Part shown: piece by piece, positions 1 through 64,000 of the stretch
Position numbering within the stretch: position 1 is the stretch's first letter
Layout of the letters: every line of letters begins with the position of its first letter
Assembly (NCBI RefSeq): GCF_003334765.1
Contig: NZ_QOWT01000020.1
Reading direction: 5' to 3' (one strand)
Source: Escherichia coli
GTDB taxonomy: Bacteria > Pseudomonadota > Gammaproteobacteria > Enterobacterales > Enterobacteriaceae
DNA length: 64,000 bases
Notes under the pieces: model-generated
The model's input: the letters and a program-made list of their open reading frames with translations, nothing else
What the model was told of the DNA's origin: nothing
Databases searched by the model: none
Translations under genes and position numbers: made by a program

Positions 1-548
1 ATAAAGATTTAGCCGAAACCGCACTTTATCAATTACAGGTGACAACAAAATCACCGATGGGTGCGCTTGTCTATGGCTCCGGAGGTCTGCTGATTGATAA
101 TGGTTGGTTACGCATAGCAGGATCTGGTCACCCCCGGTTGCCACGAGATCCAGTAAGTTGGACACAACGCCCTGAATTCGCAGGCGTGCGGGCTTTACCC
201 ATCGCTGACGATGTCGCAGGGGGAATTTTTGCTCTTAATGGTGGCGATCTTGGGGAAGATACTGGCTGCGTTTATTATTTTGCGCCAGATACGCTGAATT
301 GGGAAAGTCTGGAAGTTGGATATTCTGAGTTTCTTCAGTGGGCATTATCCGGTGATTTAGATACCTTCTATGAAAATGTACGATGGCAGCAATGGCGAGA
401 AGACGTAATAAAATTATCGGCAACGGAAGCCTTCACGTTCTACCCTTTCTTATGGGTACAAAGTGAAGAAGCAAGAACAAGAAAAGTTATTTCGCTTACT
501 GAACTCTGGGAAATGCAGTATCAAATGAAAGAAACATTCACGCAATAA
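1..548 (+). CDS. hypothetical protein, YbfG-like, probably 5'-truncated by the window edge
   Basis: ORF track 39..548 (169 aa, GTG at 39); the frame has no stop between nt 3 and 38, so the gene may start upstream of the window. Convergent with ybfP, as expected downstream of pgm-ybfP. Confidence 0.45.
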   Translation, partial: KDLAETALYQLQVTTKSPMGALVYGSGGLLIDNGWLRIAGSGHPRLPRDPVSWTQRPEFAGVRALPIADDVAGGIFALNGGDLGEDTGCVYYFAPDTLNWESLEVGYSEFLQWALSGDLDTFYENVRWQQWREDVIKLSATEAFTFYPFLWVQSEEARTRKVISLTELWEMQYQMKETFTQ

Positions 549-560
549 GACATGTTCAGG

Positions 561-579
561 TCCGGGTTTCATTCCCGGA
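561..579. terminator. hairpin TCCGGG-N7-CCCGGA between convergent genes
   Basis: Inverted repeat read directly in the 40-nt gap between the ybfG-like stop and the ybfP stop. Confidence 0.3.
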
Positions 580-588
580 CTCACTATT

Positions 589-1083
589 TTAATGTGTATT
601 TATCGCTTTCAATTCTTGCTGGCAATTTTCTGACTGGCAGCGTCGTAACTCAATAATCCCGACATGCATCATCGAGCCAAAAAATCCGCTTTCGCTGACA
701 TAATCCTCATTGACTATCGGTCGAGTGCCGGGCTTGCCCTGGCAAACCCGCATAAAAAATGAGGTGTAGCATTGCCAACCGGGATTTAAACCGACCTTTT
801 CTTGTGCTGACATATTATGAAGATAAGTAAGTTCTTTTTCGTTCCCGCCTGACAACTGCCAGCGGCGGGTATTATCAGGTAAGTTATCACCACGGCAATT
901 TGTCTTACACCGGAAAGGTGCAATATTTACCGCAATGCTACCCGTTAATCCTCTGGTTTTATCTTTAGGGGTCAGTAACCAGTCGCCAGCTAATGATGAT
1001 TGTTCAGGTTGGGCGCATGCAGTCAGCAGTAATGTGGCGGTAATTAGTGACACTATGACGACCAGACTCCTGTTGGTCTTCAT
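589..1083 (-). CDS. ybfP: lipoprotein YbfP
   Basis: 164-aa ORF with lipoprotein signal (LLLTAC lipobox); immediately downstream of pgm. Confidence 0.85.
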   Translation of the reverse strand: MKTNRSLVVIVSLITATLLLTACAQPEQSSLAGDWLLTPKDKTRGLTGSIAVNIAPFRCKTNCRGDNLPDNTRRWQLSGGNEKELTYLHNMSAQEKVGLNPGWQCYTSFFMRVCQGKPGTRPIVNEDYVSESGFFGSMMHVGIIELRRCQSENCQQELKAINTH

Positions 1084-1133
1084 TGGGATTTCCTTGAGCT
1101 ACTCAGTTTGTTGACAAAGTGTTCGTTGTTTTT

Positions 1134-1232
1134 GCCGGATGCGGCGTGAACGCCTTATCCGGCCTACAAAATCGCTTAAATTCAATATATTGCACCATCC
1201 TCGTAGGCCTGATAAGCGTAGCGCATCAGGCA
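1134..1232. repeat. REP/BIME element, RIP-type (two inverted REPs flanking a CAATATATTG core)
   Basis: GCCGGATGCGGCGTGAACGCCTTATCCGGCCTAC ... AATATATTG ... GTAGGCCTGATAAGCGTAGCGCATCAGGC read directly. Confidence 0.8.
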
Positions 1233-1252
1233 ATTCTGTGTTTGTCATACGT

Positions 1253-1286
1253 AAAAAAGGGCGATCTTGCGACCGCCCTTTTTTTA
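1253..1286. terminator. intrinsic terminator downstream of pgm (bidirectional hairpin flanked by A and T runs)
   Basis: AAAAAAGGGCGATCTTGCGACCGCCCTTTTTTT. Confidence 0.7.
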
Positions 1287-1296
1287 TTAAATGTGT

Positions 1297-2937
1297 TTAC
1301 GCGTTTTTCAGAACTTCGCTAACAATCTCAACCGCTTCTTTCTCAATCTGCTTGCGATGTTCTTCACCGAGGAAGCTTTCGCAGTAGATCTTATATGCGT
1401 CTTCCGTGCCTGACGGACGCGCGGCGAACCAGCCGTTGTCAGTCATCACTTTCAGACCGCCAATAGAAGCACCGTTGCCCGGAGCAGCAGTCAGGCGCGC
1501 GGTGATCGGGTCACCTGCCAGGGTGCTGGCGCTCACCATTTCCGGAGACAGCTTAGACAGCGCCGCTTTTTGTGCGGAAGTCGCAGCTGCCTGCAAACGG
1601 TTGTAGCTCGGCGCACCAAAGCGTTTTGCCAGTTCGTTGTAGTGTTCCTGCGGGTTCTTACCGGTGACAGCGGTGATTTCCGCCGCCAGCAGACACATGA
1701 TGATGCCGTCTTTGTCGGTGGACCACGGCGTGCCGTCGAAACGCAGGAAGGAAGCCCCTGCACTCTCTTCGCCGCCAAAGCCGAAGCTGCCGTCGAACAG
1801 ACCATCGACAAACCATTTGAAACCTACCGGGACTTCTACCAGTTTACGGCCCAAGTCGTTGACCACACGGTCGATCATCGCAGATGAAACCAGCGTTTTA
1901 CCGACGGCAACATCTTTGCCCCACTGCGGACGATGCTGGAACAGGTAATTGATTGCCACCGCCAGGTAGTGGTTCGGATTCATCAAACCTGCCGGAGTGA
2001 CGATACCGTGACGGTCATAATCCGGGTCGTTAGCAAACGCCAGATCGAACTTATCACGCAGTGCCAGCAGGCCCGCCATCGCACACTCGGAGGAGCAGTC
2101 CATACGGATCGCGCCGTCTTTATCAAGGTGCATAAAGCGGAAGGTTTGATCGACCTGATCGTTAACGATAGTCAGGTTGAGGTTGTAATACTCGCCAATA
2201 CGCTTCCAGTATTCGATACCGGAACCGCCCAGCGGATCAACGCCCAGCGTCAGGCCCGCTTTCTGAATCGCGGCCATATCAACGATATCGGCCAGACCTT
2301 CCACGAACGGCTGCACCAGATCCTGCTCTTTCACATGACCGGATGCCATCGCTTCGTCGAGGGAGATACGCTTCACGCCTTTCAGGCCATCGGCCAGCAG
2401 TGCGTTGGCCCTGTCTTCCACCACTTTAGTGACGTTGGTATCAGCCGGGCCACCATTTGGCGGATTGTATTTGATTCCACCATCTTCCGGCGGGTTATGG
2501 GACGGTGTAATCACGATACCGTCTGCCAGCGGGCCACCTTTTTTATTGTGAACCAGGATGGCATTGGAAACGGCAGGCGTCGGGGTGAAGCCATTGTTTT
2601 CCTGCACAATGACATCAACGCCGTTCGCTGCCAGCACTTCCAGAACGGAAATGAATGCAGGTTCGGACAGGGCGTGAGTATCTTTACCCACATAGCAAGG
2701 GCCAGTGATGCCGTTTTTCGCACGTTCTTCAGCAATTGCCTGAGCGATCGCCAGAATGTGCGGCTCGTTAAAGCTGTGGCGCGCTGCACTGCCACGGTGA
2801 CCGGAAGTACCGAATTTCACCGCGTGCTCCGCATTCCCTGCTTCTGGTTTCAGTACATAATATTGCGCCGTCAGTTGGGCGACGTTAATCAAATCACTCT
2901 GTTGTGCAGGTTGGCCTGCACGATTGTGGATTGCCAT
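1297..2937 (-). CDS. pgm: phosphoglucomutase
   Basis: ORF 1297..2988; protein recognised from [19 protein letters not shown] and the TSGHRGS / GGPADTN motifs; internal Met chosen to give 546 aa. Confidence 0.95.
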
Positions 2938-2962
2938 TGCTTTGTCCTTTGTCTGCAACGTT

Positions 2963-3508
2963 TTAGATAGTTCCGCAAACCTTCTCAATCAATTCCGCCG
3001 GGAATTGCATCGACTGCATGATGTGTTCGATCATGCTGCATTTACGGCCGGTGTTGGTGTTGGTGATCACCCAATACGGCGTGCCTGGCACATGTTTCGG
3101 CTTGGTCTGATTACCATTTTTCAGCAGCGTTTGTTCATCTGCCGCAAAGTAAACGCGTGTACGACCGTGCAACGATTCCGTTGCTTCGGCAAACGCCTGG
3201 GCGTCAAGAGAATATAGTGTAGACAACAGCAGCATAAAGCGATTGACCGCTCGCTTTTGCTCTGCGTATTCATCCGAAAGCAGAAGTTCACGCATTGCGC
3301 GAACCTTGTCTTTAATCGTTTTGACCGGCTTCGCTTCGACGATAGCAGGTGACGCAACGCGAACCTCTTTCGTCACCGGAGCAGCAGGCTGTGATGCGGC
3401 GGAAAATTTCAACATACGCCGTAAAATGTCGGATGCGCTCTCGCCGATATGCTTAGTGTGGCTGGCAATATAGCTGTAGAGTTCATCATCAACTTCAATC
3501 GTTTTCAT
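2963..3508 (-). CDS. seqA: replication sequestration protein SeqA
   Basis: ORF 2963..3643 contains [35 protein letters not shown]; internal start gives 181 aa. Confidence 0.95.
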
Positions 3509-3692
3509 CTTAATCCAGTGCAGTGTCTTAGCTGAATACAAGTCGCCAGGAGTATATGAATAAATCCCGGCAGCGGATAGCGTCAAGCCTGGCTTGCAGA
3601 AAAACTCGGAATAAACCTTATTTGTTGCAGCCCTGTGGCACAATGGTCAACATAATACCCTAACCCGACAACGCGAAAAAAAGAACTTTGCC

Positions 3693-4457
3693 ATGAAATT
3701 GAATATCCGCGCGCAAACTGCACAAAACCAGCACAATAATTCTCCCATCGTTCTTGTCCACGGTCTGTTTGGCAGCCTCGACAACCTTGGCGTACTGGCT
3801 CGCGATCTGGTAAACGATCACAATATCATCCAGGTTGATATGCGTAACCACGGTCTTTCACCGAGAGATCCGGTAATGAATTACCCGGCGATGGCGCAGG
3901 ATCTTGTTGATACTCTGGATGCACAGCAGATCGACAAAGCAACATTTATCGGTCACTCCATGGGCGGTAAAGCGGTAATGGCACTTACTGCACTAGCCTC
4001 CGATCGCATCGATAAACTGGTGGCGATCGATATCGCGCCGGTCGACTATCACGTACGCCGTCATGATGAGATTTTTGCGGCTATCAACGCGGTCAGTGAA
4101 TCGGACGCACAAACTCGCCAGCAAGCAGCAGCAATAATGCGCCAGCATCTTAATGAAGAAGGGGTGATTCAGTTTCTGCTGAAATCTTTTGTTGACGGGG
4201 AGTGGCGCTTTAACGTGCCGGTATTGTGGGATCAGTATCCGCATATTGTAGGTTGGGAGAAAATCCCGGCATGGGATCACCCTGCCCTGTTTATCCCTGG
4301 CGGCAATTCTCCGTATGTTAGCGAGCAGTACCGTGATGATTTACTGGCTCAATTTCCACAGGCACGGGCGCATGTGATTGCAGGCGCGGGTCACTGGGTC
4401 CATGCTGAAAAACCGGATGCGGTATTACGCGCTATCCGTCGCTATCTCAATGATTAA
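3693..4457 (+). CDS. ybfF: alpha/beta-hydrolase esterase YbfF
   Basis: 254-aa ORF with GHSMGG nucleophile elbow; divergent from seqA. Confidence 0.9.
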   Translation: MKLNIRAQTAQNQHNNSPIVLVHGLFGSLDNLGVLARDLVNDHNIIQVDMRNHGLSPRDPVMNYPAMAQDLVDTLDAQQIDKATFIGHSMGGKAVMALTALASDRIDKLVAIDIAPVDYHVRRHDEIFAAINAVSESDAQTRQQAAAIMRQHLNEEGVIQFLLKSFVDGEWRFNVPVLWDQYPHIVGWEKIPAWDHPALFIPGGNSPYVSEQYRDDLLAQFPQARAHVIAGAGHWVHAEKPDAVLRAIRRYLND

Positions 4458-4460
4458 CGC

Positions 4461-4480
4461 AACTGATTAAAAACCCAGCG
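4461..4480 (+). promoter_or_regulatory. possible LexA (SOS) box upstream of ybfE
   Basis: AACTGATTAAAAACCCAGCG resembles CTGT-N8-ACAG with two core mismatches; ybfE is reported as LexA-regulated. Confidence 0.3.
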
Positions 4481-4596
4481 TCCGCGTCGCTTTCCGCGCG
4501 TGGGCGTTGGCGTGACTCATCGCGCTGATGTATTATGGCGCGCTATCCATCCGGGCAGAGGCCTGGCTGATTGTTTCCCCCGAAGTCACCAAGATC

Positions 4597-4890
4597 ATGG
4601 CCAAAGAACAAACGGACCGTACGACATTAGATCTGTTCGCGCACGAGCGTCGACCGGGACGACCGAAAACTAATCCGCTTTCGCGCGATGAACAGCTGCG
4701 TATTAATAAACGCAACCAGCTAAAACGCGACAAAGTACGTGGCCTTAAGCGTGTCGAACTGAAGCTGAACGCGGAAGCTGTCGAGGCGCTGAACGAGCTG
4801 GCGGAGTCGCGCAATATGAGCCGTAGCGAACTGATCGAAGAGATGTTAATGCAGCAACTGGCGGCGCTGCGTAGTCAGGGCATCGTTTAA
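4597..4890 (+). CDS. ybfE: LexA-regulated CopG-family protein YbfE
   Basis: ORF 4528..4890; internal start [10 protein letters not shown] gives 97 aa. Confidence 0.8.
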
Positions 4891-5029
4891 ATTTCCACTT
4901 TCATGTAGCACAGTGTGCAGTCCTGCTCGTTTGCTGATTCCGCAAGACTGCCTGTTCTGCTATGATTGCCTTTATCCGTGGGCAATTTTCCACCCCCATT
5001 TCAATAAGTTTCAAGAGGTTATTTCACTC

Positions 5030-5560
5030 ATGGCTATCACTGGCATCTTTTTCGGCAGCGACACCGGTAATACCGAAAATATCGCAAAAATGATTCAAAA
5101 ACAGCTTGGTAAAGACGTTGCCGATGTCCATGACATTGCAAAAAGCAGCAAAGAAGATCTGGAAGCTTATGACATTCTGCTGCTGGGCATCCCAACCTGG
5201 TATTACGGCGAAGCGCAGTGTGACTGGGATGACTTCTTCCCGACTCTCGAAGAGATTGATTTCAACGGCAAACTGGTTGCGCTGTTTGGTTGTGGTGACC
5301 AGGAAGATTACGCCGAATATTTCTGCGACGCATTGGGCACCATCCGCGACATCATTGAACCGCGCGGTGCAACCATCGTTGGTCACTGGCCAACTGCGGG
5401 CTATCATTTCGAAGCATCAAAAGGTCTGGCAGATGACGACCACTTTGTCGGTCTGGCTATCGACGAAGACCGTCAGCCGGAACTGACCGCTGAACGTGTA
5501 GAAAAATGGGTTAAACAGATTTCTGAAGAGTTGCATCTCGACGAAATTCTCAATGCCTGA
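5030..5560 (+). CDS. fldA: flavodoxin 1
   Basis: [20 protein letters not shown] flavodoxin N-terminus; internal start gives 176 aa. Confidence 0.95.
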
Positions 5561-5568
5561 TGTGATGC

Positions 5569-5590
5569 GGCGTAGACTCATGTCTACGCC
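5569..5590 (+). terminator. hairpin downstream of fldA (weak, partial read-through likely)
   Basis: GGCGTAGAC-TCA-TGTCTACGCC inverted repeat directly after the fldA stop; no strong T-run. Confidence 0.35.
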
Positions 5591-5595
5591 GTATT

Positions 5596-5625
5596 AATAG
5601 ATAATGCCAATCAAAATAATTGCTA
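5596..5625 (+). promoter_or_regulatory. Fur box-like operator upstream of uof-fur
   Basis: AATAGATAATGCCAATCAAAATAATTGC contains GATAAT/ATAATTG repeats typical of Fur sites; fur is autoregulated. Confidence 0.4.
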
Positions 5626-5769
5626 CAAATTTGTAACTTTTGCTGTTGTACCTGTACAATGTCCCGGTGTTCAAGTGGCCTTGCCGTTGTAAATGTAAGC
5701 TGTGCCACGTTTTTATTAACAATATTTGCCAGGGACTTGTGGTTTTCATTTAGGCGTGGCAATTCTATA

Positions 5770-5856
5770 ATGATACGCATTATCTCAAGAGCAAATTCTG
5801 TCACTTCTTCTAATGAAGTGAACCGCTTAGTAACAGGACAGATTCCGCATGACTGA
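5770..5856 (+). CDS. uof: upstream leader peptide of fur (Uof)
   Basis: 28-aa ORF MIRIISRANSVTSSNEVNRLVTGQIPHD whose stop overlaps the fur ATG. Confidence 0.7.
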   Translation: MIRIISRANSVTSSNEVNRLVTGQIPHD

Positions 5857-6295
5857 TAACAATACCGCCCTAAAGAAAGCTGGCCTGAAAGTAACGCTTC
5901 CTCGTTTAAAAATCCTGGAAGTTCTTCAGGAGCCGGACAACCATCACGTCAGTGCGGAAGATTTATACAAACGTCTGATCGATATGGGTGAAGAAATTGG
6001 TCTGGCTACGGTATATCGCGTACTGAACCAGTTTGACGACGCTGGTATCGTCACCCGCCACAATTTTGAAGGCGGTAAATCCGTATTTGAACTGACACAG
6101 CAACATCACCACGATCACCTGATCTGCCTCGACTGCGGCAAGGTTATCGAATTTAGTGATGATTCCATCGAAGCGCGTCAGCGTGAAATTGCCGCAAAAC
6201 ATGGCATTCGCCTGACTAACCACAGTCTCTATCTTTACGGTCACTGTGCCGAAGGCGATTGCCGCGAAGATGAACATGCGCACGAAGGCAAATAA
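5849..6295 (+). CDS. fur: ferric uptake regulator Fur
   Basis: 148-aa ORF MTDNNTALKKAGLKVTLPRLKILEVL with HHHDH and CxxC motifs. Confidence 0.97.
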   Translation: MTDNNTALKKAGLKVTLPRLKILEVLQEPDNHHVSAEDLYKRLIDMGEEIGLATVYRVLNQFDDAGIVTRHNFEGGKSVFELTQQHHHDHLICLDCGKVIEFSDDSIEARQREIAAKHGIRLTNHSLYLYGHCAEGDCREDEHAHEGK

Positions 6296-6313
6296 GCCAG
6301 CCTGAACGAGAAA

Positions 6314-6339
6314 AGCCAACCTGCGGGTTGGCTTTTTTA
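6314..6339. terminator. bidirectional intrinsic terminator between fur and chiQ
   Basis: AGCCAACCTGCGGGTTGGCTTTTTTAT. Confidence 0.75.
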
Positions 6340-6378
6340 TGCAAGGGAAATAAGAAAAGCGAGAGTTACAGCTCTCAC

Positions 6379-6705
6379 TTATTTGTTATTACTGCGTATT
6401 TCCTGCCAGACTTTATCACAATCGGCTTTCACCGCCTGATCATTTCCGGTTTGCGTTGCACGCAGACACTGCTGATAATCCAGTACGCGTACACTTTCCT
6501 GGTCGGCAAACTGCTGATGTTGTTTCTCTTTCTTCAGCACGTTTAACACGCTCTGGCAGGCTTCAATTTTTTCTGGCGAACCTTGTGCGGTGTTGATACA
6601 GGCGCTGTATGCCTCTTTCAGACGACTGTCTTCCTGTGGCGCGGTTGATTGCGCACAAGCTACCAGCCCCGATGCCATTATGGCGATGAGAATCAGTTTT
6701 TTCAT
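6379..6705 (-). CDS. chiQ: lipoprotein ChiQ (YbfN)
   Basis: 108-aa ORF with lipoprotein signal (LVACAQ), downstream of chiP in the same operon. Confidence 0.85.
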   Translation of the reverse strand: MKKLILIAIMASGLVACAQSTAPQEDSRLKEAYSACINTAQGSPEKIEACQSVLNVLKKEKQHQQFADQESVRVLDYQQCLRATQTGNDQAVKADCDKVWQEIRSNNK

Positions 6706-6754
6706 AGCAAATTCCTCAAACGTGCGGCAGGCACAAAACCTGCCGCGTCGGGCA

Positions 6755-8161
6755 TCAGAAGATGGTGAATGGTGCGATTACCATAAATTTCACGTCACGC
6801 TCATCCTGGAAGATGTTGCCGTAACCACCGCCCCAGCTTGGGATGTCGGAGTGGTTGTCGTATTCGGTGAAATGCAGTTTGAACATCGTGCCTTTGGCGC
6901 GACCGTCCTGAATGGTATAGACCGCATCCAGGCTGTAGGCAGACTCTTCAATAGTCCGGTTTTTGTCGTAGTACGCATCCGGATTGCTCTGCCAGGTCGC
7001 AGGTTTAGCATCCCATGCGTAAACGTAGGAAGCGCCGATGGCGAAGCCTGGAAGATTCCAGTTTTTCAGGTCATACATCGCACCGAAGAAGACCGCTTTT
7101 TCGCCGTTGGCGTTGAAGTCAGAACGGTTATCCCACCAGATATCCAGGCGACCGTTTGAGGAAGCGTAGGTTGGAGTCATACGTTGCAGGAAGTATCCCT
7201 GCTGACCGTCAGCCTTAACCCAGGTGCCTTCGAGGCGCAAATCCACTACGTCAGCCGCCCAGTAACCAAAGGTCAACGCTTGCAGCCAGGCGGTGCCGTC
7301 ATAAAGGTCGTTGACGCTGCGATCGTCAACTTTATCTCGGGTACCGTAGAACTGGTAGCTGGTGGTTAACGGGCTACCGGCGATATCAAATTTGTAGCTG
7401 GCTTTGGCAAAATATTGATCGATATACCCTTCCGCCTGACCAAATGCCGCTTCCAGTACGAAGTTATTTTTGAAGTCGTATTTCGCCCCAAAGGAGTGCA
7501 GATAATCAACTTTGGTGGTTTTATCGTTCTGATAAAACTCATCCATTTCCAGATGCCACGGCGCTTTGTATTCGTTGGTCCACATGTAGGAGAAACTCAA
7601 CGCACCAGCATCGCCGTAATCAAAATTCGCCCCGGCTTCCGCCCCCTGATAAGTACCTGGCATAAAGCTCCAGTGCGGCGCTAACAGCGTTTGACCAGTT
7701 GGCTGAATGTAACCTGCCCTCGCCCAAACCGGACCGTATTTAAATTTGGCCGCAGCTTTATACAGGCTTATACCGCTTTTGTCGCCGGACCAGTCTTCGT
7801 CATAGGCTTTATTACTTTTTGAAAACGCGATTTCGTTCGGGTGGGAGCTGTCGCCGTTTTCCGCCATTTCAATCGCCGTAAACGCAGCAATATCAAGGCC
7901 GAACATATCAGCAGCATAACCGGACTGAAAATCGAGGTTGGCATTCCAGGTGGAGTGAGAAAGGTTGGTTTTGTATTTGTCGCCGTCGGTAACATCTTTA
8001 CGGTCGCGTTCACGCTGCCAGTAATAGATACCGCCGGTTAAGGTTGAATCGTCGATGAATCCTTCGGCGCGAGCCTCCGGCATTGCCATAAAGCCCGACA
8101 TTGCTGTAACACCGGCGATAGCCAGCGCCAGCGTACTACGTTTGCCACTAAACGTACGCAT
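6755..8161 (-). CDS. chiP: chitoporin ChiP (YbfM), OprD-family outer-membrane porin
   Basis: 468-aa ORF with signal peptide and C-terminal aromatic residue (…APFTIF). Confidence 0.9.
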
Positions 8162-8482
8162 GGGTTAATCCTCTTTGACGTATAAATTGCTGCACCAAAG
8201 GTGAACAGCGAAAAAATAAAAATTAAAAAAGTAGCGTTGAGAAAAGTCTCGCTGACTACAGGAACAGACTATTTTTCGCGACGCGAATTATCAATCTCTT
8301 TCTGTAACCAGAATGTAAGAACATGAGCAACCGCACATATTTTGATGATTTTTGTTACAAGGCTTAAGTTTGCGGTTGAAAGGCTTGCAGAAGAATAAAA
8401 GCGTGAAATTCCAGCAAGATGAAAGCGGTTACATTTTATTTAATTATGTTTTGTTATTTTAAATTTATTTTATGGATAAATT

Positions 8483-8506
8483 GCGAAGCGGAATTAATTC
8501 GCGAAG
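8483..8506. promoter_or_regulatory. palindrome GAATTAATTC with TTAATTCG motif, candidate NagC operator in the chiP upstream region
   Basis: Shares TTAATTCG with the nagE-nagB operator at 12673..12697; chiP is reported as NagC-repressed. Confidence 0.3.
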
Positions 8507-8510
8507 AAAA

Positions 8511-8541
8511 GCAGAAAAAACGCCGCTGAACGCGGCGTTTT
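8511..8541 (-). terminator. intrinsic terminator downstream of glnS
   Basis: AAAAAAACGCCGCTGAACGCGGCGTTTT; read on the minus strand the hairpin is followed by a U-run. Confidence 0.55.
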
Positions 8542-8560
8542 GGATTGTTTGCTGTTTCTT

Positions 8561-8724
8561 GCCGGATGCGGCGTGAACGCCTTATCCGGCCTACAAAAGC
8601 ACGCAAACTCAATATATTGCAGAGATCATGTAGGCCTGATAAGCGTAGCGCATCAGGCAATTTAGCGTTTGAAACTGTTTGTCTGTTCCTTGCCGGATGC
8701 GACGTAAACGCCCCATCCGGCATA
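8561..8724. repeat. BIME/RIP cluster: REP, CAATATATTG core, inverted REP, plus a third REP
   Basis: REP copies at about 8561-8594, 8630-8659 and 8692-8724; near-identical to the element at 1134..1232. Confidence 0.8.
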
Positions 8725-8737
8725 GCGAAACTTAAAA

Positions 8738-10402
8738 TTACTCGCCTACTTTCGCCCAGGTATCACGCAGCCCAACGGTGCGGTTAAATACCGGTTTTTC
8801 CGCCGTAGAATGGCGGCTATCGAGGCAGAAGTAACCTTCACGCTCAAACTGGAATGCTTTACCCGCAACCGCATCTTTCAGCGACGGTTCAGCAAAGCCC
8901 TGTTTGATCACCAGCGATTCCGGGTTAATCACCGACAGGAAATCATCCGCAGCACCTGGGTTAGGCACGCTGAACAGACGGTCATACAAACGGATTTCAA
9001 CCGGCAGCGCATGTGCCGCGCTCACCCAGTGAATAACACCTTTGACTTTACGACCATCTGCCGGATCTTTGCTTAAGGTATCGGCGTCATAAGTACAGAA
9101 GATGGTGGTGATATTACCTTCGGCATCTTTCTCGACGCGTTCTGCCTTAATCACATAAGCATTACGCAGACGCACTTCTTTACCCAGCACCAGACGTTTG
9201 TACTGCTTGTTAGCTTCTTCGCGGAAATCGGCGCGATCAATCCAAATCTCACCGCTAAACGGCACCTGACGGCTGCCCATTTCCGGTTTGTTCGGATGGT
9301 TCGGCATGGTAACCATTTCGCCTTCGCCCTGATAGTTTTCGATAACCAGTTTCACCGGATCGATAACCGCCATTGCGCGCGGCGCATTTTCGTTGAGATC
9401 TTCACGGATGCAGGATTCCAGCGACGCCATCTCAATGGTGTTGTCCTGCTTGGTCACGCCGATGCGTTTGCAGAACTCACGAATAGAAGCCGCAGTGTAA
9501 CCACGACGACGCAGACCGGAAATGGTCGGCATACGCGGGTCATCCCAGCCTTCAACGTGCTTGTCGGTCACCAGCAGGTTCAACTTACGCTTGGACATCA
9601 CGGTGTATTCCAGATTCAGGCGCGAGAACTCATACTGGCGCGGGTGAACAGGAATCGTGATGTTGTCCAGTACCCAGTCGTACAGACGACGGTTGTCCTG
9701 GAACTCAAGCGTACACAGAGAGTGCGTAATACCTTCCAGGGCATCGCTGATGCAGTGGGTGAAGTCGTACATCGGGTAGATGCACCACTTGTTGCCAGTC
9801 TGGTGGTGTTCAGCAAATTTAATACGGTACAGCACCGGATCGCGCATCACGATAAACGGTGAAGCCATGTCGATTTTCGCACGCAGGCAGGCTTTACCTT
9901 CTTCAAAACCACCGGCACGCATTTTTTCGAACAGCGCCAGGTTCTCTTCAACGCTGCGGTCGCGGTACGGGCTGTTTTTACCCGGTTGCGTCAGGGTGCC
10001 GCGGTATTCGCGGATCTGTTCCGGCGTCAGTTCATCAACGTACGCCAGGCCTTTATTGATCAGTTCGATCGCATAGGCGTGGAGCTGATCAAAATAATCG
10101 GAGGAGTAACGGACGTTACCAGACCAGTGAAAACCTAACCACTCTACGTCGTTTTTGATCGACTCAACATACTCGATATCTTCTTTTACCGGGTTAGTGT
10201 CGTCGAAACGCAGGTTGCACTGGCCTTTATAGTCCTGGGCGATCCCGAAGTTCAGGCAGATAGATTTCGCATGGCCAATATGCAGATAGCCATTCGGCTC
10301 CGGCGGGAAACGGGTGTGTACTGTGGTGTGCTTACCACTGGCCAGATCTTCATCGATGATCTGACGGATAAAGTTAGTCGGGCGGGCTTCTGCCTCACTC
10401 AT
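8738..10402 (-). CDS. glnS: glutaminyl-tRNA synthetase
   Basis: 554-aa [23 protein letters not shown] with HIGH (HIGHAK) and VMSKR motifs. Confidence 0.97.
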
Positions 10403-10604
10403 CGTGGATTCCTCAAAGCGTAAACAACGTATAACGGCGTATGATCTTATAAGCGGGACAGGCTGACAACTGTTAGTTTTTTAAAATTGATAATCTAACA
10501 AGGATTATGGGGATGATTGATGAAAAAAAAAGCGGCAGAGAAGATCTCCACCGCTTGTCATTGTTGGATGCGACGCTCAAGCGTCGCATCAGGCATAAAG
10601 CAGA

Positions 10605-12551
10605 TTACTTTTTGATTTCATACAGCGGTGTTTGACCCGCCACAACATGGCCCTGAGCTTTAATGATCAAGCCACTGAAATCGTCGATATTGCTGCAAAC
10701 CACCGGGCTAATCATCGAGCGGGCGTTAGCGTTCAGGTAATCCAGATCCATTTCCAGAATCGGTTGCCCTGCGCTTACCTGCGCACCCTCTTCCACCAGA
10801 CGTTTAAAGCCTTTACCTTCCAGCGCTACGGTGTCGATACCCATATGGACGACGATCTCCGCGCCTTTTTCGGTTTCCAGGCAGAACGCGTGGTTGGTGT
10901 TGAAGATTTTCACGATTGTCCCTGCGGCTGGTGATACGACGATTTTATCTGTCGGTTTCACCGCCACACCGTCACCCACCGCTTTGCTGGCGAATGCTTC
11001 GTCAGGAACCTGATCCAGTGCCACGACATCACCGGTAATCGGCGATACCAGCTCCGCGATAGATACCGCGTTTGGTACAGCCTGCGGTTTTGCTACAGGC
11101 GCGGCAGTTGCCGGAGTTGCTTCAGCTGACGCAGCGGCTACCGGACCACGGGCAACGACTTTCTTCATCGCATCGCCGATGGATTCTGCTTTCGCGCCAA
11201 CAATCACCTGAATAGTCTGTTTGTTCAGTTTCACTACCCCAGAAGCACCCAGACGTTTACACATCGTATCGTTAACGCGGGCAGAGTCAGCCACTGTAAG
11301 GCGCAGACGGGTGATACAGGCGTCAATCGCTTTCAGGTTGTCAGTGCCGCCAACCGCAGCAATATAGTTGGTTGCCAGTTGAGTCAGACCTTCTTCAGTG
11401 TTGCTGTTGGCTTCTTCAGTAACGATCTCGTCTTCTTTATCTTCACGACCCGGCGTTTTCAGGTTGAACATGCGGATAACCAAACTGAACACCACGAAGT
11501 AGATAGCGAAGAAGATAACGCCCATCACCAGCAGCATCCAGACGTTCTGGCTGGCGGCCGGCAGGTTATACATCAACGCGTAGTCGATAGCCCCCGCAGA
11601 GAAAGAGAAGCCCGCGTGGATACCCAGCAGCGTTGCCACAAACAGGCTGATACCGGTCAGCAGTGCGTGCAGGAGGTACAGCAGCGGAGCAAGGAACATG
11701 AACAGGAATTCCAGCGGCTCAGTCACACCGGTCAGGAACGCAGTAACAGCAACAGAAAGCAGCATACCGCCAACCATCGGACGACGCTCTTTCGGTGCTG
11801 CGAAGTACATCGCCAGCGCCGCACCCGGCAGACCGAACATCATGATCGGGAAGAAGCCGGACATGAACATCCCCGCGGTGCCGTCACCGGCATAGAAGCG
11901 GTTAATGTCACCGTGGAAAACCGTACCCGCCGCGTTGGTGAATTCACCAATCTGGAACCAGGCGATGGTGTTCAGTACCTGATGCAGACCGGTTGGGATC
12001 AGCAGACGGTTGATGAAACCAAAGATACCGGAACCCAGCGCGCCCGCAGAAACGATCCACTCGCCGCCTGCATGGATAGCGTGCTGTACTGGCGGCCAGA
12101 CGTAACCAAAAATGGCCGCCAGCACCAGGCAGAAGAATCCGGTGGCAATCGGCACAAAGCGTTTGCCGCCGAAGAAGCTCAGGAAGTCCGGCAGTTTAAT
12201 ATCGGACCAACGGTTATAGGCTGCGCCACCAACCAGACCGGTAATGATACCCGCCAGTACACCCATGTTAATTTCTGGGTTGATGGTCACCATCGCTTTG
12301 GTTAACACAAAGTAACCTACCGCACCCGCCAGCGCCGCCGCACCAGCGCTGTCTTTCGACCAGCTGGATGCCACACCGATGGCGAAGATTAATGCGAGGT
12401 TATCAAAAATCGCACCGCCCGCCTGGGCAATAAACGCAACGTTAAGTAAATCTGGCTGACCGAATCGCAGCAACAGTGCCGCCACCGGCAGCACCGCGAT
12501 AGGGAGCTGTAACGCCCTACCGAGTCGCTGGAAAAAACCTAAAATATTCAT
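10605..12551 (-). CDS. nagE: PTS N-acetylglucosamine transporter EIICBA
   Basis: 648-aa ORF MNILGFFQRLGRALQLPIAVLP; membrane EIIC followed by EIIB/EIIA domains. Confidence 0.95.
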   Translation of the reverse strand: MNILGFFQRLGRALQLPIAVLPVAALLLRFGQPDLLNVAFIAQAGGAIFDNLALIFAIGVASSWSKDSAGAAALAGAVGYFVLTKAMVTINPEINMGVLAGIITGLVGGAAYNRWSDIKLPDFLSFFGGKRFVPIATGFFCLVLAAIFGYVWPPVQHAIHAGGEWIVSAGALGSGIFGFINRLLIPTGLHQVLNTIAWFQIGEFTNAAGTVFHGDINRFYAGDGTAGMFMSGFFPIMMFGLPGAALAMYFAAPKERRPMVGGMLLSVAVTAFLTGVTEPLEFLFMFLAPLLYLLHALLTGISLFVATLLGIHAGFSFSAGAIDYALMYNLPAASQNVWMLLVMGVIFFAIYFVVFSLVIRMFNLKTPGREDKEDEIVTEEANSNTEEGLTQLATNYIAAVGGTDNLKAIDACITRLRLTVADSARVNDTMCKRLGASGVVKLNKQTIQVIVGAKAESIGDAMKKVVARGPVAAASAEATPATAAPVAKPQAVPNAVSIAELVSPITGDVVALDQVPDEAFASKAVGDGVAVKPTDKIVVSPAAGTIVKIFNTNHAFCLETEKGAEIVVHMGIDTVALEGKGFKRLVEEGAQVSAGQPILEMDLDYLNANARSMISPVVCSNIDDFSGLIIKAQGHVVAGQTPLYEIKK

Positions 12552-12672
12552 CTTATTCCCCCTACGAGAACCCTATTTGGCTCGTTTCAAGCCGTATTTT
12601 TATTTTGCTGCAAATTGTACTGCCGATGTTCTGTAATCAGATTGTTAGATCATCTGCTACAGAGTGTGTGAA

Positions 12673-12697
12673 AATTTAATTCGTATCGCAAATTAAA
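12673..12697. promoter_or_regulatory. NagC operator (nagE-proximal) in the divergent nagE-nagB control region
   Basis: AATTTAATTCGTATCGCAAATTAAA pseudo-palindrome. Confidence 0.5.
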
Positions 12698-12705
12698 CGC
12701 GTGTC

Positions 12706-12727
12706 TTTTGTGAGTTTTGTCACCAAA
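12706..12727. promoter_or_regulatory. CRP (cAMP receptor protein) site
   Basis: TTTTGTGAGTTTTGTCACCAAA matches TGTGA-N6-TCACA, placed between two NagC-like operators. Confidence 0.6.
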
Positions 12728-12767
12728 TATCGTTATCATCACTCCCTTTTACTGGCTAAACCAGAAA

Positions 12768-12790
12768 ACTTATTTTATCATTCAAAAAAT
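12768..12790. promoter_or_regulatory. NagC operator (nagB-proximal)
   Basis: ACTTATTTTATCATTCAAAAAAT, AT-rich operator about 95 bp from the first; spacing fits repression by looping. Confidence 0.5.
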
Positions 12791-12883
12791 CAGGTCGGAT
12801 TGACGCCTGTCTGCGCAAATCCAGGTTACGCTTAAAGATGCCTAATCCGCCAACGGCTTACATTTTACTTATTGAGGTGAATA

Positions 12884-14892
<2,009 letters not shown>

Positions 14893-14900
14893 GAGAAAGT

Positions 14901-16121
14901 ATGACACCAGGCGGACAAGCTCAGATAGGTAATGTTGATCTCGTAAAACAGCTTAACAGCGCGGCGGTTTATCGCCTGATTGACCAGTACGGGCCAATCT
15001 CGCGGATTCAGATTGCCGAGCAAAGCCAGCTTGCCCCCGCCAGCGTAACCAAAATTACGCGTCAGCTTATCGAACGCGGGCTGATCAAAGAAGTTGATCA
15101 GCAGGCCTCCACCGGGGGCCGCCGCGCTATCTCCATCGTCACCGAAACCCGCAATTTCCACGCAATCGGCGTACGGCTTGGTCGTCATGACGCCACCATC
15201 ACTCTGTTTGATCTCAGCAGCAAAGTGCTGGCAGAAGAACATTACCCGCTGCCGGAACGTACCCAGCAAACGCTGGAACATGCCCTGTTGAATGCCATTG
15301 CTCAGTTTATTGATAGCTACCAGCGCAAACTGCGCGAGCTGATCGCGATTTCGGTGATCCTGCCAGGGCTTGTTGACCCGGACAGCGGCAAAATTCATTA
15401 CATGCCGCATATTCAGGTAGAAAACTGGGGGCTGGTAGAAGCTCTGGAAGAACGTTTTAAAGTGACCTGTTTCGTTGGTCACGATATCCGTAGTCTGGCG
15501 CTGGCGGAGCACTACTTCGGTGCAAGTCAGGATTGCGAAGACTCCATTCTGGTGCGTGTCCATCGCGGAACCGGGGCCGGGATTATCTCTAACGGGCGCA
15601 TTTTTATTGGCCGCAACGGCAACGTCGGTGAAATTGGCCATATTCAGGTCGAACCGCTGGGTGAACGCTGCCACTGCGGCAACTTTGGCTGCCTGGAAAC
15701 TATCGCTGCCAACGCTGCCATTGAACAACGGGTGTTGAATCTGTTAAAGCAGGGCTACCAGAGCCGCGTGCCGCTGGACGACTGCACCATCAAAACTATC
15801 TGCAAAGCCGCGAACAAAGGCGATAGTCTGGCGTCGGAAGTAATTGAGTATGTCGGTCGTCATCTGGGTAAAACCATCGCCATTGCTATCAACTTATTTA
15901 ATCCGCAAAAAATTGTTATTGCCGGTGAAATCACCGAAGCCGATAAAGTGCTGCTCCCTGCTATTGAAAGCTGCATTAATACCCAGGCGCTGAAGGCGTT
16001 TCGCACTAATCTGCCGGTGGTACGTTCTGAGCTGGATCACCGCTCGGCAATCGGCGCTTTTGCGCTGGTAAAACGCGCCATGCTCAACGGTATTTTGCTC
16101 CAGCATTTGCTGGAAAATTAA
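14901..16121 (+). CDS. nagC: ROK-family repressor NagC
   Basis: 406-aa ORF with N-terminal HTH and ROK CxCGxxGC motif (HCGNFGC). Confidence 0.97.
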   Translation: MTPGGQAQIGNVDLVKQLNSAAVYRLIDQYGPISRIQIAEQSQLAPASVTKITRQLIERGLIKEVDQQASTGGRRAISIVTETRNFHAIGVRLGRHDATITLFDLSSKVLAEEHYPLPERTQQTLEHALLNAIAQFIDSYQRKLRELIAISVILPGLVDPDSGKIHYMPHIQVENWGLVEALEERFKVTCFVGHDIRSLALAEHYFGASQDCEDSILVRVHRGTGAGIISNGRIFIGRNGNVGEIGHIQVEPLGERCHCGNFGCLETIAANAAIEQRVLNLLKQGYQSRVPLDDCTIKTICKAANKGDSLASEVIEYVGRHLGKTIAIAINLFNPQKIVIAGEITEADKVLLPAIESCINTQALKAFRTNLPVVRSELDHRSAIGAFALVKRAMLNGILLQHLLEN

Positions 16122-16168
16122 TGTGCTTTTATAGTGGCGCTTATTGTTGTCAATATTCTGGGTAGTCC

Positions 16169-16921
16169 ATGACCATTAAAAATGTAATTTGCGATATCGA
16201 CGGCGTGCTGATGCACGATAACGTCGCCGTACCGGGTGCAGCGGAATTTTTGCACGGGATTATGGATAAAGGCCTGCCGCTGGTGTTGCTGACCAACTAT
16301 CCTTCGCAGACTGGGCAAGATCTGGCGAACCGCTTTGCCACCGCAGGTGTCGATGTACCTGACAGCGTGTTTTATACCTCTGCGATGGCGACTGCCGATT
16401 TCCTGCGTCGCCAGGAAGGCAAGAAAGCGTATGTGGTGGGCGAAGGCGCACTGATTCATGAACTGTACAAAGCCGGTTTCACTATTACCGATGTGAACCC
16501 TGATTTCGTGATTGTTGGCGAAACGCGTTCCTACAACTGGGACATGATGCATAAAGCAGCCTATTTCGTCGCTAACGGTGCACGTTTTATCGCCACCAAT
16601 CCGGACACCCACGGGCGCGGTTTTTATCCCGCTTGTGGCGCGTTGTGTGCAGGGATTGAGAAAATCTCCGGGCGCAAACCGTTCTATGTTGGTAAGCCCA
16701 GCCCGTGGATCATCCGCGCAGCATTAAACAAAATGCAGGCGCATTCGGAAGAAACGGTGATTGTCGGCGATAACCTGCGTACCGATATTCTGGCCGGCTT
16801 CCAGGCAGGTCTGGAGACGATTCTGGTGCTTTCTGGTGTTTCGTCGCTCGACGATATCGACAGTATGCCTTTCCGCCCCAGCTGGATTTACCCGTCAGTC
16901 GCTGAAATCGACGTTATCTGA
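16169..16921 (+). CDS. nagD: UMP phosphatase NagD/UmpH (HAD superfamily)
   Basis: 250-aa ORF MTIKNVICDIDGVL with HAD DxDG motif. Confidence 0.95.
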   Translation: MTIKNVICDIDGVLMHDNVAVPGAAEFLHGIMDKGLPLVLLTNYPSQTGQDLANRFATAGVDVPDSVFYTSAMATADFLRRQEGKKAYVVGEGALIHELYKAGFTITDVNPDFVIVGETRSYNWDMMHKAAYFVANGARFIATNPDTHGRGFYPACGALCAGIEKISGRKPFYVGKPSPWIIRAALNKMQAHSEETVIVGDNLRTDILAGFQAGLETILVLSGVSSLDDIDSMPFRPSWIYPSVAEIDVI

Positions 16922-16972
16922 ATAGCAACCACGTCTGCGGACGTGGTTGGCTCTGATGACAAACGCCAAACT

Positions 16973-17071
16973 GCCTGATGCGCTACGCTTATCAGGCCTA
17001 CGCAGCTCCTGCAATATATTGAATTTTCATGCTTTTGTAGGCCGGATAAGGCGTTCACGCCGCATCCGGCA
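16973..17071. repeat. REP/BIME element, RIP-type, inverted relative to the copy at 1134..1232
   Basis: TGCCTGATGCGCTACGCTTATCAGGCCTAC ... CAATATATTG ... TAGGCCGGATAAGGCGTTCACGCCGCATCCGGCA. Confidence 0.8.
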
Positions 17072-17317
17072 TGAACAAATCGCACTTTGTCAGCAATTTG
17101 GCCCCCGTAAAATATAAACATTCAATAAAACCCGCTAAAAATTATCGATTCATCAATAAATATATCCTCACACCAGACCTTTTTTCACCAATCGACAATC
17201 ACCATTACGTTTTTTATTTTTTCACCGCCAAATCGCTTGCGCACAGTGCTGCTTTGCGGCATTTTTTTAAACAAGCAAACACAACAAGCAACAAATACCA
17301 GGTTAACGGAGAAGGTT

Positions 17318-18982
17318 ATGTGTTCAATTTTTGGCGTATTCGATATCAAAACAGACGCAGTTGAGCTGCGTAAGAAAGCCCTCGAGCTGTCACGCCTGAT
17401 GCGTCATCGTGGCCCGGACTGGTCCGGTATTTATGCCAGCGATAACGCCATTCTCGCCCACGAACGTCTGTCAATTGTTGACGTTAACGCGGGGGCGCAA
17501 CCTCTCTACAACCAACAAAAAACCCACGTACTGGCGGTAAACGGTGAAATCTACAACCACCAGGCATTGCGCGCCGAATATGGCGATCGTTACCAGTTCC
17601 AGACCGGGTCTGACTGTGAAGTGATCCTCGCGCTGTATCAGGAAAAAGGGCCGGAATTTCTCGACGACTTGCAGGGCATGTTTGCCTTTGCACTGTACGA
17701 CAGCGAAAAAGATGCCTACCTGATTGGTCGCGACCATCTGGGGATCATCCCACTGTATATGGGGTATGACGAACACGGTCAGCTGTATGTGGCCTCAGAA
17801 ATGAAAGCGCTGGTGCCAGTTTGCCGCACGATTAAAGAGTTCCCGGCGGGGAGCTATTTGTGGAGCCAGGACGGCGAAATCCGTTCTTACTATCATCGCG
17901 ACTGGTTCGACTACGATGCGGTGAAAGATAACGTGACCGACAAAAACGAGCTGCGTCAGGCACTGGAAGATTCAGTTAAAAGCCATCTGATGTCTGATGT
18001 GCCTTACGGTGTGCTGCTTTCTGGTGGTCTGGATTCCTCAATTATTTCCGCTATCACCAAGAAATACGCAGCCCGTCGCGTGGAAGATCAGGAACGCTCT
18101 GAAGCCTGGTGGCCGCAGTTACACTCCTTTGCTGTAGGTCTGCCGGGTTCACCGGATCTGAAAGCAGCCCAGGAAGTGGCAAACCATCTGGGCACGGTGC
18201 ATCACGAAATTCACTTCACTGTACAGGAAGGTCTGGATGCCATCCGCGACGTGATTTACCACATCGAAACTTATGATGTGACCACTATTCGCGCTTCAAC
18301 ACCGATGTATTTAATGTCGCGTAAGATCAAGGCGATGGGCATTAAAATGGTGCTGTCCGGTGAAGGTTCTGATGAAGTGTTCGGCGGTTATCTTTACTTC
18401 CACAAAGCACCGAATGCCAAAGAACTGCATGAAGAGACGGTGCGTAAACTGCTGGCCCTGCATATGTATGACTGCGCGCGTGCCAACAAAGCGATGTCAG
18501 CCTGGGGCGTGGAAGCACGCGTTCCGTTCCTCGACAAAAAATTCCTTGATGTGGCGATGCGTATTAACCCACAGGATAAAATGTGCGGTAACGGCAAAAT
18601 GGAAAAACACATCCTGCGTGAATGTTTTGAAGCGTATCTGCCTGCAAGCGTGGCCTGGCGGCAGAAAGAGCAGTTCTCCGATGGCGTCGGTTACAGTTGG
18701 ATCGACACCCTGAAAGAAGTGGCTGCGCAGCAGGTTTCTGATCAGCAACTGGAAACTGCCCGCTTCCGCTTCCCGTACAACACGCCAACCTCTAAAGAAG
18801 CGTACTTGTATCGGGAGATCTTTGAAGAACTATTCCCGCTTCCGAGCGCCGCTGAGTGCGTGCCGGGCGGTCCTTCCGTCGCTTGTTCTTCCGCTAAAGC
18901 GATCGAATGGGATGAAGCGTTCAAGAAAATGGACGATCCGTCTGGTCGCGCGGTTGGTGTTCACCAGTCGGCGTATAAGTAA
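17318..18982 (+). CDS. asnB: asparagine synthetase B (glutamine-hydrolysing)
   Basis: ORF 17237..18982; internal start MCSIFGVFDIK (Cys2 nucleophile) gives 554 aa. Confidence 0.97.
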   Translation: MCSIFGVFDIKTDAVELRKKALELSRLMRHRGPDWSGIYASDNAILAHERLSIVDVNAGAQPLYNQQKTHVLAVNGEIYNHQALRAEYGDRYQFQTGSDCEVILALYQEKGPEFLDDLQGMFAFALYDSEKDAYLIGRDHLGIIPLYMGYDEHGQLYVASEMKALVPVCRTIKEFPAGSYLWSQDGEIRSYYHRDWFDYDAVKDNVTDKNELRQALEDSVKSHLMSDVPYGVLLSGGLDSSIISAITKKYAARRVEDQERSEAWWPQLHSFAVGLPGSPDLKAAQEVANHLGTVHHEIHFTVQEGLDAIRDVIYHIETYDVTTIRASTPMYLMSRKIKAMGIKMVLSGEGSDEVFGGYLYFHKAPNAKELHEETVRKLLALHMYDCARANKAMSAWGVEARVPFLDKKFLDVAMRINPQDKMCGNGKMEKHILRECFEAYLPASVAWRQKEQFSDGVGYSWIDTLKEVAAQQVSDQQLETARFRFPYNTPTSKEAYLYREIFEELFPLPSAAECVPGGPSVACSSAKAIEWDEAFKKMDDPSGRAVGVHQSAYK

Positions 18983-18990
18983 GAAATGCG

Positions 18991-19029
18991 AAACAGCCCC
19001 GGTGAAATCCGGGGCTGTTTCAGTTATTG
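18991..19029 (+). terminator. intrinsic terminator of asnB
   Basis: AAACAGCCCCGG-TGAAAT-CCGGGGCTGTTTCAG. Confidence 0.6.
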
Positions 19030-19292
19030 AGGTGCTTGTTGATTCTGATATGCAGTAAGGAAATGTTCCGGGTTTGCCACATCACTGTTTGACAACTCAT
19101 CACTGTAGGCCAGTATTTCATAGATTAATTTCCCACCACTATTGTTAAATTCCGAATTTCATCCTGTATGACAAAAGAATGGCTGTAGGGTGGGAAAAAA
19201 CACAAAGTAAACAATAATTGACGAATATAGCGCCACGCTGTTCGCAACCTAACCAAACAGTCACTTTCGAGCAATTTTCCTTGAAAAAGAGG

Positions 19293-19321
19293 TTGACGCT
19301 GCAAGGCTCTATACGCATAAT
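19293..19321 (+). promoter_or_regulatory. sigma-70 promoter of the tRNA operon with GC-rich discriminator
   Basis: TTGACG, 17-bp spacer, CATAAT, then GCGCCCCGC about 40 nt upstream of the first tRNA. Confidence 0.6.
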
Positions 19322-19361
19322 GCGCCCCGCAACGCCGATAAGGTATCGCGAAAAAAAAGAT

Positions 19362-19438
19362 GGCTACGTAGCTCAGTTGGTTAGAGCACATCACTCATAA
19401 TGATGGGGTCACAGGTTCGAATCCCGTCGTAGCCACCA
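19362..19438 (+). tRNA. metT: tRNA-Met (elongator, anticodon CAU)
   Basis: GGCTACGTAGCTCAGTTGGTTAGAGC...CTCATAA...GGTTCGAATCC...GTAGCCACCA. Confidence 0.95.
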
Positions 19439-19447
19439 TCTTTTTTT

Positions 19448-19532
19448 GCGGGAGTGGCGAAATTGGTAGACGCACCAGATTTAGGTTCTGGCGCCGCAAG
19501 GTGTGCGAGTTCAAGTCTCGCCTCCCGCACCA
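19448..19532 (+). tRNA. leuW: tRNA-Leu (anticodon UAG), long variable arm
   Basis: GCGGGAGTGGCGAAATTGGTAGACGC...TTTAGGT...CCTCCCGCACCA. Confidence 0.95.
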
Positions 19533-19555
19533 TTCACCAGAAAGCGTTGTACGGA

Positions 19556-19630
19556 TGGGGTATCGCCAAGCGGTAAGGCACCGGTTTTTGATACCGGCAT
19601 TCCCTGGTTCGAATCCAGGTACCCCAGCCA
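19556..19630 (+). tRNA. glnU: tRNA-Gln (anticodon UUG)
   Basis: TGGGGTATCGCCAAGCGGTAAGGCACCGGTTTTTGATACCGG...ACCCCAGCCA. Confidence 0.95.
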
Positions 19631-19645
19631 TCGAAGAAACAATCT

Positions 19646-19722
19646 GGCTACGTAGCTCAGTTGGTTAGAGCACATCACTCATAATGATGGGGTCACAGGT
19701 TCGAATCCCGTCGTAGCCACCA
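19646..19722 (+). tRNA. metU: tRNA-Met (elongator, anticodon CAU), second copy
   Basis: Identical to the tRNA at 19362..19438. Confidence 0.95.
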
Positions 19723-19769
19723 AATTCTGAATGTGTCGAATATGTTCGGCAAATTCAAAACCAATTTGT

Positions 19770-19844
19770 TGGGGTATCGCCAAGCGGTAAGGCACCGGAT
19801 TCTGATTCCGGCATTCCGAGGTTCGAATCCTCGTACCCCAGCCA
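19770..19844 (+). tRNA. glnV: tRNA-Gln (anticodon CUG)
   Basis: TGGGGTATCGCCAAGCGGTAAGGCACCGGATTCTGATTCCGG...ACCCCAGCCA. Confidence 0.95.
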
Positions 19845-19854
19845 CATTAAAAAA

Positions 19855-19880
19855 GCTCGCTTCGGCGAGCTTTTTGCTTT
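19855..19880 (+). terminator. intrinsic terminator of the tRNA operon
   Basis: GCTCGC-TTCG-GCGAGC followed by TTTTTGCTTTT. Confidence 0.85.
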
Positions 19881-19892
19881 TCTGCGTTCATT

Positions 19893-19988
19893 CAATGTCG
19901 AATGCGATGTTGACACGTCTTATCCTTCAATGTCGGATGCGACGCTGCCGCGTCTTATCCGACCTACGGTTGGCACGCATCCGGCAAT
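19893..19988. repeat. REP-like palindromic repeat cluster
   Basis: Repeated ATGTCG(A/G)ATGCGA...CGTCTTATCC units and GCACGCATCCGGCA. Confidence 0.6.
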
Positions 19989-19997
19989 GTTGTAAGG

Positions 19998-21173
19998 CTA
20001 CAACCCTAACGCATATTTCAGCGCCTGACGTTTCAACACGCCAGCACGCTCCGCCGCCATTAACCCGAGATTACGCATAAAACGCAGTGGTGGCAGATTA
20101 TTGCTGAATCCGGCATAAAACAGATCCATACCGCTTTGCATAATGAAGTTATCCGCCATGCGCCGCATCTGGTAACGCTTGAGGACAGGATAACTGGCCC
20201 ACGCTTCGCCGTAGCTGCGGGCGTTGACCAGAACATCAATCAGGGCATCGACATCACGATAACCAAGATTCACTCCCTGCCCCGCCAGCGGATGGATGGT
20301 ATGCGCGGCATCGCCCACCAGCGCAAGCCCTGGCTGCACGTACTGCAACGCATGGCGACGCGTCAGCGGAAACGCACCAGCGGCAAGCGGTGTAACGTAA
20401 CCCAGACGCGACGGGAAATGCTTCGCGATTTCCGCCTGGAGCTGTGCCATATTCATATTCTGCAACTGGCGAATACGCGCCGGAGAGTCATACCACACCA
20501 GCGATGCCCAGTTATCAAACAACGGCAGAAACGCACGCGGTCCGTCCGGAGTAAATTGCTGCCAGGTGCTGTCGCCGGGATCGTTCTCGCACTGGACGCT
20601 AATCAACATGCACGACTGCGCATACTGCCATGCATGAACGCCAATTCCCGCCATCTGCCGCACCTGCGAATTTGCGCCGTCGGCACCAATCACCAGCTTC
20701 GCGCGAATCACTTCACCGCCTTTCAGCTCCAGCTCCTGAAGATCATCATGGCGATGCAGCGCAATCAGCGAGCCTGGCACACGTAACGTTACTTTCGGAT
20801 GCGCTTCCAGCGCCTGCCACAACGCCTGTTGCAGGACAGTGTTTTCCACCATATAGCCAAGCAGCGGTAGCTTAAGTTCAGCGGCGTCAAACACCACATG
20901 CGCCGTTTCCCACTCCCACGTTTCCAGTCTGCGGTAAGGATGGCAACGCATAGCCTGTACTGCATCCCAGACCCCTAACCCTTTAAGCAATGATACCGAA
21001 GCCGCGCTGATCGCCGAGATCCGCACGTCCGGTTGGCTATCAGCGACAAACGGCGCTGGTTCTGCGTGCTCGATCACCGTTACCGCAAATCCGTGCTGTG
21101 CCAGCCCCAGCGCCAGTGCGCCGCCGACCATTCCTCCGCCGACAATGGCAATTTCCGTTGGTTGATTTGTCAT
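19998..21173 (-). CDS. ubiF: FAD-dependent 2-octaprenyl-3-methyl-6-methoxy-1,4-benzoquinol hydroxylase
   Basis: ORF 19998..21179; MTNQPTEIAIVGGGMVGGALALGL Rossmann GxGxxG; second Met chosen (391 aa). Confidence 0.93.
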   Translation of the reverse strand: MTNQPTEIAIVGGGMVGGALALGLAQHGFAVTVIEHAEPAPFVADSQPDVRISAISAASVSLLKGLGVWDAVQAMRCHPYRRLETWEWETAHVVFDAAELKLPLLGYMVENTVLQQALWQALEAHPKVTLRVPGSLIALHRHDDLQELELKGGEVIRAKLVIGADGANSQVRQMAGIGVHAWQYAQSCMLISVQCENDPGDSTWQQFTPDGPRAFLPLFDNWASLVWYDSPARIRQLQNMNMAQLQAEIAKHFPSRLGYVTPLAAGAFPLTRRHALQYVQPGLALVGDAAHTIHPLAGQGVNLGYRDVDALIDVLVNARSYGEAWASYPVLKRYQMRRMADNFIMQSGMDLFYAGFSNNLPPLRFMRNLGLMAAERAGVLKRQALKYALGL

Positions 21174-21318
21174 GGTCAATCATCCTGTTAGCAATATGCT
21201 TTAAGTTTACAGGATTTTTACCCCTAAGGGCTGATAACGCTCATACTGGTCACAACGGCAGCAAAGCATTACACTATGCGCCCTGCATTCCTGGCTACTA
21301 TTTCGCAAGAGCAAGTCG

Positions 21319-22743
21319 ATGACCAAAAAACTCCATATTAAAACCTGGGGCTGTCAGATGAACGAGTACGATTCATCGAAGATGGCCGATCTGCTGGATG
21401 CCACCCACGGCTATCAACTGACCGACGTGGCGGAAGAAGCGGATGTGCTGCTGCTGAACACCTGCTCAATCCGCGAGAAGGCTCAGGAAAAAGTCTTCCA
21501 TCAGTTGGGTCGCTGGAAACTGTTAAAAGAGAAGAATCCAGACCTGATTATCGGCGTCGGTGGCTGCGTGGCATCGCAAGAAGGCGAGCACATTCGCCAG
21601 CGCGCCCACTATGTCGATATTATTTTTGGGCCGCAAACGCTGCACCGTCTGCCGGAGATGATCAACTCCGTGCGTGGCGACCGCAGCCCGGTTGTAGATA
21701 TCAGCTTCCCGGAAATCGAGAAGTTTGACCGTCTACCGGAACCGCGCGCCGAAGGGCCGACCGCGTTTGTCTCCATCATGGAAGGCTGCAATAAATATTG
21801 CACCTACTGCGTGGTGCCTTACACCCGTGGTGAAGAGGTAAGCCGTCCGTCCGACGATATTCTGTTTGAGATTGCCCAGCTTGCGGCTCAGGGCGTGCGT
21901 GAAGTCAACCTGCTCGGTCAGAACGTGAACGCCTGGCGTGGTGAAAACTACGACGGCACCACCGGATCGTTTGCCGATCTGCTGCGTCTGGTTGCTGCGA
22001 TCGACGGGATCGATCGTATTCGCTTTACCACCAGCCATCCGATCGAATTCACCGACGATATCATCGAAGTGTATCGCGACACGCCGGAGCTGGTGAGCTT
22101 CCTGCATCTGCCGGTACAGAGCGGTTCCGATCGCATTCTGAACCTGATGGGCCGTACCCATACGGCGCTGGAGTACAAAGCGATCATCCGTAAACTGCGT
22201 GCGGCGCGTCCAGATATTCAGATCAGTTCTGATTTCATCGTTGGCTTCCCTGGCGAAACCACCGAAGACTTCGAGAAAACGATGAAGCTGATTGCCGACG
22301 TCAATTTCGACATGAGCTACAGCTTTATCTTCTCTGCACGTCCGGGTACACCAGCCGCCGATATGGTTGATGATGTTCCGGAAGAAGAGAAGAAGCAGCG
22401 TCTGTATATTCTGCAAGAGCGCATTAATCAGCAAGCGATGGCGTGGAGCCGCCGGATGCTCGGCACCACCCAGCGTATTCTGGTAGAAGGTACATCGCGT
22501 AAGAGCATCATGGAGCTTTCCGGGCGTACGGAAAATAACCGCGTGGTCAACTTCGAAGGCACGCCGGATATGATCGGTAAATTCGTCGATGTAGAAATTA
22601 CCGACGTCTACCCGAACTCTCTGCGCGGTAAAGTGGTGCGTACTGAAGATGAAATGGGTCTGCGCGTGGCAGAAACACCGGAATCAGTGATTGCCCGTAC
22701 CCGCAAAGAAAACGACCTTGGCGTGGGTTATTATCAGCCGTAA
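21319..22743 (+). CDS. miaB: tRNA-i6A37 methylthiotransferase (radical SAM)
   Basis: 474-aa [22 protein letters not shown] with CNKYCTYC radical-SAM cysteines. Confidence 0.97.
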
Positions 22744-22895
22744 TTCTCAGGCCTGCCGTTCCGGTGGGCCTTGTTTTTTCTCTCTTTATCCCCATCTTTA
22801 TTGCAATGCTTGCGCCTTTTTCCTGTGGCGTGAATAATTTCCTTATAGGCCGGTGAATGTTCAGCTTCCGGCGGCATACAGATAAGAGGAACGGT

Positions 22896-34863: not shown

Positions 34864-35567
34864 AGGTCGCTCACATCCTTAAGCGTTACCGGGCATTCAG
34901 ACTGGACAGTTAATGGCTGCCAGGGAAGCGTGGCATAGAAACGATCGCTTCCCGCTGCCAGCTCTTCGAACATACGACTCCCGGCGCTATCGTATTTGTA
35001 CAGGGTTAGCGCCTCGCGTAGCGAAGTGTTGTCTTCGCACTGAGAAGATTGCCAGTAGAGACGTCCTAACGAATAGGCGGAAAAATAGTGCATCCAGCTG
35101 TGATAGTAATGGTGAGCTCGTACATAGACGCGCGATTGCAGCCATAAACTCTCTTCTTCCGTCAGCCACTTGTTGAGCACACCGACCCGTGACAGAAACC
35201 CCATTCGAACATAATCCCAGGCTTTGATTCCCCCTTCCCCACAGCACATAGCGGTTTGGGCAACGAATTGGGTATAAATCAACCCTCTCTCCGAGCCACC
35301 AGCAATTAATGCTTTCCACTCTTCAGGGGAAGAGCGATGCCATGTCAGATATAAGCCAGCTAAATCATTGGCATGACCATCATCAGTCATCTGATAAATA
35401 GTCTGAATTAAATCATCACGATTATTTATTCCCCAGGATGATGAGAGCTCGAATTCTTTTATCCCAGTATACATTTTTGGCGAGTCATGCGCGGGTTTGC
35501 AACCCTGATTAAGTATTTCCATGGGCGCAGAAAGCGCAAAAAGAAGATATTGTTCTTCCTTATTCAT
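34860..35567 (-). CDS. ybeU: DUF1266-family protein YbeU
   Basis: 235-aa ORF; stop overlaps the djlC start by 4 nt; paralogue of the ORF at 37657..38364. Confidence 0.9.
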
Positions 35568-35668
35568 TTGTTAATAATCCCTTAAGTGCATTAACTGACT
35601 ACTTTTTTATTATTGATGAGTATAAACTTGACGCTTTCAAAATAAAAAGAAAATCGAAGCATTCACAC

Positions 35669-36223
35669 ATGAATAAAAAATTAATGTATATATTCGCAAT
35701 TTTTATAGTTGCAGCAATTACCTGTATTAGCCAACCCAAGAAAACGACGTTGCGTGATAAAGCCATGGTGAATTATGCCTTTGATTATTTAAGCTCACCG
35801 GGCAGTCTTCCATTCACCACGGCAGCCACGGAGCTTTCCGCGATTCATGGTCACTCAACGTCGCAATATCGCCTTGGAGAATTTTATCTTCATGGTAGCG
35901 ACGGTAAACCACTGGATTATACACAGGCGAGATACTGGTATGAGCAATCAGCGGAACAGGAAAATCCACGCGCGCAAAGTAAACTGGGGTGGATCTACCT
36001 CAAAGGTCTGGGGGTCAAACCCGACACCCGTAAAGCAATTCTCTGGTATAAGGAAGCAGCTGAACAAGGGTATGCTCATGCTCAATATACTTTAGGTTTG
36101 ATCTACAGAAATGGCTCAGGTATTAATGTTAACCATTATGAATCTCAAAAATGGTTAAAACTGGCCGCCAAACAACATTACAAAAATGCGGAAAGATTAC
36201 TTGCCGGGCTTCCCGCACATTAA
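35669..36223 (+). CDS. ybeT: Sel1-repeat protein YbeT with N-terminal hydrophobic segment
   Basis: 184-aa [23 protein letters not shown] followed by Sel1-like repeats (…A(Q/E)xGxxxAQYxLGxxY…). Confidence 0.85.
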
Positions 36224-36232
36224 CGTCGACTG

Positions 36233-37660
36233 TCACCCGAACAGATGGAGTATTTTCCCTATCAAACCAGCAAAGATAAAAATATAGAAAATAATTTTAA
36301 TGATGCCCAGACAGCCAGGCCCACCATCGTCAACGGGCATTGGCTGCGGTTGCGGCTCCGGTTCAACAGTTTGCTTCTCGGTAAAATTCGCCGCCTGAAT
36401 TAATAATCGACGAATAATTAATGCTTCCAGTGGACAACGATTTTCTGCATCAAGGCGGCTCACAATCGGCATTAATGATTCTTCTGTAGGTTGGCAGGCC
36501 TGCACTAATTGTTTGGCAACTAGATATAATGGCCATAAGGTATGTTCTGTATCACGCGTGAGTGAGATCCGCGGCTTACGTCCTTTGTGCAAAACCATCT
36601 CGACCAGTGAACGCCCCAGCGCAGAGAGTTTTTCATCGCTGAGTATTTCGTATAAATGAAAACGCGTACGGGCGCTGTCGCCGGGGACATAAAGTAGCGG
36701 TTTTCCCTGATCGTTAACCAGATCACGCGCTTCAATCATCATCACCAGTAATGGGTAATAATCGACCCGATGCTGACGGCACCATTGCAACATTAAAGCA
36801 TCCGCCTGGGTGGAGGGATACTCGCGCCAGTAGTCACAAAGTTCTGCCAACAGGCTTTCGCCTTCTCCACAATAGACGCGTTGCGCGTATTCATAATAAG
36901 GCGCATCTTCATTATCAGGTTCAGTTTCCCGCCATGACTGGGCGTAATCCAGAAGTTCGGGGATATCCAGGCGACCTGCGCTATACCAGCGGAGTAAATT
37001 TCTGTGCAGTTTTGCATCATCGGGGATAATCACTGCGCGATGTTGCGCTAAATACAATGTCAGCCATTGTGGATGCGATGACCAAATCCGAGCGAACATT
37101 TGGTAAAAATCGATGGTGTCATTTTGCACGGCAACGGGCAGATGCAGAATGGTCTGGAAGTTAAAAACATTCCCCTTCGCAATGGCATATAAAAAGGATT
37201 CCAGTTCTTCTTCGTCTATTTCCCCGGTATTTTCCTCCTGTAACCACCGCAATCTTTCTGCTAATAACACCACGCACTCGAAGGATAAATGGGCAGTGTT
37301 CATGGCGATTGTGCACAGCGACCAGCGTAATTCATCAATCTCCTCCATCGAGCAATAATTTAATTGCTGAATGAATCGCTGCCAGGCGGAGGGCAGAAAA
37401 CGTTCACTATCAGAGGCAAGTAACGCACGAAAGGCGAGCAGAATTTCATGTTCTGCTACCTCATATTCTTCTGGTTGCCAAACAGATTTAGCAGGCGACT
37501 GCGCAATCCGTAGCGCCTCCTCATACGCCTGACGAAGTTGTTTAAAACCCTGCGGATCGGTTTCTGGATGAAAGGACGGTAACAGCGCCAGATAAGCGCG
37601 GCGGATAATATCGACGTCAGTCGTTTCCTCTATATCGAGGATCTTCCAGCAATTTTTCAT
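36233..37660 (-). CDS. djlB: J-domain co-chaperone DjlB (YbeS), C-terminal hydrophobic tail
   Basis: 475-aa ORF; J-domain-like N-terminus (…[29 protein letters not shown]). Confidence 0.9.
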
Positions 37661-38364
37661 AGGTCGCTCATATCCTTAAGCGTTTCCGGGCATGCAGAAT
37701 AGTAAGCCAATGGTTGCCAGGACAAGGTAGGGTAATACGCATCATCACTGGCAAATAATTGATAAAACATATCATTGCCGGAATCGTCGTATTCTTTACG
37801 CGCTAAGAATTCGCGTAATAAAGGCAGATGATCATCTTCGGGAGACTGCCAATATTGCCGACCAAAGGTATAACCGGCAAAGTATTGCCGCCAGTTACTA
37901 TAATAACGTAGAGCCCGTAGATGAATGCGCGACTGGATCCATAGACTTTCTTCTTCGCTCAACCAGTTATTAAGTACGCCCATTCGGCTTAAAAAACCCA
38001 TCCGGACATAATCCCAGGCTTTGATTCCCCCTTCGCCACAGCATTCGGCGGTGCTGGCGACAAATTGCGCATAAGCCTGACCTTGCTCATTTAGTTCAGC
38101 AAGATAGTCACGCCATTCACATGGCGAATAACGAAACCAGCGGTGATAAAACCCTGCCAACCGAGCGGCATGACCGTTATCGATCATTCGGTGAATTGTG
38201 CGCAGCAGGTCATCACGGTCATCAATTCCCCATGAGGAAGAAAGGTCAAAAAAGCATGTACCTAAATACATTTTGGGTGATGAATGCGAAGGTAAACAGC
38301 ATTCATTGCGTATTTCCATCGGAGTGGAAAGTGCAAACAATATTTTTTGCGACTCCATGTCCAT
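37657..38364 (-). CDS. ybeR: DUF1266-family protein YbeR
   Basis: 235-aa ORF; stop overlaps the djlB start by 4 nt; shares the [20 protein letters not shown] block with YbeU. Confidence 0.9.
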
Positions 38365-38527
38365 ATAATTTATCCTTAAATATTCATTAAATGAATATTA
38401 GCCGCATTGCGAGGCTCGTTTATTTATACTTTTCTGACGCGACATAATACGCATAAAATAAGGCTTACGCAAAAATGGAACACATAAAAATATAATATGT
38501 TTTATCTGCAACCATAAGGAAATGATA

Positions 38528-39505
38528 ATGATTTTCACGTCAAGTTGCTGCGATAATTTATCAATAGATGAGATTATCGAACGTGCTGAAAAAGGCGATT
38601 GCGAGGCTCAATATATTGTTGGGTTTTATTATAATCGCGATAGCGCAATTGATTCTCCGGACGACGAAAAAGCCTTTTACTGGCTGAAGCTGGCCGCTGA
38701 GCAAGGTCATTGTGAAGCACAGTATTCCTTAGGGCAAAAGTATACCGAGGATAAAAGCCGTCATAAAGATAATGAGCAAGCCATCTTCTGGCTGAAAAAA
38801 GCTGCCCTACAAGGCCATACTTTCGCTTCCAACGCCCTTGGCTGGACACTGGATCGTGGAGAAGCCCCCAATTATAAAGAAGCGGTTGTCTGGTATCAGA
38901 TAGCCGCGGAGAGCGGAATGTCTTATGCGCAAAATAATCTTGGGTGGATGTACAGAAATGGCAACGGAGTCGCAAAAGACTATGCGCTGGCATTTTTCTG
39001 GTACAAACAAGCTGCATTACAAGGCCATAGTGACGCGCAAAACAATCTGGCCGATCTTTATGAAGACGGAAAAGGCGTTGCTCAAAACAAGACACTCGCC
39101 GCATTCTGGTATTTGAAAAGCGCACAGCAGGGTAATCGGCACGCCCAGTTTCAAATTGCATGGGATTATAACGCTGGCGAAGGGGTGGACCAGGACTATA
39201 AGCAAGCGATGTACTGGTATCTGAAGGCTGCCGCTCAGGGGAGCGTCGGCGCTTACGTCAACATCGGTTATATGTATAAACACGGACAAGGCGTTGAGAA
39301 AGATTATCAGGCTGCCTTTGAATGGTTTACGAAAGCCGCTGAATGCAATGACGCCACTGCCTGGTATAACCTGGCCATTATGTATCACTACGGAGAAGGA
39401 AGACCTGTCGATCTCCGACAGGCTCTCGACCTGTATCGTAAAGTTCAGTCATCCGGAACCAGAGATGTCAGTCAGGAAATTCGTGAGACTGAAGATTTAC
39501 TGTAG
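38528..39505 (+). CDS. ybeQ: Sel1-repeat protein YbeQ (no signal peptide)
   Basis: ORF 38522..39505 (MIMIFTSSCC…); about eight Sel1-like repeats; start could be 38522, 38525 or 38528. Confidence 0.85.
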   Translation: MIFTSSCCDNLSIDEIIERAEKGDCEAQYIVGFYYNRDSAIDSPDDEKAFYWLKLAAEQGHCEAQYSLGQKYTEDKSRHKDNEQAIFWLKKAALQGHTFASNALGWTLDRGEAPNYKEAVVWYQIAAESGMSYAQNNLGWMYRNGNGVAKDYALAFFWYKQAALQGHSDAQNNLADLYEDGKGVAQNKTLAAFWYLKSAQQGNRHAQFQIAWDYNAGEGVDQDYKQAMYWYLKAAAQGSVGAYVNIGYMYKHGQGVEKDYQAAFEWFTKAAECNDATAWYNLAIMYHYGEGRPVDLRQALDLYRKVQSSGTRDVSQEIRETEDLL

Positions 39506-39510
39506 AGATA

Positions 39511-39555
39511 AAAACAAGGGCCGGGGAATTTCATTCGGCCCATATTCTCTTTATT
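39511..39555. terminator. bidirectional terminator between convergent ybeQ and ybeL
   Basis: AAAAACAAGGGCCG-loop-CGGCCCATATTCTCTTTATT. Confidence 0.5.
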
Positions 39556-39574
39556 GCTGTGCGAAATCAGACTA

Positions 39575-40057
39575 TTACGGCTCAAACGGGCGTCTCTGGA
39601 ACTGGTCATGACCACATTTCGGGCATAGCGTCAGCACTTCCGGTGTGTAGATCGGGAGATGGAAGTGACATTTCTCGCAGACCAGATTTCCCAGCCCGAC
39701 CACTTCTCCGCTGTGATAAACCCCATGATGATTGAGGTCCTGGAAAACTTCGCGCCATTCAAGCTGCGTTTTATCGGTGATGTCTGCCAGCTCCTGCCAC
39801 AAGCTTTCTTTAATCACCCGCATAAAGACGCTGTCAGATTCTTCTTTCAGGCTCTCTTCATAGCTCATGGCGAACTCTTCCAGGTCACGTCTGACAGCTC
39901 GCGTCAGCTCATCGACCTCGGTTCGCGTTAACTCCCCTGTTTTTATTACGCGCTCGCGCGCCTGTTCCACCAGTGCGTCGATATCACGTTCGCCATTGCG
40001 CAGGCGTTCGCTCAGTGACGCAACCAGTTCACGGTAATATTGAGCAACCTTGTTCAT
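39575..40057 (-). CDS. ybeL: DUF1451 zinc-ribbon protein YbeL
   Basis: 160-aa ORF with C-terminal CxxC…CPxC motif. Confidence 0.85.
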   Translation of the reverse strand: MNKVAQYYRELVASLSERLRNGERDIDALVEQARERVIKTGELTRTEVDELTRAVRRDLEEFAMSYEESLKEESDSVFMRVIKESLWQELADITDKTQLEWREVFQDLNHHGVYHSGEVVGLGNLVCEKCHFHLPIYTPEVLTLCPKCGHDQFQRRPFEP

Positions 40058-40291
40058 CGTTTCATCTCCCGGGTCGTTAACTGACTATAATAATAGACGT
40101 TCTTTGTTCCTTGCTTTGCTAATACGCCCACAAACTCTGTAAATTAATGTATGAATAATCCGGGCATCATTTCAACGTCGAGTGCGCGAAAGGCTGTTTT
40201 GACGCGGACGTTTGGGCTATGCTATGCGGATCTGAAAAACCACCTCAACGCTACATTTGTAGCCGTATTGAAAACAGGACCACTGGCTGCC

Positions 40292-42874
40292 ATGCAAGAG
40301 CAATACCGCCCGGAAGAGATAGAATCCAAAGTACAGCTTCATTGGGATGAGAAGCGCACATTTGAAGTAACCGAAGACGAGAGCAAAGAGAAGTATTACT
40401 GCCTGTCTATGCTTCCCTATCCTTCTGGTCGACTACACATGGGCCACGTACGTAACTACACCATCGGTGACGTGATCGCCCGCTACCAGCGTATGCTGGG
40501 CAAAAACGTCCTGCAGCCGATCGGCTGGGACGCGTTTGGTCTGCCTGCGGAAGGCGCGGCGGTGAAAAACAACACCGCTCCGGCACCGTGGACGTACGAC
40601 AACATCGCGTATATGAAAAACCAGCTCAAAATGCTGGGCTTTGGTTATGACTGGAGCCGCGAGCTGGCAACCTGTACGCCGGAATACTACCGTTGGGAAC
40701 AGAAATTCTTCACCGAGCTGTATAAAAAAGGCCTGGTATATAAGAAGACTTCTGCGGTCAACTGGTGCCCGAACGACCAGACCGTACTGGCGAACGAACA
40801 AGTTATCGACGGCTGCTGCTGGCGCTGCGATACTAAAGTTGAACGTAAAGAGATCCCGCAGTGGTTTATCAAAATCACTGCTTACGCTGACGAGCTGCTC
40901 AACGATCTGGATAAACTGGATCACTGGCCAGACACCGTTAAAACCATGCAGCGTAACTGGATCGGTCGTTCCGAAGGCGTGGAGATCACCTTCAACGTTA
41001 ACGACTATGACAACACGCTGACCGTTTACACTACCCGCCCGGACACCTTTATGGGTTGTACCTACCTGGCGGTAGCTGCGGGTCATCCGCTGGCGCAGAA
41101 AGCGGCGGAAAATAATCCTGAACTGGCGGCCTTTATTGACGAATGCCGTAACACCAAAGTTGCCGAAGCTGAAATGGCGACGATGGAGAAAAAAGGCGTC
41201 GATACTGGCTTTAAAGCGGTTCACCCATTAACGGGCGAAGAAATTCCCGTTTGGGCAGCAAACTTCGTATTGATGGAGTACGGCACGGGCGCAGTTATGG
41301 CGGTACCGGGGCACGACCAGCGCGACTACGAGTTTGCCTCTAAATACGGCCTGAACATCAAACCGGTTATCCTGGCAGCTGACGGCTCTGAGCCAGATCT
41401 TTCTCAGCAAGCCCTGACTGAAAAAGGCGTGCTGTTCAACTCTGGCGAGTTCAACGGTCTTGACCATGAAGCGGCCTTCAACGCCATCGCCGATAAACTG
41501 ACTGCGATGGGCGTTGGCGAGCGTAAAGTGAACTACCGCCTGCGCGACTGGGGTGTTTCCCGTCAGCGTTACTGGGGCGCGCCGATTCCGATGGTGACGC
41601 TGGAAGACGGTACCGTAATGCCGACCCCGGACGACCAGCTGCCGGTGATCCTGCCGGAAGATGTGGTAATGGACGGCATTACCAGCCCGATTAAAGCAGA
41701 TCCGGAGTGGGCGAAAACTACCGTTAACGGTATGCCAGCACTGCGTGAAACCGACACTTTCGACACCTTTATGGAGTCCTCCTGGTACTATGCGCGCTAC
41801 ACTTGCCCGCAGTACAAAGAAGGTATGCTGGATTCCGAAGCGGCTAACTACTGGCTGCCGGTGGATATCTACATTGGTGGTATTGAACACGCCATTATGC
41901 ACCTGCTCTACTTCCGCTTCTTCCACAAACTGATGCGTGATGCAGGCATGGTGAACTCTGACGAACCAGCGAAACAGTTGCTGTGTCAGGGTATGGTGCT
42001 GGCAGATGCCTTCTACTATGTTGGCGAAAACGGCGAACGTAACTGGGTTTCCCCGGTTGATGCTATCGTTGAACGTGACGAGAAAGGCCGTATCGTGAAA
42101 GCGAAAGATGCGGCAGGCCATGAACTGGTTTATACCGGCATGAGCAAAATGTCCAAGTCGAAGAACAACGGTATCGACCCGCAGGTGATGGTTGAACGTT
42201 ACGGCGCGGACACCGTTCGTCTGTTTATGATGTTTGCTTCTCCGGCTGATATGACTCTCGAATGGCAGGAATCCGGTGTGGAAGGGGCTAACCGCTTCCT
42301 GAAACGTGTCTGGAAACTGGTTTACGAGCACACAGCAAAAGGTGATGTTGCGGCACTGAACGTTGATGCGCTGACTGAAAATCAGAAAGCGCTGCGTCGC
42401 GATGTGCATAAAACGATCGCTAAAGTGACCGATGATATCGGCCGTCGTCAGACCTTCAACACCGCAATTGCGGCGATTATGGAGCTGATGAACAAACTGG
42501 CGAAAGCACCAACCGATGGCGAGCAGGATCGCGCTCTGATGCAGGAAGCACTGCTGGCCGTTGTCCGTATGCTTAACCCGTTCACCCCGCACATCTGCTT
42601 CACGCTGTGGCAGGAACTGAAAGGCGAAGGCGATATCGACAACGCGCCGTGGCCGGTTGCTGACGAAAAAGCGATGGTGGAAGACTCCACGCTGGTCGTG
42701 GTGCAGGTTAACGGTAAAGTCCGTGCCAAAATCACCGTTCCGGTGGACGCAACGGAAGAACAGGTTCGCGAACGTGCTGGCCAGGAACATCTGGTAGCAA
42801 AATATCTTGATGGCGTTACTGTACGTAAAGTGATTTACGTACCAGGTAAACTCCTCAATCTGGTCGTTGGCTAA
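40292..42874 (+). CDS. leuS: leucyl-tRNA synthetase
   Basis: ORF 40151..42874; internal start [15 protein letters not shown] gives 860 aa; HMGH and KMSKS motifs. Confidence 0.97.
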
Positions 42875-42888
42875 GCGCGGGAGGAAGC

Positions 42889-43470
42889 GTGCGATATCTG
42901 GCAACATTGTTGTTATCTCTGGCGGTGTTAATCACCGCCGGGTGTGGCTGGCATCTGCGTGATACCACGCAGGTTCCTTCCACTATGAAGGTCATGATCC
43001 TGGACTCAGGCGATCCGAACGGGCCATTAAGCCGTGCGGTGCGTAACCAGTTACGTCTGAATGGTGTCGAGTTGCTTGATAAAGAAACCACGCGTAAGGA
43101 CGTTCCATCCTTGCGTTTGGGTAAAGTGAGCATCGCGAAAGATACCGCATCGGTATTCCGTAACGGTCAAACAGCAGAGTATCAGATGATCATGACGGTT
43201 AATGCGACCGTGTTGATCCCCGGCCGTGATATCTACCCGATTAGCGCCAAAGTCTTCCGTTCGTTCTTCGATAACCCGCAAATGGCGTTAGCGAAAGATA
43301 ACGAACAAGACATGATCGTAAAAGAGATGTACGACCGTGCTGCCGAACAGCTGATTCGTAAGCTGCCAAGCATCCGTGCTGCGGATATTCGTTCCGACGA
43401 AGAACAGACGTCGACCACAACGGATACTCCGGCAACGCCTGCACGCGTCTCCACCACGCTGGGTAACTGA
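42889..43470 (+). CDS. lptE: LPS assembly lipoprotein LptE (RlpB)
   Basis: 193-aa ORF, GTG start, lipobox LITAGC. Confidence 0.93.
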
Positions 43471-44501
43471 TGATTCGGTTGTACCCGGAACAACTCCGCG
43501 CGCAGCTCAATGAAGGGCTGCGCGCGGCGTATCTTTTACTTGGTAACGATCCTCTGTTATTGCAGGAAAGCCAGGACGCTGTTCGTCAGGTAGCTGCGGC
43601 ACAAGGATTCGAAGAACACCACACTTTTTCCATTGATCCCAACACTGACTGGAATGCGATCTTTTCGTTATGCCAGGCTATGAGTCTGTTTGCCAGTCGA
43701 CAAACGCTATTGCTGTTGTTACCAGAAAACGGACCGAATGCGGCGATCAATGAGCAACTTCTCACACTCACCGGACTTCTGCATGACGACCTGCTGTTGA
43801 TCGTCCGCGGTAATAAATTAAGCAAAGCGCAAGAAAATGCCGCCTGGTTTACTGCGCTTGCGAATCGCAGCGTGCAGGTGACCTGTCAGACACCGGAGCA
43901 GGCTCAGCTTCCCCGCTGGGTTGCTGCGCGCGCAAAACAGCTCAACTTAGAACTGGATGACGCGGCAAATCAGGTGCTCTGCTACTGTTATGAAGGTAAC
44001 CTGCTGGCGCTGGCTCAGGCACTGGAGCGTTTATCGCTGCTCTGGCCAGACGGCAAATTGACATTACCGCGCGTTGAACAGGCGGTGAATGATGCCGCGC
44101 ATTTCACCCCTTTTCATTGGGTTGATGCTTTGTTGATGGGAAAAAGTAAGCGCGCATTGCATATTCTTCAGCAACTGCGTCTGGAAGGCAGCGAACCGGT
44201 TATTTTGTTGCGCACATTACAACGTGAACTGTTGTTACTGGTTAACCTGAAACGCCAGTCTGCCCATACGCCACTGCGTGCGTTGTTTGATAAGCATCGG
44301 GTATGGCAGAACCGCCGGGGCATGATGGGCGAGGCGTTAAATCGCTTAAGTCAGACGCAGTTACGTCAGGCCGTGCAACTCCTGACACGAACGGAACTCA
44401 CCCTCAAACAAGATTACGGTCAGTCAGTGTGGGCAGAGCTGGAAGGGTTATCTCTTCTGTTGTGCCATAAACCCCTGGCGGACGTATTTATCGACGGTTG
44501 A
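43470..44501 (+). CDS. holA: DNA polymerase III delta subunit
   Basis: 343-aa [20 protein letters not shown]; overlaps the lptE stop. Confidence 0.95.
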
Positions 44502-44502
44502 T

Positions 44503-45144
44503 ATGAAATCTTTACAGGCTCTGTTTGGCGGCACCTTTGATCCGGTGCACTATGGTCATCTAAAACCCGTGGAAACGCTGGCGAATTTGATTGGTCTGAC
44601 GCGGGTCACAATCATCCCTAATAATGTTCCTCCGCATCGTCCCCAGCCGGAAGCGAACAGCGTGCAGCGTAAACACATGCTTGAACTGGCGATTGCCGAC
44701 AAGCCATTATTTACTCTTGATGAACGCGAGCTAAAGCGCAATGCCCCCTCTTACACTGCGCAAACACTGAAAGAGTGGCGGCAGGAACAAGGACCGGACG
44801 TGCCGCTGGCGTTTATTATTGGTCAGGATTCACTGCTGACCTTTCCGACCTGGTACGAATACGAAACGATACTCGACAATGCACATTTGATCGTCTGTCG
44901 GCGTCCAGGTTACCCACTTGAAATGGCGCAACCGCAATACCAGCAATGGCTGGAAGATCATTTGACACATAACCCGGAAGATCTTCACCTTCAGCCTGCC
45001 GGTAAAATTTATCTGGCTGAAACGCCGTGGTTTAACATCTCGGCGACCATCATCCGCGAACGTTTGCAAAACGGTGAATCATGTGAGGATTTATTGCCGG
45101 AACCGGTACTGACTTACATTAACCAACAAGGCTTGTATCGCTGA
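44503..45144 (+). CDS. nadD: nicotinate-mononucleotide adenylyltransferase
   Basis: 213-aa ORF with [11 protein letters not shown] motif. Confidence 0.97.
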
Positions 45145-45167
45145 TACCTGTCGTTACGGAGGGCATG

Positions 45168-45779
45168 ATGCGACTGTGGTTAATTCGTCATGGTGAAACG
45201 CAAGCGAATATCGATGGTCTTTACAGCGGTCATGCGCCCACCCCCCTGACCGCGCGCGGTATTGAGCAAGCGCAAAATCTGCATACGCTGCTACATGGTG
45301 TTTCCTTTGATCTGGTTTTATGCAGTGAACTGGAACGGGCACAGCATACCGCGCGACTGGTTCTCAGTGACCGCCAGCTCCCCGTGCAAATCATACCTGA
45401 ACTCAACGAAATGTTTTTTGGCGACTGGGAGATGCGACATCATCGCGACCTCATGCAAGAAGATGCCGAAAACTATAGCGCGTGGTGCAATGACTGGCAG
45501 CATGCAATCCCCACGAACGGTGAAGGATTTCAGGCATTTTCGCAACGTGTGGAACGCTTTATCGCAAGGCTTAGTGAATTTCAGCACTATCAGAATATTT
45601 TAGTCGTCAGCCATCAGGGTGTACTGAGTCTGTTAATCGCCCGTTTAATTGGCATGCCTGCCGAGGCTATGTGGCATTTTCGCGTTGACCAGGGGTGTTG
45701 GAGCGCCATTGATATCAACCAAAAATTCGCGACGCTACGCGTCCTCAATAGCCGTGCCATCGGGGTCGAGAATGCATGA
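45168..45779 (+). CDS. cobC: histidine-phosphatase-family adenosylcobalamin/alpha-ribazole phosphatase
   Basis: ORF 45165..45779; RHGET catalytic motif (LIRHGETQAN); second Met chosen (203 aa). Confidence 0.9.
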   Translation: MRLWLIRHGETQANIDGLYSGHAPTPLTARGIEQAQNLHTLLHGVSFDLVLCSELERAQHTARLVLSDRQLPVQIIPELNEMFFGDWEMRHHRDLMQEDAENYSAWCNDWQHAIPTNGEGFQAFSQRVERFIARLSEFQHYQNILVVSHQGVLSLLIARLIGMPAEAMWHFRVDQGCWSAIDINQKFATLRVLNSRAIGVENA

Positions 45780-46020
45780 CTTTTCTGTTTTTTTACGGGT
45801 AAGCCGCAACGACCATTGACAGACCCGGGCAGGCTGATATTCTCCGCAGCCAGACTTTTTCCGCCAGACACGACTTTGTAGAAATTGTTTTACAAAAATG
45901 GCGATGCAATCTGCGGCGCGGGGTGGGATGATAGCCCACTTTCGAAAGCCGATTCGGCGACAATTGTCCCGAAATCGCCTCTGGTTCAGGTATACTGACA
46001 GACCATTTTTATCTATTTGA

Positions 46021-46356
<336 letters not shown>

Positions 46357-46359
46357 TGC

Positions 46360-46827
46360 GTGAAGCTGCAACTTGTCGCCGTGGGAACGAAAATGCCGGA
46401 CTGGGTACAAACCGGTTTTACCGAGTACCTGCGTCGTTTTCCGAAAGATATGCCCTTCGAGCTGATTGAAATTCCGGCCGGAAAACGCGGCAAGAATGCG
46501 GACATCAAGCGCATACTCGACAAAGAGGGTGAGCAGATGTTGGCGGCCGCAGGCAAAAACCGCATTGTCACCCTCGATATTCCAGGCAAGCCCTGGGATA
46601 CGCCGCAGTTAGCCGCTGAGCTGGAACGCTGGAAGCTGGATGGTCGCGACGTCAGTCTACTGATTGGCGGGCCTGAAGGGTTGTCGCCTGCCTGTAAAGC
46701 GGCGGCTGAGCAGAGCTGGTCGCTGTCGGCGCTTACCCTCCCCCATCCGCTGGTTCGCGTGCTGGTCGCAGAGAGTCTGTACCGGGCGTGGAGCATCACC
46801 ACCAACCATCCTTATCACCGTGAGTGA
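46360..46827 (+). CDS. rlmH: 23S rRNA m3-pseudouridine1915 methyltransferase RlmH (YbeA)
   Basis: 155-aa ORF with GTG start; SPOUT fold. Confidence 0.93.
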
Positions 46828-46857
46828 TAAGGGAGCTTTGAGTAGAAAACGCAGCGG

Positions 46858-48759
46858 ATGAAACTACAGAACTCTTTTCGCGACTATACGGCAGAGTCCG
46901 CGCTGTTTGTGCGCCGGGCGCTGGTCGCCTTTTTGGGGATTTTGCTGCTGACCGGCGTGCTTATCGCCAACCTGTATAATCTGCAAATTGTTCGCTTTAC
47001 CGACTACCAGACCCGCTCTAATGAAAACCGCATTAAGCTGGTGCCTATCGCGCCCAGCCGCGGCATTATCTACGATCGTAACGGTATCCCTCTGGCCCTC
47101 AACCGCACTATCTACCAGATAGAAATGATGCCGGAGAAAGTCGATAACGTGCAGCAAACGCTGGACGCTTTGCGCAGCGTGGTAGATCTGACCGATGACG
47201 ATATTGCTGCATTCCGAAAAGAGCGCGCACGTTCACACCGTTTCACCTCTATTCCGGTGAAAACTAACCTGACCGAAGTACAAGTAGCTCGCTTTGCCGT
47301 CAATCAGTACCGTTTTCCGGGTGTCGAAGTTAAAGGCTATAAACGTCGTTACTATCCTTACGGTTCGGCGTTGACCCACGTCATCGGCTATGTGTCGAAA
47401 ATCAACGATAAAGACGTCGAACGCCTGAATAATGACGGCAAACTGGCCAACTATGCGGCAACGCATGATATCGGTAAGCTGGGCATTGAGCGTTACTATG
47501 AAGATGTGCTGCACGGTCAGACCGGTTATGAAGAGGTTGAAGTTAACAACCGTGGGCGTGTTATTCGCCAGTTAAAAGAAGTACCACCGCAAGCCGGACA
47601 CGATATTTACCTGACGCTGGATCTCAAACTCCAGCAATATATTGAAACGCTGCTGGCGGGTAGCCGCGCAGCTGTGGTAGTCACCGATCCGCGTACAGGT
47701 GGGGTGCTGGCGCTGGTTTCCACGCCTAGTTATGACCCAAACTTGTTTGTTGACGGTATCTCCAGCAAAGATTATTCCGCCTTGTTGAACGATCCGAATA
47801 CACCGCTGGTGAACCGCGCCACACAGGGGGTTTATCCTCCCGCGTCTACAGTTAAACCCTATGTGGCGGTTTCGGCATTGAGCGCCGGGGTGATCACGCG
47901 CAATACGACGCTGTTTGACCCAGGCTGGTGGCAACTGCCAGGTTCGGAAAAACGTTATCGTGACTGGAAAAAATGGGGCCACGGGCGTCTGAATGTCACA
48001 AGATCGCTGGAAGAATCTGCGGATACCTTCTTCTATCAGGTGGCCTACGATATGGGGATCGATCGCCTCTCCGAATGGATGGGTAAATTCGGTTATGGTC
48101 ATTACACCGGTATCGACCTGGCGGAAGAACGTTCCGGCAACATGCCTACCCGCGAATGGAAACAGAAACGCTTTAAAAAACCGTGGTATCAGGGTGACAC
48201 CATTCCGGTTGGTATCGGTCAGGGTTACTGGACAGCGACCCCAATCCAGATGAGTAAGGCACTGATGATCCTGATTAATGACGGTATCGTGAAGGTTCCT
48301 CATTTGCTGATGAGCACCGCCGAAGACGGCAAACAGGAGCCATGGGTACAGCCGCATGAACCGCCCGTCGGCGATATTCATTCCGGTTACTGGGAGCTGG
48401 CGAAAGACGGTATGTACGGTGTTGCTAACCGCCCTAACGGTACGGCGCATAAATACTTTGCTAGCGCACCGTACAAAATTGCGGCGAAATCCGGTACCGC
48501 TCAGGTCTTCGGTCTGAAAGCGAACGAAACCTATAATGCGCACAAAATTGCCGAGCGTTTACGTGACCACAAACTGATGACCGCCTTTGCGCCATACAAC
48601 AATCCGCAAGTGGCTGTCGCCATGATTCTGGAGAACGGTGGTGCGGGTCCGGCGGTTGGTACACTGATGCGCCAGATCCTCGACCACATTATGCTGGGTG
48701 ATAACAACACCGATCTGCCTGCGGAAAATCCAGCGGTTGCCGCAGCGGAGGACCATTAA
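46858..48759 (+). CDS. mrdA: penicillin-binding protein 2
   Basis: 633-aa ORF with STVK (active-site Ser), SxD and KSGT motifs. Confidence 0.97.
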
Positions 48760-48761
48760 TC

Positions 48762-49874
48762 ATGACGGATAATCCGAATAAAAAAACATTCTGGGATAAA
48801 GTCCATCTCGATCCCACAATGCTGCTGATCTTACTGGCATTGCTGGTTTACAGCGCCCTGGTTATCTGGAGCGCCAGCGGTCAGGATATTGGCATGATGG
48901 AGCGTAAAATCGGCCAAATCGCGATGGGTCTGGTCATCATGGTGGTGATGGCGCAAATTCCTCCACGCGTTTATGAAGGCTGGGCCCCCTATCTCTATAT
49001 CATCTGTATTATTTTGCTGGTGGCGGTAGATGCTTTCGGTGCCATCTCTAAAGGTGCTCAACGCTGGCTGGACCTCGGTATTGTTCGTTTTCAGCCGTCG
49101 GAAATTGCCAAAATAGCCGTACCACTGATGGTTGCGCGCTTTATCAACCGCGACGTTTGCCCGCCATCGTTGAAGAACACTGGCATCGCGCTGGTGCTGA
49201 TATTTATGCCCACGCTGCTGGTGGCTGCACAGCCTGACCTGGGAACATCAATCCTCGTTGCGCTTTCCGGTCTGTTTGTACTGTTCCTCTCTGGCCTTAG
49301 CTGGCGTCTGATTGGCGTCGCAGTAGTGCTGGTAGCGGCGTTCATTCCGATTCTGTGGTTCTTCCTGATGCATGATTACCAGCGCCAGCGCGTAATGATG
49401 CTCCTGGACCCGGAATCAGACCCACTCGGCGCGGGCTATCACATTATTCAGTCTAAAATTGCTATTGGCTCCGGCGGATTACGCGGCAAAGGCTGGCTGC
49501 ACGGCACTCAGTCACAGCTTGAATTTCTCCCCGAACGCCATACTGACTTTATCTTCGCGGTACTGGCGGAAGAGCTGGGATTAGTGGGCATTCTGATTCT
49601 GCTCGCTCTCTACATTCTGCTGATCATGCGCGGGCTGTGGATAGCCGCCAGAGCGCAAACCACCTTTGGTCGCGTCATGGCTGGCGGCTTAATGCTGATA
49701 TTATTCGTTTATGTCTTCGTAAATATTGGTATGGTAAGCGGTATTCTGCCGGTTGTAGGGGTTCCGCTCCCACTGGTCAGTTATGGAGGATCGGCGCTAA
49801 TTGTGCTGATGGCTGGGTTCGGGATTGTAATGTCAATCCACACCCACAGGAAAATGTTGTCGAAAAGCGTGTAA
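48762..49874 (+). CDS. mrdB: SEDS peptidoglycan glycosyltransferase RodA
   Basis: 370-aa polytopic membrane ORF. Confidence 0.97.
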
Positions 49875-49884
49875 GAGGTGCGCA

Positions 49885-50973
49885 ATGCGTAAGCAGTGGC
49901 TCGGGATCTGCATCGCGGCAGGAATGCTCGCGGCATGTACAAGCGATGATGGTCAGCAACAGACGGTAAGTGTACCGCAGCCTGCGGTATGTAACGGCCC
50001 TATAGTTGAAATTAGCGGGGCGGACCCGCGTTTCGAACCACTGAACGCGACGGCAAATCAGGATTACCAGCGCGACGGTAAAAGCTACAAAATCGTGCAG
50101 GATCCGTCTCGATTTAGCCAGGCGGGACTGGCGGCAATCTATGATGCCGAACCCGGCAGTAACCTGACGGCCTCTGGCGAAGCATTCGATCCGACACAGC
50201 TGACGGCAGCCCATCCAACGCTTCCGATCCCCAGCTACGCCAGAATCACTAACCTGGCTAACGGGCGAATGATCGTGGTGCGCATTAATGATCGCGGCCC
50301 TTACGGCAACGACCGCGTTATTTCACTTTCTCGCGCGGCAGCTGACCGTCTTAACACGTCAAACAACACCAAAGTTCGTATCGATCCGATTATTGTTGCC
50401 CAGGATGGTTCGCTTTCTGGTCCTGGTATGGCTTGTACCACAGTCGCCAAACAGACTTACGCCCTGCCTGCACCTCCCGATTTAAGCGGTGGCGCGGGAA
50501 CAAGTTCAGTGTCTGGCCCGCAGGGTGACATTCTTCCGGTCAGTAATTCGACGCTAAAAAGCGAAGATCCGACCGGCGCGCCGGTAACCAGTAGCGGTTT
50601 CCTCGGCGCACCAACGACCTTAGCGCCTGGTGTACTGGAAGGCAGCGAACCGACGCCTGCGCCACAGCCCGTTGTTACAGCTCCGTCGACAACGCCTGCA
50701 ACCTCGCCTGCAATGGTGACACCGCAAGCCGTCTCGCAAAGCGCCAGCGGCAACTTTATGGTGCAAGTCGGGGCCGTAAGCGATCAGGCTCGTGCGCAAC
50801 AGTACCAACAGCAACTGGGACAGAAGTTCGGCGTCCCCGGTCGCGTAACTCAAAATGGCGCGGTCTGGCGGATCCAGCTTGGCCCATTCGCCAGCAAAGC
50901 CGAAGCCAGTACCTTGCAGCAACGTTTGCAAACCGAAGCCCAATTACAGTCATTTATTACTACCGCGCAGTAG
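49885..50973 (+). CDS. rlpA: septal lytic transglycosylase lipoprotein RlpA
   Basis: 362-aa ORF with lipobox MLAAC, DPBB domain and C-terminal SPOR domain. Confidence 0.95.
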   Translation: MRKQWLGICIAAGMLAACTSDDGQQQTVSVPQPAVCNGPIVEISGADPRFEPLNATANQDYQRDGKSYKIVQDPSRFSQAGLAAIYDAEPGSNLTASGEAFDPTQLTAAHPTLPIPSYARITNLANGRMIVVRINDRGPYGNDRVISLSRAAADRLNTSNNTKVRIDPIIVAQDGSLSGPGMACTTVAKQTYALPAPPDLSGGAGTSSVSGPQGDILPVSNSTLKSEDPTGAPVTSSGFLGAPTTLAPGVLEGSEPTPAPQPVVTAPSTTPATSPAMVTPQAVSQSASGNFMVQVGAVSDQARAQQYQQQLGQKFGVPGRVTQNGAVWRIQLGPFASKAEASTLQQRLQTEAQLQSFITTAQ

Positions 50974-51111
50974 CGTAAAGCAGGCATCTGATGTGTCAAT
51001 TTCTGTAAATGACGTTAACAAAGTCACGCGGAAAGTCAGATGCCTGCCGGTAGTGCATTTGCTATAGTAGGGCACTTTTTTAATTCCATCACGGATGTCG
51101 TAGTTCAGACC

Positions 51112-52323
51112 ATGAATACCATTTTTTCCGCTCGTATCATGAAGCGCCTGGCGCTCACCACGGCTCTTTGCACAGCCTTTATCTCTGCTGCACATGCCGA
51201 TGACCTGAATATCAAAACTATGATCCCGGGTGTACCGCAGATCGATGCGGAGTCCTACATCCTGATTGACTATAACTCCGGCAAAGTGCTCGCCGAACAG
51301 AACGCAGATGTCCGCCGCGATCCTGCCAGCCTGACCAAAATGATGACCAGTTACGTTATCGGCCAGGCAATGAAAGCCGGTAAATTTAAAGAAACTGATT
51401 TAGTCACTATCGGCAACGACGCATGGGCCACCGGTAACCCGGTGTTTAAAGGTTCTTCGCTGATGTTCCTCAAACCGGGCATGCAGGTTCCGGTTTCTCA
51501 GCTGATCCGCGGTATTAACCTGCAATCGGGTAACGATGCTTGTGTCGCCATGGCCGATTTTGCCGCTGGTAGCCAGGACGCTTTTGTTGGCTTGATGAAC
51601 AGCTACGTTAACGCACTGGGCCTGAAAAATACCCACTTCCAGACGGTACATGGTCTGGATGCTGATGGTCAGTACAGCTCCGCGCGAGATATGGCGCTGA
51701 TCGGCCAGGCATTGATCCGTGACGTACCGAATGAATACTCGATCTATAAAGAAAAAGAATTTACGTTTAACGGTATTCGCCAGCTGAACCGTAACGGCCT
51801 GTTATGGGATAACAGCCTGAATGTCGACGGCATCAAAACCGGACACACTGACAAAGCAGGTTACAACCTTGTTGCTTCTGCGACTGAAGGCCAGATGCGC
51901 TTGATTTCTGCGGTAATGGGCGGACGTACTTTTAAAGGCCGTGAAGCCGAAAGTAAAAAACTGCTAACCTGGGGCTTCCGTTTCTTTGAAACCGTTAACC
52001 CACTGAAAGTAGGTAAAGAGTTCGCCTCTGAACCGGTTTGGTTTGGTGATTCTGATCGCGCTTCGTTAGGGGTTGATAAAGACGTGTACCTGACCATTCC
52101 GCGTGGTCGCATGAAAGATCTGAAAGCCAGCTATGTGCTGAACAGCAGTGAATTGCATGCGCCGCTGCAAAAGAATCAGGTCGTCGGAACTATCAACTTC
52201 CAGCTTGATGGCAAAACGATCGAGCAACGCCCGCTGGTTGTGTTGCAAGAAATCCCGGAAGGTAACTTCTTCGGCAAAATCATTGATTACATTAAATTAA
52301 TGTTCCATCACTGGTTTGGTTAA
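51112..52323 (+). CDS. dacA: D-alanyl-D-alanine carboxypeptidase PBP5
   Basis: ORF 51040..52323; internal start [17 protein letters not shown] gives 403 aa; SxxK (SLTK), SGN and KTG motifs. Confidence 0.95.
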
Positions 52324-52380
52324 AAATTAAACACTTGAAAGTGTAATTTCCGTCCCCATATACTAAGCATCAGTAAAAAA

Positions 52381-52410
52381 CTCCCGCCTTCTGGCGGGAG
52401 TTGCTATTTA
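52381..52410 (+). terminator. probable dacA terminator
   Basis: CTCCCGCC-TTCT-GGCGGGAG followed by TTGCTATTT. Confidence 0.5.
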
Positions 52411-52432
52411 ATTACGTTACGCCGGAGCTGAC

Positions 52433-52696
52433 ATGAAAACCAAACTTAACGAACTGCTTGAATTCCCTACTCCTTTTACTTACAAAGTTATGGGGCAGGC
52501 GTTACCTGAGCTGGTTGATCAGGTGGTTGAAGTGGTACAGCGCCATGCGCCAGGTGACTACACCCCAACGGTAAAACCAAGCAGCAAAGGCAACTACCAC
52601 TCGGTATCTATCACTATCAACGCCACTCATATCGAGCAGGTTGAAACACTGTATGAAGAACTGGGCAAAATCGATATTGTCCGCATGGTTCTGTAA
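52433..52696 (+). CDS. ybeD: UPF0250 protein YbeD
   Basis: 87-aa [24 protein letters not shown]. Confidence 0.9.
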
Positions 52697-52796
52697 CTCG
52701 CTTCTCCGTTACCCGGCTCCTGGTCGGGTAACTCCCCTCTCCTCGCTGTGATATACTTTTCCCCCACTTTTACTCATTCTCCACGGAGATGCCGTT

Positions 52797-53438
52797 TTGT
52801 ATCAGGATAAAATTCTTGTCCGCCAGCTCGGTCTTCAGCCTTACGAGCCAATCTCCCAGGCTATGCATGAATTCACCGATACCCGCGATGATAGTACCCT
52901 TGATGAAATCTGGCTGGTCGAGCACTATCCGGTATTCACCCAAGGTCAGGCAGGAAAAGCGGAGCACATTTTAATGCCGGGTGATATTCCGGTGATCCAG
53001 AGCGATCGCGGTGGGCAGGTGACTTATCACGGGCCGGGGCAACAGGTGATGTATGTGTTGCTTAACCTGAAACGCCGTAAACTCGGTGTGCGTGAACTGG
53101 TGACCTTGCTTGAGCAAACAGTGGTGAATACCCTGGCTGAACTGGGTATAGAAGCGCATCCTCGGGCTGACGCGCCAGGTGTCTATGTTGGGGAAAAGAA
53201 AATTTGCTCACTGGGTTTACGTATTCGACGCGGTTGTTCATTCCACGGTCTGGCATTAAACGTCAATATGGATCTTTCACCATTTTTACGTATTAATCCT
53301 TGTGGGTATGCCGGAATGGAAATGGCTAAAATATCACAATGGAAACCCGAAGCGACGACTAATAATATTGCTCCACGTTTACTGGAAAATATTTTAGCGC
53401 TACTAAACAATCCGGACTTCGAATATATTACCGCTTAA
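52797..53438 (+). CDS. lipB: octanoyl-ACP:protein octanoyltransferase
   Basis: 213-aa [21 protein letters not shown]. Confidence 0.95.
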
Positions 53439-53696
53439 TTCCATACATCAATGGCCCAATTTACACTGGGTCATTACTCATAATATCTGCTAATGCTTTA
53501 CATCTCCTTCGCGTTTGTATATTTTCTTTATCACTTGCAGAAATGCGGTGCCACGCCTTGCTCCGTAACTCACCCCATTGATTAACCTATTGAAATAGTT
53601 GATTATGGTGAGCAAAAGCGTTCCGTTCCAATTAGACATAAGATTATTGTAATTTTTTAAATATTATTTTTCCATGAATAAAATTGGAGTAAGTGC

Positions 53697-54650
53697 GTGG
53701 ATAGTAATAATCAAATTGAACCCTGTTTAAGCAGAAAGTCGTCAGAAGGTAAACCACAAATATTTACAACCTTACGAAATATTGATCTTAACCTTCTGAC
53801 TATTTTTGAAGCTGTATATGTACATAAAGGGATCGTTAATGCAGCGAAAGTGCTTAATCTGACCCCCTCGGCAATCAGTCAGTCTATTCAGAAACTGCGC
53901 GTTATATTCCCTGACCCATTGTTTATTCGCAAAGGCCAGGGTGTCACTCCTACCGCATTTGCGATGCATCTACATGAGTATATCAGTCAGGGCCTTGAGT
54001 CCATTCTTGGCGCGCTGGATATCGAAGGAAGCTATGATAAGCAACGAACGATAACTATTGCGACCACTCCCTCGGTCGGAGCACTGGTCCTTCCTGTCAT
54101 CTATCGGGCGATTAAAACTCACTATCCGCAGCTTTTACTGCGCAACCCGCCCATCAGCGACGCGGAAAACCAACTCAGTCAGTTTCAAACCGATCTCATC
54201 ATCGATAACATGTTTTGCACCAATCGTACGGTGCAACATCATGTTCTGTTCACCGACAATATGGTGTTAATTTGCCGCGAGGGAAATCCACTACTCTCTT
54301 TAGAAGATGACAGAGAGACTATCGACAACGCTGCGCATGTACTTCTGTTACCGGAAGAGCAAAATTTCAGCGGTCTGCGGCAGAGAGTTCAAGAAATGTT
54401 TCCGGACCGGCAAATCAATTTCACCAGCTACAACATTTTGACAATCGCTGCACTGGTTGCCAACAGTGACATGTTAGCGATTATTCCCAGCCGTTTTTAT
54501 AACCTGTTTAGCCGCTGCTGGCCGCTGGAAAAACTGCCTTTTCCGTCCTTAAATGAGGAGCAAATAGATTTCTCTATCCACTACAACAAATTCAGCCTGC
54601 GTGATCCCATCCTGCACGGAGTAATAGATGTTATCCGTAATGCATTTTGA
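53697..54650 (+). CDS. ybeF: LysR-family transcriptional regulator YbeF
   Basis: 317-aa ORF with GTG start and N-terminal HTH. Confidence 0.85.
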   Translation: MDSNNQIEPCLSRKSSEGKPQIFTTLRNIDLNLLTIFEAVYVHKGIVNAAKVLNLTPSAISQSIQKLRVIFPDPLFIRKGQGVTPTAFAMHLHEYISQGLESILGALDIEGSYDKQRTITIATTPSVGALVLPVIYRAIKTHYPQLLLRNPPISDAENQLSQFQTDLIIDNMFCTNRTVQHHVLFTDNMVLICREGNPLLSLEDDRETIDNAAHVLLLPEEQNFSGLRQRVQEMFPDRQINFTSYNILTIAALVANSDMLAIIPSRFYNLFSRCWPLEKLPFPSLNEEQIDFSIHYNKFSLRDPILHGVIDVIRNAF

Positions 54651-54858
54651 AAAAGTATTGTTACAGCCAGATCACAGCGCAGAACGATAAAATGGCACAA
54701 TCCAACAACAATTTTACATTTTCGCGACCGCTTTGGCTGCTTTCAGGTCCGTTTCAATGATATACTGCCAGTCGTTAATTCAAAAATAGTTGATAATTAC
54801 AACAATCTATTGAATTGAAACGCTTTCCTTCGTAATTCGCAACTGGAACACGCACGCT

Positions 54859-55824
54859 ATGAGTAAACCCATTGTGATGGAACGCGGTGTTAAATACCGC
54901 GATGCCGATAAGATGGCCCTTATCCCGGTTAAAAACGTGGCAACAGAGCGCGAAGCCCTGCTGCGCAAGCCGGAATGGATGAAAATCAAGCTTCCAGCGG
55001 ACTCTACACGTATCCAGGGCATCAAAGCCGCAATGCGCAAAAATGGCCTGCATTCTGTCTGCGAGGAAGCCTCCTGCCCTAACCTGGCGGAATGCTTCAA
55101 CCACGGCACAGCAACGTTTATGATCCTCGGCGCTATTTGTACCCGCCGTTGTCCGTTCTGTGATGTTGCCCACGGTCGCCCGGTAGCTCCTGATGCCAAT
55201 GAACCAGTGAAACTGGCTCAGACCATTGCCGATATGGCGCTGCGTTATGTGGTTATCACCTCCGTTGACCGTGATGACCTGCGCGATGGCGGTGCCCAGC
55301 ACTTTGCGGATTGCATTACTGCCATTCGGGAAAAAAGCCCGCAAATCAAAATTGAAACTCTGGTGCCGGATTTCCGCGGTCGTATGGATCGTGCTCTGGA
55401 TATTCTGACTGCAACGCCACCAGATGTGTTCAACCATAACCTGGAAAACGTACCGCGTATTTACCGTCAGGTACGGCCTGGTGCAGATTACAACTGGTCG
55501 CTGAAGCTGCTGGAACGCTTTAAAGAAGCGCATCCGGAAATCCCGACCAAGTCTGGTCTGATGGTGGGACTGGGTGAAACCAATGAAGAAATTATTGAGG
55601 TAATGCGCGACCTGCGCCGTCATGGTGTGACGATGTTAACGCTGGGGCAATATTTGCAGCCAAGCCGCCATCACCTGCCGGTTCAACGTTACGTTAGCCC
55701 GGATGAGTTCGACGAAATGAAAGCCGAAGCGCTGGCGATGGGCTTTACCCATGCTGCATGCGGTCCGTTTGTCCGCTCTTCTTACCACGCCGATTTGCAG
55801 GCGAAAGGGATGGAAGTTAAGTAA
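54859..55824 (+). CDS. lipA: lipoyl synthase (radical SAM)
   Basis: 321-aa ORF with CPNLAEC and CTRRCPFC cysteine clusters. Confidence 0.97.
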
Positions 55825-55854
55825 TCCTGTAATAATTACTTACATCTGTCTGAT

Positions 55855-55885
55855 AAAAAACCCGCTTTTTGAAGCGGGTTTTTTG
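55855..55885. terminator. bidirectional intrinsic terminator between lipA and tatE
   Basis: AAAAAACCCGCTTTTTGAAGCGGGTTTTTTG. Confidence 0.8.
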
Positions 55886-55924
55886 TATCGAACAAGATAT
55901 TGAGGGAGCGTCCTGCTCGCCACG

Positions 55925-56128
55925 TCACTCTTTATGAGAGAGCTTTTCAGCCTGAAGATCAACGTCTGCGCCTTTTTTCGCCGCAGCATCGTCATCATTC
56001 ATCGCCTTCTTGAACCCTTTAATGGCCGCTCCAAGGTCTCCGCCCAGCGTACGTAACTTCTTAGTCCCAAACAGCAGAACGACCAGCGCCGCAACTACCA
56101 GCAGTTTGGTAATACTAATCTCACCCAT
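55925..56128 (-). CDS. tatE: twin-arginine translocase subunit TatE
   Basis: 67-aa [46 protein letters not shown]. Confidence 0.95.
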
Positions 56129-56256
56129 AGATACCTTCTTGACATATAACCGGCAACAGAACGCGCCTTAAAAACCAGAGAATATTAACGGTCATTCGAC
56201 GCGCGCACACAATAGCAATCTGTAACAAGGTGAATCAAGCGCCGAGTAAAAAAACA

Positions 56257-57050
56257 TCATAATAATTGCGGCGGCGCAAAGCGACGGTTGTTTAAGACGG
56301 GCAGTTGCGCGCGCACCTGACGCACACGTTCGGGCGTCACTTCCGCCATAATGAGTGCAGGCATTTCTGACGCTGCCGCAATGGTGACGCCAAAGGGATC
56401 TATAATCCGGCTTTGACCGATATTTTTGTTCCCGCACTCCCCCGCCGCCACCATATAACAGGTGGTATCCAGCGCACGAGCGGCAAGCAACGTTGACCAG
56501 TGATGCTCTTTGAGCGGCCCGCGAACCCAGGCGGCAGGAAGTACCAGGATTTCAGCTCCCTGTAATGCCTGTGCCAGCGCCAGCTCTGGAAAGCGTAAGT
56601 CATAACAGGTCATCAGACCGACCTTCATCCCTTCCACCTCCAGTAACGGAGCGATTTCATTACCAGCATCAACACGGCGTGATTCCTGAATGGCAAATGC
56701 ATCATAGAGATGCAGTTTGGCATAACGGGCGACGATGTTTCCTGCCTGAAGTGCCACCAGCATATTCCATGCGCGCCCCGGCGTTGAAGGAACATGAATC
56801 GTCAGAATTGTCGTCATCATGTTACGTTTACTTTCTCGCCGTAAAGTCCGAGGAATTCGCCTTCCAGCAGCTGTGCTGATTTAACCGATAGATCTGCATC
56901 ATGATCATCGCGCGCCAGCAATGCTTCCGGCAGGACAAACAGCGATACGTCGTTTTCCGCCGCCTGCGCCATCAACGAGGCACAAATCTCAGCGTTCTTT
57001 TCCCACACAGATGTAACAGCAAACTGTCCTGCGGCAACCAGCATTGCCAC
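56257..57050 (-). pseudogene. ybeM: C-N hydrolase (nitrilase-superfamily) gene ybeM, split by a frameshift
   Basis: Two minus-strand ORFs in different frames overlap by 4 nt (56817..57050, 77 aa; 56257..56820, 187 aa); Lys and Cys candidates (…YAKLHLYD…, …[12 protein letters not shown]…) lie in the downstream piece. Confidence 0.75.
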
Positions 57051-57136
57051 CTCCTGTCAGAGTCGTAAAATTCGCCAACGACGATTATTCGGCGTTACAC
57101 TTATCACTCATACAAATCAAATAGCAGGATTTTGCA

Positions 57137-57520
57137 GTGTTACAACTTCTTTTAGCAGTTTTTATTGGCGGTGGTACGGGAAGCGTGGCGAGATGGCTGT
57201 TAAGTATGCGATTTAACCCACTGCATCAGGCGATTCCGTTGGGGACGCTGACAGCAAACCTGATTGGGGCATTCATCATAGGAATAGGATTCGCATGGTT
57301 CAGCAGGATGACGAACATTGATCCAGTGTGGAAAGTATTAATCACCACCGGATTTTGTGGCGGTCTAACAACCTTCTCAACATTTTCGGCAGAAGTGGTG
57401 TTTTTGTTACAAGAGGGCCGCTTTGGCTGGGCATTACTGAACGTTTTCGTCAACCTTCTGGGGTCTTTTGCCATGACCGCACTGGCATTCTGGCTGTTTT
57501 TGGCCTCAACCGCACACTAA
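57137..57520 (+). CDS. crcB: fluoride exporter CrcB (Fluc)
   Basis: 127-aa ORF with GTG start, four TM segments, [12 protein letters not shown] motif. Confidence 0.93.
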
Positions 57521-57525
57521 AGACC

Positions 57526-57555
57526 AAAAAAAACCCGCTGATTAAGCGGGTTTTG
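57526..57555. terminator. bidirectional intrinsic terminator between crcB and cspE
   Basis: AAAAAAAACCCGCTGATTAAGCGGGTTTTG. Confidence 0.8.
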
Positions 57556-57573
57556 AATTCTTGCTGACGTATC

Positions 57574-57783
57574 TTACAGAGCGATTACGTTTGCAGCAGA
57601 AGGGCCTTTGGCACCGTTAGTGATTTCGAACTCTACGCGCTGACCTTCAGCAAGAGTTTTAAAACCATTAGTCTGGATTGCAGAGAAGTGTACGAACACG
57701 TCTTTGCTGCCGTCTTCCGGAGTAATGAAACCGAATCCTTTGGACTCATTAAACCACTTAACGTTACCTTTAATCTTAGACAT
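57574..57783 (-). CDS. cspE: cold-shock-domain protein CspE
   Basis: ORF 57574..57813; internal start [20 protein letters not shown] gives 69 aa. Confidence 0.95.
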
Positions 57784-57957
57784 CAAAATTACCTTTACAT
57801 GAAAAATAGACACAAATGCTGTGTCGGTTACCAGTACACCAATTGTGGTACGCTTTGTCCAGTGTAACTTTACTAAAAAGTGATAAAAGTCGCGTTATTT
57901 TTGATGTTACTTATTTTAGCTATTGATTTTAAAGAAGTTACTAAAACTTCATTTGTC

Positions 57958-58518
57958 TCAAAACTGAAAGCGCATCCAGGCAAAGTACACATTGCCATTG
58001 TTGTAGGTACCCGGAATGTAGGTCATCTGAAAAGTCACTGGGCCATAACCCACGGAGGCCAATGGCAGTAGAACCGGGAGAGGGATGTAATTCCAGTTAT
58101 CGCGTGCCGTTACGCCAGCGGTGAATCCCAGACCTAAATGAAAATTTTCATCCGCCAGCGGTCGCCAGGTACTTTCCCATCCGTATCCGGCAATCGGTTC
58201 CCATTTGTTCCACGAGTCCTTAAATGCCATGGCATACAGGCCATGCCAGTTTCCTTTTTCATCCCAACGCGACAGGCCAAAACCGCCACCCCACGGTCGC
58301 TCGTTATAGCGATCGGTTTTTTCTTTGTCGTAAGCGAAACGTGCATGCCAGGTGATGGCAGGAATATATAAATCATAATGTTCAGGCTGTTGCCAGGTTT
58401 GTGCAATATTTTCTCTAAACGTTGTCATCCACTCATCTGCGTTAGCAAAAACTTTACCAACGCTGATTAACTGAATAAAAACAAAGGAAAAGATAGCGAC
58501 ATATTTACTCACGTTCAT
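57958..58518 (-). CDS. pagP: lipid A palmitoyltransferase PagP (CrcA)
   Basis: ORF 57958..58542; internal start [25 protein letters not shown] (signal peptide) gives 186 aa. Confidence 0.93.
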
Positions 58519-59003
58519 TTGTGACCATAAAACATTTATCAAAAATCTACTACTAGCATAGCAAAGCTACAATTAACATAACCTTAATAGACCCAACATA
58601 AAGAATAATCTGAATAGCTGCTCTATTTATTTCCGCTTGTTCAAGTTAAATATTTCCGCGCATCGATTAAAGATGATGCGTCGTTTTCTGCGATGGGAAT
58701 AGTCAAAAAAGAAAAACCAAGTCTTTTTTGATGACAAAATGCAATCAAGGAAAAATTATTTTATTTTTTAACGAGATACAACAATCATCTTAACGAAGTA
58801 TATAATATATATCGTCAACCTATGCTCATATTAGATTATTTTTTGAGCGCACAGCCGCAGCTAACACCATTGCAATTAACAAATTTGCATCAATCCACCA
58901 TCAATTTGCACACATTATTATGTGATAATTGCCAACCGCTAAATATGCGTTTTGTTATCTATGTATAAAAACAGCAACTTCAATGTCTTAATGGCAGTTT
59001 TTA

Positions 59004-59017
59004 TTGATTTTAATCAG
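59004..59017. promoter_or_regulatory. FNR-type site about 90-100 bp upstream of dcuC
   Basis: TTGAT-TTTA-ATCAG matches TTGAT-N4-ATCAA at 9 of 10 positions; dcuC is reported as anaerobically induced. Confidence 0.4.
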
Positions 59018-59106
59018 CATTCATCGCCAATTTATTGGGCATATTTTTTCCTTAAGCTTTAGGAATTTTTTATTATTTACTTTGGGGCCTGGAGACAGGA
59101 AAAATT

Positions 59107-64000: not shown

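Follow-up and report, generated by a model that had tools for sequence, protein, structure and literature searches.

A short open reading frame runs into the first codons of fur in the 64,000-nt stretch of Escherichia coli DNA analysed here (the window), raising the question of what this frame is, and whether its overlap with fur is enough to say that the translation of fur depends on it. The two genes lie as follows.

5770..5856, + strand: uof, the fur leader ORF (sequence, K-12 annotation b4637, K-12 identity, NCBIfam NF011344)
5849..6295, + strand: fur coding sequence, 148 aa (ORF, annotation, NF006999 at 309 bits)

Read from the sequence and its translation, the leader frame opens with the ATG at 5770 on the + strand, comprises 28 sense codons and closes with the TGA at 5854–5856, giving the product MIRIISRANSVTSSNEVNRLVTGQIPHD. 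The fur ATG at 5849 is nested in its final codons, CAT GAC TGA (preceded by CCG); the two genes share 8 nt, ATGACTGA, and the first 8 nt of fur carry the uof stop. The preliminary description of this DNA, a 28-codon leader ORF whose stop overlaps the fur start, was exact in coordinates and content.

It is very probable that the frame at 5770..5856 is the leader ORF already known for E. coli fur, uof (‘upstream of fur’), and that it works as published, a judgement made on the two together. The locus order is fldA-uof-fur, and K-12 MG1655 annotates uof as b4637, ‘RyhB-regulated fur leader peptide’ (RefSeq). The K-12 gene has the same position, the same 28 codons, the same ATGACTGA overlap and UCA as codon 6, and agrees at every base of the ORF. 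Between window positions 5040 and 7400 a single base differs from MG1655 (NC_000913.3), at 7261 in chiP, uof and fur being identical. The peptide scores 85.2 bits (E = 1.8e-24, positions 1–28/28) against the NCBIfam equivalog NF011344, ‘fur leader peptide’, for which the cutoff is 71 bits. With a 340-nt query around the ORF the region was found in 5425/5426 complete E. coli genomes, many matches being 100% identical, and among the matches listed each carries ‘uof: fur leader peptide’ and then fur. Annotation, family score and zero K-12 mismatches over uof and fur all uphold the earlier claim that the described uof arrangement is fully intact here. The case for uof is this identity with an annotated, experimentally studied gene, rather than ORF statistics. 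Since 2007 uof has been a textbook case of indirect sRNA control via a leader ORF, and genome pipelines annotate it routinely; the gene is already known and its coupling to fur already reported, and the ORF itself brings nothing new.

The whole window is 99.96% identical to MG1655 652–716 kb, reverse strand. IS5D, which lies between gltI and lnt in MG1655, is absent (at about 27224..27228), and the metT-glnX cluster at 19362..19844 holds five tRNA genes (Met, Leu, Gln-UUG, Met, Gln-CUG) against seven in MG1655, with two tRNA-Gln genes fewer. Given the missing IS5D and tRNA-Gln genes, the window comes from a close relative of MG1655 (a K-12-like strain), not from MG1655 itself. At 7261 (chiP, − strand, codon 301) the window reads TGG (Trp) where the K-12 chitoporin ChiP has CGG (Arg).

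The step from ‘overlapping’ to ‘so coupled’, which the preliminary description also took, does not hold as an argument. Overlap alone is insufficient because the TGA is forced by the N-terminal codons of Fur, which read ATG ACT GAY: across 80 fur loci, from different Enterobacterales species, a TGA at +5 of fur was present in 77, most of them without a uof ORF. The TGA of ATGA closes the second frame at the fur start, and the third frame is that of fur itself. With stops fixed in this way, any upstream ORF reaching fur must either overlap its start or fuse with it. The bare uof ORF is likewise within chance, its frame being open in 21% of mononucleotide shuffles of the 79-nt E. coli leader. 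There is no recognisable Shine–Dalgarno sequence (SD) for uof, the nearest AGG lying 15 nt 5′ of its ATG, and folding of the long transcript predicts a paired AUG (P(unpaired) 0.09). Upstream of its ATG the uof frame stays open, for 78 codons in all, back to a TTG at 5620 (window 5620..5856). A further ATG in this frame, at 5659, forms part of the distal −10 context TACAATG and would be usable solely on fldA read-through transcripts; this extension is not conserved, just 37 codons being open in E. albertii.

The description of uof as a RyhB-regulated fur leader goes back to Vecerek, Moll and Blasi (2007), as cited in PMC7534054 and PMC12683245. According to the published scheme, ribosomes would translate the 28 uof codons on AUG-bearing transcripts and terminate at the UGA at 5854–5856, and termination there, five bases beyond the point where the fur AUG begins (5849), together with unwinding of the leader, would lead to efficient fur initiation. 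RyhB, made in low iron when Fur is inactive, would pair with Hfq's help at the uof initiation region, and this pairing would block uof translation and leave less Fur. A second iron input is proposed to enter through codon 6, UCA, whose reading would need a tRNA modified by the Fe-S enzyme MiaB.

5785–5787, + strand: uof codon 6, UCA (Ser; TCA in DNA), from the sequence; MiaB role from PMC7466049 and PMC11448259

Later papers describe uof as a 28-aa uORF at which RyhB blocks initiation and thereby Fur synthesis (PMC7534054), and fur translation as coupled to uof in a feedback loop (PMC12683245, PMC11550727). Mutations in RyhB G44C45 abolish uof/fur repression (PMC6191717). Codon 6 is reported to be read by MiaB-modified (ms2i6A37) tRNA-Ser(UGA), tying Fur synthesis to iron/Fe-S status (PMC7466049, PMC11448259). 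All sequence features named in the uof papers are present in the window. Here uof translation and its coupling to fur rest on secondary citations, and the sequence is compatible with coupling, having the overlap and an SD for fur that is predicted to be paired; a literature search for uof together with Ribo-RET or Onc112 returned no text mentioning uof. In Enterobacter, Kosakonia, Phytobacter, Leclercia and Citrobacter amalonaticus codon 6 is CCA or CCG (Pro) instead of UCA, so that the MiaB link reaches less far than the ORF does. The miaB gene itself, encoding the Fe-S tRNA methylthiolase, lies at 21319..22743 (+), on the strand of uof and some 15.5 kb further downstream, a nearness that is probably coincidental.

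Which transcripts could carry the published mechanism depends on the promoters, and the start codon of uof lies within one of them.

5743..5771, + strand: proximal sigma-70 promoter, −35 TTTTCA (5743–5748), 17-nt spacer, −10 TATAAT (5766–5771), 10/12 match
5766..5784, + strand: predicted Fur box, TATAATGATACGCATTATC, 16/19 of consensus

The proximal promoter is the top promoter match of the region, and its TTTTCA...TATAAT is conserved across Enterobacterales. Its −10 ends in the A and T of the uof ATG, and its predicted transcription start, near 5777–5779, falls within uof. Scored against the 19-bp operator GATAATGATAATCATTATC, 5766..5784 is the sole Fur-box match with three or fewer mismatches in the 64-kb window, where 0.01 would be expected by chance, and the predicted box overlaps the proximal −10 and all three bases of the uof ATG. 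This agrees with the reported layout in E. coli, in which the Fur box overlaps the −10 of Pfur-a, the uof ORF contains the two fur transcription starts, and +1uof lies apart, further upstream (PMC7867234), and with the distinction drawn elsewhere between an upstream Puof and a Pfur within uof (PMC6191717).

Because the proximal −10 takes in the uof ATG, RNAs made from this promoter would lack the uof AUG, and their translation would have to initiate directly at fur, relying on fur's own AGGA. Coupling would consequently be possible only on transcripts from a distal promoter (start near 5667, probably OxyR-activated) or on those reading through from fldA, and RNA-seq has described both a uof-fur transcription unit and a longer ybfE-fldA-uof-fur operon. 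Promoter choice thus qualifies, without contradicting, the claim of a translational coupling between fur and its leader: the share of Fur synthesis that passes via uof depends on the promoter used. A mutant in the uof start codon is for its part a confounded test, as it also hits the proximal −10 and the Fur box.

The distal promoter and the elements about it are as follows.

5631..5660, + strand: distal promoter (‘Puof’), −35 TTGTAA, 18-nt spacer, −10 TACAAT, 9/12 match
5597..5633, + strand: conserved block, OxyR-type tetrad ATAG-N7-CAAT-N7-ATTG-N7-TTTG, 14/20 of the OxyR consensus

Both distal hexamers are conserved in 19/19 aligned Enterobacteriaceae, and 5631..5660 is likely to be Puof, with a predicted start near 5667 that would yield a transcript including the uof AUG. 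It was upstream of this promoter, at 5596..5625, that a Fur-box-like sequence had been noted. The resemblance is real and uncommon, 5600..5618 (GATAATGCCAATCAAAATA) matching 14/19 of the Fur consensus, a level that only 11 positions in 128 kb (both strands) reach or exceed. The site sits 5′ of the distal −35 over no core promoter element, however, and the best Fur box is that at 5766..5784, with 16/19 and placed over a −10. The Fur-like match is included in a block, 5597–5640, that is strongly conserved across genera and lies directly 5′ of the distal −35. Within it, 5597..5633 shares the window's top OxyR score (14/20, reached by 5 sites; consensus ATAGnTnnnAnCTAT-N7-ATAGnTnnnAnCTAT). OxyR is reported to activate fur, with the E. 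coli OxyR site 100% conserved in Yersinia, where it overlaps a site centred at −227 from the fur ATG (PMC7867234); in E. coli the centre of the block lies at about −234. On this pattern 5597..5633 is probably the OxyR operator of the distal fur promoter. Further upstream, 8 nt past the fldA stop, a 10-bp GC-rich hairpin occupies 5568..5591; no U-tract follows, the next bases being TATTAATAG, and other genera retain a hairpin after fldA with different stem sequences. It may serve as a leaky terminator or as a 3′ stabiliser, either of which would let fldA-fur read-through occur.

Two further features lie within uof, and both bear on how its translation might act on fur.

5801..5821, + strand: conserved leader hairpin, stem UCACUUC/GAAGUGA, 7-nt loop, uof codons 11–18 (folds, covariation)
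5835..5846, + strand: fur SD AGGA (5835–5838) with downstream UCC (5844–5846), predicted GGA:UCC pairing

The hairpin folds at −8.5 kcal/mol, and in per-species folds it ends at −28 to −30 from the fur AUG in most Enterobacteriaceae. Its stems differ among species (GCUCC/GGAGC, GCCC/GGGC, CGCUCA/UGAGCG). In a covariance-model alignment of 72 leaders, which is itself fitted to the hairpin structure and whose pairing statistics are to be read with that caveat, 88% of cells were paired compared with 32–49% in slid controls, and compensatory double changes were found in 6/8 pairs; 30 cells had changed on both sides compared with 9.0 ± 2.6 in shuffles, none of 500 shuffles reaching as high. Two other approaches were set aside: RNAalifold on a MAFFT alignment recovered just the invariant GGA/UCC helix, the hairpin arms being aligned out of register, and a hand-made hairpin scan had a weak control, 58% of shuffles reaching 5 bp. 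No Rfam family covers the fur leader. The SD of fur is predicted to be mostly paired, with P(unpaired) 0.26–0.27; its GGA (5836–5838) and the UCC are invariant in 64 leaders, which gives covariation no power on this pairing. A ribosome translating uof would open both the hairpin at 5801–5821 and the small GGA:UCC helix over the fur SD, and this opening is a plausible physical basis for the coupling.

The distribution of the ORF among relatives is patchy. A uof ORF occurs in Escherichia, most Citrobacter, Enterobacter, Kosakonia, Phytobacter and Kluyvera; Atlantibacter, Pantoea, Erwinia, Dickeya and Pectobacterium lack it, as Yersinia is reported to do (PMC7867234). The TATAATG formed by the proximal −10 and the start codon is kept in 73 of 81 Enterobacterales leaders, ORF-less ones included, and the frames that open with it end in several ways. 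A ATGACTGA overlap ends 37 of the 73, and 24 stop 5′ of fur. Another 7 finish at an ATGA overlap (in Mangrovibacter, Cedecea neteri, Buttiauxella B2 and others), and 4 (in Buttiauxella, Dryocola and Enterobacter sp. R1) are in frame with fur, giving an open frame of 172–173 aa. A single one, in Enterobacter asburiae, continues into fur out of frame, with 49 codons that reach 68 nt into fur; in this locus (L045, 1501..1510) Fur codon 2 is ACA, not ACT, so the overlapping TGA is lost. The less usual junctions are located as follows.

L021, L026, L029, L048, L053, L055, L064: loci with the ATGA overlap
L056, L057, L059, L062, about 1432..1944: loci with the in-frame fusion

Of 65 distinct leaders, 43 keep the ATG frame open as far as fur, compared with 17.4 expected from shuffles. 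This excess is moderate evidence only, as the third reading frame is likewise open in 27 of the 65 and the leaders are related by descent. Leaders longer by 3 nt (29 rather than 28 codons) preserve the frame in at least eight lineages. Deletions of 1 nt break uof in Salmonella enterica subsp. arizonae, Citrobacter sedlakii, Citrobacter sp. Awk4 and Enterobacter sp. Bisph1, each of these alleles leaving a 16-aa ORF that ends 30 nt before fur, and other indels break it in Klebsiella oxytoca, Raoultella terrigena and Pluralibacter UBA7423. Leaders with a broken uof keep promoter, Fur box, hairpin and SD intact. All four of the 1-nt deletions fall in the hairpin loop, where they are neutral for the RNA, and the hairpin is kept whether or not the uof ORF is. 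With the ORF lost even in Salmonella arizonae and Klebsiella oxytoca, the E. coli mechanism is not to be assumed for other enterobacteria.

The peptide shows no comparable constraint. In the variable codons 6–16 there is no third-position bias (entropy 0.80, 0.42 and 0.70 at codon positions 1, 2 and 3), hence the sequence of the Uof peptide is not under selection, and the C-terminal half of uof is equally conserved at the nucleotide level in species in which the ORF is broken. Both observations, with the repeated loss of the ORF, speak against a function of the 28-aa peptide in trans, for which there is no support beyond the annotation of Uof as a protein family and which we regard as exceedingly improbable.

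The region in which RyhB would act was examined with the RyhB sequence from K-12, the restricted duplex being computed over 5755–5812.

5768..5802, + strand: predicted RyhB pairing region (restricted duplex, −15.9 kcal/mol)

In the predicted duplex RyhB 42–47 (UUGCUC, which includes G44 and C45) pairs with GAGCAA at 5789–5794, RyhB 60–69 with UAAUGAUAC at 5768–5776, spanning the uof AUG, and RyhB 38–41 with UGUC at 5799–5802; unconstrained and restricted duplexes agree in placing RyhB 42–47 on 5789–5794 and RyhB 60–69 on the uof AUG. The energy of −15.9 kcal/mol is unexceptional, 34% of genomic windows doing equally well, and the GAGCAA seed is not conserved, reading GUGCAA or GUGCAU in Citrobacter and Enterobacter. 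In a benchmark paper the published RyhB-uof pairing proved unpredictable in silico and lacked support in up to 3/9 species. Full-length RyhB set unconstrained against 200 nt gave an unrealistic 160-nt interaction, and was discarded, as was a sliding 33-nt RyhB seed, which put 5914–5934 and 5640–5672 above the published region; with seeds ranking other sites higher, energy alone is unable to locate the RyhB site. Pairing at the uof start, as modelled, is compatible with the sequence and would be consistent with a block of initiation.

Two other accounts of the locus have to be set against the published one. Uof might be largely a by-product of three constraints, most Fur coming from proximal transcripts and uof translation contributing little. 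Each end of the ORF, and its second half, has indeed an owner of its own: the ATG belongs to the TATAATG of −10 and Fur box, conserved also in leaders that have no ORF; the TGA is set by the Fur codons ATG ACT GA irrespective of any ORF; and the 3′ half is conserved as RNA hairpin plus SD. For the E. coli leader the probability of an open frame by chance is 0.21. That indels break the ORF in several relatives while promoter, Fur box, hairpin and SD stay intact, that uof has no SD and an AUG predicted to be paired, and that the fur transcription starts lie inside uof all fit such an account. Against it, published experiments report that efficient fur translation requires translation of uof and that RyhB acts at uof initiation, and it sits poorly with the number of open leader frames relative to shuffles, with 3-nt indels that keep the frame, and with the uof-fur and ybfE-fldA-uof-fur units seen by RNA-seq. 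We consider it improbable.

A little less improbable, yet still unlikely, is that RyhB acts mainly on the RNA, pairing with GAGCAA at 5789–5794 and causing decay or direct interference on short and long transcripts, rather than by way of a block at uof. RyhB induction lowers the short fur mRNA (from the Pfur inside uof) in a G44C45-dependent manner (PMC6191717), and the GAGCAA:UUGCUC seed lies 3′ of the predicted proximal start, hence in both transcripts; in the same study the long uof-fur mRNA was not destabilised. Against this, reviews say that RyhB blocks uof initiation, the second predicted pairing block covers the uof AUG, and the seed itself varies in Citrobacter and Enterobacter, as given above. 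The RNA-level route and the block at uof are not mutually exclusive.

For E. coli the published coupling through uof remains the preferred reading. For the enterobacterial fur leader at large it is possible, though we offer this tentatively, that the conserved unit is an RNA and promoter architecture (two promoters, both conserved, the Fur box merged with the proximal −10, a hairpin with covarying stem at −48..−28 and an invariant SD/anti-SD), to which uof would be a lineage-restricted and repeatedly lost add-on. Were that so, the varied ORF endings (ATGA overlap, in-frame fusion, stop 30 nt upstream) would mean that coupling is frame-flexible or dispensable.

Among other known systems, uof-pqsR/PhrS of Pseudomonas aeruginosa (PMC3592444) is close in design: the gene of a regulator is likewise translationally coupled to a short uORF, and an sRNA controls that gene indirectly, by way of the uORF initiation region. 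The two are unrelated in sequence, regulator and sRNA, and PhrS activates whereas RyhB represses; the likeness is one of analogy, not homology. In thrL and ivbL (GcvB targets), and in trpL and hisL, translation of a short 5′-leader ORF also sets downstream expression. The attenuation leaders trpL and hisL differ in that the output of uof is coupling via overlapping stop and start, not transcription termination, and in that uof contains no string of regulatory codons for an amino acid of its own pathway. Neither terminator nor antiterminator was found in or after uof; the hairpin at 5801–5821 is followed by ACCGCUUAGUAAC, not by a U-tract, and a reading of uof as a trpL-type attenuator was rejected, there being no terminator-like site between 5770 and 5849.

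With other Fur-box promoters whose operator lies over the −10, the locus shares the arrangement cited for fur autoregulation (16/19, over the proximal −10). Unlike them, its 19 bp also hold the start codon of a leader ORF, and since operator, −10 and start codon share bases, the three are not independently mutable.

Follow-up and report, generated by a model that had tools for sequence, protein, structure and literature searches.

The window analysed here, a stretch of 64,000 nucleotides of Escherichia coli DNA, matches positions 696000-716000 of K-12 MG1655 (NC_000913.3) over its first 20 kb with 99.97% identity and in reverse orientation, so that a K-12 coordinate equals 716495 minus the window position. 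Because the window aligns to K-12 in reverse, its genes follow in the order ybfP, pgm, seqA ... chiP, glnS, nagE, nagBACD (nagD being umpH) and asnB. The mapping to NC_000913.3 also bears out the names pgm, glnS and nagD, which the initial annotation had given to the genes next to three composite repeat units. These units start 64 nt (pgm), 78 nt (glnS) and 50 nt (nagD/umpH) past the respective stop codons and hence lie, as had been claimed, just downstream of gene 3' ends. No repeat features are listed in the RefSeq annotation of either K-12 MG1655 or W3110.

Each unit is 99 nt long and consists of a 34-nt REP (GCCGGATGCGGCGTGAACGCCTTATCCGGCCTAC), a 35-nt linker (L) containing CAATATATTG, and a 30-nt inverted REP (GTAGGCCTGATAAGCGTAGCGCATCAGGCA), with the tails of both REPs (CTAC/GTAG) pointing towards the linker. 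The two REP sequences are what we take to be types Y and Z1, respectively, after the published consensus sequences. Unit 1 (1134-1232, plus strand; K-12 715263-715361) is formed by the Y REP at 1134-1167, the linker at 1168-1202 and the inverted Z1 REP at 1203-1232; unit 2 (8561-8659, plus strand; K-12 707836-707934) by the same parts at 8561-8594, 8595-8629 and 8630-8659; and unit 3 (minus strand; K-12 699425-699523) by the Y REP at 17070-17037, the linker at 17036-17002 and the Z1 REP at 17001-16972. The first two units had been placed exactly from the outset, while the third, originally given as 16973..17071, was one base off and spans 16972-17070 when kept in register with the others. The common layout proposed for the three is fully present and aligns without gaps: no difference separates the Y or the Z1 REPs of the three units (100% identity), and pairwise comparison gives 23-25 of 35 identical positions for the linkers and 87-89 of 99 for the whole units, so that the central segments are indeed related. 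All linkers start with AAAA and carry TCAATATATTGCA in their centre, a 13-mer whose only three exact occurrences in the 64 kb are those in the three units; when up to two mismatches are allowed, there are 10 matches in the window versus 2.0 expected from shuffles. A candidate fourth copy at 47633, with one mismatch to the 13-mer, has no adjoining REP and lies in apparent coding sequence, and was taken as a chance match. There is one unit per locus and no tandem array, the second locus having an additional lone Y-like REP. Finally, the Rfam model naRNA4, which describes a Y-Z2 arrangement, matches only the first REP of the units (the Y half), where its 38-42 bits fall short of the gathering score of 59.5, and this limitation to the Y half supports the Y/Z1 typing.

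Composite elements of this kind, known as BIME-1, RIP or RIB, were described in 1991-1993, and the three K-12 intergenic regions in question count as standard examples of the class. The units of the window are very probably BIME-1 copies, that is, a Y REP and an inverted Z1 REP around the L linker; this identity was already known and carries little weight as a discovery. The proposed assignment to the RIP/RIB class of BIMEs agrees with the published definition of BIME-1 (PMC3333891; PMC2817692), as judged with GCCGGATGCGGCGTGAACGCCTTATCCGGCCTAC for Y and GCCTGATGCGCTACGCTTATCAGGCCTAC for the inverted Z1. According to Ton-Hoang et al. 2012 (PMC3333891), BIME-1 comprises a Y and an inverted Z1 REP around a long conserved L linker with a reported IHF site, and the same account is given by Nunvar et al. 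2010 (PMC2817692) and Delihas 2011 (PMC3184786), with the names RIB and RIP being credited to Boccard & Prentki 1993 and Oppenheim et al. 1993 in PMC2817692 and PMC3184786. Each unit also constitutes an inverted REP doublet, as would be expected of a REPIN.

The similarity between the units outruns the 99 nt of the core. Units 1 and 3 can be aligned over 141 nt (1108-1248 on the plus strand versus 16956-17096 on the minus strand), where the two form an inverted repeat with 85% identity, and units 1 and 2 over 116 nt. The flanks of element 1 (left ..TGACAAAGTG..TTGTT.., right ..GTGTTTGTCA) are inverted copies of each other, a flank consensus having been built from 76 copies among the matches listed for the genome scan described below. 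In the predicted fold of units 1 and 3, the flanks TGACAAAG... and ...CTTTGTCA (in transcript reading) pair with each other and close the whole element. The conserved element is thus about 140-150 nt long with inverted flanks, rather than 99 nt. Compared with shuffled sequence, the RNA folds of the three 3' regions reach z-scores of -6.6, -4.2 and -5.5.

The setting differs from one gene to the next. Unit 1 lies between the pgm terminator and ybfP. This intrinsic terminator, a hairpin followed by a U-tract (1253-1284, minus strand), stands between the pgm stop codon and the unit; its 14-bp hairpin is evident in the predicted fold, though a simple terminator scan did not pick it up. Unit 1 is probably little transcribed from pgm, and any role of it at the RNA level is doubtful, since it is found downstream of this strong terminator. 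Unit 3 is located between nagD (umpH) and asnB, and follows a nagD 3' hairpin (16926-16949, plus strand) which, in the allele of the window, has no T-tract after it.

Unit 2, on the other hand, is placed within the glnS 3' UTR and upstream of the terminator. The order here is the stop codon (8738-8740), a lone Y-like REP, the BIME-1 and a bidirectional intrinsic terminator at 8517-8541, which has a 10-bp stem and a T-run on either strand and at which the glnS transcript ends. The range 8561..8724, to which the composite element had been ascribed, does contain the complete unit at 8561-8659; the remainder additionally takes in the lone REP (8692-8724, plus strand), a degenerate sequence with 28 of 34 positions identical to the Y REP. 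This lone REP points the same way as the Y REP of unit 2, lies 32 nt beyond the Z1 end of that unit and is preceded by a similar 15-nt flank; the end of its stem is 16 nt past the glnS stop codon, and it pairs with the Y REP of unit 2 in the predicted RNA fold. Several E. coli strains, e.g., NT1F25, YPE10 and STEC276, carry an IS1 insertion within 8500-8508. In NT1F25, the one strain checked, IS1 has entered at 8500-8508, where 9 bp of target are duplicated; this places it next to the glnS terminator and outside the BIME-1, at a distance of 52 nt.

Other repeats were seen elsewhere in the window. Three lone REPs without an L linker are found at 10563-10594, 19927-19966 and 33361-33390, two of them Z2-like (one between nagE and glnS, the other next to a tRNA cluster) and the one at 33361 Y-like. 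The tRNA cluster itself (19350-19850) has five tRNA genes versus seven in MG1655 (metT-leuW-glnU-glnW-metU-glnV-glnX) and is about 221 bp shorter, as if each tRNA-Gln duplicate pair had collapsed to one. Furthermore, the segments 34505-35277 and 37302-38074 share three direct-repeat blocks of 171-232 nt, which are 72-77% identical and all lie 2797 nt apart. This pattern points to a segment of several hundred bases that was duplicated in tandem long ago, and is unrelated to the BIME-1 units.

A wider sample of the family was obtained by scanning bacterial species, each represented by a single genome, for CCGGCCTAC-N(30-40)-GTAGGCCTGAT, a pattern that specifies the REP tails only and leaves the linker free. 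The scan yielded at least 120 loci, a few of them on likely contaminant contigs, and the sources among the matches listed are E. albertii, E. coli, Pseudocitrobacter, Citrobacter, Kosakonia, Pluralibacter, Superficieibacter and Salmonella arizonae. Once the window and the K-12 locus had been added, at least 138 REP pairs were available, the three copies of the window being counted twice in this number (once in the window and once in the K-12 locus). At least 81 of these 138 pairs have a 35-nt linker, nearly always with the same L sequence (consensus AAAATCGTGCAAATTCAATATATTGCAGAAACCTT). Among the matches listed, 83 of 95 L-type copies adjoin a gene 3' end, and 39 of the 95 lie between convergent genes versus a single one between divergent genes. 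The Z1 REP faces the upstream gene first in all three copies of the window; a fixed orientation relative to the upstream gene was rejected, as the copies elsewhere that lie in tandem-gene contexts are split 10:6 among the matches listed, so that no clear orientation rule emerges. As for matches outside Enterobacteriaceae, a 262-bp contig in the assembly of Desulfosporosinus sp. OT (L042) has a perfectly enterobacterial L linker and is probably a contamination, while the Lamellibrachia endosymbiont assemblies (L037, L038 and L114) and an Enhydrobacter MAG (L126) have unrelated linkers and probably represent chance matches or unrelated REPs.

The central feature of the L linker is a motif, A[T/C]TCAATATATTG, with one mismatch to the IHF consensus WATCAANNNNTTR and an A-tract 8 nt upstream. 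A search for this consensus finds it with a single mismatch in all three linkers, on the strand that reads from Y to Z1: as ATTCAATATATTG in unit 1 (1180-1192, plus strand; A-tract AAAA at 1168-1171), as ACTCAATATATTG in unit 2 (8607-8619, plus strand; A-tract at 8595-8598), and again as ATTCAATATATTG in unit 3 (17012-17024, minus strand). Taken alone, such a match is worthless as evidence, because the window contains 67 one-mismatch matches to WATCAANNNNTTR versus 60 expected by chance. The real support for the predicted IHF site comes instead from the conservation profile of 78 independent copies among the matches listed, which peaks at the A-tract and at TTCAA-N4-TTG. Mean information content in this set of matches is 1.49 bits at the positions specified by IHF (13-18 and 23-25), 1.35 bits in the A-tract (positions 1-4) and 1.15 bits at the N4 positions, versus 0.72 bits at linker positions 5-12 and 0.55 bits at positions 28-35. 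In the described anatomy of IHF sites, one half holds 4-6 adenines as an A-tract and the other half holds WATCAR-N4-TTR (bioRxiv 10.1101/382655), and the linker profile corresponds to this layout of strong IHF sites. None of the 78 copies among the matches listed has a perfect IHF consensus, and in 59 of them the one departure is identical, a T instead of A at position 2 (ATTCAA versus WATCAA). The central 14-18 nt of the three linkers of the window are identical to the consensus of 76-78 independent copies among the matches listed. The conservation of the linker could partly reflect copying fidelity instead of selection for binding. The supplements of a Dps ChIP paper list no site at any of the three loci.

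When considered from a mechanistic point of view, two levels of action can be proposed. On double-stranded DNA, the 35-bp linker would serve as an IHF site (A-tract, 8 bp, ATTCAA-N4-TTG), as suggested by published work on the family together with the motif; its length is about that of one IHF footprint, and IHF would bend it sharply, thus bringing the two G+C-rich REP arms side by side. Where the element is transcribed within a 3' UTR, which should certainly be the case for glnS and probably for nagD, the REP hairpins are expected to form very stable structures, which would block 3'-to-5' exonucleases and partly attenuate read-through, as has been demonstrated for other REP/BIME elements. Roles of REPs as stabilisers or attenuators in 3' UTRs are discussed in bioRxiv 10.64898/2026.03.23.713779 and PMC3333891. 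The element itself would be a REP doublet that is not autonomous and that would be gained and lost by means of the REP-associated Y1 transposase TnpA-REP/RAYT or through recombination between flanking repeats.

All three copies vary among E. coli strains. In a set of 5,426 complete genomes, the K-12-type allele is present at pgm in 2,137 (39%), at glnS in 2,457 (45%) and at nagD in 2,283 (42%), the polymorphic intervals being 1120-1250 (pgm), 8561-8691 (glnS) and 16947-17107 (nagD); since each copy is absent from 55-61% of these genomes, none of the three is essential. For instance, O157:H7 has the glnS copy and lacks that of nagD, and O26:H11 lacks the glnS copy. The empty glnS allele has only one Y REP, a degenerate one, and falls short of the filled allele by 131 bp, which is the exact spacing of the direct Y REPs at 8561 and 8692. 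In the window, this 131-bp segment, missing in 55% of the genomes, is bounded by imperfect direct repeats of about 49 nt (8546-8594 and 8676-8724), each composed of a 15-nt flank plus a Y REP. The difference is consistent either with a deletion by recombination between the Y REPs or with an insertion beside a pre-existing REP.

At nagD, the empty allele has 21 nt (TTTCTTATTTTTACCCATCAT, the T-tract of a terminator) versus about 161 nt in the window (indel ~16947-17107). Where unit 3 is missing, TTTCTTATTTTT comes after the nagD hairpin and makes it a proper intrinsic terminator (L007:647-690; compare window 16926-16971). The hairpin of the window has no U-tract because this 21-nt stretch is replaced by the ~161 nt that contain the BIME-1. 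At pgm, genomes that do not have the element also lack ybfP, and their potE stands directly against the pgm terminator, most other strains having a single terminator, whereas in K-12 ybfP/ybfG lie on the far side of the BIME-1. The divergent strain E69 (CP089930.1; L118:12540-12760) has a BIME-1 between convergent potE and pgm, without ybfP; similar terminator hairpins, starting with AAGTAAAAA(A)GGGCGATC, stand on both sides of it.

These allele pairs lead to a tentative proposal, which we regard as rather doubtful, namely that the three copies are insertions or deletions, variable between strains, through which housekeeping transcripts have their 3' ends rewired. If this were true, termination and stability of the nag operon transcript, as well as read-through into asnB, would depend on the BIME-1 in the nagD allele that has the element and no terminator U-tract, and at glnS the element would lengthen the 3' UTR by about 130 nt of structured sequence, placed between a REP and the terminator. 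The natural alleles, in a ratio of roughly 40:60 among E. coli, would then be ready-made tests of BIME-1 and IHF at gene ends, and the long direct repeats at the glnS allele and at the E69 pgm allele would hint at hairpin-targeted gain and loss. The practical outcome is an annotation confirmed with exact sub-coordinates, together with natural allele pairs that may serve to probe what BIME-1 and its putative IHF site do.

A different explanation starts from the same polymorphism. The copies may be purely selfish, non-autonomous mobile DNA, i.e., a REP doublet or REPIN moved by RAYT/TnpA-REP without any host function, in which the linker is kept because it is needed for mobilisation, or in which the copies are simply young. 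We see this as possible, if on balance unlikely. It would agree with the occurrence of each copy in just 39-45% of the 5,426 complete genomes, with the inverted symmetry of the whole element including its flanks, reminiscent of terminal inverted repeats, and with the direct repeats found on either side of the filled allele at glnS and of the E69 allele at pgm; moreover, TnpA-REP cleaves and recombines BIMEs in vitro, at sites that include the linker (PMC3333891). However, several genera have kept the same L sequence, and its position-specific profile matches the IHF layout instead of showing uniform similarity, the copies are strongly biased to gene 3' ends and convergent intergenic regions, and the nagD site, where 21 nt are replaced by ~161 nt, shows no target-site duplication. 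Mobility of this kind is also compatible with IHF binding and is therefore not an exclusive alternative to the proposed IHF site.

The initial annotation had mentioned DNA gyrase next to IHF, and the main role of the units might be that of a gyrase site or topological insulator, as for BIME-2; we hold this to be quite improbable. Gyrase does bind to REPs, and supercoiling can be insulated by a BIME (cited in PMC6907758 and PMC6379681); among the REP types, Y is the one that gyrase cleaves by preference (PMC6379681). Nevertheless, the published genome-wide enrichment of cleavage concerns BIME-2, with tandem Y-Z2 repeats, and not BIME-1, cleavage sites are slightly under-represented at IHF sites (PMC6379681), and the units of the window are single Y-L-Z1 elements instead of tandem arrays. 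The suggestion of gyrase binding is therefore weak and fits BIME-2 better than BIME-1.

Least probable is that the linker encodes the small RNA ES036/CssrF (Rfam RF02751), with the TGCAA/TTGCA hairpin as the functional unit, a reading that was rejected for want of covariation. A cssrF transcript of about 290 nt has been seen in Shigella flexneri between dacB and yhbZ (PMC3071730), and the ES036 model matches unit 3 (16994-17036, minus strand) at 41.1 bits, above the gathering score of 37.6, whereas unit 2 (8595-8637; 28.9 bits) and unit 1 (1168-1210; 24.7 bits) fall below it. Yet what the 43-nt model describes is in essence the L linker and, after it, the REP tail GTAGGCCT (the start of the Z1 tail), so that its match restates the repeat. 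Across 77 distinct copies among the matches listed, 64.7% of the cells of the hairpin are paired versus 62.9% in shuffles, which is no convincing covariation, and changes at its inner pairs are mostly one-sided and pair-breaking, so that it is the sequence that is conserved and not the pairing. Besides, the match in unit 3 is antisense to nagD and asnB, with just a weak promoter-like match upstream. Rfam ES036 seems to be a fragment of a BIME-1 copy and is, in effect, a model of the BIME-1 linker.

Among known systems, ES036 (CssrF) resembles the units in that its model spans the L linker and unit 3 passes its threshold, and differs in that its hairpin lacks support from covariation. In the 35-mer of the IHF site H' of lambda attP, A-tract and hexamer have the same 8-bp spacing as in the linker. 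H' likewise has the A-tract in one half and WATCAR-N4-TTR in the other (layout according to bioRxiv 10.1101/382655); in contrast, the hexamer of the linker is ATTCAA and not TATCAA, and the linker belongs to a repeat element instead of a recombination site. BIME-2 (tandem Y-Z2, e.g., REP325/naRNA4, with gyrase sites) has the same Y REP and is also extragenic and found in 3' UTRs. Membership in BIME-2 was nevertheless rejected, since the partner REP is Z1 and not Z2, the linker is the long L of 35 nt instead of the short S, there is no tandem repetition, and naRNA4 matches the Y half only. With BIME-1, finally, the units share a Y and an inverted Z1 REP whose tails face a 35-nt L linker with an IHF-type motif, as well as their single-copy, extragenic occurrence at gene 3' ends; they differ from it in nothing of substance, the extra lone Y-like REP beside unit 2 being the only addition.

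Follow-up and report, generated by a model that had tools for sequence, protein, structure and literature searches.

Organization of the nag and chiP region

The DNA analysed here, referred to below as the window, is a stretch of 64,000 nt from Escherichia coli (assembly GCF_003334765.1, contig NZ_QOWT01000020.1). Positions 12673 to 12790 of the window are the divergent control region of nagE and nagBACD. This segment sits inside the 332-bp nagE-nagB intergenic region (12552..12883), with nagE as the left-hand operon on the minus strand and the nagB-nagA-nagC-nagD operon (12884..16921) on the plus strand; glnS and the chitoporin gene chiP follow beyond nagE (Table 1). The interval given in the earlier note is right to within a base or two, its end at 12790 omitting the last base of the second operator. 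Curated NCBIfam equivalog cut-offs are exceeded by NagC, NagB, NagE, NagA and ChiP. NagE scores 1448.6 bits against NF007608 (cut-off 1010), and the NagC product scores 719.2 bits against NF047937 (cut-off 650) and remains below the cut-off of the Mlc model (421 versus 530).

The region is nearly universal in the species. A 601-bp query across the control region matches 5425 of the 5426 complete E. coli genomes (at least 99% identity in 5408), and nagE and nagB are annotated beneath the query match in RefSeq. K-12 MG1655 699000..712000, reverse-complemented, corresponds to window 4495..17495 with 5 mismatches (99.96% identity over 13 kb). Compared with the K-12 nagE-nagBACD region (Plumbridge & Kolb 1991, 1993), the locus is the same and both operators are identical, whereas one spacer base differs and the 5 SNPs in 13 kb show that the strain is not MG1655. 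That base, the sole intergenic difference, is position 12737 (C in the window, T in K-12), which falls in the poorly conserved spacer between the CRP site and the nagB operator.

An Rfam search over 6000..17500 returned nothing in the nagE-nagB or chiP control region. Its only match was to the ES036 (CssrF) sRNA (16994..17036, minus strand, 41.1 bits; gathering score 37.6), placed between nagD/umpH and asnB within a REP-like repeat of ∼117 bp. The repeat recurs at ∼90% identity between glnS and chiP (8556..8671) and again near 1108..1248, and it may be this repeat, rather than a distinct sRNA gene, that lies behind the score.

Table 1. Genes and regulatory features of the nag and chiP region, in window coordinates.
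Feature	Position	Strand	Centre	Basis
chiP, chitoporin	6755..8161	minus		NCBIfam NF047822, 849 bits; K-12 annotation
chiP operator, high affinity ('ybfM proximal'), GATAATTCGCGTCGCGAAAAATA	8270..8292	minus		Exact published match; 20.7 bits, rank 1 in window
Candidate distal NagC operator, weak/degenerate	8476..8515	minus		Two overlapping frames with common arm ATTAAT
glnS	8738..10402	minus		ORF; K-12 annotation
nagE, PTS GlcNAc transporter IIABC	10605..12551	minus		ORF; RefSeq; NCBIfam NF007608
Predicted nagE -10 hexamer, CACACT (AGTGTG on plus)	12661..12666	minus		Conserved block; key A2 and T6
nagE NagC operator ('BoxE'), 23-bp quasi-palindrome, TTTAATTCGTATCGCAAATTAAA	12675..12697		12686	Published-site identity; matrix
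cAMP-CRP site (22 bp), core TGTGAGTTTTGTCACC	12706..12727 (core 12709..12724)		12716.5	Core match; conservation
Predicted nagB -35 hexamer, TGGCTA	12753..12758	plus		Conserved block ACTGGCT (12751..12757), 17 bp before TATCAT
nagB NagC operator ('BoxB'), 23-bp site, CTTATTTTATCATTCAAAAAATC	12769..12791		12780	Published-site identity; matrix
Predicted nagB -10 hexamer, TATCAT	12776..12781	plus		Inside nagB operator; 5/6 match to TATAAT
nagB	12884..13684	plus		ORF; NCBIfam equivalog; K-12 annotation
nagA	13744..14892	plus		ORF; NCBIfam equivalog; K-12 annotation
nagC, repressor gene	14901..16121	plus		ORF; NCBIfam NF047937; K-12 annotation
nagD/umpH	16169..16921	plus		ORF; K-12 annotation

The nagE and nagB operators

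Two AT-rich pseudo-palindromes, described in the earlier note as ∼95 bp apart, are indeed present, with their centres separated by 94 bp (8.95 turns at 10.5 bp per turn); because this distance amounts to ∼9.0 turns, both operators would lie on the same face of the helix. Both are published NagC operators. Of the ten E. coli NagC sites in Table 1 of PMC3098098, the nagB, nagE and 'ybfM proximal' entries each occur as an exact string match once in the window. Within the nagE operator, TTTAATT and AATTAAA form a perfect 7-bp inverted repeat separated by 9 bp.

NagC sites are defined in the literature as 23-bp quasi-palindromes with invariant TT at -6,-5 and AA at +5,+6 (PMC4288165). These dinucleotides are found in the nagE operator (TT 12680-81, AA 12691-92), in the nagB operator (TT 12774-75, AA 12785-86) and in the chiP operator at 8270..8292. 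High-affinity NagC sites carry C or G at ±11, A/T at these positions being typical of Mlc-type or weak sites (PMC4288165). The nagB operator has C at both ends (12769 and 12791). The ends of the nagE operator are T (12675) and A (12697), a pair that has been singled out as the cause of its weakness and of its dependence on the nagB operator (PMC4288165). That paper gives the wild-type nagE operator as '-11A,+11T', while in the present sequence and in PMC3098098 position -11 is T and position +11 is A, whichever strand is read; this is a discrepancy of notation only, with an A/T pair both ways.

A symmetrised NagC matrix (14 sequences) was derived from the seven PMC3098098 operators that lie outside the window, which avoids circularity. 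Among the ∼64,000 window positions, its top three matches are the chiP operator (20.7 bits), the nagE operator (17.3 bits) and the nagB operator (14.1 bits), the fourth-best match reaching 13.2 bits. A matrix scan had been proposed as a check on the two nag palindromes, and with this matrix of outside sites they take ranks 2 and 3. All three operators stay at ranks 1 to 5 under three pseudocounts and with an arms-only matrix. In dinucleotide shuffles of the 64 kb, 0.045 matches are expected at 17.3 bits or more and 0.75 at 14.0 bits or more; taken singly, the nagB operator is not remarkable at the scale of the window. When the 332-bp intergenic region itself is shuffled, one match of at least 14 bits arises in 119 of 5000 shuffles and two non-overlapping matches in 0 of 5000.

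Two more 23-mers with the TT/AA dinucleotides and with arms entirely of A/T were noticed in the window: CTTTTTTATGCAAGGGAAATAAG at 6332..6354 in the chiQ-fur interval (11.6 bits, rank 7), and CTTATTTAATCCGCAAAAAATTG at 15893..15915, within nagC. Both are probably due to chance.

The CRP site and the nagE and nagB promoters

A near-consensus CRP site does lie between the palindromes, as had been claimed. CRP sites were scored by core match to TGTGA-N6-TCACA, with local shuffles and conservation, and the core found here agrees with this consensus at 9 of 10 positions. Its centre is 30.5 bp from that of the nagE operator and 63.5 bp from that of the nagB operator. Cores matching at 9 or more of the 10 positions occur 3 times in the 64-kb window (2.0 expected) and in 55 of 5000 intergenic shuffles. 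In isolation, the CRP core is not remarkable at window scale; in combination, the operator pair and the CRP core are remarkable relative to chance.

This single CRP site is common to the nagE and nagB promoters. Both genes are among the CRP genomic SELEX targets (PMC3105977), and that study lists multiple CRP sites for the nagE-nagB region, versus the one conserved site found here. A second candidate, TGTGAAAATTTAATTC at 12666..12681, was rejected with a core match of only 5/10; its conserved TGTG seems better explained as the complement of the predicted nagE -10 hexamer.

The promoters can be placed from conserved blocks. The block that includes the predicted nagE -10 hexamer (12661..12668) has a mean identity of 0.80 and no length change in 50 aligned sequences. 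At the predicted nagB -10 hexamer, TAT-AT is kept in 48 of 49 orthologues, as TATCAT, TATGAT or TATTAT, the form in Morganella being TAAGAT. Transcription would then start at ∼12655 for nagE and ∼12788 for nagB, 133 bp apart. With the starts read from these conserved -10-like hexamers, the CRP centre would fall at -61.5 (nagE) and -71.5 (nagB), and the operators would span ∼ -42 to -20 (nagE) and ∼ -19 to +4 (nagB). Plumbridge and Kolb reportedly described, in 1991, 133 bp between the starts and CRP at -61.5.

A consensus promoter scan of the region did not detect the predicted nagE and nagB promoters, as is expected of weak CRP-dependent promoters. Its only matches were an unrelated sequence resembling a promoter (12857..12885) and, antisense to the nagE leader on the plus strand, a hairpin resembling a terminator (12578..12594).

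Conservation of the module across Enterobacterales

A NagE-based scan with one genome per species gave 49 Enterobacterales loci with divergent nagB-nagE, ranging from Escherichia to Morganella and Budvicia. Both operators and the CRP site are present in all of them except Arsenophonus. The operator spacing is 94 bp in 45/49 loci and 93 bp in 3/49, and the distance from the CRP site to the nagB operator is 63.5 bp in 48/49. The CRP core keeps at least 9 of 10 consensus positions in 44 of the 49 species, and the nagE operator is found in 48 of the 49 orthologous loci at 14 to 19 bits. The nagB operator has a mean identity of 0.92 (50 sequences).

The module is rigid in length. The 131-bp segment 12661..12791 stays within 1 bp of the same length. 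Of the 50 aligned sequences, 47 have 11 bp between the nagE operator and the CRP site and the other 3 have 10 bp, and all 50 have 44 bp between the CRP site and the nagB operator. The flanking leaders, in comparison, vary more than twofold (72 to 160 bp for nagE, 90 to 258 bp for nagB). Sequence identity is concentrated in the binding sites, at 0.89 to 0.99 in the operators and CRP half-sites as against 0.54 to 0.61 in the spacers; within the CRP core, conservation is 99% and 96% in the two half-sites and 43% in the N6 spacer. Spacing that is kept without spacer sequence is what a phased, looped nucleoprotein complex would predict. The contribution made here is this quantified rigidity, a fixed length of 131 bp across at least 49 species amid drifting surroundings.

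A NagC repression loop with CRP inside

The nagE-nagBACD region is almost certainly organized as a loop through which NagC represses, with cAMP-CRP inside. The looping, the inducer and the activation by CRP come from the literature, by way of secondary statements in open papers, and are combined with the site identities, scores, spacing and conservation observed here and with the predicted promoter hexamers, starts and CRP positions. Without inducer, NagC would occupy the strong operator at 12769..12791, over the predicted nagB -10 hexamer and start, as well as the weak operator at 12675..12697, over the predicted nagE -35 region. The two bound NagC units would cooperate, with the intervening DNA looped out, and through this loop the weak nagE operator would be occupied and both promoters shut jointly. 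GlcNAc-6-phosphate would remove NagC and thereby open the loop; one cAMP-CRP dimer at 12709..12724 would then activate both weak promoters from class-I-type positions (∼ -61.5 for nagE, ∼ -71.5 for nagB). The same NagC would shut chiP via 8270..8292, inside the chiP core promoter. CRP binding inside the nag loop is said, in papers of 1991 and 1998, to stabilise the loop.

The control region is already known in detail, and since the early 1990s the nagE-nagB loop, which encloses an activator, has been a textbook-level case of cooperative repression. Its recovery here carries little weight as a discovery; the region was recognised correctly from raw sequence. According to the published work, the weak nagE operator is repressed only via cooperative NagC looping with the strong nagB operator (PMC4288165), both operons escape repression when the phasing of the operators is altered (PMC2946308), GlcNAc-6P displaces NagC (PMC2946308), and there is overlap between the operators and the start regions of nagE and nagB, with cAMP-CRP stimulating nagE more than nagB (PMC12562284). 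The earlier note's proposal of NagC repression by looping around CRP is the established reading, given the exact published operators and these reports (PMC4288165, PMC2946308), and no evidence contradicting it was found.

The A/T pair of the nagE operator at ±11 calls for comparison with Mlc, a paralogous ROK repressor whose operators (ptsG, ptsHI, manXYZ, malT, mlc) are the same 23-bp quasi-palindromes with TT/AA at ±5,6. Since this pair is the signature of Mlc sites, 12675..12697 might be mainly an Mlc operator, which would place nagE in the glucose (Mlc) regulon and not in the NagC regulon; the site has been termed a hybrid Mlc/NagC site, and the logos of the two proteins are essentially indistinguishable (PMC4288165). 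Such an assignment is nevertheless very improbable. At physiological protein levels there is no cross-regulation, the nagE site is preferentially regulated by NagC when the nagB operator is present, and nagE expression is reported to be unchanged in an mlc deletion and derepressed in a nagC deletion (PMC4288165). The rigid 94-bp pairing of the nagE operator with a C/G-flanked NagC site in 45/49 species likewise argues for one protein. Unlike the nagE operator, the nagB and chiP sites have C or G in one or both ±11 positions and are of NagC type, and the in vivo regulator here is NagC (PMC4288165).

A second possibility accepts NagC and dispenses with the loop, each operator acting independently by blocking its promoter and the 94 bp being simply the distance of two promoters arranged on one CRP site. 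Each operator does overlap its own predicted core promoter, which is enough for steric repression, and the common CRP site already constrains the inter-promoter distance. Two published observations make this account scarcely credible: the wild-type nagE operator alone is unrepressed by NagC and requires the nagB operator (PMC4288165), and a change in operator phasing derepresses both operons (PMC2946308). The 1-bp deletion seen in three species, always between the nagE operator and the CRP site, is compatible with a loop but hardly informative on loop versus no loop.

The NagC loop belongs with other well-known arrangements. In the gal repressosome (GalR at OE/OI with HU) and in the glpTQ-glpACB loop, as in nag, two phased operators lie ∼90 to 115 bp apart at promoters, with a bending protein inside, and divergent operons have CRP in common. 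The nag loop differs in that its repressor is of the ROK family, not LacI/GalR or DeoR, and in that the protein inside the loop also activates both promoters. The glpTQ-glpACB loop is cited in PMC2946308.

The chiP operator

chiP is the second NagC-repressed transcription unit in the window, with a regulator in common with nag. The earlier note had placed both operons under one regulator, which is correct (chiP is a NagC target; PMC4098024), but the evidence offered, a motif at 8483..8506, was weak and the main operator at 8270..8292 was missed. The functional connection to chiP is made by the operator at 8270..8292; the repeated 8-mer of that motif does not provide it. The identical 23-mer is found in 26 of 31 species, and the site scores at least 19.3 bits in 31/31. 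The annotated 5' end of ChiZ, the sRNA of the chiP 5'-UTR, in NC_000913.3 corresponds to window 8259; relative to this position the operator spans -33 to -11, between TTGATA (8294..8289) and TAGTCT (8271..8266) as -35 and -10. As far as the control of chiP/chiPQ by NagC and the ChiX sRNA is described in PMC4098024 (citing Plumbridge et al. 2014), the published operator is unchanged at 8270..8292, whereas the site of the earlier note lies ∼200 bp further upstream and is weak and half-conserved.

A conserved CRP-like site, TGTGCGGTTGCTCATG, is also found upstream of chiP (8322..8337, minus strand), with TGTG and TCA nearly invariant in 32 sequences and its centre 70.5 bp upstream of the ChiZ/chiP 5' end at 8259. 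SELEX with CRP newly identified ybfM (chiP) as a target (PMC3105977).

A candidate distal NagC site upstream of chiP

The motif said to recur upstream of chiP does so as the 8-mer TTAATTCG at 8494..8501, although at chance frequency, and 8483..8506 gives no significant NagC matrix score with both arms (the best frames reach 8.7 to 10.5 bits, ranks 11 to 27). The candidate consists of two overlapping frames. The frame 8493..8515 (centre 8504) keeps TT/AA at ±5,6 and scores 8.7 bits (rank 27). The frame 8476..8498 (centre 8487) also keeps TT/AA at ±5,6 and has good arms and a poor centre; its arms-only rank is 17 to 18, and its full-matrix score is as low as -3.6 bits mostly because bases in the variable centre do not occur in the 14 sequences of the matrix. 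A shifted frame, 8475..8497, scores higher (10.5 bits, rank 11) with 2 of the 4 invariant positions broken.

Whether these frames have any function in E. coli is, in our judgement, evenly balanced: the motif at 8483..8506 may well be a chance AT-rich match beside the glnS terminator, with no regulatory role. TTAATTCG has 3 copies in the window, against 2.97 expected, and the ranks given above fit such a match. Half of the frame 8493..8515 is no more than the glnS terminator's U-tract tail, and the distal frames, just past that terminator, are 206 to 223 bp from the strong chiP operator. The comparison among species tells against chance. Within an otherwise unalignable spacer, the arm CGCGAATTAAT is 70 to 90% conserved, and in 26 of 31 other species it aligns with the right half of a full distal NagC-type palindrome of 9 to 18.5 bits, located 160 to 237 bp upstream of the proximal operator (for example CAATATTCGCGTCGCGAATTAAT, 18.5 bits). 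In E. coli the other half of this palindrome is replaced by the tail of the glnS terminator T-tract. NagC, moreover, commonly pairs a weak auxiliary site with a strong one (PMC4288165), and the label 'ybfM proximal' in PMC3098098 implies a recognised distal site and suggests that this site was already known to the Plumbridge laboratory.

By this alignment, 8483..8506 appears to touch a real evolutionary remnant of a distal operator. The further step, that control of chiP by a two-operator NagC loop is ancestral to Enterobacterales and that E. coli keeps one distal arm in two weak overlapping frames, is possible but rather unlikely. If it were true and undescribed, and if NagC bound cooperatively, the NagC-ChiX-ChiZ circuit would gain a minor element, an auxiliary operator eroded by the neighbouring terminator.

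The Enterobacter cloacae group and Lelliottia are without the distal palindrome and have another NagC-like 23-mer, CTTATTTTTTTGAAAAAAGTTTC (12 to 14 bits), ∼191 bp upstream of the proximal site. Helical phase in the spacings between the proximal and distal chiP sites was considered as evidence and rejected, R being ∼0.6 for every period from 10.3 to 11.5 and these distances clustering by clade.

Two forms of nagE

Together with the distal chiP site, the existence of two forms of nagE is the only item here that might repay further work. Two deeply divergent forms occupy the same nagB-nagE-glnS locus (L015 and L018-L055 versus L001-L014, L016, L017, L042 and L058). Over residues 1-395 (IIC and the beginning of IIB) the two forms have only 43 to 50% identity, while their IIA domains are orthologous (100% for L015 compared with the window). 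DNA homology between the window and L015, which is labelled E. coli SCPM-O-B-8794, ends at 12662, at the predicted nagE -10 hexamer, and resumes at 11366. Congeneric species can differ in the form that they carry, as do Enterobacter cloacae and E. asburiae, or Serratia grimesii and S. plymuthica. The 94-bp operator-CRP-operator module is kept with both forms of nagE.

Follow-up and report, generated by a model that had tools for sequence, protein, structure and literature searches.

A five-gene form of the metT tRNA operon in Escherichia coli: collapse in assembly or loss of one copy from each glutamine tRNA pair

In Escherichia coli all genes for glutamine tRNA lie in the metT operon, and duplicate suppressor tRNA genes are a classical case of genetic instability. 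The duplicate tRNA2Gln genes are reportedly known from classical genetics, through work by Inokuchi in 1979. Studies of tandem-repeat instability suggest that short repeats close to each other more probably lose copies by RecA-independent slippage or sister-strand misalignment.

Salmonella has the same seven-gene operon (PMC5400242); hence seven genes are the ancestral, conserved state. On the Salmonella plasmid pUST314 a spontaneous recombination between metT and metU deleted leuW-glnU-glnW, and the product was sequenced (PMC5400242). The dependence of the metT operon transcript on RNase P and on its terminator is described in PMC2241853, and a tRNA copy variation of +/-1 among E. coli strains has been published (PMC4539685). 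The literature searched gave nothing relevant on unequal recombination between duplicates of supE or of tyrT, and the ST1193 genome paper holds nothing on the metT operon locus. Earlier work thus covers the operon with its tandem duplicates, the recombination between these and the variation in copy number of tandem tRNA genes among strains, and five-gene alleles are annotated in RefSeq. The five-gene state described here is variation of a known kind, either an ordinary polymorphism or an artefact.

The operon in the window and in K-12

In the 64-kb stretch of DNA that we analysed (the window), ARAGORN finds exactly five tRNA genes, all on the + strand, and the Rfam tRNA model (RF00005) matches the same five with 57.6-71.1 bits, the gathering score being 29. 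They lie in the gap between asnB and ubiF and are transcribed in the same direction as asnB. The features of the locus are these:

17318-18982, + strand: asnB, the upstream neighbour (ECCTRSRTH03 annotation moved over by the alignment offset)
19293-19321, + strand: metT-operon promoter, sigma-70-like, with -35 TTGACG, a 17-nt spacer and -10 CATAAT
19362-19438, + strand: elongator tRNA-Met(CAU) in the metT position (ARAGORN, Rfam), identical to K-12 metT and metU
19448-19532, + strand: tRNA-Leu(UAG), leuW (ARAGORN, Rfam), identical to K-12 leuW
19556-19630, + strand: tRNA-Gln(UUG), single, with its 5' flank from glnU and its 3' flank from glnW
19646-19722, + strand: tRNA-Met(CAU) in the metU position (ARAGORN, Rfam, K-12 alignment)
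19735, + strand: SNP in the metU-glnV spacer, G in the window and A in K-12, the sole base difference from K-12 in the operon
19770-19844, + strand: tRNA-Gln(CUG), single, with its 5' flank from glnV and its 3' flank from glnX
19850-19885, + strand: Rho-independent terminator, a hairpin with an 11-bp stem, AAAAAGCTCGC-TTCG-GCGAGCTTTTT, followed by a T-rich tail (hairpin and T run at 19850-19875)
19998-21173, - strand: ubiF, the downstream neighbour (ECCTRSRTH03 annotation with the alignment offset)

The promoter agrees with the consensus at 10 of 12 positions in a scan and is identical to the corresponding sequence in front of the K-12 operon. Identical, too, is the terminator, which begins six bases past the Gln(CUG) gene and corresponds to the K-12 sequence 3' of glnX. 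The sequence-only reading of this DNA had listed five tRNAs, Met-Leu-Gln(UUG)-Met-Gln(CUG), from promoter to terminator, with the terminator directly after Gln(CUG), and had described the K-12 operon as a seven-gene one in which the Gln genes are tandemly duplicated. Coordinates, order and anticodons agree with ARAGORN and Rfam. The description of K-12 was also correct: in MGY, a K-12 derivative, the locus has seven genes, Met-Leu-Gln-Gln-Met-Gln-Gln.

In K-12 the two members of each pair, glnU and glnW, glnV and glnX, metT and metU, have the same sequence throughout. The Gln pairs are perfect direct repeats of 75 bp (77 bp if the flanking microhomology is counted), and the two gene types, Gln(UUG) and Gln(CUG), differ from each other at 7 of 75 positions. 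Except for the SNP, window 19250-19900 (651 bp) is the K-12 sequence minus one unit of 109 bp and one of 112 bp. The first unit is made up of the 34-nt glnU-glnW spacer (TCTTCTTCGAGTAAGCGGTTCACCGCCCGGTTAT) and a 75-bp gene, the second of the 37-nt glnV-glnX spacer (ATTTATTCAAGACGCTTACCTTGTAAGTGCACCCAGT) and a 75-bp gene. Both duplication spacers are missing from the window, the outer flanks are kept and there is no new junction sequence; the breakpoint in Gln(UUG) can be placed anywhere inside the 75-bp repeat at 19556-19630. Since no new junction arises when a deletion joins perfect repeats, the sequence of the window alone cannot reveal by which mode the copies were lost.

The window is thus like the K-12 operon in locus, promoter, terminator, gene order and spacers, and every tRNA is 100% identical, whereas it is 221 bp shorter and has glnU/glnW and glnV/glnX as single genes, hence five genes and not seven. 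The distance from the asnB stop to the ubiF stop is ~1,015 bp in the five-gene form and ~1,236 bp in the seven-gene form. What the window carries is a copy-number allele of the canonical E. coli metT (supB-E) tRNA operon and not a different operon.

Two features of the surroundings may be added. From the terminator to ubiF (19880-19990) the window holds repeated palindromic motifs, tcaatgtcgaatgcga... and tcaatgtcggatgcgacgctg...cgtcttatccgacctac, which are REP/BIME-like in appearance; many genomes diverge from the window there, which breaks up alignments. The gene for glutamine-tRNA ligase, glnS, lies at ~8738-10402 on the - strand, ~9 kb upstream of the sole Gln tRNA operon, which is the known K-12 arrangement.

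Frequency and relatives of the five-gene form

Because the five-gene form has no diagnostic junction, we chose a synthetic query that joins both duplication spacers, each with flanks of 20 nt, and that can match only genomes in which a spacer is kept. The 5,426 complete E. coli genomes divide as follows:

Both spacers present: 5,210 genomes (96.0%)
One spacer, or a partial match: 188 genomes (3.5%)
Neither spacer: 28 genomes (0.5%)

The glnU/W spacer alone is missing in 84 of the 5,426 genomes, and the glnV/X spacer is missing or incomplete in ~160. If the two were lost independently, 2.5 genomes would be expected to lack both, against the 28 found. At least 14 genomes (~0.26%) are true five-gene genomes, judged by a contiguous single-piece match to the window, and the double loss is more than 5 times commoner than independent single losses predict. 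Eight were confirmed from the deposited annotation (ECCTRSRTH03, FDAARGOS_1077, CEA106S, STK39-3-E, IPCEC31, GF66.1, GF43 and AVS0543), five of these eight by ARAGORN as well. All eight RefSeq alleles are identical to the window in architecture; the last four sit on other backgrounds.

A 99-nt exact pattern for the single-copy Gln(UUG) gene gave no match in species-representative genomes or metagenome contigs, where the canonical arrangement was itself present on only 2 contigs. One metagenome contig with the canonical arrangement, OASX01006143.1 (positions 2341-2515 of L018), ends 76 nt past the first Gln(UUG) gene; here a short-read assembly broke at the tandem repeat and did not collapse it.

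A reference alignment with five genes as the common state in this lineage would have refuted the sequence-only reading, and this is not what the relatives show. With a 25-kb flank as the query, the match extends over 25,221 bp, the query plus 221 bp, in about 59 of the 60 nearest genomes (100.0% identity), and ECCTRSRTH03 is the only one to align as a single 25,000-bp piece. The seven-gene genome BS74R-D differs from the window by 0 SNPs in the upstream 19.6 kb and by 4 in the downstream 20 kb. At five sites it agrees with the window, whose allele is not that of the other five-gene genomes with coverage there (CEA106S is without two of these sites). Over 40 kb the only other length difference between BS74R-D and the window is a 1-bp indel at window position 10523, apparently in the glnS-nagE intergenic region.

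Four five-gene genomes, ECCTRSRTH03, FDAARGOS_1077, CEA106S and STK39-3-E, match the window with 100% identity along 1.6 kb. Over 40 kb the four differ from it by 9, 12, ~175 and ~175 SNPs and represent at least two haplotypes; none of them is as near to the window as the seven-gene BS74R-D. The genomes nearest to FDAARGOS_1077 are without exception seven-gene ones, and AVS0543 belongs to a clone that also holds seven-gene genomes. Taken together, five-gene genomes occur on at least 8 backgrounds, with differing ubiF alleles and always amid near-identical seven-gene genomes. The five-gene state is derived, sporadic and confined to the tips of the tree.

One of the five-gene backgrounds has an extra ORF following asnB. 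Some E. coli backgrounds carry in the asnB-metT interval a 438-bp ORF on the opposite strand (hypothetical proteins WP_000943484 and WP_000943487; 986-1423 of L006, 1225-1662 of L016), which is absent from the window and from K-12.

Collapse in assembly or deletion in the cell

Unequal recombination and assembly collapse, the alternatives offered by the sequence-only reading, are exactly the two that the evidence leaves, with one period of each repeat gone; the 75-bp identity underlies the one as much as the other. We rank collapse first by a narrow margin and give it a probability of about one half. The organism would then have seven genes, and the assembler or polisher would have fused the two identical 75-bp copies of each Gln pair, by which the 34-nt and 37-nt spacers would have been discarded.

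One argument for collapse comes from assemblies that are certainly wrong. In 12 of the 5,426 complete genomes (0.22%) the essential leuW-Gln(UUG) segment is absent from every replicon, two of them being without any match. By the standard decoding rules nothing other than the leuW and Gln(UUG) tRNAs is known to read CUA and CAA, and the 12 assemblies hence cannot be right. These 12 records, 'complete' in RefSeq and with non-viable tRNA sets, are assembly errors. At the asnB-ubiF locus, four of them read:

MC1061 (NZ_CP195014.1): Met and Gln(CUG) only
CEA224S (NZ_CP166080.1): zero tRNA genes
IAL7250: Met and two copies of Gln(CUG)
ST648 (NZ_CP008697.1, L016): Met-Leu-Gln(CUG)

Collapse between identical tRNA genes at this locus hence occurs in at least 0.22% of the assemblies, which is about the frequency of the five-gene form (~0.26%).

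Non-viable and five-gene states moreover come from the same sequencing projects. In the GF project GF66.1, GF43, GF60 and GF54 have five genes and GF47 a non-viable set; in the AVS project 0543, 0790 and 0967 have five genes and 0947 a non-viable set; in the IPCEC project the corresponding assemblies are 31 and 48, and in the CEA project 106S and 224S. Of the 14 five-gene genomes, 9 come from these four projects, as do 4 of the non-viable ones identified (5 if the uninspected IPCEC42 is counted). Such a distribution suggests that non-canonical states of the operon depend on the laboratory or the pipeline. As to the origin of the series rich in such states, GF (chicken meat), AVS (wastewater and rivers) and STK (imported herbs) are all from Switzerland, presumably from one laboratory, while IPCEC is from Cambodia and CEA from France. 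On one clonal background (24.5 kb around the AVS0543 operon, L017; 100.0% identity) there are AVS assemblies with 7, 6, 5 and 2 genes, and the three five-gene genomes of this clone all come from one project. The joint absence of both spacers in excess (28 against 2.5) fits a cause that acts on an assembly as a whole. The locus thus behaves as is known for the collapse of tandem repeats in assembly, with non-viable collapse in 12 complete assemblies that are grouped by project, and the window would be one more of the collapsed assemblies.

There are, however, several points against collapse. Unlike the clear artefacts, the five-gene set is viable, none of the four tRNA species being missing from it, so that the state of the window cannot be called an artefact from sequence alone. 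Five-gene genomes were also deposited by unrelated submitters (ECCTRSRTH03, FDAARGOS_1077, TUM9757 and strain 2824); with the artefact-prone projects removed ~4 five-gene genomes are left, close to the 2.5 that independent real losses would give. The three AVS five-gene genomes may form a real subclone within the clone for which four submitters report six genes. Finally, an assembler able to get through the 77-bp metT/metU repeat would as a rule manage the 75-bp Gln repeats too.

A real and recent loss of one copy from each Gln pair is a serious contender, to which we would assign a little less than even odds. It would have taken two separate homology-mediated events between the perfect 75-bp direct repeats, by replication slippage, sister-strand misalignment or RecA-dependent unequal exchange. 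What is known of short, close repeats suggests that, of these, RecA-independent slippage or sister-strand misalignment would be the likelier route. The window has what a deletion product should have: perfect direct repeats in the ancestral form, exactly one period gone per pair (109 bp and 112 bp) with no scar and with the outer flanks retained, and closest relatives without the deletion. Every tRNA species survives, and the duplicate tRNA2Gln genes are already a subject of classical genetics. Recombination has been observed directly in this operon, between metT and metU, and variation of +/-1 copy among E. coli strains is on record (PMC5400242, PMC4539685). The window resembles the pUST314 deletion and the instability of duplicate suppressor tRNA genes in its short perfect direct repeats, the loss of one period and the lack of a scar; it differs from pUST314 in that two separate adjacent pairs are affected and that the event in the cell is putative.

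That single losses are inherited is indicated by the AVS0543 clone. A six-gene form without the glnU/W duplication is common to AVS0196, EcPF18, 1428_w1_hybrid and OZ039171, which come from four submitters, and is probably a real sublineage; hence the loss of one duplication is indeed inherited. In three six-gene genomes the alaW-alaX pair is intact, which argues against a genome-wide collapse in those assemblies. The alaW-alaX pair has the same geometry as the Gln pairs and loses its spacer at a similar rate: the 39-nt spacer (K-12 alaX-alaW, 5638-5828 of L020) was undetected in 135 of 5,426 genomes, 2.5% being an upper bound as this spacer is more variable.

On the other hand, a real deletion needs two independent rare events on a haplotype that is otherwise that of seven-gene genomes. 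The double loss exceeds the expectation from independence more than 5-fold and is concentrated in the projects that also yield non-viable assemblies. A five-gene clade spanning several laboratories was not found, the nearest neighbours of FDAARGOS_1077, for example, all having seven genes.

A variant of the operon that does look like a product of recombination is seen in N18-04097 (NZ_CP047277.1; 1563-1940 of L014), a viable four-gene hybrid that reads Met-Leu-Gln(UUG), the 34-nt glnU/W spacer, Gln(CUG) and terminator. It looks like the result of an exchange between glnW and glnX, which are not identical (7 mismatches in 75 bp), with the loss of metU and of one copy of each Gln type.

It is a different claim that a reduced Gln-tRNA gene dosage has been selected repeatedly, with the loss of one pair favouring the loss of the other. 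The excess of double losses (28 genomes, at least 14 of them five-gene, against 2.5 expected) and their recurrence on at least 8 backgrounds speak for it. However, the excess vanishes without the artefact-bearing projects, the five-gene state never makes a clade and seven genes have been kept ever since E. coli and Salmonella diverged (PMC5400242). In our opinion selection is therefore very improbable. We give just as little credence to the wider proposal that the five-gene state is real, that selection or epistasis produced the excess of double losses, half the gene dosage of both Gln isoacceptors being of advantage in certain circumstances, and that the metT operon would be a fast reversible contingency locus for tRNA supply.

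Weaker still is the idea that five genes are normal for the lineage of the window, or ancestral with seven as a K-12 peculiarity: in its favour are four complete genomes that have five genes and exactly the window sequence along 1.6 kb, but they fall on at least two haplotypes that are all farther away than the seven-gene BS74R-D, and it is ruled out by the retention of both duplications in 96.0% of the 5,426 genomes and by the seven-gene neighbours (about 59 of the 60 closest, with the extra 221 bp, and those of FDAARGOS_1077 and AVS0543), the operon of Salmonella having seven genes as well (PMC5400242).

Gene dosage and the reliability of tRNA gene counts

It had been claimed at first reading that Gln-tRNA dosage is changed either way. 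This stands if the deletion is real and fails if the assembly has collapsed. With a real deletion each Gln isoacceptor would be left with a single gene, which halves its usual dosage, and as all Gln tRNA genes are in this operon a lower supply of tRNA-Gln in fast growth would be probable. The spare copy that allows a supE-type suppressor mutation would be gone. The context of processing would be unchanged, the outer spacers and the terminator being intact, and the whole would be a small, strain-level effect of a known kind.

Irrespective of how the window came to its five genes, public 'complete' genomes, that of the laboratory strain MC1061 included, are an unreliable source for counts of tRNA genes at this locus, and surveys of tRNA copy number need to be checked against reads.

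In the K-12 derivatives PG20180060, J53-p131 and C600-p2-V both duplication spacers are present and only three tRNA-Gln genes are annotated. C600 is a known supE44 strain. Probably the amber-suppressor glnX44, with anticodon CUA, is not labelled as tRNA-Gln in C600, and apparently the same applies to the other two derivatives; glnX44 is treated in PMC4444293 and PMC11148124.

Follow-up and report, generated by a model that had tools for sequence, protein, structure and literature searches.

The 9-nt tail-to-tail junction of ybeT and djlB in Escherichia coli is probably an ordinary tight convergent junction at the boundary of two paralogous modules

The Escherichia coli genes ybeT and djlB converge tail to tail with 9 nt between their stop codons, which raises the question of whether transcripts meeting at so narrow a junction interfere with each other. 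The initial annotation of this DNA had proposed that the spacer leaves no room for separate terminators, that the 3' ends of both transcripts must enter each other's coding region, and that this allows mutual antisense interference between a Sel1 gene and a J-protein operon. We analyzed the junction in a window of 64,000 nt (contig NZ_QOWT01000020.1), along which the genes are ordered hscC(+), djlC(-), ybeU(-), ybeT(+), djlB(-), ybeR(-), ybeQ(+), and ybeL(-). The features around the junction are listed below, with ybeT and djlB placed from the sequence and the list of open reading frames.

31682-33352, plus strand, hscC
33412-34863, minus strand, djlC
34860-35567, minus strand, ybeU
33412-35567, minus strand, the ybeU-djlC operon of module A, paralogous to ybeR-djlB
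35669-36223, plus strand, ybeT coding sequence, 184 aa, TAA stop codon at 36221-36223
36224-36232, the 9-nt spacer CGTCGACTG separating the stop codons of ybeT and djlB
36233-37660, minus strand, djlB coding sequence, 475 aa, TGA stop codon (tca at 36233-36235)
37657-38364, minus strand, ybeR coding sequence (DUF1266), upstream of djlB
38522-39505, plus strand, ybeQ open reading frame (annotated start 38528), the Sel1 gene of module B

The genes ybeR and djlB overlap by 4 nt and therefore presumably form a single operon. The last codons of djlB encode a membrane anchor, DjlB being a tail-anchored J-domain protein (PMC8215388).

The distance of 9 nt between the convergent stop codons was borne out by the sequence, the list of open reading frames, and RefSeq annotation. 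The window, an E. coli chromosome segment, matches NZ_OZ547038 at 100% identity and K-12 at 99.8-99.9%, and the RefSeq annotation of K-12 MG1655 has the same gap (djlB end at 678842, ybeT at 678852-679406). Five more E. coli records are annotated with a 9-nt gap, including NZ_OZ547038 and strain DFS.1, in which djlB is a 3' fragment only. An 85-nt probe spanning the junction matched 4256 of 5426 complete E. coli genomes, and the junction is absent altogether from about 22% of them. The arrangement, with two genes on opposite strands, tail to tail and 9 nt apart, has the geometry of a convergent excludon.

Gaps of this size were found to be ordinary in K-12. We listed every convergent pair of coding sequences in 250 kb of K-12 annotation (n = 25), and six of these pairs have a gap of at most 9 nt or an overlap.

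djlB/ybeT, gap 9 nt
modC/ybhA, gap 0 nt
nei/abrB, gap -4 nt (K-12 746723-746726)
pnuC/zitB, gap -4 nt (K-12 783882-783885)
yedP/dgcQ, gap -4 nt (K-12 2026323-2026326)
yedA/vsr, gap -12 nt

Gaps in the other pairs of the sample span 28 to 165 nt. Thus about one K-12 convergent pair in every four or five has a tight or overlapping junction, and a convergent gap of 9 nt or less is, by itself, no sign of regulation; ybeT/djlB can serve as a calibration case. As in ybeT/djlB, there is no room for an intergenic terminator in nei/abrB, pnuC/zitB, yedP/dgcQ, and modC/ybhA, and 3' overlap is obligatory. These four pairs have shared or nearly shared stop codons and overlap physically, whereas the stop codons of ybeT and djlB are 9 nt apart. 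Three of the six tight pairs overlap by exactly 4 nt, a recurring geometry with complementary stop codons.

The claim that the two transcripts are forced to overlap is physically sound as far as it can be judged from the sequence. A length of 9 nt is too short for a terminator, and there is no hairpin followed by a U-tract within the spacer, so any completed transcript must enter the partner's coding region; neither can terminate between the two stop codons. We analyzed each strand for candidate termination sites. Three features were identified.

36186-36218, minus strand, candidate hairpin in the djlB 3' UTR: GUGCGGGAAG, a 13-nt loop, then CUUUCCGCAU; dG about -11.6 kcal/mol
36170-36185, minus strand, U-rich tract UUUUGUAAUGUUGUUU directly 3' of the candidate hairpin
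36485-36514, plus strand, first weak terminator-like site for ybeT: 8-bp stem, dG -8.8, tail CTAATTGTTT

The candidate hairpin on the djlB strand begins 15 nt past the djlB stop codon, lies within ybeT codons 173-184, and would put the end of the djlB transcript near 36180, some 50 nt beyond the stop codon. Its stem of 10 bp (4 G-C, 4 A-U, and 2 G.U) and the U-tract directly after it are of the kind found in intrinsic terminators, which have G+C-rich stems of about 5-14 bp, and its 13-nt loop exceeds their usual 3-8 nt. A standard promoter and terminator scan, which is limited to loops of 8 nt, found no site at the junction; it missed the hairpin because of the larger loop. By the same criteria we counted 58 sites over both strands of the window (128 kb), or about 0.45 per kb of strand, so that any one stop codon has a chance of roughly 3% of being followed by a comparable site within 60 nt. 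The terminator of the neighboring gene ybeL is a hairpin with a nominal 12-nt loop that coincides with a Term-seq 3' end mapped at K-12 675562, so structures like the djlB hairpin can work.

Comparison among relatives gave a mixed picture of the hairpin, with mild support from pairing statistics. Over nine distinct sequences, 97.8% of the pair cells hold standard pairs. The changes comprise five one-sided substitutions that keep a wobble pair on the minus strand, one compensatory substitution, and two breaks, and 11 of 500 shuffles matched the observed pairing in a covariation test. The predicted hairpin is weak (-3.3 kcal/mol) in L021, a metagenomic relative with an intact djlB, and reaches about -15 in the relatives L020 and L022, both without a functional djlB. 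The strength of the hairpin thus fails to follow whether djlB is present, and its persistence may reflect only the ybeT coding sequence. We regard it, tentatively and with somewhat more doubt than confidence, as a possible working terminator for ybeR-djlB in E. coli, probably a partial one. Transcripts of ybeR-djlB would then probably end, at least in part, 15-55 nt past the djlB stop codon, within the last 12 codons of ybeT.

On the opposite strand, ybeT has no recognizable terminator in the sequence. The plus-strand RNA past the ybeT stop codon is predicted to be unstructured (z = +0.7 and +0.3), and the first weak terminator-like site lies about 260-290 nt inside djlB. The C/G ratio of 78-nt windows over the 480 nt past the stop codon was 1.0-1.4, compared with a window-wide 90th percentile of 1.5; by this ratio, which is uninformative on Rho itself, there is no rut-like region within those 480 nt. 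With an unstructured RNA, a weak first site, and no rut-like region, ybeT transcripts presumably end heterogeneously inside djlB. They would run antisense into djlB until a weak hairpin or Rho stops the polymerase. All 3' ends of ybeT and djlB transcripts given here are predictions.

We compared these predictions with published expression data. Gene-level read counts in wild type from Huang et al. 2020 (PMC7373196, Table S1c) are as follows.

djlB: sense 2.86 RPM, antisense 6.89 RPM
ybeT: sense 1.18 RPM, antisense 3.11 RPM
ybeR: sense 0.67 RPM, antisense 0.42 RPM
leuS: sense 411 RPM, antisense 5 RPM

The sense reads of djlB and ybeT (1-3 RPM) compare with about 410-450 RPM for the neighbors leuS and ybeL (PMC7373196). 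The antisense density of each of the two genes exceeds the sense density of its supposed source gene, so other antisense starts or noise must contribute. Double-stranded RNA captured with p19 amounts to 1.9-8.9 RPM in ybeT, 2.0-11.3 RPM in djlB, and 0.1-2.3 RPM in ybeR (PMC7373196, Table S1b). These values are all far below the threshold of about 23 RPM within 200 bp, and no dsRNA cluster was called at the locus in that study. Reads for ybeT and djlB did not increase in the rnc-14 and rnc-38 mutants (PMC7373196). These data are gene-level counts from three strains in standard media, with both genes low in each strain; the overlap could matter under an inducing condition. In rows b0643-b0653 of the same study, the strand column of Table S1c conflicts with Table S1b and with the annotation (ybeL, ybeR, djlB, ybeT, ybeU, hscC, gltL, and gltK), so the sense and antisense assignment of low-count genes needs care; the highly expressed genes look sensible.

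DjlB, DjlC, and HscC were below proteomic detection in exponential phase (PMC8215388). Adams et al. 2021, in the accessible Term-seq tables, report no 3' end between K-12 675677 and 683425, and the lack of one at the djlB U-tract is probably due to expression that is too low. None of ybeT, djlB, ybeR, ybeU, and djlC has a mapped 3' end or an operon call in the accessible portions of the supplements of PMC7815308, PMC12207403, PMC6131387, and PMC10687069. Complementary ybeT/djlB RNA thus exists at trace level, with no indication of an effect on expression. In a separate context, a TraDIS screen with phage Arnold ranked ybeT among its top hits, but the Keio knockout of the gene did not differ from wild type (bioRxiv 10.1101/2025.12.01.691526).

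The layout of the junction was found to be conserved among close relatives. A scan of a genome collection returned three other Escherichia species and, beyond these, only distant Pseudomonas relatives, whose neighboring genes received no names from NCBIfam. The three species, E. whittamii, Escherichia sp. E1V33, and Escherichia sp. MOD1-EC7003, have the same layout with a 9-nt spacer at 88-91% DNA identity, and substitutions in the spacer at positions 1, 3, and 9. Both open reading frames are full-length with the same ends in these other species. In L021 (YbeT 82% and DjlB 75% identical), the spacer is 10 nt long and unrelated in sequence. In L020 (YbeT 71% identical), ybeT is followed by 10 nt and then by a remnant that comprises the last 64 codons of djlB (tblastn identity 69%, E 3e-15), and the remainder of module B has given way to RibD_C and AlaE genes. 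Spacer length is constant at 9-10 nt across these relatives, and the spacer sequence drifts freely. The junction therefore predates these lineages and survives even beside a dead djlB. The L020-type layout was not found among the complete E. coli genomes.

We found no extra synonymous-site constraint near the junction relative to the rest of ybeT and djlB. In 90-nt windows around the junction, third codon positions had a variability of 0.26-0.37; over the whole gene it was 0.43 in ybeT and 0.34 in djlB. Strain HH97 (H30) was left out because its sequence is apparently error-ridden.

Several further observations concern the fate of the two modules in individual genomes. In the metagenomic or SRA sequences L020 (4556-4832) and L022 (4343-4365), YbeL is 96-97% identical to that of E. 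coli and YbeT only 71-72%. L022 likewise has RibD_C and AlaE genes in place of module B, and a different DjlB-like gene (about 29% identity) adjoins ybeL there. Module B is decaying in some strains (L002, 5634-6099; L003, 5070-6031; L015, 13-1464 and 5130-5700). Strain DFS.1 carries a deletion that runs from about codon 42 from the end of djlB into ybeQ, strain J6 carries an IS1-associated deletion from ybeT into ybeR, and strain 53_142304 has internal stop codons in djlC and ybeQ. A contig of 384 nt in a Caballeronia mineralivorans assembly (NZ_AEJF01000274.1) encodes the first 65 residues of DjlB with 100% identity to E. coli, and is most likely E. coli contamination of that assembly.

The genes on the two sides of the junction are paralogous. 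Along their whole length DjlB and DjlC share 50% identity, in an alignment that runs from end to end and takes in the tail anchor, and YbeR and YbeU are 59% identical. The DNA repeats of ybeU-djlC and ybeR-djlB are in register with a spacing of 2797 nt. The locus therefore comprises two old copies of a single unit, arranged in tandem. In each module, a J-protein gene and a DUF1266 gene share a strand and point away from a Sel1 gene on the opposite strand, and the ybeT/djlB junction is the boundary between the two modules.

The Sel1 proteins point to how this boundary may have formed. YbeT has three significant Pfam Sel1 repeats, at residues 64-98, 100-135, and 136-169, and the protein breaks off some 12 residues after the start of a would-be fourth one. 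The best BLAST segment is in register and aligns residues 55-181 of YbeT with 56-179 of the 325-aa YbeQ, ending three codons before the ybeT stop codon. A duplication, or a later deletion, could have cut the Sel1 array and left a truncated ybeT abutting the 3' end of djlB. The junction is most likely a scar of such an event. We hold this with only moderate confidence because out-of-register alignments of the YbeT and YbeQ repeats score nearly as high as the in-register one and because the two proteins have unrelated N-termini. The start of YbeT is hydrophobic and resembles a signal or lipoprotein sequence (35669-35740), and YbeQ has no such segment (38522-38600), so the two Sel1 proteins may occupy different compartments.

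The paralogous convergent pair hscC/djlC has a gap of 59 nt (33353-33411) that is filled by a strong REP-like palindrome, GCCGGATGCGGCGTAAACGCTGCATCCGGC, at 33360-33391 (fold z = -5.2), with weak sub-threshold Rfam matches to naRNA4 on both strands. Compared with the 9-nt ybeT/djlB spacer, this indicates that the two module ends are built very differently. An Rfam search of 31-41 kb at E <= 1 gave no match at the ybeT/djlB junction, and the naRNA4-like match to the hscC/djlC palindrome was the only hit. The divergent promoter regions ybeU|ybeT (35400-35799) and ybeR|ybeQ (38200-38599) have 34-36% G+C against about 50% around them, and aligning them for a shared operator revealed only AT-rich similarity. 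Promoter fusions of ybeT and ybeU have been picked as candidate SlyA-responsive reporters (PMC7417354). The AT-rich promoter regions and this choice of reporters agree with H-NS/SlyA-type silencing and very low expression.

On this evidence, ybeT/djlB is probably an ordinary tight tail-to-tail junction with no dedicated function, a module-boundary scar at which the 3' ends overlap passively. Both units are expressed at very low levels in laboratory conditions. The overlap would thus not serve regulation but arise as a passive by-product, as it does at most convergent operons of E. coli. Overlap of this kind is well documented: complementary 3' ends were found in 276 of 370 convergent E. coli operons, with a mean overlap of 286 nt (Conway et al. 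2014, PMC4161252), and ybeT/djlB would be an ordinary instance at an annotated K-12 locus. The part of the initial annotation that concerned overlap is in keeping with the antisense reads and some p19-captured dsRNA in both genes. The further proposal of mutual interference between the Sel1 gene and the J-protein operon found no support in sense expression of 1-3 RPM, in dsRNA clusters, in RNase III mutants, or in synonymous conservation, and tight convergent junctions are commonplace. It would amount to a functional convergent excludon, in which polymerase collision, RNase III cleavage of the 3' duplex, or both make expression of YbeT and YbeR-DjlB mutually exclusive. In MG1655, 165 convergent excludons have been catalogued, 146 of them with overlapping terminators predicted inside the neighbor's unit, and excludon-forming gene pairs have short intergenic distances (ExcludonFinder 2025, PMC12288877). 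The ybeT/djlB pair resembles the convergent excludons of these studies (PMC4161252, PMC12288877) in its very short gap and in having one terminator predicted inside the other unit. The layout and the spacer length of 9-10 nt are conserved across Escherichia, antisense reads at least equal sense reads in both genes, and p19 captured somewhat more dsRNA per length from ybeT and djlB than from ybeR. The complementary 3' RNA expected of convergent excludons is detected faintly, at gene level. The ybeT/djlB pair differs from the class described in those studies in that its expression is near background, it is not known to show reciprocal expression, and its overlap is predicted from sequence and gene-level counts. 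The locus has no dsRNA cluster, and reads do not rise in either rnc mutant. The spacer sequence is unconstrained, synonymous conservation is not in excess, module B has been deleted or has decayed in several strains that keep ybeT intact, and about one in four or five K-12 convergent pairs is equally tight. We therefore consider a functional excludon unlikely. Were the overlap to prove regulatory, it would lengthen the list of 165 catalogued convergent excludons by one and hint at cross-talk between two poorly understood HscC co-chaperone modules.

A related explanation holds that the conserved junction, with the djlB terminator buried in ybeT, acts as an excludon upon induction of an H-NS/SlyA-type silenced cluster. 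This would couple the two HscC-associated modules by making YbeT and YbeR-DjlB exclusive, and we judge it quite improbable. The hairpin-forming sequence at 36186-36218, near both stop codons, raises the alternative that a single hairpin pauses polymerases coming from either side and so sets both 3' ends, in the manner of the bidirectional, collision-assisted terminators between convergent genes of Ju et al. 2019. An account in bioRxiv 10.1101/2022.10.23.513370 attributes this mechanism to hundreds of convergent gene pairs in E. coli. The likeness, as far as that account goes, is the presence of a hairpin-forming sequence near the meeting point. In contrast to that type, the sequence lies inside a coding region and is asymmetric between strands, with a dG of -11.6 on the minus strand against -7.6 on the plus strand, where it contains A.C mismatches. 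The U-tract is on one side only: the plus-strand hairpin stands upstream of the ybeT stop codon and is followed by AUUAACGUCG, which is no U-tract, and the plus-strand region is unstructured overall (z = +0.7). The hairpin is thus not predicted to work on both strands. Collision also needs frequent initiation, and ybeT and djlB are nearly silent. A shared bidirectional terminator accordingly has little probability. It might also be asked whether the narrow gap is an annotation artefact, with one reading frame ending elsewhere or not being real and the true gap being larger. Nothing was found in favor of this, beyond ybeT being short and poorly expressed. The stop codons are unambiguous, both frames are conserved full-length with the same ends in other Escherichia species, YbeT has its three significant Sel1 repeats, and DjlB aligns with DjlC from end to end; an artefact is refuted by these observations and has next to no probability. 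An ordinary tight junction with passive 3' overlap remains the preferred reading.

Within the same cluster, the convergent pair ybeL/ybeQ (39506-39574) was found to be a better-supported case of 3' overlap than ybeT/djlB. The two junctions are alike in having a large-loop hairpin and U-tract on the minus strand and in that antisense RNA enters a Sel1 gene. Unlike ybeT/djlB, ybeL/ybeQ has a 69-nt gap with a two-sided terminator, mapped 3' ends, and a well-expressed ybeL. The accessible Term-seq tables place ybeL-strand 3' ends at K-12 675562 and 675677 (window 39403-39541), one just before ybeQ and one inside it, and a second table of the same study lists a further 3' end inside ybeQ at K-12 675984. 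For ybeQ, antisense reads (31 RPM) exceed sense reads (9.7 RPM), and p19-captured dsRNA was found at U00096.2 675596-675619.

Follow-up and report, generated by a model that had tools for sequence, protein, structure and literature searches.

The split ybeM gene in a wild relative of Escherichia coli K-12 is almost certainly a young, lineage-specific pseudogene

What does the pair of overlapping reading frames at the ybeM locus of an Escherichia coli contig represent: a dead gene, an error in the sequence, or a divided gene that still yields a useful product? The locus lies in a window of 64,000 nt (the whole stretch of DNA that was analysed, from contig NZ_QOWT01000020.1), where two minus-strand ORFs are found at 56817..57050 (77 aa, counted from a GTG) and 56257..56820 (187 aa, beginning MMTT). 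They are in different reading frames and have the four bases ATGA at 56820..56817 in common; the ORF list and the sequence match in this respect exactly what the initial annotation had described. That annotation also took the two ORFs for ybeM, a gene of the C-N hydrolase (nitrilase) superfamily encoding some 260 aa, and profile searches agree: residues 5-247 of the conceptual join match positions 2-255 of the 256 in the Pfam CN_hydrolase model (PF00795, E = 9e-38), and on the NCBIfam profile NF033621 (260 positions) the upstream ORF covers positions 2-65 (85.3 bits) and the downstream ORF positions 76-260 (344.6 bits). Since adjacent ORFs cover consecutive parts of one profile, this is a split gene and not a chance juxtaposition. 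The intact allele is 789 nt long (262 codons plus stop), so the actual protein has 262 aa. As argued below, the locus is almost certainly a recently inactivated ybeM, that is, a young and lineage-specific pseudogene, and one that is already known.

The lesion itself is a deletion of a single G between 56846 (C) and 56845 (T) on the minus strand, which turns the intact GGA CGT TTA into GGA C-T TTA at codon 67; it is the sole gap, at column 206, in the alignment of the window gene with D72, BLR(DE3), and a K-12 record. The intact allele of D72 equals the window gene at all 788 other positions (the first difference is at gene index 199), and no second lesion was seen in the window allele relative to D72. 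The frame is disrupted with respect to the orthologues of D72, BLR(DE3), Nissle, and O157, which share the same crcB-tatE context. The initial annotation was thus right about the type of lesion, a frameshift, confirmed here as a 1-bp deletion by alignment to intact alleles, but not about its place: it had looked for the break around the ORF overlap, and the deletion is 25 nt upstream of it, followed by nine wrong codons (LYGEKVNVT) and the stop codon TGA at 56819..56817. The pseudogene as a whole occupies 56257..57044 (minus strand, 788 nt), the same span as MG1655 b4581 and as the records labeled “frameshifted” by PGAP, and the one given by the alignment to intact alleles. Its N-terminal fragment ORF (56817..57044) holds 66 native residues, including Glu40, ahead of the nine out-of-frame ones; its C-terminal ORF (56257..56820) matches the intact protein from residue 76 to residue 262, contains Lys110, Cys147, and Glu154, and begins at the native Met76-Met77, where the original frame offers its first start codon downstream of a stop. 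The window gene is a single base short of a working gene, and a single-base insertion could revert this young pseudogene.

The frequency of the deletion was determined by an allele-specific megablast with 27 nt from each side of the site (a 54-mer carrying the deletion and a 55-mer with the G), in which a 28-nt word must span the site. Of 5426 complete E. coli genomes, 5425 contain the ybeM region, the one other genome giving no match; 860 of the 5426 (∼16%) have the deletion allele and 4565 (∼84%) have the intact site, which together account for all 5425 genomes with the locus. These counts bear on the possibility, raised in the initial annotation, that the gene is truly intact and that the missing base is a sequencing or assembly error. 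Single-base indels are the commonest type of assembly error; yet 860 independent complete genomes, among them the MG1655 reference, have exactly this deletion, it sits on one shared local haplotype, and its context (ACGT to ACT) is not a homopolymer, all of which makes an error vanishingly improbable.

Curated and automatic annotations treat the two alleles accordingly. In MG1655, ybeM (b4581) is annotated as a pseudogene, and PGAP calls the gene “deaminated glutathione amidase, frameshifted” in 300709, BW25113, EcN_Sk, NCTC86, MS 196-1, and HSP425; the 789-nt ybeM is an ordinary CDS in D72, BLR(DE3), Nissle 1917, and O157:H7. The first of the two outcomes offered by the initial annotation, a pseudogene, therefore has the support of the MG1655 record and of the PGAP label for the same allele in other strains. 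We also classed a sample of 60 carrier records, spaced evenly down the match ranking, according to what the strains are called and where they were isolated. On this reading, some one third of them are K-12 or derived laboratory strains; the others have human, poultry, pig, river water, seawater, wastewater, or soil sources. The broken allele extends beyond laboratory K-12 and is in circulation among wild isolates from humans, animals, and the environment. Other variants and lesions of ybeM exist among E. coli genomes: some have a ybeM region that exceeds the intact length by 3 nt (915 vs. 912 nt with the same query); in JNE21-003 the ybeM query matches in two places, the best of which covers only 84% of the query (possibly an insertion); and one or two ybeM-matching places fall on plasmid records.

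What has been lost can be judged from the intact protein. The 262-aa protein of D72 scores 452 bits against NF033621 (“deaminated glutathione amidase”), above the curated cutoff of 355, whereas the window's own products, with the scores given above, are both under that cutoff; by this measure, the window contains a broken copy of an NF033621 member gene and not a member protein. Among solved structures, the intact protein is closest to the Nit domain of C. elegans NitFhit (1EMS, E = 3e-29), yeast Nit2 (4H5U), and mouse Nit2 (2W1V). In the alignment with 1EMS, the counterparts of Glu40, Lys110, and Cys147 are Glu54, Lys127, and Cys169, which we take to be the catalytic triad of the NitFhit structure. 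Homology with eukaryotic Nit1, yeast Nit2, and the NitFhit Nit domain (branch 10 of the nitrilase superfamily) extends over residues 5-255, with the catalytic triad aligned; compared with NitFhit and the eukaryotic Nit proteins, however, the bacterial protein is distant in sequence, shorter, and without the Fhit fusion, and its gene is inactivated in the window. The deletion leaves the triad split, with Glu40 (56927..56925) in the upstream piece and Lys110 (56718..56716) and Cys147 (56607..56605) in the downstream piece; the initial annotation had correctly assigned the candidate Lys and Cys to the downstream piece, and the third residue, Glu40, has to be added to its account on the other side of the break. 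Intact YbeM (WP_000959109.1; D72, BLR(DE3), and O157:H7) matches the same family profile with the same Glu, Lys, and Cys, whereas in the window the frame is broken and no 262-aa protein is encoded.

The reaction assigned to intact YbeM is the hydrolysis of deaminated glutathione, with 2-oxoglutarate and Cys-Gly as products. This assignment goes back to Peracchi et al. (2017, PNAS 114:E3233), who are reported to have described the reaction as a form of metabolite repair, its substrate being a useless side-product of transaminases. E. coli reportedly has an enzyme of this kind. The naming “NIT1, YbeM (deaminated glutathione amidase)” is used in papers that cite Peracchi et al. (2017).

We then come to what ribosomes would make of the broken gene. 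The true start is the ATG at 57044; all records examined annotate it as such, and it is preceded, at a distance of 5 nt, by a strong Shine-Dalgarno sequence (AGGAGG, 57055..57050, minus strand, recognized by pattern match and by anti-SD energy); the GTG at 57050 falls within this Shine-Dalgarno. At -11.6 kcal/mol, the anti-SD duplex of ATG 57044 is far stronger than the 5th-percentile value (-6.2) for the window ATGs taken together, and the best duplex of the internal ATG 56820 reaches -3.1 kcal/mol at a spacing of 13 nt, where the median of the window ATGs is -2.3. The internal Met-Met start at 56820 accordingly has no usable Shine-Dalgarno, its duplex being at the background level of the window ATGs, and independent initiation there was ruled out on these energies. 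The second outcome of the initial annotation, a useful truncated product from this Met-Met, is unsupported for the same reason, and such a product would in any case lack Glu40 and the first 75 residues. As for other signals, a promoter scan gave no sigma-70-like site for ybeM on the minus strand of the 86-nt crcB-ybeM spacer, with counts that did not exceed those in shuffles, which says little about a promoter either way, and an Rfam scan of 55000..58600 gave no structured RNA in ybeM or in this spacer; the scan returned only a cspA-type thermoregulator over cspE and weak, sub-threshold matches in the lipA/tatE terminator region. The former (RF01766, over cspE and its leader, 57526-57968, minus strand, 124 bits vs. 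a gathering score of 78) is expected for an mRNA of the cspA family.

The following course of events would account for the locus. Intact ybeM, as found in most E. coli, encodes a 262-aa Nit1-type amidase of the nitrilase superfamily whose assigned role is metabolite repair of deaminated glutathione, and one G was lost from codon 67 in the lineage that includes the window and K-12. Ribosomes starting from ATG 57044 would then add nine wrong residues to 66 correct ones and stop at the premature TGA, releasing a 75-aa peptide with the catalytic Glu only. The remaining 187 codons, with the Lys and the Cys, are stranded in the -1 frame without a ribosome-binding site of their own and would be at most weakly translated, by termination-reinitiation at the ATGA; the 187-aa product, which would have neither Glu40 nor the start of the fold (residues 1-75), should be inactive. 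Because the triad is split and no internal Shine-Dalgarno is present, we infer a loss of enzyme activity.

Could the ribosome or the polymerase repair the frame instead? The downstream ORF is read in the -1 frame of the upstream ORF, and a -1 slip anywhere in the 30 nt between 56846 and 56817 would give a near-native protein, so that programmed -1 frameshifting or transcriptional slippage might in principle restore the full-length enzyme. Direct reading of this stretch (CTT TAC GGC GAG AAA GTA AAC GTA ACA TGA), however, reveals no slippery heptamer of the form X XXY YYZ and no run longer than three, of A, of T, or of any other base. In addition, the gene is a plain continuous ORF in 84% of genomes, which is what a recent lesion predicts and a conserved recoding signal does not, and both curators and PGAP class the split form of ybeM as a pseudogene. 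Restoration of the frame is thus extremely improbable; programmed ribosomal frameshifting of the dnaX, prfB, or IS-transposase type in particular was rejected, given the missing heptamer and the absence of the frameshift from most homologues.

The inactivation of ybeM can also be followed in the DNA around the gene. Over a 4-kb haplotype, carriers of the deletion differ from the window at 0-7 positions (EcN_Sk at 33), compared with 69-109 positions for O157 and Nissle. This near-identity among carriers fits one ancestral deletion, and we infer a single evolutionary origin, an event passed down within a lineage. Where the gene is intact, its differences from the D72 allele are nearly all synonymous (6 of 6 in BLR, 9 of 9 in O157, and 14 of 18 in Nissle), which indicates purifying selection on ybeM. 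By comparison, ybeM has two additional T-to-C changes, V33A and V37A, both non-synonymous, in the K-12 records (MG1655 and BW25113) and in EcN_Sk. Their codons are at 56925-56950 in window coordinates, adjoining the catalytic Glu40 on its upstream side, and the changes are absent from the window and from the wild carriers. V33A and V37A look like post-inactivation drift in the K-12 line, a first decay under relaxed constraint. Purifying selection when the gene is intact, together with early decay when it is broken, is the signature expected of a real gene turned young pseudogene; and the window ybeM is, on this comparison, the ancestral form of the broken allele.

A further explanation would leave the two pieces some role of their own. 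A stop and a start codon overlapping as ATGA are a classic arrangement for translational coupling, and ribosomes reinitiating at Met76 could make a downstream product with its own function, or one that forms a split enzyme with the 75-aa peptide. The very strong upstream Shine-Dalgarno means that ribosomes reach the overlap, and the window allele has acquired no second inactivating mutation. Against this, the internal start is without a Shine-Dalgarno and the fragment without Glu40 and residues 1-75; native residues 67-75 are missing from both pieces; V33A and V37A of K-12 fall beside Glu40 in the N-terminal piece, as relaxed constraint predicts; and deletion of the locus in MG1655 gave no visible phenotype (bioRxiv 10.1101/359208). 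A functional role for reinitiation is therefore very unlikely, even if some synthesis of the 187-aa C-terminal fragment may take place through ATGA coupling. More broadly, the broken allele might be something other than neutral debris, either because selection favored losing the amidase in the commensal lineage where the allele occurs (∼16% of complete genomes, with roughly two thirds of the sampled carriers apparently non-laboratory isolates), or because the ATGA-coupled pieces still give a split enzyme of low activity or a small protein of a new kind; this broader proposal we regard as distinctly unlikely too.

The window locus can be compared directly with that of K-12. MG1655 b4581 has the same crcB-ybeM-tatE-lipA locus, with the 1-bp deletion, the 788-nt span, and two ORFs; the window differs from MG1655 in lacking V33A and V37A, in lacking IS5D, and in having 5 tRNA genes where MG1655 has 7. 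Over 36.8 kb, the window and the reverse complement of MG1655 at about 651-715 kb share 99.96% identity. That the window is MG1655 itself was ruled out by this identity, the absence of IS5D, and the shorter tRNA cluster; it comes from a close wild relative of K-12. The 1195-bp IS5D of MG1655 is missing from the gltI-lnt spacer (window 27224-27228). The tRNA cluster of the window (19362-19844) has five genes (Met, Leu-tag, Gln-ttg, Met, and Gln-ctg), and that of MG1655 has seven (metT leuW glnU glnW metU glnV glnX), so that the window is short of one Gln-ttg and one Gln-ctg and the cluster is ∼220 bp shorter. The swine isolate ECCTRSRTH03 contains 25 kb of the window, including this tRNA arrangement, as a single 100%-identical piece; the other records with 100% identity, among the matches listed, align in 4-5 pieces over a span longer by ∼220 bp. 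EcN_Sk (NZ_CP172017.1; 5.06 Mb, from human stool) has the K-12-type ybeM haplotype, V33A and V37A included, and turns divergent inside the opening ∼200 nt of the locus, upstream of pagP, where 202 nt contain 29 differences; the switch suggests that K-12 DNA was joined here to another background, by recombination or transduction.

The status of ybeM in MG1655 has been put to practical use: as a pseudogene, it routinely serves as a neutral place for marker insertion and has been replaced by cassettes that act as a neutral linked marker (bioRxiv 10.1101/359208; PMC7242477), and growth rate and cell dimensions after the replacement were “indistinguishable from wild type” (bioRxiv 10.1101/359208). 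To the known pseudogene, the present analysis adds the exact lesion, its frequency (860/5426), and the finding that a wild relative of K-12 has the broken allele in its ancestral, otherwise unblemished state. Strains with the broken allele presumably do without one step of glutathione metabolite repair, which may be relevant where K-12 is used as a model for the metabolism of glutathione or of transaminase side-products.

Two reports concern other properties of the ybeM sequence. When over-expressed from pBAD24, a 29-bp ybeM fragment encoding MFLQRRGAH, as well as other out-of-frame fragments, caused filamentation, and the full-length gene did not (PMC6206680); in the window, an out-of-frame ORF of 56 aa within ybeM (56625-56795, minus strand) starts with MFLQRRGAH, the same peptide as that of the filamentation fragment. 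In CFT073, an NsrR ChIP peak was found 345 bp inside ybeM, which is among the NsrR targets found earlier in K-12, and in a CFT073 mutant ybeM was down-regulated by NO (0.30-fold; PMC5320621); the position of this peak, ∼345 nt into the gene, corresponds to about 56700 in the window.

Follow-up and report, generated by a model that had tools for sequence, protein, structure and literature searches.

The 588-bp interval between pagP and dcuC is best explained, at a probability that we put at about 90%, as the known divergent control region of these two genes: two separate σ70 promoters lie about 500 bp apart at its ends, with an H-NS-bound, AT-rich spacer between them. Occupancy of the region by FNR, σ70, and H-NS, as well as regulator-dependent expression of the genes, has been shown in the literature, and the comparison presented here shows that the motifs and their spacing are conserved across genera. 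The exact start sites, a −41.5 geometry of FNR at dcuC, and the PhoP box in use at pagP are what we infer on this basis.

The window analysed, 64,000 nucleotides in total, is a K-12-like segment of the Escherichia coli chromosome in reversed orientation with respect to MG1655. Positions 58519..59106 are exactly the gap between the start codons of pagP (58518, minus strand) and dcuC (59107, plus strand), and the coordinates, gene identities, and divergent layout given in a preliminary description of this DNA proved exact. The gene pagP (crcA), encoding the lipid A palmitoyltransferase, occupies 57958..58518 on the minus strand, and its product, read from the annotated ATG, does not differ from that of MG1655 (100% identity); dcuC, encoding the anaerobic C4-dicarboxylate transporter, occupies 59107..60492 on the plus strand according to its open reading frame and the MG1655 records, which place dcuC at 654,583–655,968 (−) and pagP at 656,557–657,117 (+). 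Of the 5,426 complete E. coli genomes, 5,423 gave a match to a 1.4-kb query around the gap, flanked by annotated pagP and dcuC. The window aligns colinearly with MG1655 (99.96% identity), save for the absence of the IS5D copy that MG1655 carries between gltI and lnt (window ~27224..27228) and a difference of one unit in the Gln/Met tRNA repeat cluster (~19556..19848), from which we conclude that the strain is K-12-like but not MG1655. With regard to mobile elements, the pagP/dcuC gap is a reported, recurrent target of IS5 insertion in E. coli lines evolved towards resistance to kanamycin (PMC6307192), and one complete genome in our similarity search carries an IS5-family element in pagP.

The composition of the interval (58519..59106) is in keeping with H-NS-silenced DNA. 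Its GC content is 31.3%, compared with 50.1% for the whole window, whose minimum falls here; only 0.1% of all 588-bp windows are equally AT-rich. It contains twelve runs of A or T of at least 5 nt, including runs of 5–6 at 58705, 58712, 58724, 58751, and 58764. The preliminary description had called the region strongly AT-rich with A/T tracts and one of the longest non-coding stretches; both hold, as it is the lowest-GC 588-bp stretch, with the tracts at 58751 and 58764 among its runs, and by the MG1655 annotation no other unannotated gap in the 64 kb is as long (the next longest are about 380–480 bp). The further suggestion that such DNA is typically bound by nucleoid proteins is borne out by published data. 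H-NS ChIP-chip regions at 654,590–655,558 and 655,584–656,283 correspond to window positions 58740..59708 and 58015..58714, and together take in both promoters and all of the gap but some 25 bp near 58715..58739 (PMC3688515 Table S3); genomic SELEX also marked the spacer as an H-NS site (PMC3946193), and deletion of hns raised pagP expression 18-fold (PMC4147861). In other genera the gap spans only 281–470 bp overall (281–307 bp in Klebsiella and Raoultella, ~400 bp in Salmonella, and ~460 bp in Citrobacter), indicating that most of the E. coli centre is dispensable there.

At the dcuC end, the near-consensus FNR site noticed previously, TTGATTTTAATCAG (59004..59017, plus strand), fits TTGAT-N4-ATCAA at nine of ten positions. 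A motif scan recovers this site, but the frequency of matches is at chance level: five sequences in the window match with at most one mismatch, when 3.1 are expected. Likewise, the several CATCAA/TTGAT half-sites remarked on in the gap are present, although their number (six TTGAT/ATCAA half-sites vs 3.1 expected, P about 0.1) is not significant. What supports the site, given that the motif match alone is at chance level, is where it lies, how well it is conserved, and the ChIP evidence in the literature. Myers et al (2013; PMC3688515, Table S6) list as bound the motif CTGATTAAAATCAA at 655,281 (U00096.2), which corresponds to window positions 59017..59004 and is thus the identical site, and their FNR ChIP-seq summit at 655,298 maps to ~59000, within 10 bp of it. 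The same study classed dcuC as directly activated by FNR, with raised σ70 occupancy and expression; dcuC was ~20-fold up anaerobically and appeared on the Δfnr RNA-seq list (PMC3688515).

For the comparative analysis we used 80 dcuC loci of Enterobacteriaceae, one genome per species, from about 20 genera including Escherichia, Citrobacter, Salmonella, Klebsiella, Raoultella, Enterobacter, Lelliottia, Leclercia, Buttiauxella, Pluralibacter, and Mangrovibacter. The pattern TTGAT-N4-[AG]TCA[GT] was kept in 79 of them, about 70–165 bp before the ATG, with half-sites that were 97% identical across loci and an N4 spacer that varied. The last base of the site was the non-consensus G (ATCAG) in 74 of the 80 loci and T in the other five that keep it. 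At exactly 22 nt after the FNR site, a hexamer CA[CTG]ATT was found in 78 of the 80 loci. Identity was 0.97 in the half-sites and 0.95 in this −10 block, compared with 0.61 between them and 0.49–0.56 in the flanks. The only position in the gap at which our sequence differs from MG1655 is 59003 (A here, C in MG1655); it flanks the left FNR half-site and is polymorphic for A and C at the same position across genera. Could the palindrome nonetheless be a functionless chance match? AT-rich DNA does favour such motifs, and the scan found them at chance frequency. However, half-sites conserved over about 20 genera with a varying spacer and a fixed distance to the −10, together with the published ChIP-seq occupancy and FNR-dependent expression (PMC3688515), leave this reading practically no credence, and we regard it as effectively refuted already. 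The assignment of the site to dcuC control is supported, as the same 14-mer is listed as bound in vivo and the site is kept in 79 of 80 loci.

Given the fixed 22-nt spacing, we predict the dcuC −10 element to be CATATT at 59040..59045 on the plus strand (CACATT in most genera), which is preceded by a conserved GG. If transcription starts 7 nt past the hexamer, the start would lie near 59052, and the 22-nt distance would then place the centre of the FNR site at about −41.5, which is class II geometry. The σ70 ChIP-seq peak at 655,235 (window ~59063; PMC3688515) is compatible with this predicted start. A Shine–Dalgarno sequence, AGGA, can be read at 59097..59100 (plus strand), 6 nt before the ATG, and the predicted 55-nt leader showed no unusual structure when its folding was compared with that of shuffled sequences (z = +0.79). 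Class II FNR promoters (PMC3688515) share with this region a TTGAT-N4-ATCAA-type site, the lack of a recognisable −35, and a weak (here predicted) −10 at a fitting distance, as well as the anaerobic, fnr-dependent induction and the in vivo occupancy by FNR and σ70 that are reported for dcuC. The region differs from them in that the −41.5 position at dcuC is deduced from a conserved hexamer and in that a conserved non-consensus G ends the site.

Immediately upstream of the FNR site, a block at 58965..59003, partly conserved across genera, contains an A5 tract, TTAAT, a T5 tract, and the inverted repeat ATAAAAACAGC/GCAGTTTTTAT. It spans about −85 to −49 of the predicted dcuC start and may serve as a contact for the alpha-CTD, in DNA bending, or in the binding of a second factor. 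In addition, dcuC is reportedly repressed by YeiE from a binding site downstream of its promoter (PMC6237786).

A different dcuC promoter has been proposed in the centre of the gap. RNA polymerase holoenzyme genomic SELEX assigned to dcuC a 'constitutive' promoter, ATGACA-17-AATTAT (58731..58759, plus strand; PMC3946193), which is also the sole consensus match of our promoter scan in the gap. If this were the main dcuC promoter, the transcript would have a ~340-nt leader and the FNR site would lie inside it. The remark of Myers et al on dcuC, 'TSS not in peak region' (PMC3688515), speaks in the same direction and implies that a dcuC start annotated elsewhere existed in 2013. Several observations argue against this promoter. 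E. whittamii and Escherichia sp. E1V33 do not keep the hexamer pairing, the closest sister locus lacks the −10, and the gaps of other genera are only 281–470 bp long. The anaerobic σ70 ChIP-seq peaks listed are those at ~59063 and ~58556, with none in the centre (PMC3688515), and the element sits beneath H-NS. Moreover, one promoter-like match is fewer than the 3.9 expected in shuffled sequences, and a central promoter would leave the invariant 22-nt spacing between the FNR site and the hexamer unexplained. We therefore consider it improbable that dcuC is mainly transcribed from the centre, and favour the FNR-proximal promoter. A second σ70-like element, TTAAGA-17-TAAAAA (58765..58793, minus strand), proposed for pagP in the same SELEX study (PMC3946193), lies back to back with the first and overlaps it. 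Neither central element was conserved in sister Escherichia species, and we read both as spurious promoters typical of H-NS-bound AT-rich DNA.

The pagP-strand element also bears on whether the centre encodes a small RNA. Ssr31, predicted in Shigella flexneri 2a 301 (PMC4782007), is a 295-nt candidate on the pagP strand of the orthologous gap for which RT–PCR was scored 'Yes', and the σ70-like element at 58793..58765 proposed by SELEX (PMC3946193) counts in favour of this reading. Against this, an Rfam scan of 57500..59400 at E up to 10 gave nothing credible in the gap (the best match had E = 1.6, so that no family reached E = 1), a scan of the minus strand for intrinsic terminators came back empty, and the fold of 58900..58605 (minus strand) was no better than that of shuffled sequences (z = +0.53). 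The gap centre is the least conserved part within Escherichia, and no start is listed for the pagP strand of the gap by Cappable-seq of cells in aerobic M9 (PMC4782308). While Ssr31 matches the interval and strand, it rests on promoter and terminator prediction plus RT–PCR, which cannot tell a small RNA from read-through or from an upstream pagP transcript; here we found no terminator, stable structure, or conservation to go with it. An sRNA gene in the centre is accordingly very improbable, and the reading as a silenced spacer is preferred.

Other elements of the spacer are described here for completeness. A terminator-like hairpin followed by CGTTTTCTGC (58658..58681, plus strand) is flanked by the direct repeat TATTTCCGC (58628–36 and 58651–59). 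Neither E. whittamii nor Escherichia sp. E1V33 keeps the hairpin, conservation of both repeat and hairpin stops at the closest sister locus, and the hairpin may be fortuitous. Two copies of CATCAAT spaced by 11 bp and the inverted repeat GCAATTAACAAAT/ATGTGATAATTGC occur in a block at 58873..58932 that is conserved within Escherichia. A small protein gene in the gap is not supported, because none of the four open reading frames of 35–48 aa is intact in the Escherichia sister loci, where they have lost the start or acquired stops or frameshifts.

At the opposite end, we predict the pagP −10 to be TATGCT (58555..58560, minus strand), with a start near 58548; a σ70 ChIP-seq peak at 655,742 corresponds to window position 58556 (PMC3688515), whereas aerobic Cappable-seq (PMC4782308) shows no start on this strand of the gap. 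As in other PhoP-activated promoters, a direct repeat lies at or just upstream of the −35 position, here with two overlapping candidates on the minus strand. Box B, TATTAA-GGTTA-TGTTAA (TATTAAGGTTATGTTAA; 58573..58589), is overlapped out of phase by box A, TCTTTA-TGTTG-GGTCTA (TCTTTATGTTGGGTCTA; 58588..58604), which scores better (2 vs 3 mismatches) and is specific to Escherichia. The pattern (T/G)GTTTA-N5-(T/G)GTTTA with three mismatches yields 194 hits in the window and is too permissive alone, so conservation was used instead: a module of GTTAAG-N5-aTTnA, 12 nt, and TAnnnT, to which box B and the −10 belong, was found in 42 of the 47 loci that keep pagP divergent from dcuC. The PhoP-box candidates thus lie within 58573..58604, and the box B module is conserved. 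The centre of box B lies about 32–33 bp from the predicted pagP start, in agreement with the 32 bp reported between the PhoP site and the start of E. coli crcA, compared with 44 bp in Salmonella (PMC2908699). PhoP-P shifts a fragment upstream of pagP, and pagP is down in ΔphoPQ Shigella (PMC5775216). Either box may be the one used in E. coli pagP control.

A close known relative of this promoter is that of Salmonella enterica pagP (PhoP 'architecture IV'; PMC3335776). The orthologous gene is likewise divergent from dcuC and activated by PhoP, and the two promoters have in common tandem PhoP half-sites with 11-bp phasing and the repeat GTTAAG-N5-ATTCAG. The PhoP footprint in Salmonella, however, falls on TGTTTA-N5-TGTTAA, a box shifted upstream by one half-site and separated from the −10 by 23 nt and from the start by about 43–44 bp. 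The module described here is consistent with that footprint, and the 32 bp in the E. coli literature fits the box 12 nt from the −10. The supplements of Kim 2012 are without an E. coli entry for the pagP/dcuC gap. In genomic SELEX with RpoN holoenzyme and NtrC, a peak at 655,760 in the dcuC/pagP spacer corresponds to window ~58538 (PMC8743547); an informal inspection by eye found no convincing σ54 −24/−12 element near this position. Separately, we noticed a tandem imperfect duplication of 20 bp at 58543..58582 (AAATCTACTACTAGCATAGC/AAAGCTACAATTAACATAAC, 75% identity), which takes in the pagP −10 together with the proximal PhoP half-site and yields two promoter-like modules ~16–20 bp apart; this two-copy repeat may be due to chance.

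Some further observations concern pagP itself and its downstream neighbours. The gene appears to be damaged in two loci of the comparative set: in L004 (Escherichia sp. MOD1-EC7003) the product has a 52-residue gap, and in L006 (a species representative labelled E. coli) it is split into three fragments, which suggests pagP decay in some Escherichia lineages. The only real Rfam hit in 57500..59400 is the cspA-type leader of cspE: leader and CDS (57526..57968, minus strand) match the cspA thermoregulator RF01766 with 124 bits, against a gathering score of 78, and at its 5′ end this match reaches into the final codons of pagP (57958..57968). The strongest nearby Cappable-seq start, at 656,590 (U00096.2; score 431; window ~57708, minus strand), maps 75 nt inside the cspE frame, and the starts upstream of cspE are weak (PMC4782308). 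Finally, ybeM corresponds to two overlapping open reading frames (56257..56820 and 56817..57050, minus strand), which the K-12 annotation treats as a frameshifted pseudogene of the deaminated glutathione amidase.

Regarding the factors that relieve silencing of pagP, a gapless search of the gap for the SlyA consensus TTAGCAAGCTAA with up to three mismatches gave no match, and matches in the window were fewer than in shuffled sequences. Upstream of the PhoP box we found a weak element, TCAGATTATTCTTT (58600..58613, minus strand), with four mismatches to a GAATATTC type, which we describe as RcsB-box-like. Elements of the GAATATTC type with at most two mismatches occur upstream of the PhoP box in 8 of 46 loci, compared with 0.35 in shuffled sequences. 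The loci concerned (L019, L020, L025, L043, L050, L053, L064, and L007) belong to Escherichia, Citrobacter, and Enterobacter, the elements sit 25–50 bp ahead of the pagP PhoP box, and the Enterobacter version, TAAGAATATTCCC, is stronger than that of the window. SlyA and RcsB–GadE contribute to pagP activation (PMC4147861, PMC6106083), and the element could be the cis-site for the published RcsB–GadE dependence of pagP (PMC6106083). The region thus resembles H-NS-silenced envelope genes that are counter-silenced by SlyA/PhoP or RcsB, of which E. coli pagP is itself an example, in its AT-rich, H-NS-occupied upstream DNA, its derepression in Δhns, and its activation by SlyA and RcsB–GadE (PMC4147861, PMC6106083); it departs from them in that the gap has no gapless SlyA match and the RcsB-like element is weak in this strain.

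Do the two ends influence each other? The preliminary description had proposed that envelope-stress and anaerobic control may share this region. This stands as far as the common H-NS-bound spacer and a PhoP-controlled pagP are concerned, but it does not extend to FNR. That pagP, too, might be controlled across the shared spacer by FNR or by the dcuC transcription that FNR drives is suggested by its anaerobic behaviour: σ70 at the pagP promoter peak rises from 37 aerobically to 366 anaerobically, and the level of crcA/pagP mRNA increases 3.4-fold under the latter condition (PMC3688515 Tables S2 and S12). However, pagP/crcA/b0622 is missing from the wild-type vs Δfnr tables in which dcuC is present, and FNR occupancy is unchanged in ΔhnsΔstpA (0.87 vs 0.86; PMC3688515). 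The FNR site is about 460 bp from the predicted pagP start, and the core promoters are ~500 bp apart. Furthermore, gadE, hdeA, slp, and gadA also gain σ70 anaerobically in the same table (PMC3688515). Control of pagP by FNR is hence a distinctly improbable reading. As pagP is anaerobically induced yet falls outside the FNR-dependent lists, pagP and dcuC share silenced DNA and not FNR control. Because acid-resistance genes gain σ70 anaerobically, the likeliest cause of the pagP rise would be acidification, acting via EvgAS/PhoPQ and RcsB–GadE, which are known inputs to pagP.

A more speculative idea is that remodelling of the H-NS filament at one end could relieve silencing at the other, triggered either by FNR-driven dcuC transcription in anaerobiosis or by SlyA/RcsB–GadE at pagP; in a smaller variant, the GAATATTC-type element would simply be the RcsB–GadE site. 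We give this idea a small chance of being right. If true, the tenfold anaerobic gain of σ70 at pagP would be an effect of the shared spacer and not of a dedicated pagP regulator.

Taken as two promoters flanking a silenced spacer, the region would work as follows. During anaerobiosis, dimeric [4Fe-4S]-FNR would occupy TTGATTTTAATCAG, about 41.5 bp upstream of the predicted start near 59052, and recruit RNA polymerase in class II style to a weak dcuC promoter with the −10 CATATT and no usable −35. At the other end, phosphorylated PhoP would bind the direct repeats within 58573..58604, overlapping the −35 position of the promoter with the −10 TATGCT, and switch on pagP in low Mg2+, acid, or antimicrobial-peptide stress. 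H-NS would polymerise over the AT-rich spacer and both promoters and keep pagP low, and SlyA and RcsB–GadE would, in line with the literature, counteract it at pagP.

Earlier publications cover both genes and the FNR site, the dependence on PhoP, and the coating by H-NS, and the finding is in this sense already known. What is added here is comparative: conservation supports class II geometry for the dcuC promoter as well as the placement of the PhoP-box/−10 module of pagP. In particular, the invariant 22-nt spacing between the FNR site and the −10 over about 80 enterobacterial species leads to a prediction of the dcuC start near 59052. More broadly, the region is a tidy case of two unrelated stress programmes located at opposite ends of one silenced, AT-rich spacer.
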